The notes under the pieces: model-generated
The model's database searches: none
What the model was told of the DNA's origin: nothing
The model's input: the letters and a program-made list of their open reading frames with translations, nothing else
Shown: positions 1 through 64,000 of the stretch, piece by piece
Layout of the letters: the number at the start of each line of letters is the position of its first letter
Position numbering within the stretch: position 1 is the stretch's first letter
Assembly (NCBI GenBank): GCA_951804945.1
Contig: OX638154.1
Coordinates: 32,922,001 to 32,986,000 of the forward strand
Length of the DNA: 64,000 nucleotides
Source: Podarcis cretensis
Taxonomy: Eukaryota
Reading direction: 5' to 3'
Position numbers and translations under genes: made by a program

Positions 1-196
1 ACTGGTGTCAGGGGGGAGGAGATTCAGATGGAACTTCAGCGGTCTAAGGTTTAAGACGTAGAGCTGCGCGCTACGGCTTTGGAATGGAAACTGAACTTCA
101 ATAAAGACTTTTGTATATATAACAACGACCTGGCGTTGGTCCTTTGTGAGCTGGGACCTTGGGCAGCTCTGACAACACTGATAACTGGGGAACACT

Positions 197-769
197 TTTT
201 AATTTGGAAATCCGCCATGATGGAATAAGACCGAGCTGCAGAATTATAAATAGTCATAGGGGGAGGTGAGCCTTTAATATGTTGTTATGTTTGTAGTTCT
301 AGTCCAATTTGGTAAATCTCCCTGGGAAAGGCTAATGTTTGATGCAACTGATTTCATTGGGACTGAGAGAAGATGGCAGCTGCCAGCAGCGAAAAGACTT
401 TTGGATTGATTTGGCAGAAACACCAGTGTGTGAGGAGATGCTGCAACGGACAGAGGGGAATCATACACATAAAATTCACACAGAAACACATCATTTTACT
501 TCAACTCGCTTGTGGAAACAGAGGCCATGAAAGAAGGAAAACAACAGGAAGATTTAAAGGAACTATTAGAAATTACTATTAAAAGCAGTAGAGATATGAG
601 ATGATCAGAGCCCTGCCAAACTTGAAGCATGGGAAGTCCCAATAAAAAAATTATAATTTGGCAGAATATTTTGATTATTTGATATGTATACGTATAATTT
701 GGAATATTTAATGTGATTTGATTGGATTGTTAAAATGGAAAACTTAATAAAAATGATTTTTTAAAAAAA
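197..769 (+). mobile_element. 5'-truncated non-LTR retroelement (L1-like 3' end) with 17-bp TSD
   Basis: GATAACTGGGGAACACT at 180-196 and 770-786; AATAAA plus A-rich tail just before the second copy. Confidence 0.65.
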
Positions 770-1252
770 GATAACTGGGGAACACTGGCCTGCAAGCATT
801 CCAATTGGAGAATATACTTTACCAAAGGTGCCATGGATTTTGAAGAAGCATGAACTCGGCAAAAAGGAGAAAGAAGCCAAGAATAAGGCACTTTTGGCAA
901 ACCCTCAGCGGAAACCTATGTCCCCACTGTGGAAGGACATGTGGATCCAGAATTGGCCTCCACAGTCACTTACACACTCACTGTTAAGACTGTTTTATTG
1001 GAAAACAATCTTATTCGGCTACAAGTGATTGCCAAAGAAAGATGGGCTTTTAAATGTGCTTGTAGGAGGGTTTTTTTATGTTGTCTTTAATTTTTATGTT
1101 ATAATGTTATGTATTTTGCATTTTCATTTTGTATTTTTATGTTGTGCAGTGGACAGTGTACTTTTTTCTTATCTGATAGCATGATTTAAGTATCCCTTCT
1201 AAATTTAATCGTACCAGATGTTCCCCACATATACCTATTGCTTAACAACAAC

Positions 1253-1317
1253 TCTTCTTCTTCTTCTTCTTCTTCTTCTTCTTCTTCTTCTTCTTCTTCT
1301 TCTTCTTCTTCTTCTTC
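1253..1317. repeat. (CTT)n microsatellite
   Basis: About 21 perfect CTT units; the source of the poly-E and poly-L ORFs. Confidence 0.97.
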
Positions 1318-3071
1318 AAATTCAGTATTGTAATAGGTGGCTGTCAAAGGAGACAGCCCAGGAGTTAACATGTTCTTGGATTTCTGCCAGTTCACAAATA
1401 GAGCGCTAGTACACAAATAGATCTCTGTCTCTAGGGGTAGAATTTAATAGTTCATAAAAGTTTTTGATTGCAATACCATAATGCATGCTTTAAATTTGCT
1501 CTTATGCCTTGCTGCTCCAAGGTCAATAAGGAACTTTCTCATGGTATTTGGCGTTAACATGCAACTTGGAAGCTTAACTGAAACACTGTTGAAGAAGCAC
1601 ACTTTACACTGAGACTCTTGAGTTTTGAATATAAGAAAGCTAGGCTTATTAAAGGAAACACATTCTTGATAGGAAAGATCCTAGTTCTCACTCAGTTGGA
1701 GATACATAGAGCTATGTTTGCTCACTGATGTCTGCTGGAGAGACTCATGAAGATGTCTCATCTCCCAGGATGAGCATGAAGAAAAGGAAGTAGGAAATGA
1801 GGCCAGGGGCTCTGAGAGTATCAGTATAATACTGAATAAATAGATCAGCAAAAGGAAGACTGGAGGTTCCTCCCTATTTACCCTTCCCATGCCAGTCTAC
1901 AAAGCAAGATGAGTTGCATCCCAATGACTCTCTCACACAAAACTTTTAAATGGGCTAGCATGGCTACTTTATAATTCCACTTTAAGCCGGGGTCAGTGGG
2001 GCTTCCTTTTAGGCACTTAGGACTGTAGCCTGTCATAAATGGATGTATATGCAATGGTTCATGAGCATATAAAAAGTATTGATTAAAAATATGATAAACT
2101 TGTTTTAAAGGAAAGCTGCTTGATATTTGATATTCCTTTGTTGTTGTTGTTGTTGTTAAAGAAGAAGTCCCCAGTCTAGCAAATGTTAGTCATGAGTTAA
2201 GTTTCACTGACAAGGGAAACTTGGTTGATTGGGAGTAAAACTCCAATTCTAAACATGCTTCCCACTGAAATCAAAGTCCCATTGTGCTAGCAGGAGTCCT
2301 GGCACTGGCTCCAGCCAGCAGACCTACTTAGTTGAATCTGGCCCACTGCAATGTTCTTCAAATCTAGTTCCCTTATAATAACCCTCCGCCTGCCAAATTT
2401 TCCTTTGGTACTCACTGCCTAAAGAGCCAGTACTTCATCCTCTTCTTCAGCCTGTCCTGGCAGAATGAGCCAAGTCATGATCTGCACAGAAAGGAGAAAC
2501 AGGAATCATTCCATAATGAAGGAAAGGAAAAAATTCCTGATGCTCCACACATCGTATCTCGTGAAGGAATGTTCTCCAGCTAGCACTAAACAGTAGCTAG
2601 GGGCCTTTTGTTCCATTGCAGGATGGTGCTGCCTGAAGCAGCCTCCCCTGACAGGTGCCTGCGCTAAAAACTGTTGATGTGGCATCCCTTTCCTCACTGT
2701 TCTTAGAGGCAACTCTCTTGGCTGGGGGACAAACACACTATGGTACACCAGTCCAGTTCAGTTCAAACAGGAGCAGCCAAACAGCTTCCTCTCAAAGGCC
2801 ACATTCCCTTGAATGTGGTAGTCTGTCTGGGGCCACATGTTGACCACATGGTAGGGCTGAACAAGCAGCTGGTGGGAGGCCACCCTGTTCTCTCTACCCC
2901 ACTGTTGCATGTCCAGCAGGCTGCTGTAAGAGGGGCACATGACTCTTGTCAGAGGCCTGAACCAATTTGCTTGCAGAAATTAAGCCAGATGGGTGGGGTA
3001 TAAATAATAAATAAATAATGATGATGATGATGATGATGATAATAATAATAATAATATTAATATTGCCAATA

Positions 3072-3292
3072 CTGTGGTACCTCGAGTTACAAACGCCTCA
3101 GGTTACATACGCTTCAGGTTACAGACCCAGAAATAGTACCTCGGGTTAAGAACTTTGCTTCAGGATGAGAACAGAAATCAGGCGGCGCAGCGGGAGGCCC
3201 CATTAGCTAAAGTAGTGCTTCAGGTTAAGAACAGTTTCAGGTTAAGAACAGACCTCTGGAACGAATTAAGTACTTAACCTGAGGTAGCACTG
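3072..3292 (+). mobile_element. Tc1/mariner (Tigger/pogo-like) MITE
   Basis: TA flanks and CAGTGGTACCTC-type terminal inverted repeats (TIRs), degenerate in this copy; same family as the copies at 4005, 22613, 43222 and 60226. Confidence 0.8.
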
Positions 3293-3294
3293 TA

Positions 3295-3900
3295 ATCCAT
3301 TTATCCTCCAAATGCCTACTGAAAGAGGTGCATCTTAACCAGGTGCCTAAAACTATAAAGAGGTGGGGCCAGGTGTACCTTTTTAGGAAAAGTGATCCAC
3401 TTGCAAGGCACCACCATAGAAAAGGCCCTTCCCTGGGCCACTCACAGTCTTGCTTAGGGACCACCAAGAGGGTGTCACCTGCTGATCTTAAAACACAGGT
3501 AGGTTGAGTTGAAAGGAGGCATTCCTGCAGCTATTTGGGTCCCACGCCATTTCGGCCTTCAAACATCAAAGTAAGCACCTTGATTCTGGCCCAGAAAACA
3601 ACTGGCAACCAGTGTAGTTTTTTCAAGATAGGAGTAATGTGCTTACGGCCTGCTGTTCCAATTAATATTATTACTGCAACATTTTTCATTAGTTGTGATT
3701 TCAAGACAGTTTTCAAAGACAGCCCCATGCACAGCAAATCAGGTTGTAGCTTATCAGATCGTGAATAACTACGGCCAAGGTATTTCTATCCAGAAATGGC
3801 TATGTTGGTACATAAGCTGAAGCTGGACATAAGCTTTCTTAGCCACGGCCACATTGGCCCTGAGTGACAAAAGATGATTCCAGGAGTCCCCAAAATACAC
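3295..3900 (-). mobile_element. L2-clade LINE relic (RT C-terminus)
   Basis: HITPILKKLHWLPVVFWARIKVLTLMF is the typical L2 ORF2 C-terminal motif. Confidence 0.75.
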
Positions 3901-4004
3901 ACACTTCAAAAGAAGTGCACCCTATCAAGAACAGCTAATTCTGCCACCTCCTGGACACCCATAGCACTTTTGCCTTGTTTGGAGTCAGCTTCAATTTATT
4001 TATA

Positions 4005-4246
4005 CAGTGGCACCTCGGGTTACATACGCTTCAGGTTACATATGCTTCAGGTTACACACTCTGCTAACCCAGAAATAGTGCTTCAGGTTAAGAACTTTGC
4101 TTCAGGATAAGTACAGAAATCGGGCTCTGGCGGCACAGCAGCAGCAGGAGGCCCCATTAGCTAAAGTGGTGCTTCAGGTTAAGAACAGTTTCAGGTTAAG
4201 ACCGGACCTCCGGAACAAATTATGTACTTAACCTGAGGTACCACTG
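4005..4246 (+). mobile_element. Tc1/mariner MITE
   Basis: TA|CAGTGGCACCTC...GAGGTACCACTG|TA. Confidence 0.85.
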
Positions 4247-5521
4247 TATTACATTTCTATCCCATCTTTCCTCCAAGGAAATCAAGGCAGCAGATATATT
4301 GGGTCTCCATTTTATCCTCACAACCCTGTGAGGTAGGTTAGGCTGAGAAACAGTGAACTGGTCCAAGGCTACCCAGTGAACTTCATGGCTGATTGGGGAT
4401 TTGAGCCCATCTCCCAGTCCAACACTGTAACTACTATACACTGAGGATGAATTATTGGGCCAGATCTAGCTCACTAGCACCACCAGGCCCTGACTGAGCA
4501 GTTGCAGTGCCTTGCATGGTAACAAGTGGAAAAGAGAACACTGTGTGTGAGATCAGCATATTGATGACTTGGTGCTCCAATCCTGATGGCTGCTTCCAGT
4601 GGCTTGTACAAACAGCATGGACAATTAAGAGTAAACCATGTGTGACTCCGCAAGAAAGCTAGCTCTGGCCCAAGCAGAAGTCACCCAGGGCTATTGTCTG
4701 AAGCTGCCACAGAATTATGAATGGAAGCCCTGCAAAGGAGTGCTTCCTACCTCCCACAGATGGCCCAGAAGGATAACATGGCCAATGGTATCAAAGGCCA
4801 CTGAGAGGTCAAGGAGAATCAGCCACTTAAGGAAATGTAGTAAAGAGGTATGAAGGAAGCAGCTGCACTGGAAATAACCACTGCTTTAACAATGGCACAT
4901 TCACTTATTTGCAAGACAAGTGCTGGATCCCAGAAGCAAAAAAATCCACACTACAGCACTGGAGCAGTGGTGCCACCATGAGGTGTACATTTGAAATGGA
5001 AATGTCATCATGCCCTCTCCGTTTTACTTTCTAGGTCATTTCAGATGCTTGCCAAGAAGGGCAATGGCTTCTTCTCTGGCATCCCAGAGGACAGGACAAG
5101 ATCTAATGGGTTTAAACGATAGGAGGACAGACTTTAACTAAATTAGGAGAAATGTTTTGATGGTTAAGAGCATGTCAACAATAGAACTAATTCCTTAGAG
5201 GGCTAGAGGTCTTCAGGAGAGGTTGGGGATGCTCTAAAGCTGGGTTTTCTCAACTAAGCAGGGTGTTGGCACTAGAAAGCTACTCACTAGACAGGGGTAG
5301 CCCAAAATCCAGATGTTGCTCCCAACTGCCACCAGCCCCTGCCAATATGGTCAGCAGTCAGGGATTATGGGAGTTGTAGTCCAGCAATAGCTAGAAAACA
5401 GCACATTGGCTATTGCTGGTCTAGGAGATTTTTGCCTAACAAAAGCATTGAACATTTCTCTTCATGAAGTCCTTTAGCAATGTTTTGTAGTTCTAATTTA
5501 CAAACAGTTCCTTTGATCTAT

Positions 5522-5910
5522 CACAGAATCATAGCATTGGAAGGGATCCCGAGGGTCATCTAGTCCTAACCCCATGCAATGCAGGAATCCCAACTAAAGC
5601 ATCCATGACAGGTGGCCACCCAATCTCTGCTTAAAAACCTCCAAGGAGGGAGAGTCCACACCCTCTTGAGGGAGTCCTTGCACTGTCAAACAGCTCTTAC
5701 TCTCAGAAAGTTCTTCCTGGTGTTTAGTTGGAATCTCATTTCTTGTAACTTGAATCCATTGGTTCAGGTCCTAGCTTTGGGAGAAGGAAACAAGCGTGCT
5801 CCATCCTCCTCCCTGTGACAGCCCTTTAGATATTTAAAGATGGATATCATCTGTCCTCTCAGTCTCCTCTTCTCCAGGTTAAACAGTCTCAACTCCCTCA
5901 ACCCTCCCTA
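5522..5910 (-). mobile_element. CR1 LINE 3' fragment
   Basis: Begins with a (CATAGAAT)-like tail and GTTGGAAGGGA-like 3'UTR, followed by the degenerate ORF2 end. Confidence 0.75.
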
Positions 5911-6562
5911 TGATGGGTGTTTCTACATGTGCTACTTTGTTTTTATCCATCACTGTTATTGAACATAATTCTCATTTCCACAAAAGTAGTGAGATTTACA
6001 TTTAATATATATTATCAGATAATTGTTTTGTTTTAACATCAGAATTCTGTTTCTATAGAACTAGTGGGTCATTTTGGGCAAGGAAAATGGATAAAAATCG
6101 AAAAGGACTATGCGGAGAAGTGGAAGTAAATCCAACTGAAGCATTCTTTCTTTGTCAAGATTTGCTGCGTTTTTAATTAGCTAAGATTCATTAGGTTCAT
6201 TATCTCTGGCAACATTTTATAGAAAGATCACAACATACAAATTGAAAAGCTTGGTTTACATTTAATTAAATACAAATATTTGTAAAGGATTAGAAGGTTA
6301 GCTCATCCAAGGACATTCTTTTCTTGTACTTTTCTTCTGCACTCTCAAAAGCTTCATTTTATTTTCCCACATTTAAAAAGTCCCGCAACCAAGACTTGGC
6401 TTTCAATAACAGTTATAAGATAGAAATTATAAAATGTCAATTATAAAATGTCAATTGACAGAGATATAGCAGTCAAGTCTGTAAACATTAAAGTCAAAAG
6501 TATGCACCCTTTGGTCCAAAATACAGCAGAAAACCATAAATCTGGATATGATACTGCCCAAA

Positions 6563-6597
<35 letters not shown>

Positions 6598-6994
6598 TAG
6601 AAGAATTCTTCCAGTTGCATTAATATGCTCACTTTACAGGGGATAGATGGTTCAGTGTATCTCAATATTTTTCTTTCACTCAATAATTTAATAAAGCGAG
6701 GTCTTTGCTTCAAACTACACCAATGTAATCTGCAAGATTTTAGACAAGAACAGGACTCAGGGCAAGAATTAAATTGGGAAGAAGGGGTTCAAGGGAGTCG
6801 TAAGTCACTTGACAAGCAATATAAGCAGACACTTCTTTCAATGCAACATGTTAGGGCACCATTCTTGAGCTGTTTTCAAGGCTGCATGTTGGCATTACAA
6901 AGTAGACATTAGTCTGCTAGAGAGAAGAGTAGCTATAACATGTCTGAACCAGCCGACAGGAAGATCATTGATCTTTTGGTCACCAGCCAGCACA

Positions 6995-7240
6995 TCATTC
7001 ATGGGACACACGGTCCAAGGCCACGTAAAAACTCTTTTTGTCATCCAAGCAGTGCCAGCCAATAGGACCGATTTCACAGTCTGCACAGATCAGGAACTTT
7101 ATATTTCCAACATCCTTGGTGAAGCCAACATTTTCAAAAGAGAACATGTCATCAACCAGCCAGTGGTCCTGTAGGACATCCCCATCCAAGTCACTGTTAC
7201 CCACCAGGGCGGTCTTCTTCTTCATAGCAGGGAGGAAAAG
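6995..7240 (-). CDS. RABIF: RAB interacting factor (MSS4), coding exon 2
   Basis: CAG acceptor at 7243-7241. LFLPAMKKK...HWLVDDMFSFENVGFTKDVGNIKFLICADCEIGPIGWHCLDDKKSFYVALDRVSHE* is the MSS4 C-terminus. Total 132 aa. Confidence 0.96.
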   Translation of the reverse strand, partial: LFLPAMKKKTALVGNSDLDGDVLQDHWLVDDMFSFENVGFTKDVGNIKFLICADCEIGPIGWHCLDDKKSFYVALDRVSHE

Positions 7241-7550
7241 CTGTCAGGCAACAAAACAAGCAGGTCAGCTGCTTTTATCGTGAAAGTAGCGACATGGCTG
7301 GCATGATATGCTGGTACTTACTATGGGATAGTTAGAGCTCTCTACAGTTTCCCAAGCACACAACTCCCTGTCTCTTCACTGTTACTTTGAATATGCATCA
7401 AGAGTGGCTAACCTGTGGCCCTCCAGATGTTGTTGGACTACAGCTCCCATCACCCCTGACTATTGACCACGCTGGCTGGGGCTGATGGGAATCGGAGTCC
7501 AGTAACACTAGTTAGCCTCCCCTAGCATACACAAGGTGACTAGCTGCAAA

Positions 7551-7721
7551 CGGGCGTACCTAGGGGCTGGGCAGATTGGCCCCTGCCAAGGGTGCAGGCC
7601 CGGGAGGGTGCAAAAATTGTGCCTCTCCACACCAATAGATCTCTTTGCCAAGGGTGCAAGGGAAGACAGGGGCGAGACAGCTCACTGCAAAAGGGTGCAA
7701 TGGAGCCTGGGTACGCCTCTG
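7551..7721. mobile_element. hAT-type MITE in the RABIF intron
   Basis: Perfect 8-bp TSD GCTGCAAA (7543-7550 and 7722-7729); GGCGTACC/GGTACGCC TIRs; internal AAGGGTGCA repeats. Confidence 0.75.
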
Positions 7722-8099
7722 GCTGCAAAGTTGGCTCTCCATCTAGATTTTGGATTCAGGGCTTCATTTTAGGCAAGACGTATCTCCATAACTGTAAAGC
7801 ATGTGTTAATAATAAGTATGCCTCTTAGGATCTGCAGGGTGTATTCCCAGTCTTCCCATTCTGCAGCCAGACAAGTCGCCAAGCGTCTTTCTAAACGTCT
7901 TTCCTTTCATAGCCATTATTTTCACTTATACCTCGGACTTTAACAAGCTCAACATTGCAGATATCAAACCACCCCCCCCCCCACCGCAATATATCCCATT
8001 TTTAACTCGCAACCTCCCTGCAATGTAGCATTAGTTGAGTCTGAGAGAATGACTGGCCCCAAATAACGGAGGGATCTTCAGGGCTAGGCAGAGATTTCT

Positions 8100-8950
8100 A
8101 CCTCTGGCTCTTATTAAGCAAAGCACCACCGGAGGAACGGGAGATTTCCGGGGAAGCTCCTCCGAAAACCCCGCCCTGGCCTTGGCAAGCCGGTCTCGCG
8201 GCGCCCCAGCAAGCCCTTCTCCCGCCCGCCCGCCCGCCCGCTGCCTACCTCTCGGCGGGTGAAGGTGGCGGTGCCAGGCAGAAGCACGCGGGAGCTGCAG
8301 CGCTGGCACAGGACGGCCTTGCGGTTCCGGCCCCGCGCGCACACCAGCTCCTCCGGCCCCGCCGCGCCCGCCGCCTCCATCTCCGAACCGGGCGCCGCCA
8401 TAGCCACGCAGGCGCACGAGGGCGAGGGCGGGGCGACACCAGCGGGGACGAGAGAGGCGCCCCGCTTTGTTCCCCCCGGCCGGCTCTGCAAGGCGCGCGC
8501 GCAACTTACGCGGCGGCTCTGGAACGGGAAAGCGGAGAGGAGACCGAGCGAGCGGCGCAGTCCAGCGCTCCTCAACGCTAAAGCTCTTTTCTTCCTTTTG
8601 CAATCCTGCCGTTGCACCAGTTCGGGTTTTTGTTTTTTTTTAGTACTAATATAATATCGAACGGAAATAGTAAAGTAGACGCCGGCTGAATTCATCAGCT
8701 ACGAACCCGGGGGGGGGGGGGGAAGATGAGCAAAGATGCGCCCTTGTTCACAGTACCGGCAGCTTGCAAGATGTTAGGAACACGTCTGCGTGGATGGAAG
8801 GCAGCTTCCCGTTATGCCAGGAAAGGGGGTAGCGCGCACATCCCACTTTCCTTTTGGGAAGAACGCCCTGCTAGTGCCGATTCTTCTTTGTTCGTGTTTG
8901 CTAACTGGGGAATTATTGAAGGCTGGCATATATGCCGTAATGTGTGTGTG
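8100..8950 (-). promoter_or_regulatory. RABIF: RABIF CpG-island promoter
   Basis: CpG-dense block over exon 1, with GC boxes and ETS-like CGGAA motifs. Confidence 0.8.
8249..8401 (-). CDS. RABIF: RAB interacting factor (MSS4), coding exon 1
   Basis: ATG at 8401 in a CpG island. Encodes MAAPGSEMEA...RNRKAVLCQRCSSRVLLPGTATFTRRE (first zinc CxxC). 153 nt, phase 0, GTAGGC donor. Confidence 0.93.
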
Positions 8951-9484
8951 TGTTTTTTAGGCGGGTGGGATTAGAGGGGTAGATGTAAGTAACCGAAAGG
9001 AAAGAGTCGTCCCAAAATAAAACGTGACTCCATTCACACATGCGGCCATTGCGCCTTCCAAACAACTCATTGTGCTCATGGGTTCTCTGTTCAGACTACT
9101 ACTCAGTTTTCTCTCCTGTAATGTATTTTACTGAGTTCGATTAAAATACAGTACTAAAGAGGAAGAATATGGCTTCTTGTGTAAGGAGATTGATACCTGG
9201 CTAAAGCTCCCTGCCTCTCTTTTATGGTAAGATATTACAGAGAAAAGTGGAAGGGCTGAAAAGAGTAGGAAAAGTCACAGAATTATTTCTTGGCAACTTC
9301 TTTACCAGATGATGAGATGCATTATTCATTTCATTCAGAGCCTGCCTCAATAGATGACAGCTCCCTCCCTGAAAGGAGCAATGGGGTCATACTATAATGT
9401 AAGCAAGAGTGGAAAGGGAGATCTGAAGATATGCAAGATTAAGAAAGCCGCAAATGCAGTTTGCGCATCAAAGTAAAAATAATA

Positions 9485-9630
9485 TTCAGTTAGTTAAGAG
9501 TGTGGTGCTGATAATGCCAAGGCTGCAGGTTTGATCCCTGTATGGGACAGCTGCATATTCCTGCATTGCAGGGGGCTGGACTAGATGATCCTCAAGGTCC
9601 CTTCTAACTCTACAATTCTATTACTCTATA
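9485..9630 (+). mobile_element. tRNA-derived SINE with CR1-type tail (tRNA-Ile-like head)
   Basis: Head TCAGTTAGTTAAGAGTGTGGTGCTGATAATGCCAAGG; tail GGACTAGATGA...CCCTTCTAACTCTACAATTCTAT. Confidence 0.7.
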
Positions 9631-9885
9631 AACATTTTCTTAATTCCCATCACTTTACTTTCTCTTTAAGAAATAAGCTGTAAAAAAAAGATGGACTTAA
9701 GAGAAAAGTAGAAAATGTAGACTCCACCAATGCCCAGTTGGCACCTCTTCAGAAGAAGCCTACATAAAAGGCACACTTCAACAAATACTTTATATTTTTT
9801 AAAATGGTTTAAATAATAAATGCTACTGCAATAATAAAGGCAACCTACTTGGAGAAACCAAATGCTCACATGTACCAGAGATACT

Positions 9886-9891
9886 TTTATT
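9886..9891 (-). terminator. Probable KLHL12 polyadenylation signal (AATAAA)
   Basis: tttatt on + strand about 1.5 kb after the stop codon, followed by U/GU-rich sequence on the minus strand. Confidence 0.6.
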
Positions 9892-11423
9892 AAAAAATAC
9901 GTAAGAAATGAATCACAAACACTGATGTGATAGGACAGGACTTATAAACTCAGTGTTATTCGAAAGTGCATCATTCTCCCATGCTACCATATCCCCAAAG
10001 CAAGGAGTCAATATCACCCAGCAAATAAATACATTCACCCCTTGGCTCCCAATAGAGCTGTGTGACACAGGAAGAGGCTCAGTGGGTCATGGGAGAGAGA
10101 GAGCTCCAGGATCACGCTGAAAGTTTAGGGCACATCCATGAGGGGTTGGAGGCGCATTATCCACAGGCTCAGGTGTCCATTTCAGCAATGTGGTGTGAAT
10201 TCACATATCTAGTACAAGCTGCATAACACACCAGAGGGGTATTAAAATAGGCAAGGAGAATCATAAATATGCCACGAAAGAGATGCCTTGAGCAAATGTT
10301 CCAGTTCATGTGAAATGCCTTGTTGTAACTGGGTCTGGAGAGAAATGACACCAGGTAAACCTACAATGCACTGTAAACATTATAGTGTGCTCTTAACGAA
10401 ATATAACATATCATGCTCCTACTTTGATGCTAAAGCAGAAGCACAACAAAAGCTGAGTGTAAGACAACCTGTGCTGACAATGCTCATGCAGAAGGCCTGC
10501 ACAGGGTATCAGGCTTAAGACCAGTGTGGGGTTGAGAAGAGATGTTCAGTGATTTGTGGAGATTGAAGGGACATTCGCAATGCAGCCTAAGTGGCCTGGG
10601 CAGATGCACCCTTTCCAGAGCACATTAAACGCTTTCCCGCCAATATGTCAAGATTTGCTACTTCACTGCTCCACTAACACTAAAAAAAACTTGGCTTAGA
10701 TAGCAGATGTAAACAGGTTTTTGTTCACAAGTACTAGAACACACACCCTCTCTTCAGGTAAAATTGGTAAAAACACGAAATTCAGTATTTTCTTCCTGTC
10801 CGCTTGCCTTTCTTCCCAGCAGATAAGACTGAATATTCCAGCAGGGTATAGTCTCCGCTGCCCCCTTTTCCGTTATGGTGGAAGGCCAGATTGCTTATAC
10901 CAACACACAGAGTCTTTATCAGTTGCATGCATCAGCCTCTGGCTCTTCTCCCCAGCACCATGGGCAAGTCTGTGCAGAACTTAAAAAGCGTCCAAAAACA
11001 CAGTGTGCCCACACAATGCTCACTAACAGTATGTCTGCACTGCAGCATATTTGGTACATGGAAACATTCAGGCACAAATCGTTGGTGCCATGCTCAAACT
11101 CCCTTGTATGTGCCAATGTTCTAGAGATGCAGAAGGCCAGAAAGCACAGACATCTTTACTGCTTTAGGCAACTCACTTTCACAGGGTTATCATTACATGA
11201 GGATGTGATTTCTCTGTTTTCGGTTCAAAGTGCCTTGTGTGTGGATTGTTTTTTAAATGGAATCAGTAGCTTTGAAGATGAGCCTGGAAGTCTGCAGCGC
11301 AGGCCAAGTAGCAATGGTCACTGCATCCACAGCTACAAGAGCAATAGCTGCAAGTGAGCCAGTACTTTCTCCCATAGTCTCTTTGTTCCACAGAAGTGCT
11401 CTCGCAAGGCCTTCCCCCTAAGG

Positions 11424-11550
11424 TCACTTCTCACGCAGAACACAAACGCCAGCATCACACCGTTGGGTTCCCAGTGATGTCACCACTTCCCAGCTGTCAA
11501 TGATAGGGTCATAGCACTCAATACTGCTCAGAAGCGAGTTCCCATCGTAC
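11424..11550 (-). CDS. KLHL12: KLHL12 last coding exon
   Basis: [41 protein letters not shown]. Summed CDS is 1695 nt = 564 aa plus stop. Confidence 0.95.
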
Positions 11551-12071
11551 CTACACGTGAGAGAAGATTACTGATGAGAACATGTTGAAGTCTGGAACTC
11601 TTAAAAAGGAGATGATGACTTGATAATAGTTTGGAGTGGTGGCACACCCATCCCTATTAAGTTATACAATGACAGAACTCTTGTATTTTGTGAGAGGTCA
11701 GTGCAAGGAAACACTTACCATGTCCATCTTTGATCATGTTACCACAAACCCACCCTATGGACCAATCCACAGCTTACAATTTCACAGAAGGAAGACTCAC
11801 GCCTGGTATGCCAGTAGCTCATCTATTTCGGCATCCTGTTCTCACAGATACCTATAGGGAGGCTGCAAGCAAGGCCTTAGCCAACAGCATTCACCCCGCC
11901 TGCATTTTTTATCTTGATCATGTGCCTCAGTGCGCAAAAACGAACGCTGTATCAGATGGGCCTTTTGCCTTGATACTGGGCATCTAATACACTTATATAA
12001 AAGTATAGATAAGACTGCTCCAGCTATGCTAGGGCTTAAAGGTATTTCTGAGTGAAGCTTGGCCCCCTTAC

Positions 12072-12258
12072 CCTGCTATGGCATAAAGTCGTCCCCTCAG
12101 GACTGTTGCTCCCACATAACAGCGGGGGGTTGTCATGCTGGTCACTGTGGTCCATGAGTCTGTGCGAATGTTATACGCCTCCACAGAGGAGAGATGTGCT
12201 GTTCCATCAAACCCTCCAACCACATAGATATGATCATTCAGCAAGGCTACTCCAGCTC
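12072..12258 (-). CDS. KLHL12: KLHL12 coding exon 10 (Kelch)
   Basis: [36 protein letters not shown]...RGRLYAIAG; 187 nt. Confidence 0.95.
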
Positions 12259-13011
12259 CTGGGAAAGAAAAACCATGGAATGTAGCACCAAATCCCACAA
12301 TAAGGCATATCTGGATGCCTTCTGAAAATGAACAAGCCCCTTGGTGGGTGAAGTTATCATAATGCCTGCCTTTTTTAATAGTCACAGTCTCCCACTGCAA
12401 AGGTGTCAGGGGGAAAGTAATCTTCCCAGAACTGTAATGTTTGCACAGGATGTCAAAGTTGCTTAAAGATATCCAAGAAAAGTATACATTTATATACATT
12501 TAAAGACAGCATGCAAACTGTCTTCACTGTATAAAGGAGTGAGAGCAAACAGATGTTTCATATTGTGAAGGCTATTCAGATAGTATGAATTGTATCTAAC
12601 AGTCCTCACAAAACAGGCTTGTGCAGTGTAATAGGACATCTTCTCTAACCCTAATCCTAACCACCACTACCCAAAAAAAAATTTGCTCCAGGAAGCTGGA
12701 CGACTGTCTGGAGCAGATGTTGGGAGCATGCAGGGAGAGGAGAAGTGGAAGCCACATTGCATGAGCAGAACTCCATGCACTGTTTGATACAACCCTGTGG
12801 TAGTTGGAGAGCTGCTGGGAAGAGAGGGCTGGTTCCTGGTGTCCTTGGCAAATTCCAGATTCATTATTTGGAAGCTTCAGGAGCTCTACTCTGTAGGAGT
12901 ACAGTTGCAGGGAGAAGCAAGAACAAAATTCTCACTCTAATCAGATGGTCCCTATTAAACCAGACAGCTGGTATACTGCCAACAGCTCCCCACCTTGATC
13001 AGGACTCTCAC

Positions 13012-13110
13012 CTGAGCGCTTTGTGGCCATTGGAGTGACATTTGTCCAGTGCCCAGTGTGGGGATCATATCGCTCCACAGAATTTAAGATGTTCAGACCA
13101 TCATAACCAC
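13012..13110 (-). CDS. KLHL12: KLHL12 coding exon 9 (Kelch)
   Basis: [33 protein letters not shown]; 99 nt. Confidence 0.94.
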
Positions 13111-14063
13111 CTGAAAACAGAGGAACCCATTAAATTACTTGTATTACTTTTACGAGGGGCTATTGCCCCTGCTCGCTTCACTTCACTCACCAAGCCAACC
13201 TCTGCACAAAAAACACCCACATCTCCTTAAGAGCTCACCAAAAGCCTTGGTTGCCACCACTTCTCCTTTGCCTCTCCTGATGTCAAGAGGTGCAAAGGAA
13301 GAGTGCAGGGAGGATCATGAAAGGCTTAGACTTTCTTGTGCTGTTGCCAAACGTTTTAGAATGAAGAGTCAGACTGGCAGGAGGACTGCAGGAAGAGGAA
13401 GGCAGCAGCAAGCCAGCCTAGGGATTGGCGGTGGCAACTGCAGCAGTGGATTATCAGGCCAGCTGTCCACTGCTTCTACCAACTTTCCTTGTTCCCACAC
13501 TCCTCCTGTCAGACTGACTCCTAACTGGCCAGCTGGCAGCAGTAGAAGCAGCAGCAGATCCCCAAGCTGGCTGGCGAAGTAAGGTGGCCAGTAGTGGCTT
13601 GGGCATCTGGATCCTGGAGGCAGAGGCTTCAGGGTTGGTAGACTGAGAAGCCTGTGGAGCTGAGGGCTGCTGCATCTACTGTGCTGAACAACTCAAGCAC
13701 CTACTAAGGATTTCTTTGGGATGGTTTCTTAAATATTAAGTCACCTCTTAAAAACCAAAAGATACAGGACCAATGCAATGCAACAATTTCTGAGCTCTGT
13801 CCTGCAAAATTCATTGCCTTTGCTCTGTTTCTATGTTTATATATGGAGCCTACTGCTTTCAGATATTGGAATTCTGAATTTAAAGGCTTTCCACGGAAGA
13901 AACCTTTCATACTTGATGGGCATTCCAGGGCAAAACAGAACTTACAAATGCTGTGAAATTTGCAATATCACTTCCTAGTTACAGCTTCTTGCATAGTCTT
14001 TTCACCAGACTGCAGCTGAGGCACTACCATATAAAAATTTGTAAATACATGGAGGTTACCTAC

Positions 14064-14222
14064 CAAGACAATAGATAACATTATTAGCAACCACCAGTCC
14101 TGCTCCTTCTCGAGCTGTCTGCATATCTCCCAACATACTCCACTGATCAATGTTGGGATCATATCTTTCCATACTGGTGTGGCGCCGACTTCCATCAAAA
14201 CCTCCAGAAACATAGATCATGT
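14064..14222 (-). CDS. KLHL12: KLHL12 coding exon 8 (Kelch)
   Basis: [53 protein letters not shown]; 159 nt. Confidence 0.94.
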
Positions 14223-14401
14223 CTGTAACACAACAGTTAACTGAATTAAAGAAATCACAGTATTTGAAATCAGTATTTTACAAATATGCACTTACGTTGG
14301 TTGAATAAATGAATTAATTTCCCCGCAAAATGAATGTACTTAAGATTGTTTCCAGCAATGATTATCAGTAGTGGAATTAGAATACATTTACCAATACATA
14401 C

Positions 14402-14597
14402 CTCCTAGGGTTGTAGCCCCTGCTAGGCCCCGACGAACGTTCATGGGAGCCACAGAGTACCAGATACTGTCTTCATCAGATGTATAATCCAAGCATTCCA
14501 CAGAACTGAGGCGAGAACGGCCATCATAACCACCTATTACATATATCCGATCATGCAAGGAAACTGTGGCAACATAGCGTCTTTTACGGCTGATACT
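14402..14597 (-). CDS. KLHL12: KLHL12 coding exon 7 (Kelch)
   Basis: [38 protein letters not shown]...[11 protein letters not shown]; 196 nt. Confidence 0.94.
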
Positions 14598-15991
14598 CTA
14601 TGCATAAAGAAAAAAATGGAAGCAATTTTTTTGGGTATCTTTAGGTATGATGGGCACCTGCAATTTCCTAGTGATGCCATACAGAGATAGTGCGATCAAT
14701 ACAGACAATGCTGCACTAATGTGTCAGGGCTTATCATTTCTATATATTCTGTTTATCTACAACAATATGTTCAATATATTCAATTTCACACACTCACATC
14801 TTCAGTACGCAGCACACTTTTGAGGTTCTCTGCATGAGACGAGAAGAGCCTCAATGGAATGCAGTATCAAAAGGTTTTGACATACAGAAAGCAAACAGCT
14901 CACCAGGGGATTTAGAAAACATTAATTTAAATTTCAGATGGCTCTGTGAGTCATCATCCAGAACCTCCCCAATTCTTCATCTCAGACTACTTTACACAAG
15001 AGGCCTTTCTAACATTTATGTACATACAATGCTTTTGTAGGTTCAAATAGTTTAACATGCCTTTTCTGGACAATCCTATAATAGCCCTATGAAGGCAAAA
15101 AAGGGCAGTATTTTATTAAAAGCCTATGTCACTCTTCCTCCCAAAAGAGTTGATGGTGGAAATTATTAGGGGAGTGTTGGTGGGAATGGAAGAGTGGCTT
15201 GCGCAAGATTACCCAGTAAATTCAAGAAAGAGATGAGATTTGAACTGGGGACTTCTGACTTGCAGTTCGTTCTTGGTAATTATTATCCTAGCATGTGTGC
15301 AAGACTATGTTGCCACCCACATGCTTGTTGTGAAGTCACCATCCAGCTCCTGGTCAGAGACACATGTATTATTGCCCACAGATGATGCTGTACAGCAGAG
15401 CTGGCTAACCCTTTTTTCAGCCAGATGTTAGCCAGCTCCATGCTACTGAGACACACATGTGAGATACACACATTGCAGAGAGTTAAACACCTCTCAGCCC
15501 AGTGCTGCAAGGGATGGTTAGATTTTGCCAATGTGTGGTGAGCTACCTGCATTGGTTTGGCAGGCCGAATCCAGCCCACAATTTCACAACAGCGGGACTA
15601 CAGGGCTTATCCATTTTCCTACGTGAAGAAGATGCCTGCATTATAAACATCTTTGTGAAGCCCTCCCTGCAGCAACTCTTCCAACCACAAGCTTTTAAAG
15701 AAGCATTGCCAATTGCAAACGTTATGTCCACCCCACAGAGGAAAAGCAATCTGAGAGGAAAAACAGAGGGCAGGGAGATGGTAAAGCACTCCCAGCTGCT
15801 GCTTCCCTGTTTTAAATTCCCTCATCTCTTTTTTTAAAAAAGGTGTTGAGGCACTGTTACATGCATCAGCTAGTAAGTCCAGTTAGCCCCTTAGTAAGCC
15901 TAATCAGACTGGTCAAACATGTGTTATTAAAGTATATACCTGGTATTTTATTGTTGCAAAAAAAAATGTGATAAAGCAGACAATTACATAC

Positions 15992-16098
15992 TGGTAGGAA
16001 ACTCCACTCCTGTGTCTTCGGGTCATATTTCTCCACCACATCAATAGGTGACTGCTGACTTCCAAAGCCCCCAATTACTAAGAGAACCTCATTGGCAC
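15992..16098 (-). CDS. KLHL12: KLHL12 coding exon 6 (Kelch 1)
   Basis: [36 protein letters not shown]; 107 nt. Confidence 0.94.
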
Positions 16099-18023
16099 CT
16101 GAATAAAAACGTATATACTTTTTATTTCCATTATTGGTGTACTGATCCTCACTTTAACTCTAAGTAGTGGGTCAAGAATAGTAGAACTGAGTGACACACT
16201 AGTTCAGCCTTGAAAATAAAAGCACAAGTGCTACTAGCCTTTGTTTTATTTTTTGATAACTTGCTAAGTGGCCTGCATTTTCATGCCAGCTGTGGAGAAC
16301 AGAAGTCCATCACCCATGGTCAGCATGGAAATGCACGCTACTAAAAAAACTGCAGACTGGTGAAAGGATAGGGTGTTTCATTCTCCCACTGCATTTCTGT
16401 GATGGTTGTGGAGGAAGAGACTTTCCTTCCTCTGTTGCTAGACTGGAAACCAAGTGGGCTGGCTGAGGAGGATGGAGAAATCCGTCTCTCAGTCAGGCCT
16501 TTAATGCATCTACATAGAATTCCTATGGCTGCTAGGTAAGTTGTTAAATATAAGGCTACATACTCTTAAGCCACTCTTGACAGATTGCCTAACCTTTTTA
16601 AACTCTCCAGCAAGAGACACCTGACTATTTTATTAAGCAACTGATTTCATTGCACTTTGTAGTCTTAGTAGTCCCCCCCTCCACTTGCCACCCTTGAATT
16701 ATGCCTAAATCTATACTGCTTCCATTTTAAACACAGGACATAATTTGCAAATCATAAAGCTTAAGCATTTTTTTAAAAAAATATTTCAATAGCATCTAAG
16801 CAAACCTATCTACGAGTTGCTGTATTTCACTGCATTTTGCTTTTTCTTACATAATTGTGAGGAATAGTTAATCCTGTTTTAACAACAGCCTTAAGATTTC
16901 TATTTTGCCCATCAATCTACTAAAGGCTAGATAAATGTGACAATAAGAATCTAGTTTTGGTTTTACGCCAAACTGAACTGTATTAATATCCTATGTCTGT
17001 GAATCCAAGCCAATAACCCTTGCTCTTTTATTTTCAACACCACCACCACAGATGACTCATGCTTAGCTTGTGCCATATAATCTTCATCTCTCTCTCTTGA
17101 CAACCTTACAGCCCATTTTGCAGCTGTGCACTTGGGCTTTGTTTCCCAACCATATTTGCCCTTGGCAAGTCCATTCTATTAATTTCCAGTTAATTGCTCC
17201 AATCCAGAAGATAATAGTGAAGCTTCAAGGATGTTTGTCATACCACATGAGAAGCCTTTTTGCTCACTTTCCAGAACATCCTGAACATTTTGTCTTTAAA
17301 AAAATATGCTTTGACTTTCTCCCAGCATCATCAGTTTGTCATTAACAAATTTATGTTGAATTTTCAGCTTTATACAGAATCTAAGAATAGTAAGTATCTG
17401 TATGCCTGTCATAGGCAAAGGCTTGAGTATCTGAAAATTACCACTGAGCTGTAATATCATCTAATAACTTACTTCCATTTTCTTCTAACAAGCCTTCATT
17501 ACACAATGCTTCAGTTGAGAGTAATATTAAATACCACACTGCAGCAGAAGTATTTTTATATGCTTGCTTATCATATACAGAGATTCTCTTTTGCTTGGAA
17601 CACATGTTAAGAATTATATTTATCATTTATACCAGGTTTGAAAGATGCAATTTATATGGCTGTCTTTCATGATTAACAATAGCTTCCAGGCATGCATGCA
17701 AGCAAGCTAGTATTAACCAATTTCATTCTCTTTTAAGTCACATATGCTATGTGAGCAAGTATGGACAGACAGGCTAGCAAAATTTTCTGAGGCTAGACAG
17801 TTTGCAGAAGTATTTGCAAGGCAGTTAACATCCATCTATACCACACACAGAGACGCACTAATCCAAGTAATTAAAAGACCTAGCTGACAATTATTTGCTT
17901 TCTGAGCATTGTTTATGTTTGTGCAGGACCTGAGGTATGTAAATGAATATGTTGGCTAACTACAGGTAGCTTTCAGCAATTTTACTTCCCCAAAGGTGTG
18001 CTTGGGGCAACAGCTGCTATTCC

Positions 18024-18198
18024 CAGTGCTTTTTTCTGGGGATACGCAAGGATAAACATACCCCTAAACATTTTGTGAATCTTTGTACTTGTGCCCATTT
18101 ACTGTGTTTATTTTCCCCAATTTGAACTATAAAATGGTGATTTTCTTAAGTCAAAATGAGAGTACCCCTAAACATTTTTTTTAAGAAAAAAAGCACTG
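18024..18198. mobile_element. DNA-transposon MITE
   Basis: TIR CAGTGCTTTTTT/AAAAAAGCACTG; imperfect 8-bp TSD. Confidence 0.65.
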
Positions 18199-18781
18199 GT
18201 TATTCTTATAAAGCAGTTATTTAGACAAAGCTGTGAAGGTGCTTCTTTTGTATCATACAGCTGCCATCTGGGTCCTTGTACCCACATGTTTATTAGGTCT
18301 GTGCAAACGAGCAGCATCCCCCCCCACCCTTCCCTATATCTCCGGGGGATGGTCTGAAGGCACAGCTTTATTTACTTTTAAAAATCATATCCTGCCCTTC
18401 CTCCCAAAAGGTCCTGGGCGGCAAACATTTCCATAATAAAAACATTATTAAAGATAAAATAACACATATTTAAAATATTTCAAGAATGGTTAAAAACATC
18501 TAAAAGCAATAAAAGCATAACAAATTAAGAACAGATTACATATCAAAATTATATGTCTGGATAGGCCCACTGAAACAAAAGTTTTCAACAGGCATCTAAA
18601 GGATTACAGTGACAGTACCTGTGTAATGTCAACAGGCAGGGAGTTCCAAAGTTCAGGTACACTAGAGAACAGACTCCTTATAAACTTGAAGCATTGCTTC
18701 ATTCTGAGCCTGCCAATTGGCAGAAGACATTAAACCATACTCTTTCCCAGCTATTTTGATATGCACTTCTCTGATGCTTAC

Positions 18782-18896
18782 CCAAACGTGCTCTGGTTCT
18801 GGGACCTTGCATCTGACTCCGAAGTTCAGGTCTTAGATGAAACTTCTTTGCTTCATCTACAAGGTCTCTGCATTGCAAACTACATCGAATAAAAGG
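18782..18896 (-). CDS. KLHL12: KLHL12 coding exon 5
   Basis: [38 protein letters not shown]; 115 nt. Confidence 0.95.
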
Positions 18897-20171
18897 CTGC
18901 AGAAGACATACAGGCATTATTTTCACTTTATCCAATTCTTTATACACTTTTACAACTCTTCAAAATACCCTATAGCTAGTAGAAGAATGGAAATACTTGC
19001 ACATTATGACCCACTGCAAAAAAACCCTAATATTTAATGAAATTAATCTAAAATTAGTCCAGTTACATTAATTCAAGTACTGCAATATAAAAGATATGGA
19101 AAAATCAAGCTGGTGGAGCATGCAACAGAAATCTTTATTCAAATACAGTTTCCAGGATTAAAACTTAAAACACTGGTTCCAGAAGACCTTTGCATTAACT
19201 TAATTGGTTTGAATGTAAAATTATATACTAAGGATACTGATTTGTGAATTTGATTTTGGCCCATTCTCTCATCCTTTAGCAAAGCCCTGTGCCTTATCCC
19301 ACACAACTCAGGAAGGTCCCCTTTTTGAGGCAATGCAAAGGACTGCCTGGGGTAGGGTAGCAGGTAGCCTTCTGTGAGCTTCCTTCTATTGTCCTAATTT
19401 TCAAGGATACAGCACAGAAATTCTTTCCTCAGTTATTGGAGGGAAGAACCCATTGGCCAAAATTGCAAAAATATTGTTTACCTACTTGCTAATACTAAAA
19501 AGAAGGCCACTCTGAAAGCAGCCTAACTTTTCTATGGCAGCTGCAAATATTTGTCAAAGGAACCTTGACTTGTGTAGTAGATTGCGAATTAGCTGTATTA
19601 CATTTATTAAAACTGATGTTATTTTGTTATATTAAGTCATCTGAATAGCTAAGGCATGTGGCTAAATAACTGAAAATTATGGTGTGGGTTTTTTTTTACA
19701 TGGATGGGGAAATTAAAAATACACAACTAATGATGTACAGACCAGAGTTTTCCCCTTTTTCTGCACAAAGGCTACACCAGAATTGGATTGTCTTTCTCAT
19801 TTCTATATTTAGGCATCACAAAACTCATGGCTACCTCCAGTATTAATACATGTTACTGAAGGAAGGCGGGGAAATGGGGAGCAGTTAGGCTGGGTCATTC
19901 ATTTCACTGCTGAGAGGAATGTTCAGCTGACTTGCTTTAGATAATTTTTCAAGTTCTTACACAGTAAAGTAGATGGGTTTGGGGTTAGGGTTTCTCTTAA
20001 GGAGGAATTGTAGGGGTGCTAATCTTTGTTTTCATATTCTAACATGTATATATGCAAAGGATCAGCAAGAACACATTACAAAGGTACTATTATAAGTGAG
20101 GTTTTCCTAAATACAGCAGTTGTTCTGCAGGACTTATTCCATGAGCTGCTTAATAGGGCAACTGGCCCTAC

Positions 20172-20321
20172 CTCAGTGTCTATGACATCGGTAATGTAGC
20201 GTGGGGTGAGTAGTGGCATGCGCACATACTGCAGAAGCTCTGGCAGGGATGCTTCCCGTTCCTTCTTTGAATGCTTTACCCAATTGATAACAGCCTCAAA
20301 GACAGGCTCTTCAGAATCCAC
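20172..20321 (-). CDS. KLHL12: KLHL12 coding exon 4 (BACK)
   Basis: [17 protein letters not shown]...[19 protein letters not shown]; 150 nt. Confidence 0.95.
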
Positions 20322-22057
20322 CTATAAGAAAAGCCATGGAATTAATCAGTCTTTTGAAAAATAGATGGCTACGACACGGGAGGAGGAATTGCTTTAAGGG
20401 CGGTGCAGCATAGATTGTACTTCTGGTGTGGGGAAGCTGCATTTGCACAGAAAATTATGGTGGTTGGAAAGGAAGATCCACCTTGCAAAGCAAGCACAGG
20501 CAGCTCTCTAGAGGGGGAAATGTGTAACTTTGTCGTGTAACTGTGACAAGCATATACTGTGCAATGTCAATGATGTGATATGCATCCTTTTATTTGTATG
20601 CCGCCTTTCCATAGCTAAAACCATGCTCAAGGTGGCTTACAGCATGAAACAAATTACATAGTTACAAATATAACCATAGCAGTCAAAAACAATAAACACA
20701 TCAAAAAGTACACAACCAAATTGAACAATTTCCACATAAATCACAGCAAGATTTAAAAATAAGGGTAAAAATAATAATCAGTTAACAGCAACAAACACCC
20801 CTGCAACCCTCCCTAAACAATACCCTAACCCAAGACCAGCACACATTCCTCACCATGACCATGCAAATTTTTTTCTTTTAAAAAGCATTTTCTCTGAAGA
20901 AAGTGCAGTCACTTTTATTTTTATTCTTTATTAAATTTCTATACTAAACCTCTGTCTGAGGATCTCATGGCAGTTTACAACATAAAAACACAAAAATCCA
21001 TATCAAAGTAAAAAAACAATAACACACACACCCAACTCAACTTTGGGTTTGCTCTTTTAAGGGTTTTGTTCATAAAGCAAATATCTCCCATAATGTTAAC
21101 CTAGACAAACATATATTTAACAAGATAGGGTTAGCATGAGTGTAGTGCAATGAGAGCTCTTTCCCACTGATAAAAGGGTGATCATATTTACAAGCACAAA
21201 TGTGCTTAAGATCTGGTTGGTGCCTTACAAAATGCTTCAAAATCTTTCAAAGTAACTAACAAGACTGCACTTCTCACTTTAACATTCTTCAACAGCTTCC
21301 ACAAATTTTAAATCATTCATTTACTGCCAATGATTTTGTAGCACAAAATTAAGTATTGATTTATAACTCTTTAAGAGGATGGACCAACTGTTAAAAAAAA
21401 CCCCACACCCTGTGCCTCAAAAGCCCTGTTTGAACATTCAGAATCTTGGTTTAACACACACACACGGTGGGGAAAGGGGCACAAGGGCATGAGCTCTGGT
21501 CACTCCCATGTTCCTCTGAGAGTTCAAGGGCTACTGTTTGCAACAGGAAACCTCCTGTACTTGTGGAGACACCCCCCACATTGTGTCACAGGGAGCATTC
21601 CTGGAGAAGCAAGTAAGGGTTCCTCTTGAGTGCAGAGCTCTTCTCTAGGTCTTCCAGGGACTTTCCTTGTAAATCTGTATTGATTATTCCAGACTTCCAT
21701 CTTGTACATCCTCCTACACCCTGCCCCCCTTTCTGCCATGAATTCTGAATTTTAGCCTTCCATCCATTCTAACCCCTTTTTGTTCACATTCTCTTTTGCC
21801 ATTGCTTCTTTAAACAGATCTTGGTAACTGTAAAGGCTACCAACTTGCTTTTATATTGAAATGAAAACTAGGATTCTCAGAATTCTAGTAAGATCTTACA
21901 AGTGCTCATGGATTGTAAATTGCTAACCTCCAAAGTATGAATTCCATCGGTCAGCTCCACAGTATTTTACTGGTTAATTCCTAGGTTGTGTTTGGTTCCT
22001 GTATCAAATACTAGAACTTAATAGCATTGCTTTGGACAACAAGAAGGAATATTTTAC

Positions 22058-22275
22058 CTGAATCTCATCACATTTTATTAGCTTTTCCACTTCTTCTTGA
22101 TTTAGGAGAATAAATTCTTCATGTTGAACTACATCTGGGAAGTGCTTCTGGCTAAAAACTTCAGCTGCCTGCATTAAGTCAACACAATTGTGTGTTTCAG
22201 CAAAATCTCGAATCCCCAAACAGTTGGAAGGATCCAGCTGGCTTTCCAGGAACTCACAGCAAGCCTGCTTCACTC
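22058..22275 (-). CDS. KLHL12: KLHL12 coding exon 3 (BACK)
   Basis: [31 protein letters not shown]...KLIKCDEIQ; 218 nt. Confidence 0.95.
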
Positions 22276-22612
22276 CTGTGAGAAATGACATGATTTGCAC
22301 TTCAGAGGGCTAAGTCACTGTTCTGAAAAGTGTTTAAGAGGGGGGAAAACTGTGCTTAACAAATCCATCCATTTTCCTAACAAACACCAAATCTGGTAAA
22401 TAAAAAGCCATCTTTTTATCTTAACCAGCCTGTCATTTTCCTTGGTAGTTAATATTGAGGCTCTTTTTGGTGGTAATAAATTCTAAAAATGGTGTGACAT
22501 CAGTAAAATACATTCTTAATTAACTATTGTATTTTATTCATATTACAAAAACAGTATCTACCCTTTCACAAAGACATAAATATTTTACTACCCAGAAAAC
22601 GCTCCCAAACTA

Positions 22613-22838
22613 CAGTGGTACCTTGGGTTAAGTATTTAATTCGTTCCGGAGGTCCGTTTCTAACCTGAAACTGTTCTTAACCTGAAGCACCACTTTAGCT
22701 AATGGGGCCTTCTGCTGCCACCACGCCGCCATCATGCAATTTCTGTTCTCATCCTGAGGAAACGTTCTAAACCCGAGGTACTATTTCTGGGTTAGCGGAG
22801 TCTGTAAGCTGAAGCGTATGTAACCCGAGGTACCACTG
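22613..22838 (-). mobile_element. Tc1/mariner MITE (inverted copy)
   Basis: TA flanks and TIRs; reverse complement of the 4005 copy. Confidence 0.85.
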
Positions 22839-23938
22839 TACTAATCAACAGCAGTTTTACAATTTTATATTTTCATTTGTTCTCACGATTGCATTTCCGC
22901 CAGAACTCAGATAACTGAATGTTCAGTATCTTAGTATATAATAAAATTGTAAGGATGTCATCAAGCTAAAGTCTGTGTGGCCAATGGGCAGCCATGCAAA
23001 ATGTGACATAAAAGGGATTGGGGTTTGGCCATGCTTAAAAGGAGGGTGGTTGGTAAGGAGCAGTGGGGCTGGCGAGAAGTGCTAGCAGGGATGCAGTTCC
23101 TAGTATGCATATACTTTCAAGTTTAACAATCTTCAAATGGGGAGACTCTCTCACTAAAGAGTCCCTGTATGAAAATTTGCAAAAGTATATACCTTTTACT
23201 ATGGTGTAATCTGGGTTTTAATGATTTTATATGTAGTGCTGGTAGTATAATTTTCTGTACATTGCCTCTGAATGCATTATGATTGTCAGTTTATAAATTT
23301 CAGTTTCAATATAAAAAGTGTGGCACTAGAGAACAGTTCCTATTTGCTGTCCAATTACAAAATCAATGCATGAGGCATGAAACCACAGAAATACCACATC
23401 CCCACCAACATCACCTGATGAAGAATGTTTTACTGTGCTTGAATAAGAAGAAGCAGAGATGTTTGTGATCCTTTTATTCATTATGGCAAAATTTCTACTT
23501 TTAAAAAGGAACCCTCCTTGACTTTTATATTGTTCTTGGCTTTCCTTATTAATCAAGCTACACTTCTGGTGAATCCTTGGAAAACCTTCTGCCTGTTGAG
23601 AGCATGGTTCAAAATATTTCTTCAGACCCCAGCCCACTAAAGTATCACCCACTGGTATCTGCAATGTGGCATTTTCAATCATATTACCCGAGTGGTTGAC
23701 ACACTCAATTGAATAGGTTCACTCAAGCTACAATGCTTTTGTTCATGTGGGTTTTTAGACAAGGTTTGGCTCACGTTGTATTAGAAGCTGCTGGTTTTAT
23801 ATTTGTTTATTAGTCTAAATATATTTGTTTTCTTATTGTGTTCACCACTTTGTAAATCTCTTAAAAAATGGGCAATACAGATCAAGGATTCTCAGAAGCT
23901 CTTTGCTCCTGATCTACACTGTATGTTTTTGTCATTAC

Positions 23939-24092
23939 CTTTCAGCTGAAGCAAACAGGCTGCTGGAAGCAACTCCTGAACATTCTCCACTGTCACATGA
24001 ACGGTCTCTGTGTACACGAAGTCCAGCAATATTTCCATAGTTGATGCTGTTAGCCCTTGAATATCCACATAGGGTTTATCCTTCTCTGAAAG
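23939..24092 (-). CDS. KLHL12: KLHL12 coding exon 2 (BTB)
   Basis: [51 protein letters not shown]; 154 nt, AG/GT flanks. Confidence 0.95.
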
Positions 24093-24290
24093 CTGTGAAT
24101 TATAAACAAGGGAAGTAATTTTTTATTCTCTGGGTTTTATAGGGTTCCAAAACATAACCTGGAAAACTACAGTGTGGGCAATGGAGAAGAGATATAAAGC
24201 ATTAATAATCTCACATGAATATTTCAGCAAATGGAACATATAACAAATACCCTACAGACATTTTGGTGCAAGGATAATACTTTGAAAAGT

Positions 24291-24524
24291 TCTAGTTACA
24301 GGTAGGTAGCTGTGTTGGTCCGCTGTAGTCGAAACAAAATAAATAAATAAAAATTCCTTCCAGTAGCACCTTGGAGACCAGCTAAGCTTGTTATTGGTAC
24401 AAGCTTTCGTGTGCATGTATCTGAAGAAGTGTGCATGCACACGAAAGCTCGTACCAATAACAAACTTAGCTGGTCTCCAAGGTGCTACTGGAAGGAATTT
24501 TTATTTATTTATTTTGTTTCGACT
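24291..24524. mobile_element. Palindromic insertion, Penelope-like
   Basis: 91-bp inverted arms at 24327-24417 and 24434-24524; direct repeat ACTTTGAAAAGT at 24279-24290 and 24522-24533. Family assignment is by recognition of the TCTGAAGAAGTGTGCATGCACACGAAAGCTC motif. Confidence 0.7.
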
Positions 24525-25410
24525 TTGAAAAGTGCTATTTTAAATATCAGAGAAACAAAAACTTTAATAACATGCCTTAAATATATTCTGTCAAGGGGCA
24601 GGCAAATTAATTCACCAAAAGTAATTAACATGCACCTCTATATATAAATTACAGCAATGTCCTCATTACACTGAGTTCAGGGTTGAGAGGAGAACATAGT
24701 AATGCCTTTCTATCCTACAAAAATTCTGCATGCTTGTTTACCCATTATGTACTTACATGGGTCACTTGCAACCAAATTAAAAAAGAACCACCAACATTTG
24801 TAAAGCTTCCTTCTTGGTAGACCAGAAGACAAAACATATTTGCCAGCCAGCTTAGTAACAATTTAATAGTGTGGATTTGCAACAGAGATAACATTTTTTT
24901 AAGCCTAGATATCCAAGAAAGCTAAATTGTATATAAAGTTGAAACATTAGGAAGCCTACAATTTAACTTTTCTTATACTGGGATGTTGAGATCTGCTAAC
25001 AACACTGCCACCATATGATTCTTGTGGCAGTGCGGGAGAGGGCCAATTCTGTGGTGGCCCCCAGGCTGTGGAATGCCCCCATCCAAGGTGCAAATGGCCT
25101 TGTCTTAGTATGATTTTTGATGGCAGGTGTCTAGATCTTTAGGGGTACAGGATAAGACCTGATGTTCCCTACTGCAGTGCTGTTGTTGACCTTGATTGCA
25201 ATTTAAGATGGATTTAATTGCTAAGTAAGTGAAAAGCATTACATAGCTTTGTGCATAATGTGCATTAGGGCTGCTTGGTGAAGAGCAAGCTATAAATGCA
25301 TACAGAATTGCAACCTTAATGACATTTTTGCACTTCTAAGTTGTATTACAAGCTACTTTCTTATTTGCATGAATAAAAACAAAAATGTGTGTACTCTGCA
25401 TCTTGCCTAC

Positions 25411-25593
25411 CTCACTGGTGAACATAGCACAGAAGTAGTCACTGCAAGCAGCTAACACAATACGATGGGCTGGAAAGTCTTTCTGCTCCACACGAAGGGT
25501 CACATCACAAAGTGTGTTACTTTTTCGTAGAGAGTTCATTGCATTGAGAATGGACTTGGCATGAGAATTAGTCATTATATCTTTAGGAGCCAT
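25411..25593 (-). CDS. KLHL12: Kelch-like 12, first coding exon (BTB domain start)
   Basis: [61 protein letters not shown]. In-frame TAA three codons upstream fixes the start. Exon acceptor at 25653-25651, donor at 25410. Confidence 0.96.
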
Positions 25594-26943
25594 AGTGAAT
25601 TACTCCAGTCAACAATAGCGTTGAGAAGGTAGGTTCAGAGTTTGAGTAACCTGTTAAGAGAAGAGTCTGCTTCACTAATGGCATCAAGCTTGAAAGAGGT
25701 GGAGAATGAGGATCTTGGTTTCTGCTGGTTCTTCTATCCCATGAGCCTGTCATCTACCTTGATTCACTTCTAATTGTGCTACTCAACTACATTCAGATGA
25801 CCACCATCCCTACTTAACAGAAGCATAGGCATATCATAAAACATAGAAATTCTATGTTTTAATACAGTAAAATCTCAGAACAGTACACATTTATTTACAC
25901 TGAGATGTGTGCTAGGCAAACTGTAGAACATCAAAGCATTTCAGAACTACAGACTAATAAAGACAAAGACAAGATTAAGTGCAAGGACAATGGTGGAGCA
26001 CCACCTGTCCAGGAAAGCACAACAGTGTGGCCAAAGTTAAACCATATATTGCCACCTATTTAACTTTCCCCCATGTCAATTACTTCAATTTTATTTGGAA
26101 ATTAAAAAAGAGACAAATATATGAATATTTCCTAATGTAGATCAATAGAACAAGACTTCTACAATGAAAGCCTCTGCCTTTGTTTTATAAAGTGTATAGA
26201 TGTATGTTAATAAACCTTCAAGAACTTACTATAGCAGATACTCAAAAATCATTATCTGCTGTAGTAATTACTTAGAAGCAAGTACCACTGAATCTGATGG
26301 AACTCACTCCAAAACAAGGGTGCACAACTCAGAATATAGTAGCCTAATCTTTCTTGTTTCAAAGGATGTTAAGGCTATACCTCCTAGCCACCCCTAGCTT
26401 ATCAGTATAATGACAGGTAACTTACTGTGCACACAAGTTTTACTTGGTGTTTAGTTGCAGCAACTGAAGTAATGGTTCAAAGAGATATGCATTTGCAAAT
26501 AATGTGAGCAGAGAACATCCATTTCAGAGCTAATTCTGCTCCCTACCACAAACAGTTGTTAACTGAAGAGATTTATTGACCATTCCAGTGGCATTCCAGT
26601 GTGGGAATAATATTCTCTTGGAGTTGAATTCTCCAACGAACCTACAGAACTTCCCTCATAACATTGCAATTCTTGGGCATTCCTAAATGAGATACATAGA
26701 CCTCAGCTCAAGCAATGGGTCCCATTACCTAGCACTAAATTGGGGAATCTCAGCCCAGAGGCCAAATGCAGTTCCCCAGGGCTCTCTCAGTTGGACCTTC
26801 AGGTGCCTCCCCATGCCACACCTGCCAATTCCCCTGCTTCACACCCAAGTATTTATCCTAGTCGGAACTCACCCCTGACCTCTGATCATGCCTCACGCTT
26901 TTCCGGGTGGCGGTTAGAGAGCCGTGTGAGTGTGTGTATAAAC

Positions 26944-27033
26944 CATAGCTGTCAACTTTTCCCTCTTCTTGCAAGGAATCCTATTTGGAATAAGGGAATT
27001 TCCCTTTAAAAAAGGTAAAAGTTGAGAGCTACA
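26944..27033. mobile_element. 90-bp hAT-type MITE
   Basis: 8-bp TSD GTATAAAC; TIRs TAGCTGTCAACTTTT/AAAAGTTGAGAGCTA. Confidence 0.75.
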
Positions 27034-27399
27034 GTATAAACTAGCTTAAAAGTACAAAGGCAAAATTTAAATTTGCTACTTTGCCCCCTTTGGCCCCACC
27101 CACCACAGGCATGCGGCTCCCAGAAGGTTGCCCAGAAGGCAATAAATATGGCCCTCCGACTGAAAGGGGCTCTCACTCCTGACCTACCACAACCATCAGT
27201 GCTTAGGATAAGGTTTAGGTACCCAATTTGGTACTATTCCCGGTGCGGTCGCCAAAACCCACAGCAGGGCAAGACCTCTATTTTGAAATACTGGTACCTA
27301 TAGATTTGGCTATTCAGCAGCAGCGGCTGGGAAGGGAGCTGTGGCTCAGCGAAAAGGGAAGCTCTCCTTCTCCCTTCTTCCCCAGGGCTTCATGGACCT

Positions 27400-27960
27400 C
27401 TTCCCCTGGAAGCCCTCGGAGGGAGCGGGGGCTCAGGAGCTCCGCTCAGCAGCACATGTGAGGGGGCGGGCCGCGCAGCATTTCTGCCCTGGGGGCCTCC
27501 TCCCCCGTCCAAACTCACCGCCGCACCCTCCCCGTGAGGGGAGAGATTCCCGGCTCGGCTCCTCAGGCCCACACGTCTCCTTCCTCCTTCGCATCTGGCG
27601 CGCCTCGATGACGTCACTATGGTGGACGCCAAGCCGCAGGCTTCGGGAACCATCTTTTAAATAGGAAGAAGCGCGGCGGCGGATGGATTCGGCTCCGCCT
27701 CGGTTGCTAGGCAACAGAGATTCACAACGAAGCTGCGCGATGTCAGCTCCCGCCCGCTGGATAACTCCGCCCGAACGCTGCAAAAGAAAAAGAAAGAAAA
27801 AAGGCTGTTCTTTTCTTGCCGTCGTTGGTCTGTCATACGTCCTGAATTTCCCGGACATAACCAGTAATCGTCGAGCGGAGTTTTGGAAAAGCGGTTAACA
27901 TGTCCGGTAAATCCACGAGCATATGGCAGCCCAAATAAGAAGTGTTGATATTTTTTTTTT
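27400..27960 (-). promoter_or_regulatory. KLHL12: KLHL12 CpG-island promoter and non-coding exon 1
   Basis: CpG-rich block; GTGAGT donor on the minus strand at 27518; palindromic CRE TGACGTCA at 27609-27616; RFX X-box GTTGCTAGGCAAC at 27703-27715. Confidence 0.8.
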
Positions 27961-28084
27961 GCGATTTTCCGAAAAATAGGTAAAAAACTTCATTTTGGGG
28001 GAGAATTTGAAAAAAAAAAAAAAAGCAGCCTCAATTTCCGTGCTGGTCAGATTGCATGCAGAGGCATGGAAAAAGCCACGACTT

Positions 28085-28183
28085 TTGTTGTTGTTTAGTC
28101 GTGTCCCACTCTTCGTGACCCCATGGACCAGAGCACGCCAGGCACTTCTGTCTTCCACTGCCTCCCGCAGTTTGGTCAAACTC
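28085..28183 (-). mobile_element. BovB/RTE 3'-end fragment next to the KLHL12 promoter
   Basis: SLTKLREAVEDRSAWRALVHGVTKS followed by a (CAA)n tail. Confidence 0.85.
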
Positions 28184-29642
28184 ATTATTATTACTGTTAT
28201 TGTTGTTGTTTTAAATAAATGAATCTTTCAGGTGTTGCAGGGGAAACTATTAATCTAGCCCAGTATGATACACTCTCACCATGGAGAGAAGGTAATGGGG
28301 AGTGCAGTTACCATTGTTGGTGAACCACTAAGGGCCTAACCTGCATACTAAGTGTGCATTTAAAAACAATATTCTCAGACCACTTTAAAAACAACAAACC
28401 GTGTGGATCCCACTTAGGATTCAGATAATGGAGATTTCACCCTTTCCTCCAAATGCTGTTTTCCTGCTGCCCCATGCCTTTCCCCAGTGACTGCTTTTTT
28501 TGGTGTTTTGGTTTTCTTTTCTTTTTTCTTTTTGGCAAAGCACCTTTGGGTGTTAGCAACAACTGGGGGACCTTTTAGTGGGAGAACAGTAAGTGGAGGG
28601 AAGTGTAGGCTCACTCCTTGGCTGTGCAGCGTGGTTCTGATCTGGATCAGGGCTTCACGTGACTCATTTTTCTAGACATGTACTTTGATCCTACACCACA
28701 TATTGCTGGATGGACGTTCATGACTGATTTTTCCTTGCAGGATCAGATACATGACATCTGAAACTAGAGACAGAGTTCCTGAGTGGAGATCTGCTTATTA
28801 CCACCCCCATTGTACTTATTTTGCTCTCTATACATTGGAGGGGCAACTTATGTAATGGGGAGCCTGCTGTATTCATTGGGTTATTGGGGTTCTAAATCAT
28901 ACAGCAGTATAATAGCCTCCCCAATGCAGAAGTTACCCGTCAAACACATGGAGGGTAACATGGGGAGTTGTCTTCTACTGAGTCAGACCACTGGTCCATT
29001 TAGCTCAGCACTACACTGACTGACAACAGCTGACAGGGGCTTCAGACAGTACTACCTGGACCTGTGACCTTATGCATGCAAATGAGATGCTAATTTGATG
29101 GAGGAAGGGAGCTAATCAGCATGTTCTGTCACATCTTCCTAATCGGGAGGCCAAATGATTTTTGTTTGTCTTTAGCCACTCTGTTATATATTAAAATTCA
29201 AAAGCAAGCACAGAACAAAATTATCACAGAAAACAGGTATGAAATTTGAAAAAGAGACAAAAAGCAGGCCAGAGACATCAGTAACACATTCCAGACTTTT
29301 TATATAATAGAAATTATAACAAGTCACACAGTCCTAATTGTACAGTACTGTTTTACTACTTTGGTGTGGGCTCCTCTGGAAGAAAAAGCAGGATAGAAAT
29401 TAATTAATTAAACAAACACACACCCACACACACACATCCTCTCCCACCCCCATGGACCCACACTGATAGTGCCACAATATTGTTGTTTTTGCGGCAACAT
29501 GCTACTATTCTGGAAATTACCAACTTGGGAATCCCCTTTTCTTCCAGAAGATGGCAGACTTTCCTAATTGTTTCACATTTAGCTGTACAAATTTAGCAAA
29601 ACACTTTCTTGGTTGACTGGGAGAGGGAGAGACATTGTAGAC

Positions 29643-29677
<35 letters not shown>
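29643..29677. repeat. (GAAA)n microsatellite
   Basis: About 8 perfect units. Confidence 0.95.
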
Positions 29678-29722
29678 TTTAATAACATTTGTGCTATTCC
29701 AGCCATTCAGTAAGATTAGTAA

Positions 29723-30136
29723 CTCCTTAATGGATCACTGCCTTGTCGTGGCGAAGGGGCTTGAATAACTCAGAGAAGCTATGAGCTATGCTGTGCAGGG
29801 CCACCCAAGATGGACAGGTCATAGTGGAGAGTTTTGACTAAACGTGATCCACCTGGAGTGGGAACTGGTAAGTATCCCTGCCAAGAAAACTCCATGGACA
29901 AAGACAACAGGCATATAAAAGTTGTGATGCTAGAAGATGAGCCCCTTAGGTTGAAAGGCACCCAACATGCTAGTGAGGAGGAGCGGAGGACAAGTACAAG
30001 TAGATTCAGAGCTGATGATATGGCTGGCTACCAACATGAGTTTGACCAAACTGCGGGAGGCAGTGGAAGACAGGAGGGCCTGGTGTGCTCTGGTCCATGG
30101 CATCACAAAGAGTCGGAAACGAATAACAACAACAAC
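29723..30136 (+). mobile_element. Internally deleted BovB (5'UTR joined to 3' end)
   Basis: Starts with the BovB-like 5' end GGATCACTGCCTTGTCGTGGCGAAGGGGCTTG and ends in the LREAVEDRRAW..VHG region plus (CAA)n. TSD AAGATTAGTAA at 29712-29722 and 30137-30147. Confidence 0.8.
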
Positions 30137-30889
30137 AAGATTAGTAATATAAATACACTATAAATAATTCTAGACTGTACCTGGAAGAAAAGCTTTGGTC
30201 CTATTCAGAGCTTTACCTTTTCTAAGACAGGATCAGTAGTGGGACATCTGCTTTTTAACTTGTTCACAAACCATCTAGGATTGGGGGTGTCTCACACATT
30301 TTGCTTGCCTAGGAAAGGCCATCAGCTTTCGATGAAGAGCCAGAAAATCTGGGCATAAGAGGCTGTTAGTTACTGCAGCAGTCGCTGCTCACAAACTGAT
30401 AGTTGATACTGCCTATGAAACTGAATAAACAAGTAAACTTAAAGAGAACATAATTTTGTGGCATACAATCATGGCAATGCTTACTTTCTGGAAATAAAAA
30501 AAAAACCCACATAGGTGCTAAGTTCAAGCCTAGTTGGGAATGCACATATGCACAAGTCTGTAATGTCAGATTACACTAGCCAACAGTGCTTATTCATTGA
30601 AGAAGGGGGGGAGAACACATTTTGCATGTGTGCTAAGTCCCCTTCTTCTTGTCTGACTGTTGGCTTGCTCTGCATGCCCTGCTGTTCAGTTTCCAGGACG
30701 GAGAACTAGTTCCGTTTAAGCTCCCGAATTCTGGCTCATGACACCTCAGGCATGATCCATCCTTGGGTGGCCAAGGATTTCCCTTAAAAATAAAAACAAA
30801 AACTTTTATGATGCTCTCCTATTGTCTCATGTGGCACTTCACTGCATTTCCCAGAGAAGTGCTTTGGGGTGCGTGCATGAAATAAAAAG

Positions 30890-31480
30890 CTGCTATAACC
30901 GACGTGAGATATGCGAGGCGATTTGCAGGAGGGTCCGGGTCCTCCACGTGACCTCGCCCCCCAGCAGGCCTCGAGGAGAGGCGAGCACTTCTGCGCATTG
31001 GACCGGTTCCTTCCCTCGTGGCCGGCATTCTGGAGAGGGCGGAGCCAATCAGGGAGCGTCGAGGCGGGGGGCGGAGCAGAAAGGCGCGGAGGGCGCAAGG
31101 GACCACGTGGATGGCGGTGCAGCCTTGGGGGAAGTGGGGCTGGCGGGCCGGGAGGGGAGAGGGAGCAGCTCGCGGGTGCGAGGATCAGGAGGAGCCTGGG
31201 CAATACCTTTCTGCATCCCTACGCTTAACTCCTCGACAGCTGGCTGGATGTCATGGCCTTCCCGCCCCCCAATCCCGCGCTGCTATCACGGCAACATCGT
31301 GGTGGGAAGGAGCAAGGAGAGATTCGCATCCGTGTCAAACCCATAGGAGCCTAATCCGAGGGGCCGAGGTCCCTCCAAATAAAACTTTGGGACGCCTCCC
31401 CCCCCCAAGTTGATGGGCATTGCCATTCAAATACTGTGCATGTGCCGTATCATGTGATCGATTATGTGGGGCGGGGCTTA
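30890..31480. promoter_or_regulatory. Orphan CpG island with promoter-type motifs
   Basis: CpG-rich; CACGTG E-boxes at about 30945 and 31104; GGGCGGAGCCAATCAG at about 31037; further GC boxes. No coding exon recognised. Confidence 0.6.
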
Positions 31481-31539
31481 CCTGTCCTCCCCTTATATTA
31501 TATTAATTATATGTATTATATATTATACACACACACACA

Positions 31540-32330
31540 ATTTTTCTTTATTTCCCATGTAATAATATACGTTCACATCATTACACCCCACCCCACTTTA
31601 CGTCCCTGGCTCTATAGAGCCTGTCAACTTCCTTCCCGCCTCATGGCTTTCAAAATTAACCTTTATATCATTGCATTGTGTACCTTTTCCAATTCTAATT
31701 GCACACATTACAAAATAACTCAAAATTTAAATGAATGTAGAAAGCTTCTCATTACAAGTCTTCAAACAACCCTGCCAGTGTTGTTAATTGCTTACAATAA
31801 TCTTTCAAATATCATATGAATTTACTCCAGTCCTTTTGGAATACTTGATCTTGCTGGTTTCGGATTTTTCCTGTCAGCTTTGACAGTTCTTCAAAGTCCA
31901 TCATCTTCATCTTTTGTTGCTATTTCTTGTTGTCTCCATTTTTGGGCTAAGAAGAATTCTTGCTGCAGTTGTTGCATACATAAACAGTCTTTTATCTTCC
32001 CTTGATATCTCTTCACCCACTAAACCCAATAAAAAGGCTTCTGGTTTTTAAACAAAAGTATTTTTAAACATTTTCTTTAACTCATTATATTTAATTTCCC
32101 AGAAAGCATTTACCTCCTTACAAGTCCACCACATGTGGAAAAAGATGCCTTCCTTTTCTTTACATTTCCAGCACTCATTAGTTCTTGTCCTATACATTTT
32201 GGCAAGTTGAGCTGGTGTTAAATACCATCTATACATCATTTTCATAACATTTTCTTTAAGTGTGCTGCATGCAGTAAAATTAATACCTTCCTTCCATAAC
32301 CTTTCCCATGATTCTAATTGAATATTATAT
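31540..32330 (-). mobile_element. L1/Tx1-type LINE 3' fragment (zf-RVT CCHC region)
   Basis: KMMYRWYLTPAQLAKMY...CWKCKEKEGIFFHMWWTCKEV..FW. Confidence 0.85.
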
Positions 32331-32345
32331 CCAAAATCCTTAGCC

Positions 32346-32481
32346 CAGGCATAAGCAACCTTCGGCCCTCCAGATGTTTTGAACTACAGTTCCCATTGTC
32401 CCTGACCACTGGTCCTGTTACCTGGGGATCATGGGAGTTGCAGGTCAAAACATCTGGAGGGCCAAAGGTTGCCTATGCCTG
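32346..32481. mobile_element. Foldback hAT-type MITE (abundant family)
   Basis: TIR CAGGCATA.GCAACC; TSD CCTTAGCC/CTTTAGCC. Related copies at about 5290, 7400, 36640, 41190, 52590, 55610, 55708, 56460 and 60085. Confidence 0.75.
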
Positions 32482-34609
32482 CTTTAGCCCAATGTATCAT
32501 CACAACTCCTCCCCAATATTTTATTCAAGTTGGCACCCCTGGGCCCAAACCGCTTTCAGCTCCATCATGTGGCGCAGCAGGACGTAACCAGCAGAAAGGG
32601 TGGTGTAAATCAAATGCCTCCAGAATGGAATAGGGGCTAAATTGTGCCAGTGCAATTTATGCTGGTGTAATTGGCGCAGAATTCCTACAGTTAGGATTGC
32701 TCTCTTGCAAGATGACTCCTGTAGGAGTCTGCTGTGAAATACTGGGTGCCACAGCTGGGAAGGTGAGCCCTTGTTTATGGGCTCACCTTCAAGTTTTGCA
32801 CTAGTTCCGCATCAGTGTGTGTTCCTGCCTCTTGCACATTTTATGGGCCAGGAAAGCTTCTGGTCTTACTATGAGGTTAAGAAACAAAGGAGCTTCCTAG
32901 CTTCTCAACCTTCCTATGGTTTACATTGCCACTCCGTTTCTCAACATGTACAAACCAAGCCTGGGGGTGGGTGCATGAGAAGATGCTTGGCTCAAAGTAT
33001 ATCCATCTCAACAATGTTTTTGCACTGTTCTTACTTGCTTTTTGAATCGGGTTACAATGTGGATTATTTTAACAGCAGTTAGAGATGTACATGGTGTTAC
33101 TTTGGTTGAAACAATTTTGTATATAATTCTGGATTGGGGGATGTGTGGGGGATGTTTCTGGTGAATTGCCTGAACATCAATGTTTTTTTTTAATTCCCTA
33201 CTACTCTAACAGTACCTTGCTAGCAAAATCCCACCCCTCTAAAATCATTGGAGTACAACCAAAACTCACCAATTCATGCTGTCTAAACCTCCAAAAGGAC
33301 ACCAATTTATGCTCCATCCTTTACCCAAATTCATTCCATTAACTTTCCAGGTCAAGAATTAAATTCTTGACTTCTGTTCTCCCCCTCCCCAATCAATTTA
33401 ATACATTTAACTTCCTCTTCCCTCTAAAAGTTATTTAATAAATCTCTTCTTCCAAAATTCATTTCCTTGCCTTCAAGCTTATTTGACAGCAGTCCAACTG
33501 CCCCTCCCTACCCAACACCATTTGTTCTGCATTACAAAGACTACAAATCACAACACACAATTTGCTCACCAGTGCTTATTGTTAAGTGCTAAAGTGGTGC
33601 TGCTGGCTGCAACTGCTTGTCCCCACTTTGATGTATTCAGCAGAACTCTGGACAGATTGCTGAAGGTCCACACTTTGGCTGCTGACAGCATCGCAGGCAG
33701 CTACTGAGTAATGCTGTGTTTATTTTTATCTTATCTTGTGTGTGCGCATGCAAAAGAATAGAAACAGTACCAAAAAGCAGCAACAACAGATGTAGATGGT
33801 GCAAAGAAAATATTTGGACTGTTTCATTTATTGAACGCAGTAAGTATCACTGTTAATAGTGCTGCCAGAAATTAAGGCAAAGCATTCTTTACAACATGGA
33901 ACTATAAAGAGCTAAAAGGGAGCCATTTTGGGGGTGTATTTAGAAAATTACAGAGATGAAAATTACCCATATTATACCCAAGGGTTCTTGGGGAAACCTA
34001 GGAAAATCCCCCCCAACCAGCACCACTGAATTTGCCACCAATAAATGTTGGGGGTCCTATGGGCCAGCAAAATTATCTTGGCAGGCCACATACTGCCCAT
34101 GAACTAGCCATTTCTGCTTTAAGGGCTAGCTATATATTTTTAAATAAAAGTTGAAATTCTCATTTTACCCAGAATAAGTATCTGGGCTTTTGTAATATGA
34201 TCAAGGAACTGTAGAATTCATTGTTTTGGATGATTTTGCCCACAGGCTTAGTATGTGAATGAGAATAGGTTTGGTGGAAGCTTGGTAAGGTTGGTCCACC
34301 TGGATGACTTCAGAAGCTCCTTCTGCAACAAAGGACCTTGCCCTCTGAGAACTGAGCTGAATACATTTCTTTCAGGCCATGGTGAGATGATACTAAGGAA
34401 CCATAGTGGGGATGGTTTGGGTTGTTTTCAAGTCTGATGCTCCAAGTATGTACCTGGGGATCTTGGTGTATGTGTGCCACACAGGTGACTCTTAAGCATG
34501 GAGAGATGCTATTGAGTGGCAGAGGAGAAAGTGGAACTGCTCAAAACCTGCTTTGCCTCTGCCTTTGCTTTGCCCAAAAAGAAAACAGTGCCCAACAACC
34601 TGGTGATGA

Positions 34610-34859
34610 TAGAATAAATTATTCATAAAGGGAGCTGCAGCCCAAGAGGTGATAAGAGAACACCTAGCTACTTTAAATGAACTCATATCTCCAGGGCCTG
34701 ATGAACTGCCCCCAGGGAATACTAAAGGAACTTGCAGATGCAATTTGAGAGGCTCCGTCTATATTCTTTGAGAATTCTTTGGGGTTCCTGTGGGCTGAAG
34801 ACAGGCAAATGTCCCCATCCCCCCCCCAAAGGAAATAATAATAATAATAATAATAATAA

Positions 34860-34890
<31 letters not shown>

Positions 34891-35010
34891 AAGGGGGGAG
34901 GGGAACCAAGCAACTACCAACTGGTTAGCTTGACGTTGATACCAGGAAAGGTCCTAGAACAGAGAATTAAACAGTCTGCAAGCACTTAGAAAATGATGCG
35001 TGGATACAAT
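34610..35010 (+). mobile_element. CR1 RT fragment containing an (AAT)n(AAG)n microsatellite
   Basis: SPGPDEL.PR.LKELAD..., then NYQLVSLTLIPGKVLEQRIK; compound microsatellite at 34833-34892. Confidence 0.8.
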
Positions 35011-35129
35011 TTCGGTGCATGTTAAAACTCTCCCTTGTTCAACACAGCCTTTGCCCGCCGTTGATGCTGGCAGCTGTGGAAATGTTCAGCATGTTGACTG
35101 GACTCGACCGTAATTGTGTTAGTTTTGCA

Positions 35130-36080
35130 TGGTGTTTGATGGTGCTATTGCACGTCGCCACGAAACGCCCAACTAACGCACGACGCGCAAAAATCGCAGT
35201 AGGTCTAAATTCTGCAGTGGGGGGGCATCCTTCCCGCCCTGCACGGCTCTCTTCTCTCGCATACCTAGCAAAACGTGGGGCTCTAAGAGCCCTCCAGTTT
35301 CCAACCTCTCGCCATCCATTTCCAGCCTTCCGCTGCCGAGTAGACTAGTCCTTCTTTCCCTCCCCGATCTCTCCCCCCGCCACCAGCGGCGCCAAGGAGA
35401 CGCACCGAGGGGAAGCACCGCGGAGCAGCCTGCGCGTCTGGCTCCCCAAGGCCGATCGTCGTGCTCGCCAGTGGGGTGGGGTGAGGATCTCCGCCCTTCC
35501 CGGGAAAAGAGGAGGAGGAGGCGTCGCCTCCCGCCCCCCCCCCCCCGGATCCGGTTTCTCGGCTCCCGCCCTCTCCCGCAGCGTCGCCCTGGGGCGCGCC
35601 GAGCTGGTCTGAGCCGTCGGGAGCTGCCGCGATGGGAACCTGGGGCCTGGCGGCGATGGTGCTCTGCAGTCTGGCTGCTGCAAGCTTCGGTGAGGCGGTG
35701 GAGGCGAGAGAAGCGAGGGGAAGGGAAGGCAAGGGGGCCCGGGCGAGGTGGGGAGGGGGGCAGGAGGATGGGCCGCCCCAGGGCTACACGCTGCGCCGCC
35801 CGAGGTGCCTTTCTCCTCCTACCGCCCCAGGAGAACAACAGGGGCGCTGGGGGGCGCGCCTGCTTCGGGCCCGACCTGTGGAGCCGAAGCCCTGCCTTGT
35901 CCTGGCGCCCCCTGGAAATATGGGTCACGGGTCTGGGCGCGCCTCTGCTGGGAGGAGGAAAAGCTTGGGGGGGGGACCTGTTTCTTCCCCGGAATTCGAA
36001 CCCGGGGCAAGTTGTTCCCCAGATTGTTTTTTTCAACCTGAGAAGCCACGCCTCTGAGCATGTGCAAAATGCCTATATCG
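35130..36080 (+). promoter_or_regulatory. SHISA4: SHISA4 CpG-island promoter
   Basis: CpG-dense block containing exon 1. Confidence 0.8.
35632..35689 (+). CDS. SHISA4: SHISA4 exon 1 (signal peptide)
   Basis: Kozak gccgcgATGG; MGTWGLAAMVLCSLAAASF; GTGAGG donor at 35690; phase 1 matches exon 2. Confidence 0.85.
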
Positions 36081-36189
36081 CGACTGGGTTAAAGAAGCCC
36101 GCCAGCCCCTACAGTGGCCAGCCATATGTTTATAGCAGGACAAGCAGGACATGAGTACATTGTGATAACCTTTTCCCCAGGGCTTTGAG

Positions 36190-36939
36190 TCTCCAGCAAG
36201 TGAGTTTCAGAGGCTTATTGCCTCTGACAATGGAGGCAATAGATAGTCATCATTAGTAGCCATTGACGGCCCTATCCACTACTATCTATTGTTCCTCTGT
36301 TCCCCCAGCTCTCAGCCCCCAGCTCTCATTAGTTGGGAGGAAGCCTCGAGGCCAGTGGATCCCCACATGGTGGCTCTGTCAGTGCGCCCTTTGCTGCTGC
36401 TTGCTTGTGAATTGGGGGCTGCCCCCACCCCATATATTCCTCAAGGTTCTCTGCCTTGGGAGTTACGTCTTAGACTGAAGCTAACCAGAGGTGTGTATGG
36501 ATTGGTGTGGCGAGAAAGTGGATCTAGAGAAGTTTCCTAACCCCTCTCTGAGTATAGGAAGCTGGGTGGTGGGAGATTCAGGACAGAGAGGAAGTGTTTT
36601 TGAAAGCGCAGGTAGTTAAAACTGGAATTGGTTGCACGCAACCTTTCTCAACCTTTGGGTCCCCAGATGTTGTTGAACTACAACTCCCATCACCCCTAGC
36701 TAGCAAGGCCAGAGCTCAGGGATGATTGGAGTTGTAGTCTAACAACATCTGGGGACCCACAGGTTGAGAACCGCTGGTACAGGTAGATGTGGTGATGGCC
36801 ACCAATCTGGACGGCTTTAAAAGGGGTACCAGAGGAACAATAGATAGTAGTGGATAGGGCCGTCAATGGCTACTAATGATGACTATCTATTGCCTCCATT
36901 GTCAGAGGCAATAAGCCTCTGAAACTCACTTGCTGGAGA
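36190..36939. repeat. Inverted repeat with 110-bp identical arms
   Basis: 36190-36299 is the exact reverse complement of 36830-36939, embedded in longer diverged CR1-like 3'UTR copies. Confidence 0.9.
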
Positions 36940-38710
36940 ATCAGAGCCCTGGGGAAAGGGCTATCACAATGCACTCATGTCCTGCTTGTAGACTTCCTAT
37001 AAGCATATGGCTGGCCCTTGTAGGGGCAAAATGCTGGACTTGATGGGCCTTTGGTCTGATCCAGCACAGCTCTTCTTATGTTCCTATATGTGTTGTGATG
37101 TTTGCCTCTGTAGAATTTCTCTGGCTTTGTTCCTATGGAGGCAGACACCCTATGGAGAGTATCACGCCCAAACTGGTCCTTGACCATATGGATTGCCTAG
37201 AAACACACCCAACAGGAATCTACTAAGTCTTCTTAGAGTTTTGACTTAAAACTATGTATTCCCTCAATTAGTAATTTTCATTATTATTATTTTTTAACTG
37301 AGGATCTTAAACCACTTTTATATATATTAAGAAGCTACATTATACCAAGCCAGAACATTGGTCCATCTTGCTCAGTATCATCCACAATGTGGATCTCCAG
37401 GACTTCAGACATTCCCAGGCCTACCTGGAGATGTCAGGGGTTGAACGAGGCGCCTTCTGCATGCACAGCAAATGCTCTGTCACTGAATTACCGGTACAAT
37501 CCTTATTTTTTTGTATTAAGTGGTATATAATCTTCCCAAGTAAACAAGTAGAATTCATGGATTGGTTTTAGGAGCCAGAAAAGAGTCAAATATAATAAAC
37601 TTGCCGTACTAAACACTGAAAATTTCTGAGTGTGCTCCACTGAAGTGAATGGGAGCTGTGCAAGAATGTGAGCATTCATCTCCGTGGAGTTTGTGCAGGG
37701 AAAAACTTTAAATGGTATTTGCACTTTGTAGGTATTGTGATCACTGCCATCAATCCATGCATTCTGTTGCTGCATCTTGGGCTCCTCTTGGAAGCCACTG
37801 AAAATGCACACACAGTACCAACGCCTACCTGATGAACCCTTTTTCCATTTCCTGCCACATCCCCATTGAGTTCTTTGTGGGTAGTTTTTGTCTGTGGCTA
37901 AGGAAGGATGTTGAACCTGTAATTAGAGGGGACCAAGAGAATTAAATGTCTTATTCAGTGTGAGTTTCAAAAATAACCATGCCTTTCTTTTTTTAGAAAT
38001 GTGGATTTGTGCATTGACTTGAGTGCATGCAGTAACTTATCCCTGGCAGCTGAACATGCTGCTTGACTGATTCTCTCAATAATTCCTTTCTATTTCCCAA
38101 AAAGTGGGGTTATCTGACTATACTATAGAAAGAGCCAGAGTGTAATTGCTAATGCTCTTTTAATTGACTATTCAGATTGTTGCTTTGCAGTTTGAGGTTT
38201 GCAGAGCTGATTCAAATACTCAGGGAAAAAATTGTGACACAGGAAACAGCCAGATACTGAGTCAGACCACTGGTTCATCTGGCTCTGTATTGTCTACACT
38301 GACTGGCAGCAACTCTCCTAGTTTCAGACTTGGGGGGGGGGTCTCTCAGCCCTACTTGGAGATGCTAGAGATTGAACCTGGAGCCTTCTGCTTGCAAATC
38401 GGACTCTGAACTGCTGAGCTGTGGCCCTTCCCAAGGCTACTTACCACATAATGTACCACTTCAGAATGTAGAAGTGGGGGACCACATATTTTAATACACT
38501 CCCACACTGAAAGCTTATTGAAAGCTAACATGTTCGATGTTATGGAAGAACTGGGAGTGAAACATACTAAGCGTACTTTTGTACGCTTGAAACGCCGAGC
38601 ATTTTCACATTAGGCGCCTCTGTGACCATATGAAGCTGCCTTATTCAGAGCATTGGGCCATCTACCCCAACCAGGGGTGCCAACTTGAATAAAATATTGT
38701 GGGGGCCCAG

Positions 38711-39037
38711 GTAAGGTAAAGGTAAAGGGACCCCTGACCGTTAGGTCCAGTCGTGGCCGACTCTGGGGTTGCGGCGCTCATCTCGCTTTATTGGCCAAGG
38801 GAGCCGGCGTACAGCTTCTGGGTCATGTGGCCAGCATGACTAAGCCACTTCTGGCAAACCAGAGCAGCGCACAGAAACGCCGTTTACCTTCCCGCCAGAG
38901 TGGTACCTATTTATCTACTTGCACTTTGAGGTGCTTTCGAACTGCTAGGTTGGGAGGAGCAGGGACCAAGCAACGGGAGCTCACCCCGTCGCAGGGATTC
39001 AAACCGCCGACCTTCCAATCGGCAAGCCTTAGGCTCT
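38711..39037 (-). mobile_element. Sauria SINE nested in a hAT-type MITE (38672-39167)
   Basis: (ACCTTT)n tail; body matches the 47954 copy; 5' truncated. Confidence 0.88.
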
Positions 39038-39892
39038 TGATCACATGATACCATGCAGACACACCATTTGAATGGGAATGCCCATCAACTTTGCAGGGAC
39101 CTGGCCCCCTAAAATATTTTATTGTGGGGGCCGAAGCCCCCACGGCCCCTAGGAATTGGCTCCTATGACGCCAATACTGTCTATTCTGACTGGCTGCAGC
39201 TCTCCGCTGTATTAAGGCAGAAGTATTTCTGCTTAACTGGAGGTGCCAGGGGTTGATGAGGCTTTCTATGTACCAGTTACGTGCTCTGTCACTGAACTAA
39301 GGCCCCTCCAATAATTTGCCTGTAGTTGCTTTTCCTTAAATCTGAAGCAAATGGAAAGCCTGTATCGGCAGGAATGCACTTTTTGTTTCTTTTACACGTT
39401 TTATCCTATGGTAACAGCTATTGCTATATGGAACAAGTAGTACTGGGAGCCTCAAATATATTGCTGCATGTTTTATGAAAACAATATCTGTATGGAATCT
39501 ATAAACTCTGTCTCTCTTGTGGGGTGCCATTTTCAAAATAGTGCTGATAACTATGATGGGCCTGTGATTAACAAAGTAAATGCCAGCAGTGATATTTACA
39601 AGAGAGAGATATAGAATTGATTCCTCAATCCTGAAAAATGGTCTCTCCTCAGAGTGTTGTCCCAGATTGCTGTCTCAGATTAACTTAATATAGATTACTT
39701 ATCCCTTAACATACCCATTAGAGTTATTACTGGTACTTGTTTGTTACATTTATATCCCAACTCTCCTCTAATGAATTAAGGGTGCCATACATGGTTCTTC
39801 CCCTCCTCATTCCGACCTCACAACAACTCTGGCCCAAGGTCCCCCAGTGAGTCTCATGAATGGAGATTTGAACCCTGATCTCCCGGGTCCCA

Positions 39893-40250
39893 GTCCAAAC
39901 CACTGAGTCTCTTGGGCTTGCCAATCGGAAGATCAGCGGTTTGAATCCGTGCGACGGGGTGAGCTCCTGTTGCTCTGTCCCAGCTTCGACCAACCTAGCA
40001 GTTGGAAGGCACACCAGTGCAAGTAGATAAATAGGTACCTCTGTGGCAGAAAGGTAAACGACTTTTCTGTGCGCTCTGGTTTCCGTCACTGTGTTCCATT
40101 GCACCAGTAGCGGTTTAGTCACCCTGGCCACATGACCTGGAAAGCTGTCTGTGGACAAACGCTGGCTCCCTTGGCCCGAAGCGAGATGAGCACTGCACCC
40201 CACAGTTGCCTTTGACTGGACTCAACCATCCAGGGGTCCTTTACCTTTTT
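39893..40250 (+). mobile_element. Sauria SINE, divergent subfamily
   Basis: Homologous body with diagnostic insertions; GGGGTCCTTTACCTTT tail. Confidence 0.8.
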
Positions 40251-41494
40251 TTTTTTACCGTCCAACCACCAAACTGACTTACTAGTAAGTCACAATTTTA
40301 CTTTCAGACACTGATTTCTACCCAGCTTCTTTATGTAAATAAACAGTTCCATAACAGTTCCTAGAGACAGAAGAAAGCTTATTTTTCTTGCACCCCAATG
40401 TTTATTAGTCCTGTTTTCCTACTGAGGAGCAGAAAACCCCTTTATTCTTGAAGCTACAGTACTTACTGGGCAGAAAAACCTCTCCAGTGCTTTGGCAGAT
40501 GGAGTGTTAGGGGCTCTTTCTGTAACAGTCTGTTGTGTTTGGTCTGTGGCAGTAGTTTTGTTCAGTAGAGGAGTAATCTAAGATCTATGGCAAGTCAGAT
40601 GACTCTGCCTTAGATCTAGATATAGGGTGGAATTCAATGGAGGCATTGCATGCATGGAATGAGCTCTGCTCTTGCAGTGGGATTTCCCTCCTTTCCTATC
40701 CCCTCTGCCCCCTAAATCTTCTCTGGAGGGTTGGGGGGGGGAATCCCAGAACAGATTTAGGGGGTGTGCAGGGGGAAATGTCCCACTGTGTAAGTAAACC
40801 TTGTTTCCTCTATTAGTGCTACATTGAATTCCACCCACAGTCTCTGCCCCACACTTGAGATTAAAAAAAGTTTTCAAAGCAGTTTTCAATTTGCGACAAT
40901 TAAAAACACATACAGAAGTTATGCTGCTATTCCCAACACAAAATACAGCTGCAAAGAGATGGGCTTTTTAATAAAAAAATATAAAGGAAAGGTTCTGGCA
41001 AGAGCAAGTCAGCGTGGTAGGAGAAAATGTGAGCCACAAATCTAAGTTACTGAGGCTCAAACTACGCATAATGGTGGCAGACCAATCAGTTTAAAACCAG
41101 GGGCTCTCCTCATTGCACAAAAAGGAGGGGGTGAAAACCTAATTTATAGAGCAAAACGAGTGTGCAGGTGGGGGTGTAGGCCAGACAGAAAAGAGAGCCT
41201 ATGATCCTCCAGTTGTTGTTGGACTCCAACTCCCATCAGCTCCAACCATATCTGGCTGTCAGGAATGATGGGAATTGTAGTCCAGCAACATCTGGAGGGT
41301 TGGTCTCTGGATCAGTGATAGCCTCTTCCTTTAAAAATCAAATCAGCCATGGAAGGCTGTGATCAAGAGTAGAAGAGTCTTTTTAACCATGGCCATTTTA
41401 CTGTTAAAAATTATTCTCTTGACTGCTTTTTCATCTGTGATACCTATATTTCTTTTCTTTCTTGGGTAGAAAAGCAGCTTGGGCAGCAGGGGCT

Positions 41495-41846
41495 TAAAGG
41501 TAAAGGTATCCCTGACCATTAGGTCCACTCGTGACCCACTCTGGGGTTGCGGTGCTCATCTCGCTTTATTGGCTGAGGGAGCCGGCGTACAGCTTCCGGG
41601 TCATGTGGCCAGCATGACTAAGCCGCTTCTGGCGAACCAGAGCAGCACACAGAAACGCCATTTATCTTCCTGCTGGAGCGGTACCTATTTATCTACCTGC
41701 ACTTTGACGTGCTTTTGAACTGCTAGGTTGGCAGGAGCTGGGACCGAGCAACAGGACCTCACCCCGTCGCGGAGATTCGAACTGCCGACCTTCTGATCGG
41801 CAAGTCCTAGGCTCTGTGGTTTAACCCACAGCGCCACCCGTGTCCC
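41495..41846 (-). mobile_element. Sauria SINE, full length
   Basis: Reverse complement of the 47954 copy, with GGGACACGGGTGGCG 5' end. Confidence 0.9.
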
Positions 41847-43221
41847 TAACAGGGACTAACTTACTGATAAAAAGGCCAGAGGAGGAAGCAGCCCCCCCCC
41901 CCGAGGAGAAACACATCACCCCTATCACCAGCACACAAAAGCAGTTGCCTTAAGTGGGCTCAGTGTAATCTTTCATTAGAACTGTATTTTTTCTAAAGCA
42001 AACATTCTTCTTCTGTTCACTATCCCACAGATTTCAAAAGTAGCTGTTCCATCTTTTCCTTGCTAAATAACTATTTGAAATACTGCATAGAAGTTATAGA
42101 TTTGAGAGTCCCCTCTGTCAGATACATTTAAAAGCTGGTTAAAGAACTCAGCCTCTAGAATTATATGTACAATGCAGTGCCACTTGTGTGGGTTTCCTGT
42201 TTAATAACAAAAATTACTTTTATTAAAATATTTTCTTGGATAACAAAAGTACATACTGTACAGCATATCTGTTTGCAATTCATAGAGTCCTTTCTACAGA
42301 TTGGTTGTCTGGGTTTTCTGTTTTGTTTTGTTTTGATAACGGTTTATTTCCCCCCTCATTATCTGTAGCAACACCAAAAAAATAATAGAATTGAAAGAGA
42401 AGGAAGAATCAGAACAAAAACTTGGAATTCTTGAAAAACAGATGCTTTGTGTTGTCCAAAACTATCTCGAAGATAAGAGACTTCTAGTCATTAAATGATG
42501 GCTATGTTCTTGCAGCTGAGCTGCTCCTTGTCACCTTCTTAGAGGATTAAGGATGTATTCACTTGCTGTTGGTGTGTGCTTGGGGAGGGAGAGAGAGAGT
42601 TGGTGGCTTCAGAGCTAAATGCTTTAATTGAGGATAATCAGATGAAGATGTATATCAGACAAATATTAATCAAAGGAAGACAAGATAATCCCATGGTGGA
42701 GACAGTAGGGGAAATGAATCTACTTACGGTAACAAGAGTGGATTCTTTTGTGGCTAGCTAAATGTGAAAGGCTGAATGAAAAATTGCTGGGGGGGGGGGG
42801 GAGCTGGGAGAATGAAGTCTGGGAACCCTTAAAGGGAGGGAAATACTGACAGCAAGGGAGGAAAAATAAAGCATGGGGGGAGGCATGGAAGAAGGCAGAT
42901 ATCTGTTGGCAGAGCACGAAACTTTTAATCTCAGTGTTGTGGTTCAAGTCCCACATCGGGCAAGAGATCCCTGCATGGCTGGGAGTTGGACTAGATGACC
43001 CTTGTGATTCCTCCCAGTACTACCAGTTTATGCTTCTAAGGGGGAGACTGAGCAGAAATATGACATTTGAGATCATGGCTCATGGCAGAAGCCTTGTAAG
43101 AGGTCAAGTGCTGAATTGCCTTAAGAAGGTTGCCACTGTCATGAGTTTGGTTGAATTTATCTATCCATCCATCTGCCAGTCATATAATGATTGCCAGGGT
43201 CTCTTGCTCTTTACCTCAGTA

Positions 43222-43438
43222 CAGTGGTACCTCAGGTTACAAACACTTGGGGTTACAAACTCCACTAACCCGGAAGTAGTACCTTGGGTTGAGAACTTTG
43301 CCCCAGGATGAGAACGGAAATCGCGGCACAGTGGCAATGGGAGGCCCTATTAGCAAAAGCGCGCCTCAGGTTAGGAACGGTTTCGGGTTAAGAACAGACC
43401 TCCGGAATGAATTAAGTTCTTAACCCAAGGTACCATTG
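43222..43438 (+). mobile_element. Tc1/mariner MITE
   Basis: TA flanks, CAGTGGTACCT TIRs. Confidence 0.82.
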
Positions 43439-46400
43439 TATTAGGTTTAATGTGAGTTTCTTGCATCCAATTGTGCCATCTTGGTGGTGCTGTCCATGGT
43501 ACCATCTGTGGTTCCATTTTAATGACCAGGTACAGTACTGTGAGGTATTGCTTCAGAGCCAACATGGGGCAACTTCCATACGGAGATTCCTACTCCCACC
43601 CCCACATTCTGTGCACTTGTGATCTGCAAGCTGTGAAGCAGAATTTTTTTATCAAGTTGATTGGATCTGTCTTAGTCTTTGGGTGGGTGGTGAAGAGCTT
43701 TTTATTCTGAAAAACTTCTGAGTGGATCTGGCTAGATGTTTCTGTTAAATATGTCCATACCTACACTTATCTTTCTATAGACATTTGTTTCTGTCTTGGA
43801 TCTGTGTTGCTTATGACCCCAATAATACTAGGAGGGTGGTTTTTCCTTTTTTCCAGTTTTGTATAAGGAAGAGATGTTTTTACTGCACTAAAGGAGTTGA
43901 TGCCAGAAACGTTAATTATTCAAGCTCTGTTGCAAGAGTGCTTTTTCCATGCTTGGCAATATCTCTGCACAAAATACTAAAGAGTGATTAAACTCTGTAA
44001 ATTGATTATCTAGCCAAAAACAAGTCTGTTGTACGAGCGTCTCTAAGATCATATTGAAATAGACAGGGAGGTATATGATTCAGATTTCTGGTTGGAAGAC
44101 ACTGAAGAAATTCCTTTCCGATGTCCAAATCTTCCTACAGATGGATAGCTTACGGGTTAGAAGGCTACGCTTTTATTAGCTTGCTTTTCTACCTTTCCAT
44201 CCTGTCACCGCAGAGCTATTCCTACTGCATGCCTCAAACCCTATAGAAGAAGTAATATGAGAGTGTTAATGGTGGCTATGCACACCCTTTTCTCTTTTCT
44301 GGGCTTCCAGTGCCAGGGGAAAGAGTGATGCTGTGGTCTGCAGAGAGAGAGAGAAAGGGAGGTGCAGCTGTTCCTCCTACAAAAAAATAAAAATAAAAAA
44401 TAAACTTATATATTGCCTTTCCTGGCTGCTAGTCCTGGCTCAGTAAGTGAGCACAGCAAATATGGACCCTTGATGAAATTTTCTTTCCTGAGACCCAGTA
44501 CATTTCCATTTCTGTTTTTTGAACCATTTCTGTTTTTAGGTGTCTGTCAGCCCTGTAGTTCTGTGGTCTCATGGCTGTTTTTCAACTTTCTTAACCCACA
44601 AAGCCATGCAACTTCTAGCTAATGTTTCTCAGTCAGTCTGTATTGTGGGTGGGACAGTGGGGACTGTCAGAGGAAAGACCTTTTCAGCAATGGCATCCCA
44701 ATAGTGAAACACCCTCGAGTCTCGCGTGGCATCTAGGTCATGATTGTCTATTTTGTTTTATTTCCCCCCAGACATTTTGAGATTATTTAAAGATTTTTGG
44801 TATTTTTAATTCTGTTGTTTTCGTATATGTTTTGCTGCACCTGGTTTTATGTAATTGTTTAATTTTGTAGTGCAGGTTTATTTCTGTTTAATATTTAGGG
44901 TTCTGGTTTTTTTTAAATGATTTTAACATTTATTGTTGACTGAGAGGGTAGTGCTAATTGGGTGCCTTAGGGTGAAGGGCGGGTAATAAAATAACAACAA
45001 CAACAGCAGTAATAATAGAAATGCAAAATATGTTCGTAAATAATAAACGTAGTTTCCATGGACTGGGGGACACTGAGCACACCCAAGATAAAGGGAAGTC
45101 ACTGTATTTATTAAAATGTATATATATATTATTGATTAATTACAAAGAGAAAAGTGCAAACATAACAAAAAGGAAGAAAACAAAGAATAAAAAATGCAAA
45201 CCACAAAGCATCACAGCCTGGAAAGACAAAAGTACAAAGACAGAAGTCACTGTATGGGAATTGTATTTATTGAGTAATTATCGGATCATTACTTTTGAGA
45301 TTTGCCTTAATCTTGTATTTACTGCCAGAGATTACAAACACATTTCTAGATTCTGTGGCGTGGTTGAGAATACACCTTCCCTGCAAGGGAATTGCTTGCA
45401 CGGTGGGGAGGGGCTGCTTTTAGAATTGCAGATGTTGAAGGGACTAACATTTGTCAAAAAATAGAGTGCTGTGTTAGTAGTTGGTGTTTTGGACTAGGGC
45501 TGGTATAGTGGTGGTGGTAAGAATCATGCCCATCATTTGGAGCTACTTGGCGAAAGGACAAAATATTATAAGTAAATAAAATAGCTTGTGTACGACAGAT
45601 GGTTATGACAGTTCCTTCAGAAGTTCAGCATAGTTTGAAAACAAAATGTATTAAAATAACTTATGGTTTAAGTGCAGGTCATTACGAGGGCATTGAAATA
45701 AGCTTGAACTGGATGGATTTGCCAATTTGCCCCATCATTGCCCCAAAGTACTAGGTAGTTTCCTCACTGCTAAAATACAAGCAGACCCTGCGTGCACCTC
45801 ATGCATCGATACAGCTTCCTAAAAGATTTGAGAGCTTATGATAGTTGCTATGGCCCAAAGGTCACAGGCAGAATGACAGGAGGGTGGGATTCCTGAGTAA
45901 GGAGCTGGACCTGGCTGGATAAGGCAGGTTTCATGAATCAAAGCCGCACTGTGTGTATAGAGCAGGGCATGCACCATTTCCATCCATTCCAAGGCGGCTG
46001 ATAATGTTCCATATGTGGAGATTACATTTGGAAGAGAAGGGGACTTGGAGCGTGAGTATGAACTCCCAAAACATGATACTCTAGGTGGCAATATAAAACC
46101 ACGGCAGCTGCCCAGTCTACATGTCTCAAAGAGCGGAGGAGTTTCAGTTTCCTGTTCCCCTGCTGCCCTGACTCACGGCCAGGTCTGATGTAATATGATC
46201 TATGTGTGCCTGATTTTTCTTGCCTGCGACAGGCTTTATATATGCATGCTCATCTACATTTCCAAGAAGGAAGGACATGCATGTGACTTCAGCACCTGCC
46301 CCCTTGTCTATTTATTTTAAAAGCAGAATGGCTACATGTGCACCATGTTGTCTGGACAACAGGAAAAGTAGTTTTGTCCTACGTTTTGTTCAACTGCAGA

Positions 46401-46901
46401 TAAGGGGTGACAATGAGTTAATACAGCCCATGAAAAAAATAAAAGAAGAGCTTGCTGGATCAGGCCAAGGCCCCATCTAGTCTACAGCACTCTTTCCCCC
46501 CACTTGCAATGCTCAGCAACTGGTATGCCAAAGCACACTCCTTCTGATATCCATAATGGCTAGCGAGCATTGCCATAGACTTGTCTGCATGAATTTGTCT
46601 TGTCTCCTTGTAAAACCATCCAAACTGGTGGCCATCACAACACCTTTCAACAGGGGGGTGTTTAACTATGTGCTGTGTCTGTCCTTCCAACATTTGGCTT
46701 TATTGGATGGTCCCAGTGATCTGTTACTCCTCTTGCTCAGGACATGTATCTACATAGGGAGATAGGAGGCTGTCTGGTTAATTGTTTCTGCTTCTGAGGG
46801 AAAAGGAGAAGGGAATTGAAGTAGGATTTGAAAAAGTGAAGAGGGCGAACGTGTGCCAAAAGCTTCTTGCATATCCCCATTGGGAGAACTTTACTCTAGA
46901 A

Positions 46902-47145
46902 CAGGCATATCCAACTCCCAAGAGACTGTGATCCTACTCCCAGTATAAAAAAACTGGCAGTGATCTACTAAAGGTGGCAACTAAATGAGGGGAGATTTGC
47001 CAAGGGTTGTTCAGCTTTTTTTTGGGGGGGGGGGTTGGAGAGGCCAAAGGTGTTTCTCAGTGATCACTTCCTATTGTCCCGCGATCTACCTGGAGCACCC
47101 TGGTGATCTACCGGTAGATCACAATCTACCGGTTGGACATCCCTG
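46902..47145. mobile_element. hAT-type MITE
   Basis: Perfect 8-bp TSD CTCTAGAA; TIRs CAGGCATATCCAAC/GTTGGACATCCCTG; internal GATCTAC repeats. Confidence 0.8.
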
Positions 47146-47953
47146 CTCTAGAACAACAAACGTGTTACCTGGAGGCCAGGAGCTTATTGCACTGAGCATC
47201 CACAATGTCTGTCCAGCAGGCAGACGGTCATACTTCTGACATTCTGTACAATACACTGAGTAGGCCTGGCATCCTTGCTTTATCTCTGATATTATGGTTT
47301 GTTATGCTAATTTGTTTTGGAGCTTGGGATTTGTTACAGAGAGAATAGCAGGCTGGAGAGAATAGCCTGCCCTGGTCTCCTTGCACAGCTTCCTACATCA
47401 CTTGTCACTTTGAAGCTTTACCACTGGGCCCAAGATCCTTCATCAGATGGGGCTCCCCTCCAGTGCGAAATAAAGACCTTTACCTGGTTTACAAAGGAGA
47501 GGAGTTCATGTGAGGTTTAGCACATTTATTGCAAAGGACACTACTGGCATTAGGACTCTTGATCACTTGATAGGTGATACAGTGTTGCTTTGATTGGATT
47601 AGAAACTGGATGAAGATTAAGCATTAGCTATTTTAGGAGTCCCAGCCGATTTATAGAGGGGGTCAATACTCCCTTGTCCATTTAAATAGAGGGCTTCAGC
47701 GGAAACTTTCAAGTGCATTTTATCTTGGCCTGCTATATCTTTACTAGCTCCCTTCAAAGCTATTACGTTGCACACCACTTCTATTTATGGGAATTCTTTA
47801 GCCACAGAGAATTCGAAAGTGTTGCTGTCTCACTTAGTGTGACCCAACTGTTCTTACTTTGATAGGGAATTTACTGTGAAATAGACTGCTTTAGTCACTT
47901 TTTTTTATGAAGGCAAAGGCACAGTGAAAAAAACATCCCTCTCATGTTCTGTC

Positions 47954-48306
47954 AGGGACACGGGTGGTGCCGTGGGTTAAACCACAGAGCCTAGGACTTG
48001 CTGATCAGAAGGTCGGCAGTTCGAATCCCCGCGACGGGGTGAGCTCCCGTTTCTTGGTCCCTGCTCCTGCCAACCTAGCAGTTCGAAAGCACGTCAAAGT
48101 GCAAGTAGATAAATAGGTACCCCTCCGGCGGGAAGGTAAATGGCATTTCTGTGCGCTGCTCTGGTTCGCCAGAAGCGGCTTAGTCATGCTGGCCACATGA
48201 CCCAGAAGCTGTATGCCAGCTCCCTCGGCCAATAAAGCGAGATGAGTGCCGCAACCCCAGAGTCAGCCACGACTGGACCTAATGGTCAGGGGTCCCTTTA
48301 CTTTTA
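47954..48306 (+). mobile_element. Sauria SINE, full length with TSD
   Basis: tRNA-like A/B boxes (GGTGCCGTGGG, GTTCGAATCC); ACCTTT tail; TSD CATGTTCTGTC at 47943-47953 and 48307-48317. Confidence 0.92.
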
Positions 48307-49188
48307 CATGTTCTGTCTGTTCAGCTTCTGGTTTGTTTCCCTCCCAGCAGTCCTAAAATCCAACTTTTAAAAGCTCTATAGAATAGTTGCATAATTTCCC
48401 CACGTGTAGATGTCCTGCTGGGTGGCTATTTTGGCCAGTTATAGTCTGCATAGATTGCCCTAGTCATTTTCTTCTCTGTCAGCTGTTCCACCTCTCTAGG
48501 AATAAACACTATCGCATTAACCCCTCCATTTCTGTGCTGGAGAGGCAATCATGATTAGCAGTGCAGTGAATGGGGAGTATTTAACCCTTCCCTCACACAT
48601 AATGGCCCCAATGAAAATGGCCCCACTCCAACATTTGGACTCTGGAAAAGCGGAGTGTCCCCTTGGCTGAAGAGTGTTAGAAGTTCGGAAACAGATTTGC
48701 TGTTCTGCTTTGAGCATCAGCGTTTTGGTTGCTGCTAAATTGTCCACCACTGGAAGCTATCGCAGAGAAAGAACAGAGAATTGTGATATGGAATTGTGAT
48801 ACAACTTTTCCATTTGTATGCATTCATGCAGGAAATTTATACTGCATTTAGAGGAAGAAGTGCAGTGTATCCTGATATCCTGGTCCTTGTAAAAGTGGAT
48901 CTTGAGCAGGGAATCTAGATTACAAAGACTGCATCTTGTATTTTTGGATTACATTTTAGTGCGCTCCTTAGGCTGTATTCCAGTGGTGAAAAAAAAAATA
49001 GATTTTTTTGTGGTACCAATGCTAGCAGTGATAAAGTTGTGCTGTTATATGGGATCACAGCCATTTATTTTAAGCATGTGGGATGGGAAGCAGACAGGCT
49101 GCAGTTGACAAGTGGTGAGGGAAATGTACTCTGCACATGCTCAGAGGCAGGTAAAGACTAACGAATGACTTATTCAACCTCCCCACAG

Positions 49189-49360
49189 TCTCAGCCGATG
49201 AGGACTGCAAGTGGTACATGGACCGAAATGGCTCATGGCATCCCGGCTTCGACTGCCACTTCCCCTCCTTCTGCTGTGGTGACTGCTATCAGCGTTACTG
49301 CTGCATTGACCTCAGGAAACTCCTCACTGAACGGCAACAAAAGCACTGCATAGCATTTGG
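49189..49360 (+). CDS. SHISA4: SHISA4 exon 2 (Cys-rich Shisa domain)
   Basis: SADEDCKWYMDRNGSWHPGFDCHFPSFCCGDCYQRYCCIDLRKLLTERQQKHCIAF; 172 nt, CAG/GTAAG flanks. Confidence 0.94.
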
Positions 49361-51051
49361 GTAAGAACAGGCGAGATGTGTGCCAAAAAAGGGAGGGGCT
49401 GGGAGAAAAAGAGAGAGAGGAAGAAAGGGTCAAGGTTGTGCTTCAATACTTGAAAAGGCTAAACCAGATGGAGCTGAGGAGGAAAGAAGTGAGCAGACTT
49501 CTTATTATCCCCCACTCCTTTTTGTTCCTGATATGCAGCCATGGAGGGGTTGCAAATTTGATCAGATCATAATAGTGGCTGGGGGGGGGGGTAGGGGAAT
49601 AATCTCCTCTGAGTGGTTTTTATAATCAAAATTCCTGCTGTGCAGGTGGGAATGGCTTTCACCATGGAGATGGCCCCTGAGGGATGTTGGAAATTTTTGA
49701 CAAAACAGAAATGGGAGTGGGATTTGCCAATGTTCATTTATTTGCCTCATGTCCAAAACAGACATCCATCCAGTGAACATGATTGTTATTTGCTGCTGCT
49801 GCTGCTTTCCATCCTCAAACGATAAGCAATTAATTACATCCCTCCGCCATTTGCATTGCATCTCTTTGCATTGAAATGATCGGGGTGGAGTAATGCAGTG
49901 ACACGGTAATGGCATAATTTACTTAATTAATTACATAAATGATGTAAGTTACATAAATTCGCTACAATGGCCAGCGAGATGAATAACATTGTTTTTGGCA
50001 GAAGGTGAGATGCAGCAGAATGGAAACAGTTCTGCATGCTGGGAATACAGGGCAGAACGAAAAACACTGCCTTTTCACATCCCTACTGCAGACACGTGCA
50101 TATATACACACACTGTGATCAACACACCTCACTGATTTGAGCATAAAGTACAGAGCTCATACCTCAGTTAGAAATCATGGATATAGGTAAGATCAATCCC
50201 TAGTGGAGGTGAACCTCATGGGATCTCCTACTCCAGAGTTGGAAAACCACAAGCCCAAGGGCTGAATGTGGCCCGCCAGGCCTCTCTGTCTGGCCCTCAG
50301 GTCTGCTCCATGTCCTCCTTAAGTACTTCTGCCTAGCTGGAACATATCCTTGAATTCTGATATTACCTCTGGATTGCCTGGCTAGAAGATAGAGAGCTGT
50401 GTGAGCAACTTCTGACATTTGTGTGGCTGGAGTGCAGCCTACTATACAAAGGTTGCTCCACCCATTTTTAGCTTCTGACCCCACCTACTTTTTGTCTCTG
50501 CCCCTGTCCATCAATGGCATGTACCCTGCTCCCTCCAAAGGGTGCCCAGGAAGGATTGCAACCTTTTGACTATAAAATGTTCTCCACTCCTGGCATAGTT
50601 TCTATAGTCTCTCTACACACATATATTAAAATTGTCTGCCCCAAAGGTTGTTGGATCCAGTAGGTTTCCACTCTGCCCTCATCAGCTTTCAGTTAGCTTA
50701 TCAAGGCTTCCTGTTGATGCCCTGGTGAGTTAACTATTTATTCCATTTAACCCACAATCAGGGTAGCTAAAAACTAGAAGAGGAAGCATTTGACCACACA
50801 TTCAATGCCGGCTAATTCATGAAACTTGTATTCTTAATCATGTAATTATAGGTATAGGGTAGAGGGAGGGTCCCCCCCCCCCCCCGTACAGCTCATCCAT
50901 ATTGACAACACAATTTCCTCCTGTTATTATTAAGAAAAACCCATTTATTTCTACTTCAATCAAGTCTACTTCTGGAATCTCCGGTGTCTGGTTTGGTATC
51001 AGATGCTATTGTATGCACAGCTCATTTATCACCTCTGTCTGTATCTTATAG

Positions 51052-51185
51052 CCCCAAAACCATTGCTGGCATCGCTTCAGCTGTGATTCTCTTTGTGGCT
51101 ATTGTTGCCACAATTGTCTGCTGCTTCCTGTGCTCCTGCTGCTACTTGTACCAGCGACGGCATCACCTTCAGACACCCTATCAAG
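51052..51185 (+). CDS. SHISA4: SHISA4 exon 3 (transmembrane helix, Cys cluster)
   Basis: PKTIAGIASAVILFVAIVATIVCCFLCSCCYLYQRRHHLQTPYQ; 134 nt. Confidence 0.95.
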
Positions 51186-51880
51186 GTAGGAGAAGTCCTG
51201 GTGATGTGGGCCATGACCTTCTTTCTCACAAGTAGCTCAGGATTAGAGATGATATGAATCTCCACAATCTGCAAATTCTTATGCAGATATTGTTTATATG
51301 CTTTTGTGGAAGTGTTCTGGTAAGCTGCAGGTCTGATAATATCAATGTTTTTTATTTTTCTTAAGGCAACAATTGGATGTGCAAGGTCATGCAAAGCAAA
51401 AACAAATCAAATTTTCTTTGGTTTTAAACCTGTTCTGGATAACAAGATATATTCATGTCTCATAATGGAGCATATAACACGCAGAGAGGGCTTCAGCTGG
51501 GGATCAGCCCATTTTCTATAAAATGCATTCATATTTGCAATGAGACTTTTACAGTTCAGATGTGCTTTCCAATGGGGAATCTTTCCTGCGGCATTTGACT
51601 AGCTACTGTGGAAGACAGAGAGTGTTAGAGTAAATGGAACTTTGGTCAGATCCAGCAAGGCAGGCCTTACAGAACATTTGGCTTAAACCTTGATGTTCTC
51701 TGTCTTGGAGATGTTAATCTATCTATAGCATACTGTGTTTGTTGCCCAGTTAAATATGCTATGTAGCCTCTTCTGCAAGGATATTTATCAAGACAACTGA
51801 CCTGCAAGAGTAGACCTACACATTAGTAGATTGGGGCACTTAGCTGTGCTTTTCTTTGCATGTGTGGACTGTGAAAGCAT

Positions 51881-52093
51881 GCTTGTTGTTTAGTCATTTA
51901 GTCGTGTCCGACTCTTCGTGACCCCATGGACCAGAGCATGCCAGGCACTCTTGTCTTCCACTGCCTCCTGCAGTTTGGTCAGACTCATGTTGGTAGCTTC
52001 GAGAACACTGTCTAACCATCTCGTCCTCTGTCGTCCCCTTCTCCTTGTGCCCTCAGTCTTTCCCAGCATCAGGGTCTTTCCCTGAAAAGCTTA
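51881..52093 (-). mobile_element. 5'-truncated BovB
   Basis: BovB 3' end with (CAA) tail; TSD TGTGAAAGCAT at 51870-51880 and 52094-52104. Confidence 0.85.
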
Positions 52094-52760
52094 TGTGAAA
52101 GCATAAACAACAGCAAATGAAGCTATGGGGATTAAATGGGAAAGCTTTGGTCCCCCAAAATAAATAATTCCAAAATGTGTGTAAAATGATGAACATCCTA
52201 CATTCATGTTTACACCGATATGGTCTGAGCTGGCAAGTGTCTGACCAGGAAAGCTCAATGAAAACATTGGCTCAGTATGCCACTTTAATAATAATAATAA
52301 TAGTAATAATAATAATAGTAAATTTCATGTTAGGAAAGCTTAGGAAAGGGTTTGAAAACAAGCCTGCTGATATCGTAATGCCTTAATACAAATCCATGGT
52401 GAGACCACACTAAGAATACTGTGCACAGTTCTGATCTGTGCACTTAAGAAACAATACAGGACATCTCAAAAAGTTGCAGGACCAGACTCCCAAAAGACCA
52501 GAGGCTAGAACACCTCCCCAAAGCTACAGTGTCTGGGGCTGTTTAGTTTAGGGGGGCGGAAAGCAAGTTAGGGGAGGCATGGAGGTGAATCTGTGGCTCT
52601 TCACATGTTGGATTCCAAAGTCCTATCGACACTAACCAGCATGCCAAATGTGAAGGGAGCTGCAGTCCAACCACATCTAGAGCACCACAGGTTCTCCTTG
52701 CCTGACTTGTAGACTCATCAGCCCAGCATATGCTCACAGAGTCTGTTTCCTTTGTCCCAG

Positions 52761-52940
52761 GTCAAGAGATCCCACTTTCTGGCTACCCTGCCCAGCCTCC
52801 AGGGCCTTACCCTATGGATCCCAAAGCTGGGCCAGCACCGTATCATCCTGGCTATACACCAGTTGTTTCCTATCCTCCCACAGCACCAGCTGCACAGTAT
52901 CCTCTATACCCACCTGGGCCACCATACTACAACCCTGCAG
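52761..52940 (+). CDS. SHISA4: SHISA4 exon 4 (Pro/Tyr-rich tail)
   Basis: GQEIPLSGYPAQPPGPYPMDPKAGP...PPGPPYYNPA; 180 nt. Confidence 0.93.
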
Positions 52941-53479
52941 GTAAGAAAGGAGGGGGAAATCAGACTTGAAGACAAGTGGGCCTTAGTTAAAGCTTTGTCT
53001 TATCCTCTCCTTCTGTATAGAGATCCTGCCTTAGGAATTGAAGTGTTACGTTTCATTCAGCCACCAAATGGGGAAAGAAGGGGGCTGGTGTTGGGAACCT
53101 TCAGGTTTTGTTAGACATAAACTCCCATCTCCCCCAGCTACCATGGACAATACTCAGGGATCGCAGGAATTGTGGTCCAGAAACTTCTGCAGGTTTCTGA
53201 GATTAGCCGCCCCGTTCTAGACCAACATCTCCAGAACAGAGGTTACTACCGGGAAGTGGAAGATGGTCCAACAGGGCGAATGGTGAACTCTTCTACCAAC
53301 ATTGGCCAGCCTCTGCCTGCCTTCTTAACTTACATTCATTCCAGGGGGTGGCACTGTCTCCTCCCAAGTATCAGGGTTGCTATTGACTCCTACATCTGTA
53401 GAGTAGGCTGCATTTCAGCCATTGCCAACTCAGCAGGGAGGAGGTTGGGGAGGTGGGAAACTCAAATTAGTTGGCTCTG

Positions 53480-53701
53480 CAGTCGTACCTTGGTTTTCGA
53501 ACAGCTTAGTTCTTGAAAGTTTTGGCTCCCAAACGCCGCAAACCCGCAAGTGAATCCGAATGTCTGATGGGGCTTCTGCAGCTTCTGATTGGCTGCAGGA
53601 GCTTTCTTCAGCCAATCAGAAGCCACGCTTTGATTTCTGAACATTTTGGAAGTCAAACGGACTTCTGAAATGGTTTCCGTTCAACTTCCAAGGTACGACT
53701 G
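53480..53701. mobile_element. Tc1/mariner MITE, related subfamily
   Basis: TIRs CAGTCGTACCTTGG/CCAAGGTACGACTG, with an internal palindrome. Confidence 0.78.
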
Positions 53702-54147
53702 TACTTGGCTCTGGCTCCATGTGTTGTTGGCCTCCCTGCCTTCTGTCTTACCAGTCCCAATGGGCGCACTAGCCATCACTGCTACCAGGGTGGTTTAATG
53801 ATAAATTCCTCTTCACAGAGAGCTCTGGGAATTGTAGCTCTGGAGGCAGAATCTGGGTCTTCTCATAACTCTCAGCACACTTCAGCTCCCAGTATTCTTT
53901 AGGGGAAGCCATGACTCTTTAAAATGGCATCATAGTGCTTTAAATCTGTGGTGTGAATGTTGCGCAAGAGCTTCTTCTGGTTGTTCCTGAGATGCGGGGA
54001 GACAACACCCCCCTTATCCTTGTGCACTGTGCAGTATGCATCTGCTGAATGATGACTTTCACATCCACCCCTCCCTCTGAGGCTAGTCTCACTTTAACCT
54101 TCCATGCCTCTGGCCACATCCTGATTGCCCCTCTCTTTCTGCTGCAG

Positions 54148-54194
54148 CTCCCCCACCCTACATCCCACCACAGCCGTCACAGCCCAGCACCTGA
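54148..54194 (+). CDS. SHISA4: SHISA4 exon 5 (PPxY motif, stop)
   Basis: APPPYIPPQPSQPST*. Total CDS 591 nt = 196 aa. Candidate ATTAAA polyA signal at 54790-54795. Confidence 0.9.
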
Positions 54195-57100
54195 GGAGGA
54201 CCTTGCAGAGACTATCCAAAGGAGCCCTTTCTCTCTGGGTCTGCTATTTCCACAGAACCTGTATTGGGTTTCCCGCTGCACTGAAACTCCAGCCCAAGCT
54301 TCAGCATTTGCCAGTGTCCCTACTAGTTACCTTTTGCTCTGCATGGTAGGAGGCATCATGACTCTCTACATCTTTGCCTGCGCACCCGCCACCCCCAATT
54401 CTTGCAATTCCTGCCTGTGTCACTGTGGGGAAGCTGATAGTCCCCCTTGCTTTCCACCTGGGCTCAGGAAAGAGCATGTGTTAAGACTGCTACAAATGCC
54501 ATATGTGTCACTTGACTGTTCCATTGACTGTTCAGCTGAGCCTCTTCGATGGGAAAGGAAGAGGTGTCTCAAGGTGGCAACGAAGAGCAAAGTGCAATGG
54601 TCTGTATCTCACAGAAGGACATTGGTCCACCCTGTTCCCTGACAAAGCACAAGGATCCATTACGCCTGCTGTTCATGGCCCCAGGTTGAAGTTTTGTCTC
54701 TTAAGGAAGTCCTGAAACTTTGGAAAAAGGGGATGGGAGGATACGCAAAAACCCCAGGAGCCTGATACCACATGTGGCTGTTATACACCATTAAACTTAC
54801 TCACCCAGTGTCCCTTCTTTTTTTTTTACAAAAACAGCTAAGCTGGGTACTTATCCAGCATCCCTTACCCAAACCCTTTCCACTTCAGCTTTGTCTGTGG
54901 CCTTTGAGGGGTGGGTGGAGCTTAGAGCATCTACTTTAAATGAGGTTCTTTGCAGCGTAGCCATTATTTCACGTTTCCCCCAGGAAGTTATTGGTGCTCC
55001 CTGTAGCTTTGCCCGTATTCTGGCTGCATGGCTCTTTGTCTTGGCTGAGCAGCTCACCAATTTGCTCCTGCAGGCTTAAACCAGCCCTTCCTCTCAAACG
55101 ATAGCAACCTTCGGTCTGTGGAGATGAGGATGCAAGGTCCAGGGTGATGTCTCTCTCCTGATTCATTGACGCCAACCTTTGGAGCGGATAGTGTTGGAAA
55201 CTGACTCTTACAGTTTAATTCTCTGGAGTAGAATCATGGCACAGGGAGCAAGGCAAGAGTGTGGAACAAAGGCACAATATACCAGTCAGGGTACAAAAGC
55301 GATCATTGTGTGCAAAAAGGGAAATGTTGATGTCACAGCAGTGAAGCAGTTCCCCTTGAGCTCATGGCTCTTAGGAACGGATGAGGCCAATGGGCCCATT
55401 GTAAAGAGGGAAAATGCACCATGCACGTGACCTTTACTGCAAGACCAGAGCACAACTTTACATGGTGTGTTGCTGTCTTATGGAGCTGGGCTGCCGAGAA
55501 CGTTGTCTGGGAGTACATCTCAGGAGAGAGCTCAGACCTCTGTCTCTAGGGTGGAGAATCTCGCAAATATTTATTTGAAGTATGGGGCAGTATAGAAATA
55601 GCTTAAATAAATAACCTGTGCTCCCCCCACTGCTGGACTCCATCAACACCAGCTAACATGGCTAATAGGCAGGGATGATGGAAGCAGTAGTCTAGCAACA
55701 TCTAGAACAGCCTGTCCCCACCTTGGGTCCCCAAACGTTGCTGGACTACAACTCCCATCAGCCAAAGCCAATGGTCAGGGATGATGGGAATTGTAGTCCA
55801 ACCAGCTGGGAATCCAAAGTTGGCAAAGGATGATCTGGAGGACCCCAGGTTCCCCATCCCTACCCTAGGTCAAGCCTTGTTCCCACTGTGTGGGGGGCAT
55901 GGCCCTGCTATTTTCCGGGAGCTCATGTTATAGTCAGAATGACAAGTGTTGGCATCACAAAATGTTGGCTAAAATGTGGATTAAACTTGTAAATACTGAT
56001 AAAGCAACTGTTTTACGTGTGTGTTCTTCCTCTCTGTGAGGCATACAGGATGGTACATAAACCTGAAGCTGGTTCTGGGAGAATAACAACACTTAAGAGC
56101 GCTTTTCTCACTTTTGGAAGGATTAAGAGCTTGATATGGGGAAAATACGAGTATGTTGGAGAAAGGAAGGAAAGTGAGTCGGTGTGATTCTGCACTGAGG
56201 TGTGCACTCACAGGCCACTCAGAGTATTAATGTTTACAAACAGCTGCAAAGGTAAGCTTCTCCCACTTCTAAAGTGTAATTCTCAAGCAAGCTGGGGGGG
56301 GGGGAATATAGGCCAAAGTAGCCCAGCCAGTATTAAATAGCTAACTAAAGCCTGGTTGCCATGGTAACACAGGCTTGAATTTGGAACAGTGCTCTTGGTG
56401 TACAAAAATATCCCTACAGCGTTTCCCTGAACTGCAGCCCCATGTTTTAATTACAGCACTGTTTGAGAAACCTGTAGACCTTCGGATGTTACTGGACTGC
56501 AACTCATCAGTCTCCCCAGTTGGGCTGATGGGCGTTGACAGTCCAACAATAGGTGAAGGCACTCATGTTCCCCATCACAGAGGTACAGGTTTGCTCTCCT
56601 CCTTGACCCTCAGAGCTTTCTCTTTCTCCCCCCCTGAAGCATTCCTTCCCAAATGGGCACTCATTTCCCCCATGTAACTGACTTCATTTGCAAGGACAAC
56701 CACTTAACAGACGTTTTAATTTTGGATCAAATTTTGTCATGAGAAATCTTTCTTCTGCCTCTGAATGGTGTCTTACCCAGCCATAGGAATCTAACTGGAT
56801 CTCTGTATTCCTGCCACTGCCACTTCAACCTGAGGCTGTAAGCTTAAAAGTACTGTATGTTGCCATCTAGATCAACAATCAATAATTCTGTTGTAGTGGG
56901 CACTGTTCTTGCCCCCAGGGCAACCATAAGTGGACTCCACAACAAGTTTTAGCTCTTGATGATTTTCAGCAGGGCAAACCAAGCCCCTTCTGCTGATAAC
57001 TGTGATCGGCAGAGGAAAAAAAAGAGCACTGTGGAGGGACAGTTGGAGCAATAAGACCAAGTAAGTAAAATGGAGGTAGAAAAATCAGGGTTGTTCACTC

Positions 57101-57212
57101 CTTAGAAAAAGGACTCTGGATTTTCAGTGGAGACAGAAGCAGGGTGACGCAGTGCACAAACTACTGTTTAGCTAGATGGTCCACCAATAGCACAGACATG
57201 CTCTGCTTGGTA

Positions 57213-57471
57213 CCGTATTTTTCGCTCTATAAGACTCACTTTTTTCCCTCCTAAAAAGTAAGGGGAAATGTGTGTGTGTCTTATGGAGCGAATGCAGGCT
57301 GCGCAGCTATCACAGAAGCCAGAACAGCAAGAGGGATTGCTGCTTTCACTGCGCAGCGATCCCTCTTACTGTTCTGGCCTCTGATATTCAGAATATTTTT
57401 TTCTTGTTTTCCTCCTCCAAAAACTAGGTGCGTCTTTTGGTCTGGTGCGACTTATAGTGCGAAAAATACGG
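57213..57471. mobile_element. Tc1/mariner MITE
   Basis: TA|CCGTATTTTTCGC.CTATAAG...CTTATAG.GCGAAAAATACGG|TA. Confidence 0.85.
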
Positions 57472-57690
57472 TAACTGATTCTTAAGCAGAGATATCAATT
57501 TCACTGTTTTATTGAGCTGGGAATGGAAGGAGAATCCAAAGGAAAACCTGTCCTGAAAACAAACAAACCTGTAACTCCACAATAGCTGAATAAATTCTTC
57601 CCCATATTAGTCACTTCTGGAGTAGCTGGCACCTTTCCGTGAAAGGGCATGTGCATCCAGATTGCTCGGGATCTTCTGCCGGTGGACCCC

Positions 57691-58235
57691 TCATTGCTTG
57701 GGTACCACCTGCTGGCGGAGGTAGAGGTCCCGGATCTCGGACAGGCTGCTGCAGACGCCTCTCAGGGCTTCAGCAATGCTGTGCAAGATGGAGGCAGTCT
57801 CCCTGTGGCTCTCAGTATATTCCTGCCGGAAGGCACGCACCTCCTGTGCCAGCTGCTCATTTGACTGGACAATCCGCCTCTCTGCTTGGCTCAGATGGCT
57901 GCTTTCTGACAGCCCTTCCTGAATCGGCACAGTCTCAGGAGCAACCATATCTCCTATGTTGCAGTCGCTTAGGTGCCCAGGTGGTGGTGACTCATGGTCA
58001 AATGTGATGCTTGCATAATCCGAACCCAGGGCCTCTGAGAGCTCAGTCTGTGAGGAATTTGAGGGGCTTCTCCTCCAGCCCTCACAAGGATCATTGGGGG
58101 CATGGGCACAGCTCCTGATCAGCTGCGTCTCAGCCCCCTGGCTCCCACGCTGGTGGATGGCCTTAGTGGGAAGGAAGTGGAATGGCTCTGACTTCACATC
58201 TACTGGTTCTTCTTTCACTGGCTCCTCCTTCACAC
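57691..58235 (-). CDS. Myb/SANT-like protein, exon 2 (SUMO motifs, C-terminal coiled coil)
   Basis: Pyrimidine tract plus CAG acceptor at 58238-58236. Phase matches exon 1 (G|GT). 545-nt open frame; total 331 aa. AATAAA on the minus strand at 57508-57513. Confidence 0.82.
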
Positions 58236-58345
58236 CTGCCCAGAGCAGAGAGGACAGATCAGGTTAACTCAAAGTAGCAGCCAGCTAGAGCCACGAGCCC
58301 TTTCAGGGCTTTCCTGACATCCAAACATGCAGTTAAAAAGAGAGA

Positions 58346-58590
58346 GAAGAAGATGAGTTTGGATTGGATATCCCACTTTATCACTACCTGAAGGAGTCTC
58401 AAAGCGGCTAACATTCTCTTTTCCCTTCCTCCCCCACAACAAACACTCTGTGAGGTGAGTGGGGCTGAGAGACTTCAAAGAAGTGTGACTGGCCCAAGGT
58501 CACCCAGCAGCTGCATGTGGAGGAGCGGAGATGCAAACCTGGTTCCCCAGATTACGAGTCCACCGCTCTTAACCACTACACCACACTGGT
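58346..58590 (-). mobile_element. MIR/CORE-like SINE in the intron of the Myb/SANT gene
   Basis: Reverse tRNA-like head (GTGGTGTAGTGGTTAAGAGCGG) and CORE-like GTGACCTTGGGC. Confidence 0.7.
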
Positions 58591-60225
58591 GTAGAGAGAG
58601 AAAGCCAACTTCAAGTTGTCCCAAGAACCTATATCAAAGGCTCTATCATCATACAGAAATGTTTTGGTACAGGGAGACAAGAAAGTGGAAAAGAAAAATA
58701 TGCACTGCAAGATGGAGTATAAGAAGCTGCTTTGTACCACGTTAGACCACTGGTCCTTGTAATAGGTTTTTTTTCAGGCAGTCAAAGGTAGCTTGAAAGA
58801 GGGATTTCTAATTGTATGCATGCCCTTGGGCCATTTTTACCTCTGGGGAAAAACCACGAGCTTTCCACTATGTCAACAACCTGTAAAAACAGTTTGACAA
58901 AAATATGTGTACATAGCCATTGGAAGAAATGCTTTACCCCTCAATCTAAAAGGCTCTTGCCTTGCTGTATCTAACTTCCCTCATCTGTTGTTGCTGTGAA
59001 GAAATAACTCTCCGCATTATCAGGATACCACTCTCTACTACATTGTATCATCAATGCAACTTCTTCCTATCTTGTCATGTGATATGCATGGCAATGTCAG
59101 CACTTCAAAGACCAATCCATGCTGTTAAAAATAGTGATTTTGATAAAAATGAACCTAGCCTGAAGGCCAAGAGGGCAAAAGAACAGGAAATACATCAAGG
59201 CAGAGGCGGTGGCGGCACAAATGAACAGAAAGCTGAAAGAGCAGGCTATGAAAGCAAATGCTGGCCATATTCGCACCATACGTTTAAAGTGCTACGGTGC
59301 CACTTTAGTCACACCAAAGAATTCTGAGAAGTGTAGTTTGTTAAGGGTGCTGCAATTGGCAGGGTGGCTAAACAATCAAGTCCTCTTCCCAGAGTATTAT
59401 TGGAATTATAATTTTGTGAGGGGAATAGGCATCTCTTAACAAATCTCAACATCCCTTACCAAATGACATTTCCCAGGATTCTCTGGGGGAAGCCATGACT
59501 GCTTATAGTGGGATGATACCGCTTTAAATCAGGGTGCGGATGTGGCCTTCTGTTTGGAAAAATAATTGCCTTCACCTAACATCACAATAATATAAAGTGC
59601 AATGAGACTTCCAGAGTTCACACTCCAGCAGTAAGAGAACTTTTTATATTTTTATACCGGTATATATAAACTAGTGGCAAATGTGATAACAACTTGCTAG
59701 TTAATTACAGTTCTGTTTCCCCACATGCCTCCAGTTTGGTAGGCTTTGTGTAAGCAGAGGTATTTAAATGTGTTATTCCCAGTGCAGCTTAGCCCTTTGA
59801 TAGGGCTTTGATTTCACACGCCTCCCCACAGTGTCTGCAAGCAGCAATAACAAATTTATGTTGGGTGTGCAATAATGGAACTACTAAAGAGATTTTGGAT
59901 TGATTTTTATTGGACAAATGGATACATGGGAAAATAAATTTGCTTCTCTAATTTCAGCAACTGTAAACCTATTATCAAAATACTTCTCACCGCTAAGTGG
60001 ATGCTCGTGTTTCTTAGCTATACCAAAATCTTGTTTTGCTGGTCCAACAAATACACCCCAGGTGACTTTTTACATCAGTGGTCAGGTGCCTGTATGCCCA
60101 ATTCCTACCAGCCTCAGCCAGCAATGTCATTGGTGAGGGATGATGGGAACTGTAATTCAATGTGTGGAGGCCTGCAAGCTCCCCATCCCTGTTTTAAACC
60201 TGTCCAGGGGCAATTCCACACCATA

Positions 60226-60459
60226 CAGAGGTACCTCGGGTTGCATACGCTTCAGGTTACATACGCTTCAGGTTACAGACTCTGCTAACTCAGAAATAGT
60301 ACCTCGGGTTAAGAACTTTGCTACAGGATGAGAACAGAAATCGTGCTCCAGCGGCACGTCAGCAGCAGGAAGCCCCATTAGCTAAAGTGGTGCTTCAGGT
60401 TAAGAACAGTTTCAGGTTAAGAACGGACCTCCAGAATGAATTAACCCGAGGTACCACTG
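60226..60459 (+). mobile_element. Tc1/mariner MITE inserted at a TA within an older repeat
   Basis: TA flanks and TIRs; splits CCACACCATA|CATTTAAAGCAC. Confidence 0.82.
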
Positions 60460-61269
60460 TACATTTAAAGCACATGGCTCCTGCCCCCCCCCAAGACTCC
60501 TGGGAATTGTAGTTTTTCCCCTCCCAGAGTTAAAATTCACAGTGCCCTTAAACTACAGCTCCTAGCATTCTTTGAGGGAAGTCATGTGCATTGGATACAT
60601 GTGCCTTATGGGCATGCTGTGAGTATGCTAGGCCAAACGAAGTTAAGTGCTGCTAGAGCGATGACTCAACTTCCATGAGGCTGCTACATGGGTGGCGCCA
60701 GAGAGGGGTGGGGGGGCAATCACCCTCCAAACAAGCCCCACTCCCATTGCTGGACTCGTGTCATCAATATATGCTGTTGATTTTCTTTCAGTGATGTGGG
60801 TAACAACTTGCCCATCTAGAAATATACTTTGCCCCTTCTGTGCCTCCTACCCAGAAACATTTTTTTCTGGTGCCACCGCTGGGTGGATGAAAAGGGTCAC
60901 TGGTCAGTTCAGAGGTGGGGAGGCTTTGTGGGCCAACCTTCCAGGAGCCACATGTCAGTGATGAGTGGGCCAATGGCTGTGATTTCTAGTTTGAGAGGAA
61001 AGCTACATTCTAGAGATGAAATCCAGAGGTTTCTACACACACACACACACACACAATCCTCAGAACTCTGTTGAGCGTACTGGGAATGTGAGGTTTGTGG
61101 GTGGGAAACTATCGTTCCCAGGATTCTTTTGGGGGGAAGCCATGTGCTTTAAAAGCACACCGCATGCACTTTGAAGTGCACAGGGCATATCACACACTCA
61201 TACATCTATTCAGGCAAGCAAAAGGTATTCGTCACTCCCAAAGGACACACATTCCAGAAAGCCATATGA

Positions 61270-62230
61270 GAAGGCGTCATAGGGTCTGCGAGGGGCGTGG
61301 CCTACGGAGGGGGCAGTGCTAAACCAGAGCATCCCGAGGGCCAAATGGCTTCCAGCGGGCCGAATGGAGAGGCCTCATTGGGTCCCTGCGCCTGAGGGTT
61401 CCCCCACCTTTGGCTGTGGGCGGAGAACACTCACCCTGAAGAGCCACAACCTCCATAGCGGCAGGCGACAGCGGCGCATCCGAGGGGCGCACGCTGGGCG
61501 TGGTCCCCTCGGGGCCGAGCTCCGGTGAGCTGTGGGGCTCGCTGCTGCTGCTGCTGCTGCCGTCGCTGCCGGGGAGGTGGGCGAGGCGGGGTCGCCCCCC
61601 GGCCAGGGCCTGGCGCTGCAGGAGGCGGTGCCGGGCGATCTTGTCGTTGGCGCGGCGCCGCAGTCCCCGCCAGCGGTTCTTGACCTCGCCGATGTCGCGC
61701 TGGTTGCGCCCAGCCGCGTTGATCTTGTGGGTGATGCGCCACCAGATCTTCTGCTTCTCGTAGGCGTTGACGGTGGCGCCGCCGAAGAGCAGCTGCTCGT
61801 AGCGGAGCACCTCGCTCATCAGCACGTCGATCTCCTGCAGCGTGAAGTTGGGCTTGCGCTTCAGCAGCCCGCGGCGCCCGGCCATCGCGCGCACGCCCCA
61901 GACACATCGCTCTCCGCCGCCGGCGGGAGAAACGCGCGGGCGGCGGCGCGGAGAGAGCGCGAGAGCGCAAGGGCCTTTTGTCTGCTGCTGGCTGCGCCGG
62001 GCCAGCCCGTCTCTCGCCCCCTGGCGGAGGCACTTGGCGCAGAGAAAGGAGATGGGCGGCGTGGGAATCGGTGTTCGCGTGTTTGTGTTTGCTCCTTTAA
62101 AGGAGCTGGACCCCGGCTCTGTCCCCCTGCAGGCTAAATCTGATCCATGTGGAATCCCCGCTCTCCCACCCGGCAGAAGTTCTCCCACGTGGCGGGCAGA
62201 AGTTCAGCAGGTGATGCTTTTCACGGAGAG
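61270..62230 (-). promoter_or_regulatory. CpG island of the Myb/SANT-like gene
   Basis: Very CpG-dense block covering exon 1 and upstream sequence. Confidence 0.75.
61435..61885 (-). CDS. Uncharacterised Myb/SANT-like DNA-binding protein (MSANTD/NAIF1/MYPOP-type), exon 1
   Basis: Strong Kozak gcgATGG. KRKPNFTLQEIDVLMSEV...EKQKIWWRITHKINAAGRNQRDIGEVKNRWRGLRRR is a Myb/SANT-like trihelix pattern. GTGAGT donor, phase 1. Confidence 0.88.
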
Positions 62231-63462
62231 GCAGTGATGTGAAAGGTCTCCTTGCTGTAATTCCTCCTGCACATCACACGTGTAGTAAAAGCCCCAGAAT
62301 CCCATTTTAAAGACTAATTAATATATTGTGACATAAACTTTTGTTGACTAGGGAACCCCGCTTGTCTGGTGCGTGGAGATGAACTTACTTCCGCTTTAGC
62401 TTACCTGGTGTTCTGCAGCCGCCACTGTTTTGGGCTTCAACTTCCTTCAGCTCTAGCCAGGAGCAGGTTGGTTAAGGATTTCCTTCGTCGTACATTGCGT
62501 GCATTAGGGCTATCACTTGGTTCAATAAATTCCCGTCATTTGCACAGTTAAACGTGTGCTTAATTGGACTTAAAAGTCCATAATTGTGCCTGGATTGTGC
62601 CTTAATTGAATCTCAAAATATTAAAAACAAAATACCTCTGCAAATCAATCCAATAGCAATGTGCTTTTCCTTGAGCATGTGAGGCAAGAATCCCACCACT
62701 TGAGGGCAGGGCTGCATTAGCCAAGCGGAAAGCGAAGTCCCAGACTATTTCTCCATCCTTTCAGTGCATGCTGATTGGTGAAATCAAAGTGTCGGGATTG
62801 ATGATAGTTATTCAAGATTAACTAACACTGGAGTAAGACAGTGTCCAGCCTTGATTAAAATCCATTGCTCCGCCCCTGCCACTTGTGTTTTCCCCCTAAG
62901 TGTTGTGTTCCACAACTTGTGATAATGGTTACTACTACCGGTGCTCTAATGAAAGTGGGATCTAAGGACCCTGATCTTTCTACTGATCCTTTCACCAGGA
63001 GGGGAATGTGGAAATGAAGCTGAACAAGAATTCCCATATATTTCTTTTATTTCTGCCCTCTTCCCAATAAAAAGCAGGCCCCTTTACAGATGATTCCATT
63101 TTTACTGCCCCCTGCAAAAACAACAACAACAAAAAACAACAACCCCTACTTAAAAGGTGCCCAGCAGAAAAACAAATGCATCTATTTGTCTGGAATTTGG
63201 CAGACAATATTCACTCAGAAAGAGCTGGCAACCCGGCACATTTTAATCAGTTCTGGAAAAAAGAAAAAAAAAAGTGATAACTGATTAAACAGTGCGCTAG
63301 CCCCATTGAACTTCACCTTCCTCTCCATGGGCGTAGTCAAGGGGGTTGCACTGATAAAAATCAATATGAATCTGAGGTTCCCCCCCTAACAAAAATTCTG
63401 GCTACACCCATGTTCCTTTCATCTCCCTGCAGCCCTCTGTGTGCCCTCAAAATTTGGTCTGG

Positions 63463-63617
63463 AGGATTGGGATAGCTCAGTCAGTAGAGCTCTTCATCTG
63501 AGGGTCTCTTCATCTGAGGGTCATGTGTTCAAGCCCCATGTTGGGCAAAGTATTCTTCATTTCAGGGGGTTGGACTAGATGACCCTTGTGGCCTCTTCCA
63601 ACTCTATGAGTCTATGA
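63463..63617 (+). mobile_element. tRNA-derived SINE with CR1-type tail (tRNA-Lys-like head)
   Basis: GATAGCTCAGTCAGTAGAGC...GTTCAAGCCCCATGTTGGGC head with the same tail as the 9485 copy; internal 16-bp tandem duplication. Confidence 0.72.
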
Positions 63618-64000
63618 AACAGATTTTGGATGTACATGGGGTGGCTGCACTTGGGAGGACAGAAAGCTTCCTGGAATGCAGGTTTCTGCCCATTTTTTTT
63701 TAAAAATCAGTAATTGGGAATCAGAGATGAAAAGACCATGGCTATGTCATGTTGAGCTCCTGAGACATTGGGAGATCCATGATCCAATAATCCTCATTCT
63801 TTTTAAAATTTAAAAATTGTGCATGTGGGACAGTGGTGTTGGAAAGGATAACTCCTTTCCTCCTACTGCTTTCATGATCAGTATTCCCACTTCCAAGCTA
63901 TATTTTGCATTCCAGGGAACTTGCAGATATCCACCCAGAAAAGGGGCAGAAGAGATTGTCACTGATCAAACCAAAGAACAGGGTCTCTTTTCCAAATTAA

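Follow-up and report, generated by a model that had tools for sequence, protein, structure and literature searches.

The gene described here lies on the minus strand of Podarcis cretensis contig OX638154.1, within an analyzed stretch of 64,000 nucleotides (the window), and is located between SHISA4 and LMOD1. The coding sequence (CDS) of this Myb gene, which we refer to as the focal gene, runs from 61885 to 57691 and is 996 nt long, encoding 331 amino acids in two exons with no internal stops. Exon 1 (CDS 61435..61885, minus strand) encodes residues 1 to 150 plus one base and contains a Myb/SANT domain and a variable low-complexity linker. This is followed by a phase-1 GT-AG intron of 3199 nt (58236..61434, minus strand; GTGAGT...GCAG) with several high-copy interspersed repeats inside, and by exon 2 (CDS 57691..58235, minus strand), which extends to residue 331 and the stop codon; spliced contigs support both exons. 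The ATG at 61885 has G at both -3 and +4, which makes a strong start context, and the promoter and first exon fall in a CpG island (about 61250..62500, strand not assigned) with GC up to 0.72 and a CpG o/e of 0.66 to 1.05. Upstream of the ATG, a stretch of 415 nt contains GC boxes and no TATA or CCAAT match, and an AATAAA polyadenylation signal (57508..57513, minus strand) is found 178 nt past the stop. The first-pass annotation had described an intact, spliced 331-residue reading frame with these start, promoter, and polyadenylation features, and all of them were found.

The exon-exon junction 61435/58235 is joined in contigs X2, X8, and X11, that is, in three of six runs from two studies whose RNA status is a software guess and whose species are all relatives of Podarcis cretensis; in X8, the contig has just 30 letters on the short side. 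Not counted as spliced are X1, where the contig enters the intron, X6, which is made up of fragments, and X16, which ends at the exon edge with 30 letters beyond. Among the matches listed, both exon-intron borders are read through in the DNA-like runs X17 and X21. At the 3' end, the X2 contig stops at 57506 and the X11 contig adds 247 letters past 57500. Among the indels listed in relatives, the three in coding sequence all have lengths that are multiples of three, and several in the UTRs do not. A partial count of exon-2 substitutions in close lizards gives 6 synonymous and 14 non-synonymous changes, a pN/pS of 0.68 that does not differ from neutral (p 0.29). Conservation of the protein across sauropsids is strong. 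The focal gene is a real, spliced host gene, with splicing observed in related species.

Structurally, residues 10 to 84 (61634..61858, minus strand) form a Myb_DNA-bind_5 (PF13873) trihelix domain, assigned from the Pfam match and from structure models with three helices. The Pfam match reaches 54 bits (E 1.7e-14), where the cut-off is 21.7, and spans model positions 1 to 77 of 78, bearing out the trihelix of the NAIF1/MYPOP/TSNARE1 group that had been read from the sequence. F14 and W48 are invariant over 28 rows, and W72 is nearly so. A basic cluster at residues 4 to 11 (61853..61876, minus strand) is conserved in alignment A1 and is a candidate nuclear localization signal. Pfam returns no significant match in exon 2 and no SNARE domain in the protein. 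The nearest solved fold of the domain is the Zeste DBD-DNA complex (PDB 5cqq; Foldseek prob 1.0, E 0.009; VIA Z 8.7, rmsd 2.7, 70 aligned), with GT-1 second, and these are middling matches, as Z 8.7 is near the tool background of 7 to 8 and no Foldseek E is below 0.001. A fold search with the full-length model gives unrelated helical bundles and nothing else, phmmer of exon 1 against the PDB gives no match below E 1, and the ESM Atlas returns PF13873 and related Myb clusters only (0.85 to 0.93), a family-level lead. Across lizards, turtles, and birds, the domain is 81 to 97% identical to that of alligator; in turtles, alligator, and birds, the linker is identical at 32 to 62% of the positions that align.

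The start of exon 2 contains three tandem psi-K-x-E SUMO-consensus sites (58186..58233, minus strand) at lysines 153, 158, and 165. A match to so short a motif is by itself no proof of modification. The triple arrangement is present in 74 of the 88 homologs and in none of 129 paralogs or 10000 shuffles, and forms a conserved island (mean column conservation 0.90) with variable linkers on either side. Of 79 scorable paralog representatives, 44 have an L-T-x-x-E motif after the Myb domain; this motif is missing in all 88 focal-gene homologs, and the focal protein thereby departs from the common family layout. The protein closes with a heptad-repeat helix (57709..57888, minus strand; about residues 267 to 326) that is predicted to be a coiled coil. 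In the model of a close homolog, P0003, this segment is a single 60-residue helix (pLDDT 86 to 96), and its hydrophobic periodicity peaks at 3.5 residues, in agreement with the amphipathic or coiled-coil segment first proposed. Outside the Myb domain, the family of a Myb gene at the PRDM11 locus scores 41.7 by hhalign (33% identity across 63 columns, E 9e-6); the next of the 21 families that gave an alignment scores 24.1, and reversed controls reach at most 21.4. With hmmsearch, the score is 17 bits versus 9.5 reversed. To judge from this sequence similarity, the C-terminal helices of the focal protein and the PRDM11-locus Myb protein are homologous. A full-length alignment of A1 with A2 aligned the Myb part alone, and the L019 family was rejected as closest paralog via the C-terminal helix, its score of 15.8 being background. 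The triple SUMO-consensus, the loss of the post-domain motif, and the PRDM11-type helix are new here.

The synteny anchor for the locus is a set of convergent Shisa-family exons at 49155..51226 on the plus strand, belonging to what we take to be SHISA4, as the first-pass annotation also named it. The proposed synteny is borne out in quail and canary, where gene models of the focal gene cross Shisa exons antisense (indirect position evidence from two species); the curlew model is instead fused to sequence named ATXN7L2. Within its own genome, the Myb domain and the C-terminal helix have one match each, at a single locus, with no dispersed copies and with the next matches 32 to 41% identical. 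Of the 47 inverted repeats between 54000 and 64000, the 25 longest include no convincing flanking pair of terminal inverted repeats (TIRs), ten transposase-like queries find nothing in 144 kb, and contig C6 has no PF13359 match, so that the earlier reading of no TIRs and no transposase stands. Autonomous PIF/Harbinger elements encode a similar Myb-like trihelix with conserved bulky aromatics but have TIRs of 25 to 50 bp, a transposase ORF, and fast-diverging Myb-like proteins, as described in PMC9179366, whereas the focal gene has one copy and a slowly evolving domain. Judged by TIRs, an adjacent DDE transposase, and dispersed copies, the focal gene is not an autonomous PIF/Harbinger transposon.

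Homologs of the focal gene are found in lizards, turtles, alligator, and birds, and a profile search of 1.84 billion representatives found no counterpart in mammals, amphibians, or fish. All 13 rows of at least 220 bits in that search are the focal gene or its fragments, the next being a two-domain TSNARE1 at 121 bits, and per-domain scores are 170 to 183 for the focal gene versus at most 70.5 for others. The suggestion that the gene was retained in non-mammals is narrowed by this, the range found being sauropsids and not non-mammals in general. The best domain identity outside sauropsids is 44% (lungfish P0107); lizard-mammal orthologs of sister genes have 87 to 90%. Bichir P0111 and caecilian P0130/P0287 were considered as orthologs and rejected, as their alignment is confined to the Myb domain. 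Databases call the focal gene MYPOP-like, TSNA1, or t-SNARE domain-containing protein 1-like, and automated models exist in many genomes. Its best mammalian match is TSNARE1, yet all four TSNARE1 domains tested match lizard locus L023 best (75 to 78 versus 57 to 66 bits for the focal gene), and L023 and TSNARE1 group at 99/97 after removal of six long rows. Ground-squirrel MYPOP matches L020 at 164 bits versus 39 bits for the focal gene, and the PRDM11-locus Myb gene has its lizard match in L022, distinct from the focal gene. Since each of these three genes matches another lizard locus, the labels MYPOP-like and TSNA1 are wrong, and the mismatch to named mammalian genes noted earlier is upheld for these three, none of which is a reciprocal best match. 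The domains of L016 and L018 are 28% and 40% identical to that of the focal gene; L016, L017, and L018 resemble NAIF1 and MSANTD3/4 and may correspond to them. The database names and the top mammalian match would suggest another identity for the focal gene, either a helper ORF in a Harbinger transposon that is still active or died recently, or a misnamed ortholog of MYPOP, TSNARE1, or NAIF1. This reading is largely refuted and extremely improbable given the single copy, the lack of TIRs and transposase, the conserved neighbor, the assignment of MYPOP and TSNARE1 to L020 and L023, and a protein with no SNARE domain.

That vertebrates have domesticated Harbinger Myb-like genes repeatedly is already published, with NAIF1 and MSANTD1-4 as examples and MYPOP, TSNARE1, PRDM11, and ZSCAN20 as candidates in the portion of PMC9392472 consulted, where the genes named are all human and the focal gene is not among them. 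A literature search covering few subscription papers found no paper on the focal gene, which the supplements of PMC9392472 could include. Like the NAIF1/MSANTD class, the focal gene has a PF13873-type trihelix, a single copy, a fixed position, expression, and no TIRs; unlike it, the focal gene was found in sauropsids alone, has the triple SUMO-consensus cassette, and does not have the post-domain L-T-x-x-E. With this literature and the automated models in place, the term "undescribed system" was too strong, and the focal gene belongs to a known class, as a sauropsid member not described before, and is no new system.

How the gene arose is addressed by trees of 86 columns, in which deep branches are unresolvable (the 156-row tree is a quick version). 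In three trees, the focal clade is sister to caecilian ORFs, with unstarred support of 87/84 and 93/79. These ORFs are three related copies on three separate contigs and behave as a mobile family would, although their location in a transposon is putative. None of the five named-group sister pairings is rejected by AU tests (p 0.20 to 0.41), and the C-terminal helix points to the PRDM11-locus gene, leaving an independent domestication as one possibility. Harbinger ancestry is very likely, going by family membership. The gene may have been freshly domesticated, may have come from the duplication of a gene domesticated earlier, or may be an old gene that other lineages lost; as the single most likely origin we tentatively take a transposon copy that became fixed in a stem sauropsid.

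In the case of duplication, an early amniote or sauropsid would have copied an older domesticated host gene, likeliest the two-exon Myb gene that sits inside PRDM11, after which the domain diverged and the SUMO cassette was gained, making the focal gene transposon-derived at second hand. The PRDM11-locus gene, which occurs in birds, lizard (L022), and wombat (P0110) and is annotated either as a PRDM11 isoform or as MYPOP-like, resembles the focal gene in its two exons, phase-1 intron, length of about 335 residues (337 versus 331), N-terminal Myb domain, and homologous C-terminal helix; its family alone aligns outside the Myb domain, and the AU test keeps the pairing (p 0.22). However, it lies on another chromosome, has a marsupial ortholog and a basic C-terminal tail, its helix is one heptad longer, and the triple SUMO motif is absent. 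The two Myb domains are 34 to 36% identical and grouped in none of the three trees, and a common helix is equally expected if related transposons were the source of both genes. The focal phase-1 intron, 121 to 156 codons past the domain start, is common to five other lizard family loci, and so this feature of all six genes checked does not discriminate. Duplication is therefore an unlikely but not negligible account. It is rather unlikely as well that the gene predates sauropsids, with an origin in lobe-finned fish, lungfish P0107 as its ortholog, and loss in amphibians and mammals. Outside sauropsids, P0107 comes closest by domain identity; it finds the focal gene as its best lizard match, if narrowly (68.8 versus 65.3 bits), joins the focal clade in two trees (88/85 and 88/84), and provides the second-best helix match. 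That helix match is nevertheless at background level (prob 3.7%), a sister gene holds 72% between lizard and lungfish, and P0107 is a 543-residue protein of other layout whose word-based search gives 33 other proteins at 34 to 50% identity and no focal-gene orthologs.

Taken as a spliced, single-copy sauropsid host gene of likely Harbinger Myb derivation, the focal gene probably encodes a protein that is predicted to bind DNA through its trihelix, self-associate through its coiled coil, and carry SUMO on three central lysines, leading to repression. From its anatomy, the protein may work like Drosophila Zeste and mammalian MYPOP, a comparison we hold with even confidence. The N-terminal basic cluster would direct nuclear import, helix 3 would recognize a short DNA site together with the basic N-terminal arm, the coiled coil would permit self-pairing and cooperative binding at multiple sites, and SUMO on the tandem sites would recruit co-repressors and shift activity toward repression. 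Zeste, which has an N-terminal DNA-binding domain and oligomerizes via a C-terminal leucine zipper (PMC3927085), has the nearest domain fold, but at 22 to 24% identity the likeness is an analogy of layout, not orthology, and oligomerization of the focal protein is predicted. SUMO switches the c-Myb regulatory domain toward repression, according to PMC2926607. Among vertebrate relatives, MYPOP (p42POP), a sequence-specific repressor with the same Pfam domain and overall layout (PMC6265261), is by analogy the best functional model. Unlike the focal gene, it has its own lizard ortholog in L020 (90% domain identity), and at 33 to 34% domain identity between MYPOP and the focal protein the target site probably differs. 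Repression by MYPOP works through the DNA-binding domain, and its C-terminal part is inactive in repression, according to the same source; this inactivity counts against the proposed mechanism.

Alternatively, the main job of the protein may be to partner a dead or live Harbinger transposase-derived lizard protein in a chromatin complex, with the C-terminal helix binding the partner and not itself. Precedents are NAIF1 with HARBI1 and plant ALP2/HDP2 with ALP1/HDP1 (PMC9392472), and the lizard genome has 12 DDE_Tnp_4 matches, several of them in long open ORFs that are mutually 30 to 57% identical and some without catalytic acids. No transposase-like sequence was found in the 144 kb or on contig C6, unlike adjacent co-domesticated pairs, and the post-domain family motif is missing in all 88 homologs, leaving a partnership of this kind rather unlikely. 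It is compatible with the Zeste- and MYPOP-like repressor that we prefer. A broader and speculative picture, which we consider improbable as a whole, is that of a reptile- and bird-specific transcription factor, tamed from Harbinger in the sauropsid stem with SHISA4 and LMOD1 on either side of the insertion, which acquired a SUMO switch and shed part of the transposon layout. The factor would be one of an unrecognized reptile Harbinger-derived set, which in this genome includes several Myb genes without names and about eight transposase genes that are intact but in part catalytically dead. Such a set would assemble vertebrate chromatin complexes resembling those of plant ALP1/ALP2 and HDP1/HDP2, and human-centered surveys would have missed it.

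Although the class of the focal gene is already known, its domain stays 81 to 97% identical between lizards and birds and no counterpart was found in mammals, which points to a predicted regulator of reptile and bird biology that work in mouse and human cannot reveal. The gene is amenable to study in chicken cells and embryos. Many MYPOP and TSNA1 labels in birds and reptiles point to the wrong gene, and the published tally of vertebrate Harbinger domestications is too low.

The gene model proposed in the first-pass annotation is correct, and its ATG, GT donor, AG acceptor, and open joined frame were all located. On the minus strand, exon 1 lies within a CpG island and starts with the ATG at 61885, the GT donor directly follows base 61435, and the AG acceptor directly precedes 58235. 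The phase-1 intron is 3199 nt long and has both branch-like sites and a pyrimidine tract. The joined reading frame of 996 nt encodes 331 amino acids, and an AATAAA is found 178 nt 3' of the stop codon. An out-of-frame ATG at 61907-61905 (minus strand), located 22 nt 5' of the true start, begins a frame that overlaps the coding one; as a 19-nt insertion in run X21 shifts its phase, this frame is not conserved. Splicing was assessed in 6 of 18 probable-RNA runs of related lizards, whose RNA status is presumed, and the 61435/58235 joint singled out for checking is present in three of them (X2, X8, and X11, from two studies and three organism codes, all other than P. cretensis). In a contig of X2 the gap measures exactly 3199 nt and is bounded by CT..AC, with a short side of at least 255 letters; X8 has the identical joint with a short side of 30 letters, and X11 carries both exons back to back within a single 1456-nt contig. 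Runs X1, X6, and X16 were left out of the spliced count. Both exon-intron borders are read through in two large DNA-like runs.

The predicted Myb/SANT domain is borne out by a Pfam Myb_DNA-bind_5 match at residues 10-84. The protein contains four conserved blocks: the trihelix, a triple psi-K-x-E block where exon 2 begins, a short stretch in the middle, and a C-terminal helix with a single hydrophobic heptad register. In an AlphaFold2 model of homolog P0003, three helices are placed with confidence, residues 97-253 are disordered, and a long helix spans 260-319. Among solved structures, the isolated domain comes nearest to the DNA-bound form of the Zeste DNA-binding domain and to plant GT-1, with middling scores. 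The triple site is present in 74 of 88 homologs; among the other 14 are six that are mis-joined or have no exon 2, and the remainder retain one or two sites. It is found in none of 129 paralogs of at least 200 residues and in none of 10,000 shuffles. An L-T-x-x-E motif following the domain occurs in 44 of the 79 paralog representatives that could be scored and in no homolog (0/88).

A word-based search with the domain returned 88 proteins, 5 of them unnamed, and all 83 named ones are from lizards, turtles, alligator, or birds. Searching with a 19-row alignment gave 116: 89 named sauropsid proteins, 26 unnamed, and chimpanzee TSNARE1, which scored far lower (119 bits vs. at least 221). An exhaustive profile search gave 655 matches at E ≤0.001; among the best 150, 13 rows of at least 220 bits are all the gene or pieces thereof, followed by a gap. 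Among the 30 lower-scoring rows for which names were retrieved are TSNARE1 and MYPOP of mammals, PRDM11 isoforms of birds, and proteins of newt, frog, caecilian, lungfish, coelacanth, bichir, sturgeon, ray, and hagfish. The suggestion that the gene is kept in non-mammals is narrowed to the range found in these searches, namely lizards, turtles, alligator, and birds. The short unnamed rows P0102, P0103, P0105, and P0147 look like degraded pieces of the gene. No snake, anole, or tuatara protein was among the named matches of the domain and 19-row searches, possibly through loss or an annotation gap. Sauropsid domains are 81-97% identical to that of alligator, and the best outsider reaches 44%. 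For sister genes, domain identity is 87% between lizard and wombat, 90% between lizard and MYPOP, and 72% between lizard and lungfish; a mammalian ortholog, if intact and no faster in its evolution, would have shown up. In agreement with the earlier view that no named mammalian member matches, the best lizard match is at another locus for MYPOP, for the wombat PRDM11-locus protein, and for each of the four TSNARE1 domains tested. This makes it very unlikely that the gene is an ortholog of MYPOP or TSNARE1. TSNARE1 groups with lizard locus L023 at 99/97 in a tree with six long rows removed, and further lizard loci presumably represent NAIF1, MSANTD3, MSANTD4, and HARBI1.

The P. cretensis genome holds 11 PF13873 loci, with one match each for this gene's domain and helix. 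The gene lies tail to tail with a Shisa-family gene; its upstream neighbour, in the same orientation, is a gene of leiomodin type. We take these two to be SHISA4 and LMOD1, respectively. No gene is known to lie between them in human. In human, IPO9, LMOD1, and SHISA4 are tabulated at one locus (PMC7320185). Faulty gene models in quail and canary begin with the gene's first exon and continue antisense through Shisa exons, so the Shisa neighbour is conserved in these birds. Curlew model P0035 joins exon 1 to sequence named ATXN7L2, which may reflect an assembly error or a local rearrangement in this species. As first noted, flanking terminal inverted repeats were not found among the inverted-repeat pairs listed, nor was a transposase remnant in 144 kb around the gene. 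Short high-copy elements at 57211-57473, 60224-60461, and 58300-58590 are unrelated to its origin; two are MITE-like, bounded by terminal inverted repeats of 29 and 19 nt, and the third resembles a SINE.

Each of the three trees unites the orthologs in a single group (support 96; 91/84; 84/85), with caecilian ORFs as its sister and a lungfish protein next, none of these placements bearing a star. The caecilian ORFs (P0130, P0287, and P0168) are related Myb copies on three different chromosome-scale contigs, with identities of 90% over 279 residues and 76% over 131, and are probably members of a transposon family that annotation has treated as genes. For the Harbinger ancestry of the family we rely on PMC9392472 and bioRxiv 10.1101/2021.02.09.430442. 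Since all five alternative pairings survive AU tests (p 0.20-0.41) and the PRDM11-locus family is the only one to exceed reversed controls in alignments beyond the domain, there are three candidate histories. In the one that we tentatively favor, the gene was fixed from a transposon along the sauropsid stem lineage. That it arose by duplication from the PRDM11-locus gene, or shares a transposon parent with it, would fit the alignment outside the domain; we consider this rather unlikely. Alternatively, the gene may be older and lost in other lineages, a history to which we give slightly less credence still.

Several related loci deserve mention. Roughly eight long open Harbinger-transposase-like ORFs (L027-L033 and L036; contigs C2, C12, and C13) share mostly 30-57% identity, several lack catalytic acidic residues, and all are candidates for further domesticated HARBI1/ALP1-like genes; L034/L035 looks to us like HARBI1 itself. 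Another unnamed two-exon PF13873 gene (L019/L037-L038; C1, 46.51 Mb) is related to sequences of anole, lungfish, and, probably, turtles and birds; none of the named rows examined for it comes from a mammal. At C1, 53.60 Mb, a two-exon Myb gene (L022/L048) follows the PR-domain exons of PRDM11 and shares their strand; this type, also present in wombat, is annotated either as a stand-alone 337-residue protein or, in birds, as PR-Myb fusion isoforms. The lizard locus nearest the TSNARE1 Myb domain (L023/L043-L044; C12, 4.23 Mb) has a second exon with a helical segment downstream, and no SNARE exon was found in the surrounding 60 kb. L025 (C16) is an additional, unassigned PF13873 ORF, and L026 (C17, 34.68 Mb), a truncated copy of the presumably MSANTD4-like L018 with an in-frame stop, is a pseudogene.

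Among the 20 exon-2 differences listed between close lizards, 6 are synonymous and 14 non-synonymous (pN/pS 0.68, p 0.29), a ratio that gives no sign of constraint on this exon at such short distances; the case for function comes from deep protein conservation and in-frame coding indels. Every step of the proposed mechanism is drawn by analogy: the trihelix would bind DNA, the helix would self-associate, and SUMO on three lysines would bring repression, as modeled on accounts of Zeste (PMC3927085), MYPOP (PMC6265261), and SUMO control of c-Myb (PMC2926607). A rival explanation is that the protein partners a transposase-derived protein; candidates exist in the genome, but none is near the gene. 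Related literature includes PMC9179366, PMC10027918, and PMC11601247. No paper on the gene was found in the literature searched, which was mostly without subscription papers. Overall, this is a real, conserved, and mislabelled sauropsid gene of known class.
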